In this document: positions 1 to 20,162 of the stretch, in pieces
Layout: each line of letters starts with the position of its first letter
Numbering within the stretch: position 1 is the stretch's first letter
DNA from: a virus
Taxonomy: Duplodnaviria; Heunggongvirae; Uroviricota; Caudoviricetes
Reading direction: 5' to 3' (one strand)
Virus record (IMG/VR): IMGVR_UViG_3300045988_024768
Location: 1-20,162 of that record
Length of the DNA stretch: 20,162 bases
The notes under the pieces: generated by a model
What the model was told of the DNA's origin: nothing
The model's input: only the letters and a program-made list of their open reading frames with translations
Database searches by the model: none
Position numbers and translations under genes: made by a program

Positions 1-8458: not shown

Positions 8459-8922
8459 TGATTGATGTTCAAATTATTCCCGCAACCGAAGAGCATCTTC
8501 AGATGATTTTGCCGGATGTTCGTCAGGCTGATATTGACGAACTGTATGCGGTATCGCTGATGACTACCGAAGATGCGCTGCGTGTTGGTCTGCGCACTGC
8601 GACCATGGCCTGGTCAGGATTTGCAAACGGAGAACTGGTAACCATGTTTGGTGTATCTCCGGCGTCAATGATTGGTGGCAATGGTACGCCATGGCTGGTC
8701 GGAACCAGCCGTATTGAAAAATATCAGAAGACATTTCTTCGCCACTGCCGCCCTGTATTGCAGCAGATGCTGGCAGTTTATCCGCGCCTGGAAAACTACG
8801 TCGACGAGCGAAACCATGTTGCCAAAGCATGGCTGCACTGGCTTGGATTCAGGCTTGAAGAAGCCGCGCCTTATGGTGCTCTTGGTCTTAATTTCCACAG
8901 ATTTCACATGGAGAGAAAATAA
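8458..8922 (+). CDS. Small protein with GNAT-acyltransferase-like signature (154 aa)
   Basis: N-terminal IIPATEEHLQMIL resembles GNAT beta1, and the C-terminal NHVAKAWLHWLGFRLEE resembles GNAT motif B. A Gly-rich MIGGNGTPWLVG stretch sits where motif A would be. Pattern recognition only. Confidence 0.45.
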   Translation: MIDVQIIPATEEHLQMILPDVRQADIDELYAVSLMTTEDALRVGLRTATMAWSGFANGELVTMFGVSPASMIGGNGTPWLVGTSRIEKYQKTFLRHCRPVLQQMLAVYPRLENYVDERNHVAKAWLHWLGFRLEEAAPYGALGLNFHRFHMERK

Positions 8923-9467
8923 TGTGCGATCCGGTTATTGCTGGTGGCGCAATGCTCGCCATGAGTGGCATTCAGGCATACACCCAGTACCAACAGGGAA
9001 AGTATGCCTCGAAGGTTGCAGAAGCGAACGCAGATATAGCCACAGCTCAGGAAAATGATGCAATAAACAGAGGTAACGCTGAAGCTGAGCAACGACGCAG
9101 AGAGACCCGACAGCGGCTTGGTACACAGGCGGCGACAATGGGGGCTACCGGCGCTGATTTATCTACAGGTAACGCGCTGGATATATTTGGCGACACTGCC
9201 CAGTTTGGCGCTCTTGATTCGCTGACGACGGTGAATAACGCGCAACGCGAGGCTTACGGTTATCAGGTTCAGGCTGCCAACTATAAAGCAGAAGCCAGTT
9301 CAGCCCGTAAACAGGGGAATGTGGGAGCAGCAACAACATTGCTCACTGCGCCTCTGAAGGCATACGGTGCGTACCAGATGTTTGGTGGGACGTGGAGTCC
9401 GTTTACTCAAAGCACTCCTGCGCCAATCGGGGCAGCAGTAGGAACCAGATTACCCGGAGGATTATAA
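8922..9467 (+). CDS. Internal virion protein (181 aa), gp14-like by position
   Basis: TAATG overlap with the upstream gene, GGAG RBS. Ala/Gln-rich helical composition typical of small internal core proteins. Confidence 0.5.
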
Positions 9468-12274
9468 TGCCAGTCGTACCAACAGTATCCGGACGCCAGG
9501 TTGAGAGCCGTGGAGTTCAGTCAGCAGGCTTGCAGACGTTTTCTCAGCAAGGTATTGGTGATGCTTTTGTTCTGGCAGGGACAGAGGCAATTGATGTTTT
9601 GGGGCAGGCAAAACAGCGTGCCAATATCGCTCTGGCTCAGGAGGCATCTCTTAACCTCAGTCAGATAAGCAGCGATCTGCTGAATAATCCTGAAACAGGA
9701 TTGCTTAACCTGAAAGGGAAAAATGCTATTGGAAAAGGCCATGAGTATACGCAGCAGTTTGATGCTCAGGTCGAACAACTGGCTATGTCGCTGCCGGATG
9801 AACAGGCTCGTAATGCTTTCATGCAGCAGGCGCAGCAGCAGCGCATTCAGTTCACTACGCAGGCCGGGCGACACGAGATAGGGCAAATTAATGCCTACGA
9901 AGAAGGTCAGTTTCAGGCGACGCTGCTGAACAATGGTAAAAATGCCGCAGCATTGTATGGCGACAACGCCGCATACGTATTGGCTAACAAGCAAACTTTC
10001 CAGCAAATTGAGGAGTACGGTGTTGCACATGGCTGGAGCAACGAGCAAATCCAGGCCAAGAAAATCGAGTTTAAAGAGAAGGTTGCTGATGCTGCATTGT
10101 CCCAGTGGTCGGCAAACAATGCGATCTCATTTATCCAAAGTAATGGCGAGCTAAGCGATACTGCTGCTGGATCAAAGCGGGCTATTGTTAATCCTTATGG
10201 TGGAGAGCCAAAGTCCACAAAGGGAATGGTTGTTCAAGGAAATATTAATCTCTTCAACCGCCCATCTGTCAAAAATGAAGATGGGACTATCAGTACCGTT
10301 CGAACAATTTCTATAGGCACGGAAGCTGGAGAAGTTCTCATTCCCACCGTCAGTGATGATGGAAAATTGCTTTCCGATGACGAAGCTATTGCTCTGTATG
10401 AAAAAACTGGAAAACACCTTGGAATATTCGATAACCCTGAGAATGCGACCGCCTATGCTGAGAAACTTCACGAACAGCAGGATCAGTATTACGTAAAAGG
10501 TGGTGCTCGCGGTATCCGTAATAACAACCCAGGAAATCTCGAATACAGCAAAACTAATCCGTGGGTAGGCCAGACCGGTGATGATGGTCGATTTGCTAAA
10601 TTCGAAACACCTGAACACGGGATTCGTGCATTAGGGCGGAACCTGATGTCGTATCAGCGGCAGGGTATTGATACAGTCAGCGAGATAATTAATCGCTGGG
10701 CACCGCCTACTGATAAAAATGACACTATGTCATATATCAAAGCAGTGTGCGAACAACTTGGCGTTTCTGCTGATGAGCCTCTCGATGCATCTAATCCTGA
10801 TACCCTGAAGGCGCTTTGTGCAGCCATTATCCATCATGAGAACGGTAGCCAGCCATACAGTGATCAGCAGTTAACTGCTGGTGTCAGTGCAGCACTTGGT
10901 TTATCAACAATTCCAACCAACACCAAACGCTATACCGGTAATGCAGCATTCGATGCGGCATCTCCTGAGGCGCAGGCAAGTTTTATGCGACAGGCGGATC
11001 AACTGCTTCGGCAGCAGCAGGCTGAATATAAAACGATGATTGACAGCCAGGTTCGCGATGCGACAGCTGCATATATGCGTGGCGTTGAATTTCCTAACCC
11101 ACCTGGTGAGGCTGATTTTATTGCAGCTTATGGAGTAAGAGAAGGAAACCTGCGATATACCGAGTTCAGAAATACGCAAATCGCCGGACAGTATATAGGC
11201 TCTTTCCGCAACATGCCGACAAGCAGCATTACAGCATATGTTGAGCAATTACGCCCGGATACTGGTGATACAGGGGAGGGCTATGCGGCACGAGCAGCTC
11301 TTTATGACAACGTTGTTTCGGCTGCAAATCAGGTGATAAAGCAGCGGCAGTCGGATCCTGTGCAGTTCTCTCTTGCCTCCGGACAGGCAAAGCCTATCGA
11401 CATGAGCAATAAGGATAACTTTGGACAGAGCGTTGCCTTGCGTGCCGCTCAGGTCAGTGACCTTGCTAAGTCATATGGCACTCCACTGACGTTCTTTTCC
11501 AAAGACGAGGCCAATCAGATCGGTGTTTTCTTTCGTGATGCTCCAGTTTCCCAACAGGCAGCATATCTCGATACCATCAGGCAGAGCACTGGTGGTGGGC
11601 AGGTGTATATGTCAGCACTACAGCAGATCAGTGCCAACGCTCCATCTGCTGCCGTTGCCGGGATACTGATGGATAAGCCAGGTGGTATTTTGGCAGAAAA
11701 AAACTGGTTTAATCCGGATGTTTCCGTGTCTCCTGAAACCGCTGCGCAGACAATTCTTGCTGGCGCGGCGGCTCGTAAAGGTACTGATGATGCGAAAGGT
11801 ATTCCGATGCCTAAAGATGCTGATCTTCGCCTTGAGTTTTCTGACATGGTGAAGGATGCATTTGCTGGTGACGCTCAGGGGGCATCAATGGCATACGAGA
11901 TCGCAAAGGATTATTACGCTGGTGTGATGGCGAAAAAAGGCGTGGTATCAGGCGAAATTGACAATGATGTCTGGAAACAGGCTGTTAACGTAGCTACAGG
12001 TGGCGTGCATGACTATAACGGAATGGGGAATGTCCTTTTGCCGTGGGGAATGTCTGCAGAGCAATTCGATAAGCAGGTTAATCAGGCTTGGAATGAACAA
12101 GTTGTCGGCTCCGGGATAAAAACACCGCCTGGTCAGTATGGTTTGCAAAGTTACGGCGATAGTCAGTACCTGGTGAAACTTGGTACTGGTTATCTGCTGA
12201 AAGATGATGGTTCTCCCGTTGTTCTTAATCTGACACAGAAGCGTCAGAGATTCTCCGGAGATATTCCGCAATGA
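9467..12274 (+). CDS. Large internal/ejection protein with putative peptidoglycan-hydrolase-like region (935 aa from ATG 9467)
   Basis: GGAGG 6 nt upstream of ATG 9467, which overlaps the upstream stop (TAATG). The 9392 start in the ORF track is rejected. Contains [16 protein letters not shown]...RWAPP, a block I associate with virion-associated cell-wall hydrolase domains. Confidence 0.6.
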
Positions 12275-14073
12275 GTTACTTTGGCCTTAATCCAGTAAAC
12301 CAGAATCAGCAGCTTGACGAAGCAGCATCAAATCCAGCTGGCTTTAACAGCGATGTTGGTTTTTTCGACAATGCTGTAGGAGCGGCATTGTCTGGTTTGT
12401 ACTCCGGGCTGGTGGCAAAGCCAGATCAGTTGCTATGGGCAGGGATGGATAAAATCGTATCCCCGATTGCTCAGTTTGTTAACGAAAACACCTCGCTCAA
12501 TGATACTTCAGTTTCATACATTGCCGAGCAGAGAAAACTAGCAGAGCAGCAGGTTAAGCGGCTGACGCCTGATGCCGCGACAACCGGAACCGCTGGGCAG
12601 GTTCTTTATGGGTTGTTCGATATGGGCGGGCAGGCTGTTGTCGGTACAACGCTCGGTGGTCCGGTCGGAGGTGCTGCGGCGGTAACTTCTCTACAGGGTT
12701 TTTCTGAGTTTGAACGGCTGACAGCACAGGGTGTTGATTTCAGGACGGCGCAGGAAGCGGGATTAGTGCAGGGCATTACTGCTGGTGCCGGAACGCTGAT
12801 CCCTATGAGCCTCGGGTTACGTGCTGGTGGTGCGCTGGCGGAAGGTGTGGCGGCTCAGCTTGCGCGGACGGGTGAAAGTTCAGTGCGACGCGCCGCAGCA
12901 ACAGCAGTACGTGCAACGCCAGATATTGCCTATGCCGCAGGTACAAATATTGCGTTCGGTATGGCACAGCGTGGGCTTACTGCAAAAACGCTTCGTGATG
13001 GTGGCTATAGCGAAATGGCTAATCAGTATGATGTGTTGGATCGACAGGCAATTGCTATTGATGCTGTTCTTGGGGTGGCGTTTGGTGGTGTCGGCAGATT
13101 TATTAACTCTCGCGGCGAGTCTACAAGCGCACCAAATTTTTCACCAGTTGATATCGATGCTGCACTGGCGGCGAATGCCGCTCATCATGCTGAAATTGAT
13201 ATTGCTCCCGGCGTGCCGATCAACGTGCTTTCGCGCAATTCTCACATTCAGGCTCTGCGAAAAGCCATGTCTGATGTTAGCCAGGGGAGACCTGTAGACG
13301 TTGCCAGCATTGTTGAGTCTGCATCTTTCAGTGAAATTCCTGGGCGCAAGAGTCTGCTGTCTCAGGCAGTTAATGAGGCTCTGTCATCTGTAGATGATGG
13401 AGTAACGGCGCACGCTATAGAAAATCGGTTGCTTGAAGAACAGGCCGCGCAGCTTTTGCCGCGTGGCGATAGACAGGTTTACCAGTCGGAAATCGCTAAT
13501 AGCCAACGAATTATTGAAAATCTCACTGAACAGCGTGCACAAATTCTTGCAGAAGATCCAACCGGTAGCGGTAAAGCTTTGTCTCGTGCTCGATCAGATA
13601 AACAGGCCAGACTTCGCGATATTGATCAACGAATCCGGCAGGTACAAGAACGCCTGGAATTTTCCCGTAACGCGTTGGCACCGCACGAGCCTGGCGGTCA
13701 GTTTTTTGAAGCTCGAGCAGAACTGGCTCGGAGACAGCAGGCAGAAAGTGAACTTAATGCTCAGGCTGTTTCATTCTATAAAACAGCAGAGGTCAGGACG
13801 CCAGACGAAGTAGCTCCTTTTGAGCCAGGTAAGATATTGCAACAGGCAGAACAAAAGATGATGGCAGATCCGGCAGGAGATATTGATCTGCGTATAGCTG
13901 AAGACTCGCTGCTTGAATCACCTGACATGATAATCACCGTGCTGGATGATGATGGTAATCCACAATCGCGCAGTGCGCGTGAAGTACTGGATGAAGCGAA
14001 CAGGGAAAGTGAGCAGGCAATACAGGATTCCAGCCTGTTTGATGTCGCTGTGGCGTGTTTCTTGAGAGGTTAA
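12271..14073 (+). CDS. Internal/ejection protein (600 aa)
   Basis: ATGA overlap with the upstream gene. Long Gly/Ala-rich hydrophobic segments ([59 protein letters not shown]) typical of membrane-inserting ejection proteins. Confidence 0.55.
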
Positions 14074-14078
14074 ATTAA

Positions 14079-16553
14079 ATGAGACAGGAATGTATACAAG
14101 CGGTCCAGCAGGCGGCGCAGCGCACGTTAACGGCGCGAGAAATACAGAACATTGAAGACCGCATTTATCGAAATATGCGCTCCATTGCTCGTGATGACCC
14201 GATGTCGTGGCGACAACTTTCCGAATCAGAGCGGCTGTATCGTGCAGCACAATTGGCATCTGAAGAATTACAGCGAGAAGCGGCATTAAAGAAACGTCGT
14301 GTGGCCCTCACTATAGCCGCACGTCAGAGATTGGATAAATTTATCAATAGCTATCAAGGGGCTGATGGGAAACTTGGCGCTCTTAACCGTACTATTGCTT
14401 TTAATGCAGACGGTAAATCGAATTTCCTCTCTGTTGAATCCAGAACAAAAGCCACCCGTGATTATGCATTGAGTCAATTGCAAGAGGCATTTGAAGCAGT
14501 TGATCCTCGCTTTTTTGGCCTGTTTGAAGATGAAGCTGGCGTGCGTGACCTGGTATATGAAATACGAGGGCAAAATACTGGCAATGCTAAAGCAAGAAAA
14601 GGTGCTAAGGCGTGGAGAGAAGTTACAGAGCTGCTGCGCCGCCGGTTTAATGATGCTGGTGGGGACATTGGCTATCTCGAAAACTGGGGGATCCCTCAAC
14701 ATCATTCTATGGAAAAGGTTGGGGCGGTATCAAAAGATAAATGGGTTAGCGATGTTATAGGTAAGCTGGATCGCAAATATTATACCCGAGCCGATGGACA
14801 ACTGATGAACGATGCCGAGTTGTCTGCATTTCTTGGAGAGGCTTATAACACGATCGCTACTGGTGGGCTGAATAAGCTTACTGATACCGGAATGCGAATT
14901 TCCGGCGCACGTGCTAACCGTGGTAATGCATCACGACAGATACATTTCAAAGATGCAGATTCCTATCTGCAATATCAGCAACTTTATGGCGATCGCTCTC
15001 TATGGGAAATCATGGTCGGTCACCTGGAAGGTATCAGTAAAGATATTGCACTGGTGGAAACATATGGCCCAAACCCCGATCATGTTTTCCGCTCTCTTCT
15101 TGATCAGGTGAAGGCAGAAACGGCAACAGCTAACCCGAGTAAAACCGGTAAAGTCGAGCGGCTGGCGAACAACACAGAGAATCTGTACAACTTTATTTCC
15201 GGAAAGACACAGCCTGTAGCGAATCCGCATATCGCGCGATGGTCTGACAATATCCGCAACTGGCTGGTTGCCAGCAGACTCGGATCCGCGTTGCTGTCAT
15301 CGTTCTCTGATCTTGGAACCATGTATCTGTCTGCGAAGGTTACCAACCTTCCAATGAACCAGTTATTCCGCAACCAGCTTGAAGCTATGGACCCAACGAA
15401 CCGTACAGAACTTGCGCGGGCGCGCCGCGCTGGTCTGGCGATGGAATCTCTACTTGGCAGCGTTAACCGCTGGGCGATGGATAATATGGGGCCGTCTGTG
15501 TCTCGTTGGGCTGCAACGGCGGTAATGCGTGCCAGTGGGCTTACAGCATGGTCAGATGCGCACAAGCGCGCCTATGGCGTAACCATGATGGGAAGCCTGG
15601 GAGAAGTAGTGTCACGGACACCAGACCTTCGTAGCCTCGATTACTCTGATTTTCGTATCCTGAAAAGCAAAGGGATTACTGACACAGACTGGAGCGTATG
15701 GAAGCTGGCGCAACAGGAGGACTGGGGTAACGGTAATAATACGATGCTGACACCGGAAAGCATTATGCGTATCCCTGATTCAGCAGTTAAACATCTTGGT
15801 GAGCCTGAACGTGTGAAATTTGAGGCAATGCGTAAACTGCTCGGGGCGGTGACCGAAGAAGTGGATATGGCGGTCATCACTCCTGGCGCACGTGAGCAAC
15901 TGATAACCGGTTCTGGTATTCAGCGTGGAACATGGAAAGGTGAATTAACGAGAAGTGTTTTCCTGTTTAAATCGTTCCCTATCTCGGTGGTTATGCGTCA
16001 CTGGTCACGCGCTATGGGGATGCCGTCTGCTGGTGGGCGTGCGGCATATATTGCGACGTTTATTGCCAGTACGACCATTCTTGGCGCTTTGTCGCAACAA
16101 CTTAACGACCTTGCGTCTGGTCGTAATCCTCGAGAGATGACAGGAGAAGATGCCGCAAAATTCTGGCTTGGTGCTCTACTGAAAGGTGGTGGTCTTGGCC
16201 TTTACGGTGACTTTTTATTGTCAGATCACACTAGGTACGGAAGCGGCGCGCTGGCGTCGATGCTTGGCCCGGTAGCTGGTCTAGTTGATGACGTAGTGAA
16301 GATTGCTCAGGGCATACCGTTAAATGCTGTGGAAGGGAAGAGTGAGCAGACTGGTGGTGATCTGGTGAAGCTGGGGAAAGGTTTGATGCCTGGTGCGAAT
16401 CTCTGGTACTTGAAGGCGGCTCTCGATCACATGATCTTTAACCAGATGCAGGAGTATTTTTCACCAGGCTATTTGCGTAAAATGGAGCAACGTTCGAAGA
16501 AAGAGTTTAACCAGACATACTGGTGGCGACCTCAGGATGTCACTCCGCAATAA
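14079..16553 (+). CDS. Internal/ejection protein (824 aa)
   Basis: GAGAGG RBS, 5-nt gap after the previous gene. Large late-operon protein between the other ejection proteins and the tailspike. Confidence 0.55.
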   Translation: MRQECIQAVQQAAQRTLTAREIQNIEDRIYRNMRSIARDDPMSWRQLSESERLYRAAQLASEELQREAALKKRRVALTIAARQRLDKFINSYQGADGKLGALNRTIAFNADGKSNFLSVESRTKATRDYALSQLQEAFEAVDPRFFGLFEDEAGVRDLVYEIRGQNTGNAKARKGAKAWREVTELLRRRFNDAGGDIGYLENWGIPQHHSMEKVGAVSKDKWVSDVIGKLDRKYYTRADGQLMNDAELSAFLGEAYNTIATGGLNKLTDTGMRISGARANRGNASRQIHFKDADSYLQYQQLYGDRSLWEIMVGHLEGISKDIALVETYGPNPDHVFRSLLDQVKAETATANPSKTGKVERLANNTENLYNFISGKTQPVANPHIARWSDNIRNWLVASRLGSALLSSFSDLGTMYLSAKVTNLPMNQLFRNQLEAMDPTNRTELARARRAGLAMESLLGSVNRWAMDNMGPSVSRWAATAVMRASGLTAWSDAHKRAYGVTMMGSLGEVVSRTPDLRSLDYSDFRILKSKGITDTDWSVWKLAQQEDWGNGNNTMLTPESIMRIPDSAVKHLGEPERVKFEAMRKLLGAVTEEVDMAVITPGAREQLITGSGIQRGTWKGELTRSVFLFKSFPISVVMRHWSRAMGMPSAGGRAAYIATFIASTTILGALSQQLNDLASGRNPREMTGEDAAKFWLGALLKGGGLGLYGDFLLSDHTRYGSGALASMLGPVAGLVDDVVKIAQGIPLNAVEGKSEQTGGDLVKLGKGLMPGANLWYLKAALDHMIFNQMQEYFSPGYLRKMEQRSKKEFNQTYWWRPQDVTPQ

Positions 16554-16562
16554 GGAAGTGTT

Positions 16563-16736
16563 GTGTTTTTAATTATTTTGAGTGTGATAATTTCTGGTGT
16601 ATTGTTATTTATTGACCGCTACAAATATTTTCTTAACCCTCAGACTCAAGCTATTTGCTGGTTCATCTTTGTTGTGCAGGGAGTAGTTCTTGTTGCAAGC
16701 CTTATTGAGGGGAGGCCTCTTATTTTTACTGGGTAA
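16563..16736 (+). CDS. Putative small 2-TM membrane protein (57 aa, GTG start), AT-rich
   Basis: Hand-translated; below the ORF-track size cut-off. AGGAAG lies upstream of GTG 16563. Translation VFLIILSVIISGVLLFIDRYKYFLNPQTQAICWFIFVVQGVVLVASLIEGRPLIFTG has two hydrophobic helices. AT-rich codons differ from the structural genes. Confidence 0.3.
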   Translation: MFLIILSVIISGVLLFIDRYKYFLNPQTQAICWFIFVVQGVVLVASLIEGRPLIFTG

Positions 16737-16748
16737 ATAGGTGACTAC

Positions 16749-17045
16749 ATGCAAGCTATAGGATTCATTGTTTATATCGTCGTTGGTCTTTTTCAGTTGT
16801 CAGCAATTATGGCTGGGCTTGAATCATGGTGGGGATTGCACTGGATAATTGCAGCCCCCATTGCTTTCATCGTGAGCTATATTCCATTTGTTGGAGCGAT
16901 TGTTGGTATGGTTGGCGCTGTGGATGTATGGCGGTGGGAGTGGTGGCAGGCTGGCCTTCTCTTCTTTGGTGGGATCATCTTTGCTATTGTCTGCGGTGGA
17001 ATGTCATCATTTTTCGAATGGCTATCATTCAGAAAAAGAGCGTGA
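16749..17045 (+). CDS. Small Trp-rich 3-TM membrane protein (98 aa)
   Basis: ATG with AGGTGA upstream. Three hydrophobic segments with 8 Trp at predicted interfaces and a short basic C-terminus (FRKRA). Codon usage more AT-rich than the neighbours. Confidence 0.6.
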   Translation: MQAIGFIVYIVVGLFQLSAIMAGLESWWGLHWIIAAPIAFIVSYIPFVGAIVGMVGAVDVWRWEWWQAGLLFFGGIIFAIVCGGMSSFFEWLSFRKRA

Positions 17046-17077
17046 CATGTCACAGACCGCTTTCGCGGCCTTTAAAT

Positions 17078-17335
17078 TTACCGGGTTTGTTTTCGTAATT
17101 GTTCGGCACAATAGTCGAGATGTGTTTGCAGATCCCGCATAGACATCTGTGAGCTGGTGACGTAGTTAATCAGTGCAGTCAGTTCGGCAAGTGGGCCATC
17201 GACATTAAATCCATCCTTATCGAGATCCTGGAGTAATTTCATCAAGTGCGATCCCTCCACCAGTGACCTGACGCCTCCCGGCGTGTGAATCCTTTCGGTA
17301 AATCCGTCTTCCAGTGGATAGTGATACTGCTGCAT
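17078..17335 (-). CDS. Small acidic protein (85 aa), putatively SOS-regulated; candidate antirepressor/regulatory moron
   Basis: Minus-strand ATG at 17335 with GGAG 8 nt upstream. Translation starts MQQYHYPLEDGFTERIHTPGG. A near-consensus LexA box lies 20-39 nt upstream. The longer 155-aa ORF-track version would place the box inside coding sequence. Confidence 0.6.
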   Translation of the reverse strand: MQQYHYPLEDGFTERIHTPGGVRSLVEGSHLMKLLQDLDKDGFNVDGPLAELTALINYVTSSQMSMRDLQTHLDYCAEQLRKQTR

Positions 17336-17354
17336 CTTATCTTCTCCATGCAAT

Positions 17355-17374
17355 AACTGTATATTTATACAGTA
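17355..17374. promoter_or_regulatory. LexA (SOS) box AACTGTATATTTATACAGTA
   Basis: Matches the 20-nt gammaproteobacterial LexA consensus TACTGTATATATATACAGTA at 18 of 20 positions, with intact CTGT-N8-ACAG and an AT-rich spacer. Located in the promoter region of the minus-strand small gene. Confidence 0.75.
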
Positions 17375-17411
17375 GCAAATAATTTGTTTGCTATCCAGCA
17401 CGTTTTGCAAA

Positions 17412-17438
17412 TTACCCGAAAGGTAATATCTATTCGTG
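17412..17438 (+). promoter_or_regulatory. Conserved intergenic element, copy 2 (TTACCCGAAAGGTAATATCTATTCGTG)
   Basis: Same element as 176-199 with a 3-nt indel. Inverted repeat ATTACC-CGAAA-GGTAAT. About 95 nt upstream of the tailspike ATG. Confidence 0.35.
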
Positions 17439-17532
17439 TCCATGGTTTTTCTATGCATATATGGTTTTTCAGGTAATAGAATGGATGGGACTGCATGCGC
17501 GATGGGCGCACAAGCTATCCGGAGATAATGAC

Positions 17533-20162: not shown

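What the first reader, a model, noticed from the sequence alone, without database searches (positions are those of the whole stretch)
16554..17045. AT-rich insertion with two small multi-TM proteins between ejection-protein genes and the tailspike
The late operon is interrupted after the stop at 16553 by about 0.5 kb whose codon usage is far more AT-rich than the flanking structural genes. It encodes a hand-found 57-aa 2-TM ORF (16563-16736) and a 98-aa Trp-rich 3-TM protein (16749-17045). Neither has the long charged C-terminal tail expected of canonical holins. Small membrane proteins at this position are often superinfection-exclusion or injection-blocking factors, or lysogenic-conversion morons. 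They converge on the SOS-controlled minus-strand gene, so the three may form one accessory unit.
Basis: partly seen in the sequence, partly recalled or inferred. Interest (0 to 1): 0.5.

Follow-up and report, generated by a model that had tools for sequence, protein, structure and literature searches.

The report
Swappable membrane-protein cassette after ejection genes
Two real but uncharacterised small inner-membrane protein genes end the DNA-ejection-protein operon of an epsilon15/phiV10-like E. coli prophage, in a slot that related phages fill with different small envelope proteins; they are not lysis genes and may block DNA entry by rival phages, but this is untested.

Summary
Both ORFs (16563-16736, 57 aa, 2 TM; 16749-17045, 98 aa, 3 TM, 8 Trp) are genuine genes under purifying selection (dN/dS about 0.2 and 0.02). 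The window is a Uetakevirus (epsilon15/phiV10-like) prophage, not a P22-like one.

The genes lie between the last internal-virion/ejection protein gene (epsilon15 gp17 type, the T7 gp16 counterpart) and a conserved palindrome plus terminator. So they end the operon rather than interrupt it. AT-richness is strong only for orf57 (36% GC); orf98 has 46% against 50% for gp17.

The slot is a two-position hotspot:
- Position A holds unrelated small envelope proteins in different relatives.
- Position B is empty, holds orf98 (phrog_3075), or holds another membrane protein.
- orf98 homologues always follow the last ejection-protein gene, even where that protein is only 24% identical or is the T7-gp16 type.

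The cassette is in 205 of 316 E. coli genomes carrying this gp17. Canonical lysis cassettes lie elsewhere. The cassette occurs with at least 42 tailspike types.

The SOS-controlled minus-strand gene is a core phage gene, not part of the unit. No homology to SieA or to any defence or holin family was found, and no own promoter was detected. The best guess is inner-membrane superinfection exclusion, at moderate confidence.

The parts
14079..16553 (+). Context: last internal-virion/ejection protein gene (epsilon15 gp17 type, the T7 gp16 / IVP-D counterpart)
   Evidence: phrog_684, E=0. 99% identical to PhiV10p20. Epsilon15 gp17 is assigned as the IVP-D homologue in PMC4819975.
16552..16558 (+). 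Shine-Dalgarno AAGGAAG for orf57, overlapping the gp17 stop codon
   Evidence: Read from the sequence. AAGGA and the aligned start-codon position are conserved in phiV10, PAS61 and 65FD, which carry a different small gene there.
16563..16736 (+). orf57: 57-aa protein with two predicted TM segments and a basic loop (DRYKY); occupies slot position A
   Evidence: ORF. Hydrophobic segments at 1-20 and 28-51. dN/dS 0.18-0.26, against 1.1-1.9 in the wrong frames. Intact in 54/54 loci. Only 8 database clusters, all at 74% identity or more; the named ones are E. coli, Citrobacter, Salmonella and Enterobacter. A 54-aa relative at 37% identity is in L079.
16739..16744 (+). Shine-Dalgarno AGGTGA for orf98
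   Evidence: Read from the sequence. The 12 bases 'ataggtgactac' before the ATG travel with orf98 behind different upstream genes in L011 and L033.
16749..17045 (+). orf98: 98-aa Trp-rich three-helix membrane protein, phrog_3075; occupies slot position B
   Evidence: phrog_3075, E=3e-54. dN/dS about 0.02. Invariant motif W-x-W-W-Q-A-x-x-L-F-F-G and several invariant Gly. AlphaFold2 pLDDT 90. 686 cluster representatives at E<=1e-3.
17042..17053 (.). Perfect 12-bp palindrome GTGACATGTCAC at the right edge of the variable slot, overlapping the orf98 stop codon
   Evidence: Invariant in all six aligned phages. An exact copy is present in 79 of 100 loci held, including epsilon15, Cronobacter and phages with a T7-gp16-type ejection protein. 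Function unknown.
17055..17079 (+). Intrinsic terminator of the operon (hairpin GACCGC-TTTC-GCGGCC plus TTTAAATTT), weakened here by a G-to-A change in the stem
   Evidence: Conserved as GGCCGCTTTCGCGGCC in relatives. The fold is -9.3 kcal/mol here against -17.3 in phiV10.
17078..17341 (-). Context, not part of the unit: epsilon15 gp19 homologue, a putative small antirepressor
   Evidence: phrog_450, E=1e-47, and a weaker match to the antirepressor family phrog_1760. Present in phiV10, PAS61, 65FD and epsilon15, which lack the cassette.
17357..17372 (.). Context: LexA-box-like CTGTATATTTATACAG upstream of the minus-strand gene
   Evidence: Pattern search. Epsilon15 has TACTGTATAAACATACAGTA at the same place.
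17533..19812 (+). Context: tailspike gene
   Evidence: phrog_1640 and many tail-fibre/tailspike families match the N-terminal 230-290 residues.

Best explanation
The region is the 3'-terminal accessory cassette of the internal-virion (ejection) protein operon of a Uetakevirus prophage.

Anatomy. orf57 and orf98 are two closely spaced inner-membrane protein genes. They follow the last ejection-protein gene and are closed by a conserved palindrome and terminator. The cassette is one allele of a two-position hotspot. Recombination between the conserved 3' end of gp17 and the palindrome/terminator swaps in alternative small envelope proteins.

Proposed function (inferred, not shown). The proteins insert in the inner membrane of the lysogen or infected cell. 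orf98 is predicted N-out/C-in, with its invariant WxWWQA loop on the periplasmic face. There they interfere with formation or function of the trans-envelope DNA conduit that incoming short-tailed phages build from their ejection proteins. This would be superinfection exclusion at the DNA-entry step. It would work like P22 SieA or HK97 gp15 without being related to them.
For: Shown:
- Both genes are under purifying selection.
- Both are predicted polytopic membrane proteins.
- They are dispensable for virion production and lysis. phiV10, PAS61, ZX5 and nine Salmonella Uetakevirus records match the gp17 3' end but are not among the seven phage records that encode orf98, yet were isolated as phages. 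205 of 316 E. coli genomes with this gp17 carry the cassette, and 54 carry the phiV10p21 allele.
- In the phage-derived and Enterobacterales loci, orf98 homologues follow directly after the last ejection-protein gene. This holds when that gene is phrog_684 at only 24-29% identity, or the T7-gp16-type phrog_342. The gap is as small as 1-35 nt.
- orf98 does not co-evolve with its neighbouring ejection protein. It is 99% identical in L011, where the ejection protein is 24% identical. That fits a mobile accessory gene, not an assembly partner.
- The neighbours in the slot are also membrane or signal-peptide proteins of at least six unrelated types.
- In the isolated-phage collection the family occurs only in Uetakevirus records, a genus whose described members are temperate.

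Precedent:
- P22 sieA encodes a 3-TM inner-membrane protein. It lies between the last ejection gene and the tailspike gene, and it blocks the gp20/gp16 conduit (PMC10883804).
- HK97 gp15 is a late-operon moron that blocks DNA entry, and it has non-phage bacterial homologues (PMC3594210).
Against: - No exclusion phenotype has been tested.
- No convincing sigma-70 promoter was found upstream. The only weak candidate (8/12 match, inside orf57) cannot serve orf98 copies that lie behind other genes.
- In Cronobacter the orf98 homologue starts 1 nt after the ejection gene, so it looks co-transcribed with late genes. Expression in the lysogen is therefore unproven.
- P22 sieA, unlike this cassette, is on the opposite strand and has its own promoter.
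- There is no sequence relation to SieA (hhalign probability 0.2%), no PADLOC or NCBIfam hit, and no structural match.
- Distant family members sit in ordinary chromosomal contexts or are fused to RDD, DUF805 or MORN domains. The domain may therefore have a general membrane role.
Confidence: 0.4

Rival explanations
1. A late lytic-cycle membrane function. The proteins are made with the virion proteins. They would modulate lysis timing (holin/antiholin-like), or condition the inner membrane, or handle the hydrophobic ejection proteins before packaging.
For: Same strand as the ejection gene, with tight spacing or coupling to it, and no own promoter. orf98 has the size and the N-out/C-in 3-TM layout of class I holins. 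There is a sub-threshold match to the holin family Hol44 (14.5 bits against a cut-off of 29.2).
Against: Every phage context examined has a separate canonical lysis cassette of varying type: holin_3_7/DUF754, holin_8 or holin_2_1 with an endolysin. The cassette is missing from many relatives isolated as plaque-forming phages. orf98 does not co-vary with the ejection protein. The Pfam match is below threshold, and the Foldseek matches to holins have E>4.
Confidence: 0.2
2. Lysogenic conversion unrelated to phage exclusion. The small envelope proteins would alter host membrane physiology, for example stress, serum, colicin or toxin tolerance, to the benefit of the lysogen.
For: Moron-like features: a low-GC first gene, a terminator, a patchy distribution, and envelope targeting. 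Very strong constraint on orf98. Broad non-phage relatives suggest a host-type membrane function. Prophage phiv142-3, which carries the cassette, is reported to aid survival in serum, although the genes implicated were others (PMC7724020).
Against: The strict position after the ejection-protein gene in several phage lineages is not explained. No promoter was found. No link to any known conversion family.
Confidence: 0.2
3. O-antigen seroconversion factor, for example a small inhibitor of the host O-antigen polymerase like the epsilon15 2-TM alpha-polymerase inhibitor, matched to the tailspike specificity.
For: Uetakeviruses do encode small 2-TM conversion proteins and acetyltransferases near the tailspike gene.
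Against: orf98-bearing loci carry at least 42 different tailspike receptor-binding clusters among about 50 loci. They occur in E. coli, Klebsiella, Cronobacter, Salmonella and Yersinia. The known conversion genes lie downstream of the tailspike, not here.
Confidence: 0.05
4. The two ORFs and the convergent SOS-controlled gene form one accessory unit.
For: They are adjacent and convergent in this window. A LexA-box-like site precedes the minus-strand gene.
Against: The minus-strand gene and its LexA box are present in epsilon15, and the gene is also present in phiV10, PAS61 and 65FD; all four lack the cassette. A terminator separates them. In relatives, 0.4-3.7 kb of unrelated cargo (Bro-N antirepressors, HicAB) lies between orf98 and the tailspike.
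Confidence: 0.03

Closest known systems
P22 SieA (superinfection exclusion A)
   Same: A predicted 3-TM inner-membrane protein encoded between the last ejection-protein gene and the tailspike gene of a temperate short-tailed phage. It is accessory (22 of 66 P22-like phages carry it) and exists in sequence types that are barely alignable. It blocks the ejection-protein conduit (PMC10883804).
   Different: No sequence relation (hhalign probability 0.2%). SieA has 162-164 aa and a cytoplasmic FxRYPxEAxxFNK motif that orf98 lacks. sieA is on the opposite strand with its own promoter. The phage lineage is different (Lederbergvirus against Uetakevirus).
HK97 gp15 moron
   Same: A small inner-membrane protein gene embedded in a late structural operon, absent from relatives. 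It blocks DNA entry in a way that depends on features of the incoming phage's tail, and it has bacterial homologues outside prophages (PMC3594210).
   Different: It is a siphovirus gene of the YebO family, lies between tail genes, and is reported to be expressed from the prophage. There is no such evidence here.
PhiV10p21 and epsilon15 gp18 (syntenic small 2-TM proteins, phrog_7892 and phrog_29212)
   Same: They occupy the same position directly after gp17, with the same ribosome-binding-site and start-codon register. They share the architecture of short N-terminus, TM, basic loop, TM, and the same palindrome and terminator follow them.
   Different: No detectable sequence similarity to orf57. 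They are not followed by orf98. Their function is also unknown.
Class I holins (for example lambda S)
   Same: About 100 aa, three TM helices, predicted N-out/C-in topology, basic C-terminus.
   Different: Not next to an endolysin. A separate lysis cassette exists in relatives. The C-terminal tail has only four charged residues in the last nine. The Pfam holin match is below threshold.
T4 Imm
   Same: A small membrane protein that blocks phage DNA injection (established knowledge, recalled, not tested here).
   Different: It is an early gene of a lytic myovirus. No family match was seen in the PHROG scan.

Membership tests
phrog_3075 (uncharacterised phage protein family) | Full-length match to the family profile | tested here: met
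   E=3e-54, residues 1-97 aligned to profile positions 1-97 of 98.
P22 SieA family | Sequence homology to SieA types A-C, including the cytoplasmic FxRYPxEAxxFNK motif | tested here: not met
   hhalign of the orf98 alignment against P22 SieA gives probability 0.2%. The motif is absent from the orf98 and orf57 sequences.
P22 SieA family | Inner-membrane protein with three or four TM segments, about 160-200 aa | tested here: inconclusive
   Three helices are predicted for orf98, but it has only 98 aa. Localisation cannot be tested here.
P22 SieA family | Gene located between the last ejection-protein gene and the tailspike gene | tested here: met
   However, it is on the same strand as the late operon, unlike sieA.
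P22 SieA family | Expressed from the prophage and blocks DNA injection by related phages | not testable with these tools
   Needs expression and plating experiments. No promoter was detected.
Moron (Hendrix/Juhala definition) | Extra DNA absent from close relatives, with deviating GC content | tested here: met
   Absent from phiV10, PAS61, 65FD and epsilon15. orf57 has 36% GC against 50% for gp17, while orf98 at 46% deviates only mildly.
Moron (Hendrix/Juhala definition) | Own promoter and terminator allowing expression from the repressed prophage | tested here: inconclusive
   A terminator is present but is the one all relatives share. There is no promoter at 9/12 or better, only weak 8/12 candidates.
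Holins (Pfam holin families; class I architecture) | Match to a holin family above the curated threshold | tested here: not met
   Best match is Phage_holin_5_2 at 14.5 bits against a cut-off of 29.2. Only 2 of 25 family members match it.
Holins (Pfam holin families; class I architecture) | Encoded in a lysis cassette next to an endolysin and spanins | tested here: not met
   The neighbours are an ejection-protein gene and a terminator. In relatives the lysis cassette lies downstream of the tailspike.
Known anti-phage defence systems (PADLOC-DB) | Match to any defence protein model | tested here: not met
   No match at E<=1 for orf57, orf98 or the minus-strand gene.
O-antigen conversion genes of Uetakeviruses | Co-variation with tailspike/O-antigen type and a position downstream of the tailspike | tested here: not met
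   At least 42 tailspike receptor-binding clusters among orf98-bearing loci. The position is upstream of the tailspike.

The most novel reading that the evidence does not exclude
orf98 (phrog_3075) founds a new family of inner-membrane exclusion proteins, widespread in Enterobacterales. Temperate podoviruses park it directly behind their T7-gp16/epsilon15-gp17-type ejection-protein gene, and it blocks the inner-membrane stage of ejectosome assembly by rival podoviruses. The hypervariable first position (orf57, PhiV10p21, epsilon15 gp18 and others) would provide a second, rapidly diversifying exclusion or specificity layer. The invariant palindrome GTGACATGTCAC would serve as the recombination or regulatory boundary that lets these cassettes be exchanged between unrelated phages.
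Probability: 0.25. Interest if true: 0.65.

Novelty: new variant of a known kind. Interest (0 to 1): 0.42.

Why it matters
About 4% of complete E. coli genomes (205 of 5,426) carry this exact cassette, and relatives occur in Klebsiella, Salmonella, Cronobacter, Yersinia and Dickeya. Yet neither protein belongs to any characterised family.

If the proteins block DNA entry, they would be a second example, unrelated in sequence to P22 SieA, of an ejectosome-directed exclusion system. They could serve as a handle on how the gp16/gp17-type conduit crosses the inner membrane. They would also be a resistance determinant to consider when choosing therapeutic or typing podoviruses against E. coli and Klebsiella.

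The two-position layout, bounded by a conserved palindrome, also gives a clean natural system for studying how accessory genes are exchanged among phages. If instead they act late in the lytic cycle, they are an unrecognised accessory layer of that cycle. Either way, the experiments needed are simple.

Tried and rejected
- **Annotation libraries.** Pfam, NCBIfam and PADLOC scans of both proteins found nothing above threshold. PHROGs gave only families of unknown function.
- **Structure.** The AlphaFold2 model of orf98 was confident, but Foldseek against PDB and BFVD gave no match below E=2. The afdb50 library was not available.
- **Fused domains in long family members.** Twenty were scanned and only RDD, DUF805 and MORN turned up, which is uninformative.
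- **Contexts of distant homologues.** Those in Microvirga, Caulobacterales and Desulfovibrio had ordinary chromosomal or unclear neighbours (aconitase, MutS, DUF6804, Bro-N), with no functional hint.
- **Holin hypothesis.** Rejected on position, on the separate lysis cassettes, and on the sub-threshold match.
- **Seroconversion hypothesis.** Rejected on tailspike diversity.
- **One unit with the SOS gene.** Rejected on comparative synteny.
- **Terminator-like hairpin inside the 3' end of orf57 (16706-16722).** It is not conserved in Klebsiella and folds no better than shuffles, so it is treated as incidental.
- **Promoter search.** Nothing convincing.
- **Literature.** No paper mentions the protein accession WP_001147904, and the searches run on phiV10, epsilon15 gp18 and small membrane exclusion proteins turned up no functional study of this slot. 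The phiv142-3 expression study has no data for the homologous Orf12.
- **Scan of viral contigs for the 14-mer around the palindrome.** It was dominated by matches with no recognisable neighbouring gene or hairpin, probably chance, so it did not extend the observation beyond these phages.

Full report
**What is there.** The window is the late region of a Uetakevirus (epsilon15/phiV10-like) prophage of E. coli, not a P22-like phage. Megablast of 16400-17600 finds phiV10, phiv142-3, HEMP4, PAS61 and other Uetakeviruses. Synteny with the annotated phiV10 genome is complete.

The 824-aa gene ending at 16553 is the epsilon15 gp17 / PhiV10p20 virion protein (phrog_684). Hardies et al. assign gp17 as the counterpart of T7 internal virion protein D, gp16 (PMC4819975). 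Downstream features, in order:
- orf57, 16563-16736, with a GTG start and Shine-Dalgarno AAGGAAG
- orf98, 16749-17045, with Shine-Dalgarno AGGTGA
- a 12-bp palindrome, GTGACATGTCAC, at 17042-17053
- a terminator hairpin, 17055-17079
- the convergent epsilon15 gp19 homologue, 17078-17341 on the minus strand
- a LexA-box-like site, 17357-17372
- the tailspike gene, 17533-19812

**Are the ORFs real?** Yes. Comparing the E. coli copies with Klebsiella copies about 80% identical in DNA, orf98 has dN/dS of 0.02-0.04 at near-saturated dS. orf57 has 0.18-0.26, while its two wrong frames give 1.1-1.9 and contain stops. orf57 is intact in all 54 loci that carry it, and its start codon toggles between GTG and TTG. 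orf98 is intact at essentially full length in the roughly 70 loci examined.

Hydropathy gives two TM segments in orf57, with the positive charges in the connecting loop. orf98 has three hydrophobic stretches and a basic C-terminus. AlphaFold2 on a 25-sequence alignment gives pLDDT 90, with helices at 2-28, 32-42/46-59 and 65-97. The family alignment shows invariant residues Gly5, 13, 29, 49, 53, 56 and 74, Gln16, Pro46, and a W63-x-W65-W66-Q-A-x-x-L-F-F-G block at the start of the last helix.

The AT-richness claim holds for orf57 (36% GC) but only weakly for orf98 (46% against 50% for gp17 and 42% for the tailspike).

**A two-position variable slot.** Six phages were aligned. The 3' end of gp17, the ribosome-binding site and the start-codon position are conserved on the left. 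The palindrome and terminator are conserved on the right. Between these borders:
- phiV10, PAS61 and 65FD have a single 46-aa 2-TM gene (PhiV10p21).
- Epsilon15 has an unrelated 64-aa 2-TM gene, gp18.
- The window, phiv142-3, YDC107_2 and Klebsiella phage BUCT711 have orf57 plus orf98, as does HEMP4.

Ninety-one loci carrying orf98 homologues were surveyed. Between the ejection gene and orf98 they hold one of the following:
- orf57
- a 54-aa relative of orf57 (37% identity)
- a 103-aa TM protein
- a 113-aa TM protein
- a 102/123-aa signal-peptide protein
- nothing

Conversely, orf57 homologues in Salmonella and Enterobacter are followed not by orf98 but by a different 92-aa 2-TM protein with a charged tail. 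All of these are envelope-targeted, and all lack functional annotation.

In complete E. coli genomes, 316 carry this gp17 3' end. Of these, 205 have the orf57-orf98 cassette and 54 have the phiV10p21 allele. The window therefore carries the commonest allele, not a rare insertion.

**orf98 is tied to the ejection-protein gene, not to a phage lineage.**
- In Cronobacter the homologue starts 1 nt after an 849-aa phrog_684 protein that is 24% identical to the window's gp17.
- In Salmonella it starts 35 nt after an 833-aa one.
- In Yersinia and three viral-contig loci of unidentified host it follows 937- to 1130-aa proteins of phrog_342, 'internal virion protein with endolysin domain', the T7 gp16 type.
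- In E. coli locus L011 orf98 is 99% identical to the window's copy, although the ejection protein is only 24% identical. This implies recent lateral transfer with retention of position. It argues against co-evolution with the adjacent structural protein.
- The 12 bases before the ATG, including the Shine-Dalgarno, move with the gene.
- The family is large: 686 representatives at 50% clustering with E<=1e-3. It reaches Alphaproteobacteria and Desulfovibrio, sometimes in non-phage contexts or fused to RDD, DUF805 or MORN.
- It has no Pfam or NCBIfam model.
- orf57 is a narrow orphan. Only eight database clusters were found, all at 74% identity or more; the named ones are E. coli, Citrobacter, Salmonella and Enterobacter.

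**What it is not.**
- *Not lysis genes.* Relatives have a complete cluster downstream of the tailspike: putative holin, DUF754 holin, endolysin and, where shown, spanins. Other orf98-bearing phages have different holin types elsewhere. The only holin signal is a sub-threshold Pfam match.
- *Not tailspike-linked seroconversion.* At least 42 receptor-binding-domain clusters accompany orf98.
- *Not a unit with the SOS gene.* That gene (phrog_450, with weak similarity to antirepressors) is present in phiV10, PAS61, 65FD and epsilon15, which lack the cassette, and epsilon15 also has a LexA box upstream of it. It lies beyond the terminator. In relatives, up to about 3.5 kb of Bro-N, HicAB and other cargo lies between orf98 and the tailspike.
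- *Not related to SieA or to any PADLOC model*.
- *No informative structural neighbour*.

**Most likely mechanism.** The features point to a prophage accessory function at the inner membrane:
- envelope targeting
- dispensability for phage growth
- strong constraint on the sequence
- horizontal mobility
- occurrence, in the isolated-phage collection, only in Uetakevirus records, a genus whose described members are temperate
- a fixed place directly behind the gene for the membrane-spanning ejection protein

The closest working model is superinfection exclusion at the DNA-entry step. P22 SieA is a 3-TM inner-membrane protein encoded between the last ejection gene and the tailspike gene, and it targets the gp20/gp16 conduit (PMC10883804). 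HK97 gp15 is a late-operon moron with non-phage homologues (PMC3594210).

What is shown is anatomy, selection, distribution and synteny. What is inferred is localisation, topology, expression in the lysogen, and the exclusion activity itself.

The main weakness is the absence of a recognisable promoter, together with the tight coupling to a late gene. This keeps a late lytic-cycle role and a non-phage conversion role alive. I put exclusion at about 0.4, and each of those two rivals at about 0.2.

**Novelty and score.** Small membrane morons and exclusion proteins are a known kind. This cassette belongs to no characterised family. Its systematic linkage to gp16/gp17-type ejection genes across lineages, within a two-position hotspot bounded by an invariant palindrome, did not turn up in the literature I could search. 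It is a worthwhile and cheap experimental target, but not a surprising one. Interest is 0.42.

Noticed in passing
window 17042-17053; also L006 (phiV10) 2262 and 19493, L097 (epsilon15) 5518, L012 6302, L087 4294: The perfect 12-bp palindrome GTGACATGTCAC overlaps the stop codon of the last slot gene and precedes the terminator hairpin. An exact copy is in 79 of 100 loci held, including phages whose ejection proteins are only 24% identical or of the T7-gp16 type. A second copy in phiV10 lies after a minus-strand gene, again just before a GC hairpin and T tract. It may be a module boundary or recombination linker, an RNA-processing site or a protein-binding site. A viral-contig scan for the 14-mer mostly returned matches with no recognisable context.
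   Followed up: partly
window 17078-17341 (-) and 17357-17372: The epsilon15 gp19 homologue (phrog_450, with weak similarity to the C-terminal part of antirepressor family phrog_1760) is preceded by a near-consensus LexA box, CTGTATATTTATACAG. The box is conserved as TACTGTATAAACATACAGTA in epsilon15. This suggests a LexA-controlled small antirepressor that couples prophage induction to the SOS response. It shares the intergenic region with the tailspike promoter.
   Followed up: partly
window 17055-17079: The operon terminator carries a G-to-A change in its stem (GACCGC against GGCCGC in relatives) and a TTTAAATTT tail. The predicted stability drops from -17.3 kcal/mol in phiV10 to -9.3. Read-through into the convergent gene may be higher in this prophage.
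   Followed up: partly
L098 4274-4552 and L099 4187-4465: In Salmonella and Enterobacter prophages the orf57 homologue is followed by a different 92-aa protein instead of orf98. That protein has two hydrophobic segments and a conserved, highly charged C-terminal tail (LSLWLKRRKLEEEKRIKEL), which is a holin-like architecture. It has no PHROG match.
   Followed up: partly
L033 3685-3996, L011 3636-4007, L074 3684-3992, L010 3672-4013, L079 3800-3964: Alternative occupants of the first slot position are a 103-aa TM protein (phrog_21905), a 102/123-aa signal-peptide protein family, a 113-aa TM protein, and a 54-aa distant relative of orf57. All are of unknown function.
   Followed up: partly
window 16460-16553: The last 60-90 nt of gp17 show raised third-codon-position identity (0.50-0.85 against about 0.45 elsewhere) in comparisons with Klebsiella, Salmonella and other copies. 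This suggests constraint at the nucleotide level: a recombination border, translational coupling or an embedded signal.
   Followed up: partly
window 19847-20162 (-): The window ends inside a minus-strand gene whose C-terminal fragment matches Acyl_transf_3 below threshold (E=1.7e-5, 24.5 bits against a cut-off of 31). It lies in a very AT-rich stretch (29% GC) at the position of the phiV10 O-antigen acetyltransferase oac. It is likely a seroconversion gene.
   Followed up: partly
L012-L014 6362-7620, L003 4679-6317, L002 3009-3688: The interval between the terminator and the gp19 homologue is a second variable region. It holds minus-strand cargo such as Bro-N antirepressors, a HicA/DUF1902 (HicB-like) toxin-antitoxin pair and small hypothetical genes. 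Its length puts orf98 0.4-3.7 kb from the tailspike.
   Followed up: no
L020, L021, L025, L027, L028; proteins P0078, P0085, P0141: Distant orf98-family members (36-55% identity) occur in Microvirga, Caulobacterales, Rhizobiaceae and Desulfovibrio, next to housekeeping genes (aconitase, MutS) or to a DUF6804 protein. Some representatives are fused to DUF805, RDD or MORN repeats. One 427-aa protein has four matched stretches. The domain has no Pfam model.
   Followed up: partly
window 16602-16629 and L008 4854-4881: A weak promoter-like pair, TTGTTA-16 nt-AATATT (8/12 match), lies inside orf57 and is conserved between the E. coli and Klebsiella copies. It is the only candidate for independent transcription of orf98, and it is unconvincing.
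   Followed up: no
window 4188-4203: A second CTGT-N8-ACAG match (CTGTGGGTCGTAACAG) lies between the capsid-region genes. Its spacer is GC-rich, unlike LexA boxes, so it is probably chance. Two of 100 shuffles reach two matches.
   Followed up: no

Follow-up and report, generated by a model that had tools for sequence, protein, structure and literature searches.

The 20,162-nt stretch of viral DNA analysed here (the window) carries a perfect 12-nt palindrome where two convergent genes meet, and the question is whether this palindrome is a signal or a coincidence of letters. Megablast assigned the window to the late region of a Uetakevirus, a phiV10/epsilon15-like temperate podophage. The closest complete E. 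coli prophage found was 96.9% identical to the window and was located at guaA, and 245 of 5,426 complete E. coli genomes had a match to the palindrome region (17000-17100). The genes and signals at the locus are as follows:

14079-16553: gp17-like structural gene; the window runs from the portal gene through this gene to the tailspike gene (ATG at 17533).
16563-16736, plus strand: 57-aa open reading frame of the cargo slot, past the gp17-like gene and ahead of the palindrome.
16749-17045, plus strand: 98-aa hydrophobic cargo gene (phrog_3075) of the same slot, with its TGA stop inside the palindrome.
17042-17053, no strand assigned: site B, GTGACATGTCAC = GTGAC-AT-GTCAC, perfect 12-bp palindrome, read from the sequence.
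17054-17071, plus strand: hairpin AGACCGC-TTTC-GCGGCCT, degenerate version of the conserved intrinsic terminator found at the end of the structural operon.
17071-17079: tail of the hairpin, TTTAAATTT, overlapping the ant stop codon.
17078-17335, minus strand: ant, 85-aa antirepressor gene (ATG at 17335, TAA at 17078-17080), with a good ribosome-binding site.
17357-17372, minus strand: LexA box CTGT-N8-ACAG in the ant promoter region, read from the sequence.
17411-17427, no strand assigned: Rep-operator-like inverted repeat ATTACC-CGAAA-GGTAAT between ant and the tailspike gene, a motif unlike the palindrome.

The preliminary description of this DNA had put the palindrome over the stop of the 98-aa gene and 25 nt from the stop of the minus-strand gene, and had suggested that it could be a protein-binding site. 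We confirmed its coordinates and context: the TGA at 17043-17045 lies within GTGACATGTCAC, and the ant stop is 24 nt away. By count within the window the palindrome taken alone is unremarkable, with four perfect 12-nt palindromes observed and 5.3 ± 2.2 expected from dinucleotide shuffles. A copy with one mismatch (GTGACATGGCAC, 2230-2241) inside a Bbp19-family gene, found also in phiV10 at 5306, is probably a coding coincidence. The longest palindrome of the window is another one, the perfect 16-nt CAGCAGTTAACTGCTG at 10865-10880, within the 960-aa structural gene.

A search for the palindrome elsewhere gave no second exact copy in the window, but one or two further copies in each of six related genomes, and the number of copies per Uetakevirus genome was two to four. 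A lack of conservation, which would have spoken against a function, was clearly not what we saw, because the equivalent position (site B) of phiV10, epsilon15, SPC32H, Enterobacter phage Tyrion, Klebsiella phage BUCT711 and an E. coli prophage carries the exact 12-mer. Three homologous sites could be distinguished. Site A comes directly after the terminator of terL, the large terminase gene, and ahead of a minus-strand gene stop; site B closes the structural operon; and site C overlaps the TGA with which the last early-right gene, epsilon15 gp49 / phiV10 gp55, ends, a short way upstream of terS. Over 16 copies from six diverged genomes, 191 of 192 bases were identical while the flanking columns were 31-75% identical, and the terminator stems and loops beside the copies varied around a constant 12-mer. 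Judged by these alignments, the palindrome is an invariant signal at gene-block ends of epsilon15/phiV10-like phages, beyond what chance would give. Of 72 loci chosen by similarity of the Ant protein alone, 63 had the exact palindrome downstream of ant, nearly always abutting a GGCCGC-loop-GCGGCC stem. The palindrome was also looked for beside homologues of the gp03 gene, the neighbour of site A, in other phages and was absent there. The very detailed GenBank annotation of epsilon15 lists repressor, IHF, RNase III and integrase sites and nothing at the palindrome positions. The 12-mer was not found in the literature searched, to which the primary papers on epsilon15 and SPC32H did not belong, and an earlier mention is possible. 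Degenerate copies (GTGACATGTCAT at 26696 in SPC32H, GTGACATGGCAT at 26618 in epsilon15) lie over the TGA that ends the Rz spanin gene, where the lysis operon finishes beside attP, and may be a decayed fourth site.

Site C links the palindrome to a particular gene. Epsilon15 gp49 and phiV10 gp55 are 112-aa proteins of phrog_536, for which we found no Pfam or NCBIfam family, and the phrog_536-type family comprises about 160 clusters at 50% identity. The gene itself is outside the window; in the closest relative it lies about 3.5 kb ahead of the point where the window begins. Homologues of gp49 occur in unrelated phages with the motif alongside, and every phage bearing the motif or a gp49 homologue has its host among the enterobacteria, Vibrio or Aeromonas. 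Two peptide patterns inside the gp49-family protein retrieved 25 loci, each from a different bacterial species, and in 21 of them GTGAC-NN-GTCAC began exactly 1 nt before the TGA stop of the gp49-family gene; the arms were constant and the centre was AT, AC, CT or GC, plus AG once further downstream. N15 and phiKO2 carry GTGACTGGTCAC over the gp49-family stop and a P2-like Yersinia phage carries TGTGACGCGTCACA there, while in the Pectobacterium myovirus ZF40 the exact palindrome begins 2 nt past the stop of the gp49 homologue and occurs twice more elsewhere. The Pantoea AH07 copy at this stop has one mismatch. What follows the motif at gp49-family stops is a terminator 11-30 nt away, a LexA-box promoter, or terS directly, and this variable spacing at site C is a caution against a strict coupling of the motif to termination.

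Other signals were seen around site C. Yersinia P2-like prophages (1773-1830 in one locus) have extra GTGAC/GTCAC half-sites about 25-35 nt downstream of TGTGACGCGTCACA, similar to an operator array. In several species (about 3350-3410 in three loci; about 380-430 in BUCT711), a promoter-like TTGAC(T/G)/TTGAAA-17 nt-TACTGT stands 3-8 nt past the site-C palindrome with a LexA box over its -10 region, as if an SOS-controlled gene had been inserted between gp49 and terS.

An AlphaFold model of gp49 (55-sequence alignment, pLDDT 91.6) has a ribbon-helix-helix (RHH) fold, and the host protein MatP was in its top five structural neighbours, while no sequence homology between gp49 and MatP was detectable. 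Weak sequence matches of gp49 to RHH_5, RepB and YbfE are consistent with the RHH fold, and the Cys-rich C-terminal part has only marginal likeness to TraR/YbiI zinc fingers. The family is predicted to have an RHH DNA-binding domain with a Cys-rich zinc-ribbon-like tail after it. We give a probability of about 0.55 to the reading that the palindrome is a selected cis-acting Uetakevirus DNA element at an operon boundary, most likely the recognition site of the gp49/gp55 family (phrog_536). The invariance, recurrence and positions of the motif, its linkage to the gene and the modelled RHH fold indicate that a gp49-family protein probably binds it, and the gp49-family gene would then end inside another copy of its own putative target. 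The early suggestion of a protein-binding site thus gains strong support from conservation, recurrence and linkage to the gene of a predicted DNA-binding protein. Four other explanations were weighed, and all of them were less consistent with the invariance of the arms and the gene linkage than the gp49-family target reading.

The first of these is that the block binds nothing by itself and is kept as a terminator region and a short homology for RecET-type exchange of cargo, with the palindrome being only the edge of that homology. The mosaic structure of the locus is in its favor. When the flanks of 118 loci holding the palindrome-plus-stem block were compared, the 14 nt upstream fell into at least seven unrelated classes and the downstream side into three, with 34 distinct pairings, and mosaic homology ended exactly at the left edge of the palindrome. 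This variety around a constant block means that the palindrome and the stem form a fixed hinge of the cargo slot, in which the 98-aa gene is one of at least seven alternative sequences immediately upstream of the palindrome; moreover, these phages encode RecT/RecE. But homologous exchange leaves unexplained why the same 12-mer stands at sites A and C, where the neighbouring terminator differs or is missing, why the motif lies over gp49-family stops in unrelated phages, and why terminator stems and loops vary while the 12-mer is constant, so we regard it as unlikely. Within the slot, a search for a family match of the 57-aa frame found none. A terminator-like hairpin GAGGGGAGGCCTC followed by TTATTTTTAC (16706-16722) lies over the end of this frame and before the 98-aa gene, so the two small cargo genes may be separate units.

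On the other side of the hinge, the label "SOS-controlled" given to the minus-strand gene stands. The 85-aa protein is 85.5% identical to the product of the gene annotated ant in Salmonella phage SPC32H, its homologues being SPC32H Ant, phiV10 gp24 and epsilon15 gp19, and it matches the profile phrog_450 and, weakly, the anti-repressor profile phrog_1760. LexA-controlled Ant proteins of this kind are reported by Kim and Ryu (2013), as cited in the review PMC7380047, so the LexA box upstream, the identity of ant and this precedent together uphold the label.

The hairpin between ant and the palindrome is more than it had seemed. It had been described as only a 4-bp CCGC/GCGG hairpin, which understated it, as the stem has seven positions (17054-17060 against 17065-17071). 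The phiV10 counterpart reads CGTGACATGTCAC-AG-GGCCGCTTTCGCGGCC-TTGTTTTT, and the hairpin is annotated as a terminator in both phiV10 and epsilon15, where the stems are perfect (GGCCGC-loop-GCGGCC) and followed by a T run. The claim that no convincing terminator separates the two genes therefore holds in one part, because in the window the stem is weakened and the T tract is lost, and fails in the other, because the hairpin is a homologue of annotated terminators. The window stem has GACCGC where phiV10 has GGCCGC, a G-to-A change at 17056 that had zero exact matches in IMG/VR and in the 5,426 complete E. coli genomes. By folding, the change gives an A.C mismatch in the plus-strand RNA and a G.U pair with an intact 7-bp stem in the minus-strand RNA, so this change, private to this phage, weakens the plus-strand hairpin only. 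The plus-strand tail after the stem is UUUAAAUUU, with the pattern T3A3T3; TTTAAATTT stands in place of the T run as a result of the direct fusion of ant to the hairpin, an arrangement found in only 6 of 63 relatives, while most have 1-3 kb of extra minus-strand genes (e.g. a Bro-N antirepressor) in between. A consensus terminator scan of the window did not call the hairpin at 17054-17071.

Intrinsic terminators at convergent junctions are one known parallel, and the adjoining GC hairpin with a T run is indeed standard for the plus-strand late operon in the relatives, but the place of the A tract of a bidirectional terminator is occupied by the palindrome, and the window has a mismatched stem and a T3A3T3 tail. 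In one direction, sites A and B have a canonical terminator hairpin; in the other, the palindrome follows the hairpin within 1-4 nt in place of a U tract. In the ant direction, a U tract was absent in every relative examined, with the palindrome coming next instead. A hairpin without a U tract in that direction makes antisense read-through from ant plausible. This arrangement can also be read as an RNA element, in which GUGACAUGUCAC at transcript 3' ends would act as a small hairpin or protein-binding motif with an effect on mRNA stability, processing or termination. The motif does stand between a gene end and a canonical terminator at sites A (minus strand), B and C (plus strand), and folds give a 4-bp mini-hairpin beside the terminator stem. 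However, a 4-bp stem is marginal, copies occur within coding regions, and a promoter or terS may follow the motif instead of a terminator. There was no Rfam match in the window and no covariation in the palindrome arms, which are invariant without compensatory change in very distant phages while the centre varies, the reverse of a structural RNA. An RNA element is therefore improbable.

The arms also recall a host system. The host site matS is GTGACRNYGTCAC, with the 13-bp consensus GTGAC-R-N-Y-GTCAC (PMC6907758, PMC3603311), and true matS motifs are absent from 500 Escherichia/Salmonella prophages, seemingly counter-selected (PMC3603311). The palindrome has the identical 5-bp arms and likewise few dispersed copies per replicon, and the candidate binder gp49 has an RHH fold in the model with MatP as a close structural neighbour. 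The palindrome could thus mimic matS and draw the DNA of the phage or prophage into the organisation of the host chromosome, and the hosts of phages with the motif or a gp49 homologue (enterobacteria, Vibrio and Aeromonas throughout) would suit this. But it is phage-borne and 12 bp long with a 2-nt centre where matS has 13 bp with RNY, and on testing it did not match the matS consensus because its spacer is 2 nt, not 3. The absence of matS from prophages set against the conservation of the 12-mer argues against recognition of the 12-mer by MatP. As the motif also accompanies a phage gene, a host MatP site is very improbable. Chance without function, for which only the expected palindrome count in the window speaks, is already refuted by an invariance and recurrence far beyond chance and keeps next to no probability.

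A wider version of the gp49-family target reading would be a MatP-like system of phage origin in Uetakeviruses, several other enterobacterial temperate phages and possibly Vibrio, in which the RHH/zinc-ribbon gp49 family reads GTGAC-N2-GTCAC boxes, one embedded in the stop of the gene that encodes the protein and the rest at operon ends. It would bridge or insulate boundaries, or act on RNA polymerase via a TraR-like zinc finger, and so delimit the transcription units of the phage in a manner not described before; a 1-bp shift in spacing would let the boxes escape host MatP. This wider version is an unlikely speculation. The candidate protein gp49 differs from MatP in having no four-helix bundle or coiled coil, and a zinc-ribbon-like tail instead.

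Other known systems are similar only in part. As for the RHH operators of Arc/Mnt of P22, CopG, AmrZ and the ParD/TacA antitoxins, a short palindromic site is found together with a small candidate cognate protein of RHH fold (from the model), encoded beside it in the same element. Classical RHH operators, however, lie at the promoter of the regulator's own operon, whereas the palindrome lies over the gene's stop codon and has further copies at operon ends beside terminators. In mycobacteriophage L5, also a temperate phage, stoperators are short conserved sites in intergenic gaps at operon boundaries that are thought to stop transcription; a genome has about 24-30 of these asymmetric sites, to which the immunity repressor binds. 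The palindrome is likewise short, conserved and placed at operon boundaries of a temperate phage, but it is symmetric, with only 2-4 copies in a genome, and is unlike the Rep operator motif, so an L5-type stoperator was rejected. A Rep operator of the SPC32H/epsilon15 type was rejected too, as the palindrome is unlike TTACC-N5/6-GGTAA and a good Rep-type site is present instead at 17411-17427. That repeat has the same form as the annotated repressor sites of epsilon15, e.g. 12-27 (TTACCAAAACGGTAAT) and 19895-19911, and since sites of this form precede terS, gp3 and the tailspike gene of epsilon15, the sequences suggest that each late segment has its own Rep-controlled promoter.

On the preferred reading, the palindrome and the adjoining terminator hairpin act in the window as a constant hinge, which marks the end of the structural-gene operon and separates it from the convergent LexA-controlled ant operon, with cargo genes to the left and SOS-operon genes to the right being freely swapped. 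If a gp49-family protein does bind the palindrome, a dimer of it at operon ends may insulate the convergent units, as the geometry of the sites suggests, perhaps by blocking polymerase like a roadblock on the side of the hairpin that lacks a U tract; alternatively, the bound protein might bridge the sites.

Prophages of the phiV10/epsilon15 type are common in E. coli and Salmonella, and the proposed explanation, if true, would add an unannotated regulatory signal at their late-operon boundaries, define a DNA target for a widespread, unnamed phage protein family and explain the clean exchange of cargo genes in the palindrome slot. It would also be a natural example in which a one-base change of spacing may separate a phage site from host matS/MatP. 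In the closest E. coli prophage, ISKpn26 is inserted between the holin genes and the O-antigen acyltransferase gene (3015-3995 of its locus).

Follow-up and report, generated by a model that had tools for sequence, protein, structure and literature searches.

A probable orthologue of the SPC32H antirepressor gene ant behind a LexA box in the late region of an epsilon15/phiV10-like podophage of E. coli

The closest described counterpart of the locus analyzed here is the Ant/Rep system of the Salmonella phage SPC32H, for which a LexA-Ant-Rep induction switch is already known from genetics published in 2013 and a structure published in 2016 (Kim & Ryu 2013, J Virol 87:11775; Kim et al. 2016, PNAS 113:E2480; PDB 5D50, 5D4Z). 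As summarized in a review that cites Kim & Ryu 2013 (PMC7380047), self-cleavage of LexA leads to the production of Ant, which inhibits the repressor by protein-protein interaction. Binding of Ant to Rep has been demonstrated for SPC32H by crystal structure 5D50 and in the associated literature, and one further paper assigns both tetramerization and Ant binding to the C-terminal domain of Rep (PMC9986798). According to the same review (PMC7380047), the underlying logic of a non-cleavable repressor combined with a LexA-repressed antirepressor is shared with Tum of coliphage 186 and with the antirepressors of Gifsy-1, Gifsy-3, and Fels-2 (Shearwin 1998, Lemire 2011). The SPC32H-type Ant differs from these in being a tetramer that disassembles a repressor tetramer. 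It is also said by Kim and Ryu to be structurally distinct from the antirepressors of Sipho- and Myoviridae. An antirepressor gene beside the tailspike gene, likewise in the late region of a temperate podophage, is found in the ImmI region of P22 (ant, arc, mnt; gene 16 to tailspike gene 9), but P22 Ant is a large unrelated protein that is controlled by Mnt, Arc, and the sar RNA and not by LexA. Among the Uetakeviruses of E. coli and Enterobacter, the Bro-N "anti-repressors" (phiv142-3 Orf8, ZX5 ORF4; PHROG 1760) share the Ant module, and epsilon15 gp19 and phiV10 gp24 (PhiV10p24) belong to the same family and locus as SPC32H Ant. The last two are named hypothetical proteins and the LexA box is unmarked in their records, although the epsilon15 record annotates the neighboring repressor and IHF sites and a terminator.

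The stretch of DNA compared here with these systems (the window, 20,162 nt in full) comes from an E. coli temperate podophage of the epsilon15/phiV10 type (genus Uetakevirus) and represents its late (virion) region. It matches epsilon15/phiV10-like podophages of E. coli, Salmonella, and Enterobacter, and the immunity region lies off the window. The features on which the following argument depends are:

Positions 14079-16553, plus strand: open reading frame (ORF) of an 824-aa virion protein.
Positions 16563-16736, plus strand: small ORF, listed with the small membrane ORFs.
Positions 16749-17045, plus strand: ORF of a 98-aa membrane protein.
Positions 17042-17071, both strands: putative bidirectional terminator region after ant, with a hairpin, a 12-bp palindrome, and a U-run.
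Positions 17335-17078, minus strand: ant, 85-aa antirepressor gene identified by homology, with its ATG at 17335-17333 and its TAA stop at 17080-17078.
Positions 17347-17344, minus strand: Shine-Dalgarno sequence GGAG, 8 nt before the ATG, invariant in 10 aligned phages.
Positions 17355-17374: LexA (SOS) box, AACTGTATATTTATACAGTA on the plus strand and TACTGTATAAATATACAGTT on the ant (minus) strand, assigned by consensus match and conservation.
Positions 17397-17369, minus strand: candidate ant promoter, with -35 TGGATA (17397-17392), a 17-nt spacer, TG (17377-17376), and -10 TACTGT (17374-17369).
Positions 17411-17427: putative Rep operator ATTACC-N5-GGTAAT, a perfect palindrome with zero mismatches, between the ant and tailspike promoters.
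The 197 bp between minus-strand ant and the plus-strand tailspike gene: ant-tailspike spacer.
Position 17533, plus strand: most likely start ATG of the tailspike gene, conserved with its GGAG in all relatives.

The original prediction had placed a minus-strand gene directly between the plus-strand virion genes and the tailspike gene. Its strand and general position stand, but the two small plus-strand ORFs at 16563-16736 and 16749-17045 intervene. The tailspike gene most likely starts at ATG 17533 rather than at 17461. The order virion protein, small membrane protein, opposite-strand ant, and tailspike is identical in SPC32H, epsilon15, and BUCT554, and the same order with insertions is seen in phiV10, Tyrion, and BUCT711; in phiV10 extra genes (Bro-N and others) are inserted downstream of ant, whereas the window is without them. 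Owing to a different tailspike body, complete E. coli genomes do not contain the 16000-20162 stretch in its entirety.

The protein carries the first part of the argument. The GGAG, the minus-strand ATG at 17335, and the 85-aa ORF all read as originally predicted, and the product, which starts MQQYHYPLEDGF, is mildly acidic and soluble (pI 5.39, 12 D/E versus 8 K/R, GRAVY -0.57), in agreement with the earlier description of an acidic, non-membrane protein. The sole match in a phmmer search of PDB sequences is chain E of 5D50, "Anti-repressor protein" (E=5.9e-46, residues 2-84 of 85), an entry in which the SPC32H "Repressor" is likewise present at full length. With tblastn, full-length Ant homologues are found in 35 Uetakevirus-type phage records, including SPC32H, SPC32N, epsilon15, and phiV10, and the SPC32H and SPC32N records label the homologue "ant: anti-repressor protein" (SPC32H_020 in SPC32H). 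The ant genes of the window and SPC32H are 85.9% identical at the amino acid level and 78% at the nucleotide level, with dS 1.68 and dN 0.097; the resulting dN/dS of 0.057 means that ant codes for a protein and that purifying selection on it is strong. Identity to the window protein is 98.8% for phiv142-3, 97.6% for both phiV10 gp24 and ZX5, and 82% for epsilon15 gp19, and 39 of the 85 positions are invariant in an alignment of Ant from phages of four host genera.

Family models, by comparison, have little to say about this protein. The Pfam scan gave no meaningful family but a lone sub-threshold DUF724, and at E<=1 no DinI, no other SOS-protein, and no Bro-N domain; the NCBIfam scan gave no model and the PADLOC models gave 0 families at E<=1. 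The PHROG matches are limited to 450, 15539, and 1760, and PHROG 450 (E=2e-47) has the label "unknown function". Among the collections searched, the protein was thus identified through PDB sequences and PHROGs only. This lack of a Pfam, NCBIfam, or PADLOC model together with the uninformative PHROG label accounts for the "hypothetical protein" annotations of the family and for the failure of the original prediction to recognize the protein. Its description as uncharacterized and of no known family must be withdrawn, since the protein is an orthologue of the crystallized and genetically studied SPC32H Ant (86% identity), while its leading guess, a LexA-repressed antirepressor that couples induction to the SOS response, is borne out by that homology and by the same box at the same spacing. 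An AlphaFold2 single-sequence model is all-helical, with a pLDDT of 56.9, and is too poor for a fold search; from the 86% identity to a solved chain, the 85-aa protein probably shares the 5D50_E fold. Longer versions of the gene, a 155-aa reading from TTG 17545 and the 126-aa variants in databases, were rejected as start-codon over-extensions because the extension falls in the regulatory spacer, where indels occur and coding conservation is lacking, and because the GGAG-ATG is invariant.

The window gene and SPC32H ant have the same slot and orientation, the same distance to the LexA box, the same GGAG-ATG, the same terminator with its palindrome GTGACATGTCAC, and the same upstream ATTACC-N5-GGTAAT. 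Their products agree in length to within one residue, the window Ant being one codon shorter, with the missing codon after Met-Gln. SPC32H has a Salmonella host, in contrast to the E. coli lineage of the window; its box spacer is ATGTTTAT rather than ATAAATAT; and the function of the switch is known from SPC32H, while the window phage is known from its sequence. Every sequence-level defining feature of the SPC32H Ant family that is testable here, namely homology, LexA box, and locus, is present. Compared to Tum and the Gifsy/Fels-2 antirepressors, the window protein has no DinI or Tum-type Pfam match and falls into separate PHROGs. The likeness to the Bro-N proteins is confined to one module: the C-terminal 74 aa of phiv142-3 Orf8 share 43% identity with the window protein (E=5e-21), and the PHROG 1760 "anti-repressor" profile matches its residues 27-75. 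In contrast to the Bro-N proteins, the window Ant is free-standing, corresponds to their C-terminal module only, and has its own putative LexA-controlled promoter.

The second part of the argument is the box itself. It differs at two positions from the 20-nt LexA consensus TACTGTATATATATACAGTA and has both CTGT and ACAG intact, exactly as had been predicted (18 of 20 positions, both half-sites intact, 17355-17374). No other site in the whole 20,162-bp window has three or fewer mismatches to the consensus, and such sites were found in 0/100 dinucleotide-preserving shuffles of the window. The box shows the features of an E. coli-type LexA operator, which are a 20-bp palindrome TACTGT(AT)4ACAGTA with CTGT-N8-ACAG located at a promoter. 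The original prediction had also proposed scoring with a LexA PSSM. With an approximate symmetrized matrix based on 21 known LexA sites of E. coli, the box scores 27.4 bits and the next best site in the window 9.2, and the known E. coli sites used, scored leave-one-out, have a median of 19.3 and a maximum of 25.8, all below the window box. The looser core CTGT-N8-ACAG is present in two copies in the window (0.33 expected); the second, at 4188-4203, was judged to be due to chance, having a GC-rich spacer and being absent from the top PSSM scores.

The spacer was aligned for ten phages (the window phage, phiV10, TL-2011b, SPC32H, SPC32N, epsilon15, Tyrion, BUCT554, and two Klebsiella phages). 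In all ten the GGAG-N8-ATG is invariant and the distance from the box to the ATG, with 19 nt in between, is constant. The phages of Escherichia, Salmonella, and Enterobacter in this alignment all share unaltered CTGT and ACAG arms, while the eight central bases vary among the aligned phages (ATAAATAT, GTATTTAT, ATGTTTAT, ATAAGCAT, and ACATATAT). Fixed arms around a drifting spacer are the pattern expected of a LexA operator. The two Klebsiella phages have ATGT instead of CTGT as the left arm and a PSSM score of 18 bits. A natural experiment is provided by SPC32H and its derivative SPC32N, which have just two base differences within a 3,249-bp region. One is a C to A change in the ACAG arm of the box (TATACAGTG in SPC32H to TATAAAGTG in SPC32N), which reduces the PSSM score of 25.0 bits to one of 18.4 bits and affects the base that corresponds to window position 17359; the other affects codon 5 of the tailspike gene. 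Kim and Ryu are said to have reported in 2013 a two-nucleotide difference between these phages and, as the effect of the mutation in the LexA box, constitutive synthesis of Ant, by which SPC32N is driven into the lytic cycle.

A standard sigma-70 scan (>=9/12) gave no promoter in the ant-tailspike spacer. In a relaxed hexamer scan, the candidate ant promoter has 7/12 matches plus the extended -10 TG, and its TGGA.A and TG are invariant in the ten phages, which are from four host genera. The assignment of the ant core promoter is tentative, being drawn from weak hexamers and conservation, but it agrees with the overlap of LexA site and ant promoter that Kim and Ryu reportedly described in 2013. 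As the left arm of the box doubles as the -10 element of the candidate promoter and transcription would start inside the box, at about 17362, this arrangement would be a case of classical occlusion by LexA. At the other end of the gene, the hairpin at 17054-17071 has a 7-bp stem (AGGCCGC-GAAA-GCGGUCU on the ant strand) and is followed by the 12-bp palindrome GTGACATGTCAC at 17042-17053 and then by a U-run on the ant strand and TTTAAATTT on the plus strand. The minimum free energy of the region is -15.2 kcal/mol, with a modest z of -1.5. The epsilon15 record annotates the homologous stem-loop as a rho-independent terminator and the palindrome is also present in SPC32H and epsilon15. It is plausible that hairpin, palindrome, and U-run form a bidirectional terminator.

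The third part of the argument concerns the partner of Ant. With SPC32H Rep as the query, tblastn finds Rep homologues in 36 phage records, including all of those that bear Ant (35/35). The Reps of SPC32H (198 aa) and of the close E. coli relative phiv142-3 (194 aa) contain only HTH_3-type domains by Pfam, and a Peptidase_S24 domain is absent from both of these scanned proteins. The original prediction had asked whether the prophage repressor lacks an S24 autocleavage domain, and in these two relatives it does. Rep in the E. coli relatives is only 42% identical to SPC32H Rep, whereas Ant is 86% identical between the lineages, although the two lineages share one operator motif. The C-terminal region of Rep, which is the Ant-binding domain, aligns without gaps between the E. 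coli-relative and SPC32H lineages. We assume that the Ant-Rep interface is conserved in the E. coli lineage.

On the basis of the site, its conservation, the orthology, the synteny, and the co-occurrence with Rep in relatives, all of which are directly observed, we conclude with high confidence that the 85-aa gene is the orthologue of SPC32H ant in a LexA-Ant-Rep induction switch. We propose that in the lysogen the host LexA bound at 17355-17374 would cover the likely -10 element and transcription start and silence ant, which would be monocistronic. Upon DNA damage, RecA would become active and LexA would cleave itself, and ant would then be transcribed and would be translated from its GGAG-ATG, as in SPC32H. 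Ant would bind and disassemble the Rep tetramer, a protein with an HTH domain and no S24 domain, a step that is expected here from the 86% identity. The loss of Rep from its operators would then begin the lytic programme. The hairpin after the ant stop codon would end the ant transcript and, on the other strand, the preceding late transcription unit. For the window phage, homology to SPC32H thus predicts LexA binding, SOS-dependent expression, and Ant-Rep binding.

Other readings of the locus have to be weighed against this switch. It is improbable, in our view, that the Ant homologue has shifted its role in the E. coli lineage, acting in trans on the repressors of co-resident prophages (cross-talk of the Gifsy/Fels-2 kind) or, instead of inducing alone, partnering a Bro-N/Ant-domain protein such as many E. 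coli relatives encode a short way downstream. The disparity between the conservation of Ant (86%) and that of Rep (42%) is odd under simple Ant-Rep co-evolution and would fit such a shift, as would the second Ant-like domain in phiv142-3 (43% over 74 aa), which is fused to Bro-N and encoded immediately downstream, and the extra Ant-like places that tblastn finds in several other relatives. Overexpression of the ZX5 Bro-N protein pushed ZX5 towards the lytic cycle (PMC9782041), and trans-acting antirepressors are documented in Gifsy phages in the review cited above (PMC7380047). However, Ant and Rep occur together in 35/35 records, the Ant-binding C-terminal region of Rep aligns gap-free across the lineages, and the window is without a Bro-N gene, the small Ant being its only Ant-domain protein. 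The same strict co-occurrence with Rep speaks against a very improbable reading, that the gene is an SOS-induced moron that acts not on the phage repressor but on the host or competing phages, by anti-defence, superinfection exclusion, or DinI-like modulation of RecA. A small, reverse-oriented, LexA-controlled gene inside a structural operon is in a typical position for a moron and neither Pfam nor NCBIfam gives it a functional family, but it shares 86% identity along its entire length with a protein crystallized in complex with its repressor, and matches to DinI or another SOS protein in Pfam at E<=1 are as absent as matches in PADLOC. The original prediction had offered an anti-defence or exclusion effector as its alternative, and with 0 PADLOC matches nothing is in favor of it.

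We give almost no credence to the idea that the box is a non-working operator, an AT-rich palindrome embedded in a promoter and maintained for some other reason, with ant being either a late gene or subject to weak constitutive expression. LexA binding in the window phage is admittedly a prediction, and the ATGT left arm and 18-bit score of the Klebsiella homologues indicate that strict LexA control is not family-wide. Against this, the PSSM score is above those of all the known E. coli LexA sites used, the arms are kept while the spacer varies, as would be expected for LexA contacts, and within the 3,249-bp region SPC32H and SPC32N are set apart by a single further base besides the natural change from ACAG to AAAG. 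Moreover, constitutive Ant would be incompatible with stable lysogeny. The LexA-Ant-Rep switch of the SPC32H type is therefore the reading that we retain.

The retained switch may have an additional layer. The palindrome at 17411-17427 lies 36 nt upstream of the LexA box, and in the ten-phage alignment its half-sites are invariant except for one base (GGTGAT) in phiV10 and TL-2011b, while its 5-nt spacer varies. The homologous site is annotated in the GenBank record of epsilon15 as a protein_bind feature, "repressor; lysogeny". The motif is present in 18 copies in SPC32H and 16 copies in phiv142-3 versus approximately 1 expected, and it clusters beside rep. We regard it as possible, though short of probable, that the palindrome is a working Rep operator, in which case Rep would directly control ant and/or the divergent tailspike promoter in addition to the control by LexA. 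If so, Rep would repress its own antirepressor and Ant would inactivate Rep, giving a double-negative (toggle) loop that would sharpen SOS induction, make induction irreversible, and keep the tailspike gene silent in the lysogen. We found no statement of such a loop in the literature that we reached, and the primary SPC32H papers may already address it.

The gene is common and mostly goes unnamed. At >=95% identity, ant with its regulatory region is found in 529 of 5,426 complete E. coli genomes (~10%), and E. coli prophages at 99% identity are among the matches. The exact protein sequence is recorded from a single metagenome contig, the window itself. Clustering at 90% identity places it among 833 members, mostly named "hypothetical protein [Escherichia coli]"; the label "hypothetical protein" is carried by every RefSeq row displayed and by nearly all of the listed cluster members. 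A 2022 study of ZX5, the one experimental work on an E. coli member of the group that our literature search turned up, tested the Bro-N protein as "the" anti-repressor and not the small ant (PMC9782041). That paper makes no mention of SPC32H and its lysogeny-related annotation consists of ORF4, ORF12, and ORF21 only (PMC9782041). ZX5 also carries the small Ant homologue that is 97.6% identical to that of the window, and this is absent from its list of lysogeny-related ORFs.

An 86%-identical orthologue in a regulatory layout identical to that of SPC32H adds little new biology, and the practical value of the present analysis is in the annotation of ant where it is now labeled "hypothetical protein". 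Recognizing ant in such prophages, which are common in APEC, ExPEC, and O157, would mean that they are probably SOS-inducible by means of an antirepressor and not by autocleavage of the repressor.

In the late region, the terminator hairpin adjoins a short inverted repeat:
Window 17042-17053: perfect 12-bp palindrome, GTGACATGTCAC.
The stop codon of the 98-aa membrane ORF falls within the repeat, which is kept in both SPC32H and epsilon15 and may either bind a protein or contribute to a terminator of tandem hairpins. The late operon upstream of the tailspike ends at a putative bidirectional terminator, and the tailspike gene appears to have its own promoter, apart from that operon. The elements considered here are as follows:
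Window 17454-17482, plus strand: promoter-like TGCATA-17-TAGAAT, ~50 nt before ATG 17533, where the tailspike starts.
Window 17411-17427: perfect ATTACC-N5-GGTAAT palindrome, between the ant and tailspike promoters.
Window 175-191: ATTACC-N5-GGTAAT copy with 1 mismatch, preceding the first late ORFs.
The stretch GGTAATAGAAT, which includes a putative operator half-site, GGTAAT, is invariant in all ten relatives aligned. In the tailspike itself (window 17461-19812), matches are limited to the N-terminal head-binding part, with coverage ending near window position 18200, and the body beyond this part has no match in complete E. coli genomes or phage records, so that its receptor-binding module is absent from those collections.

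Upstream of the antirepressor gene ant, the LexA box of the Klebsiella phages lies ~25-45 nt from the gene, has ATGT rather than CTGT as its left arm and scores 18 bits versus 27 bits on an approximate PSSM built from 21 E. coli LexA sites; LexA control of ant may be weaker or altered in these phages. One further site was considered:
Window 4188-4203: second CTGT-N8-ACAG, CTGTGGGTCGTAACAG, between the 330-aa ORF (3181-4173) and the next ORF.
Its GC-rich spacer and low LexA PSSM score indicate that it most likely arose by chance.

Two relatives encode Bro-N proteins, both genes being absent from the window phage:
phiv142-3, 5424-6080: Bro-N 'anti-repressor', directly downstream of the small ant.
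phiV10, 2071-2655: Bro-N protein.
The C-terminal domain of the former shares 43% identity with Ant across 74 aa, giving phiv142-3 two Ant-domain proteins, and the match of the phiV10 protein to Ant is confined to ~31 residues. The ZX5 study tested the Bro-N protein alone (PMC9782041).

SPC32H and phiv142-3 show a 16- to 18-fold excess of the ATTACC-N5-GGTAAT motif, whose copies cluster next to the repressor gene rep and whose epsilon15 annotation reads 'repressor; lysogeny'; the two window palindromes are probably Rep operators. The motif is unchanged from the Salmonella to the E. coli lineage, and Rep (SPC32H 33739-34335 versus phiv142-3 32364-32948) retains only 42% identity, whereas Ant retains 86%. 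Judged by these identities, there is an asymmetry of evolutionary rate between antirepressor and repressor. If the palindromes are indeed Rep operators, control by Rep of late, tailspike and/or ant transcription would be implied.
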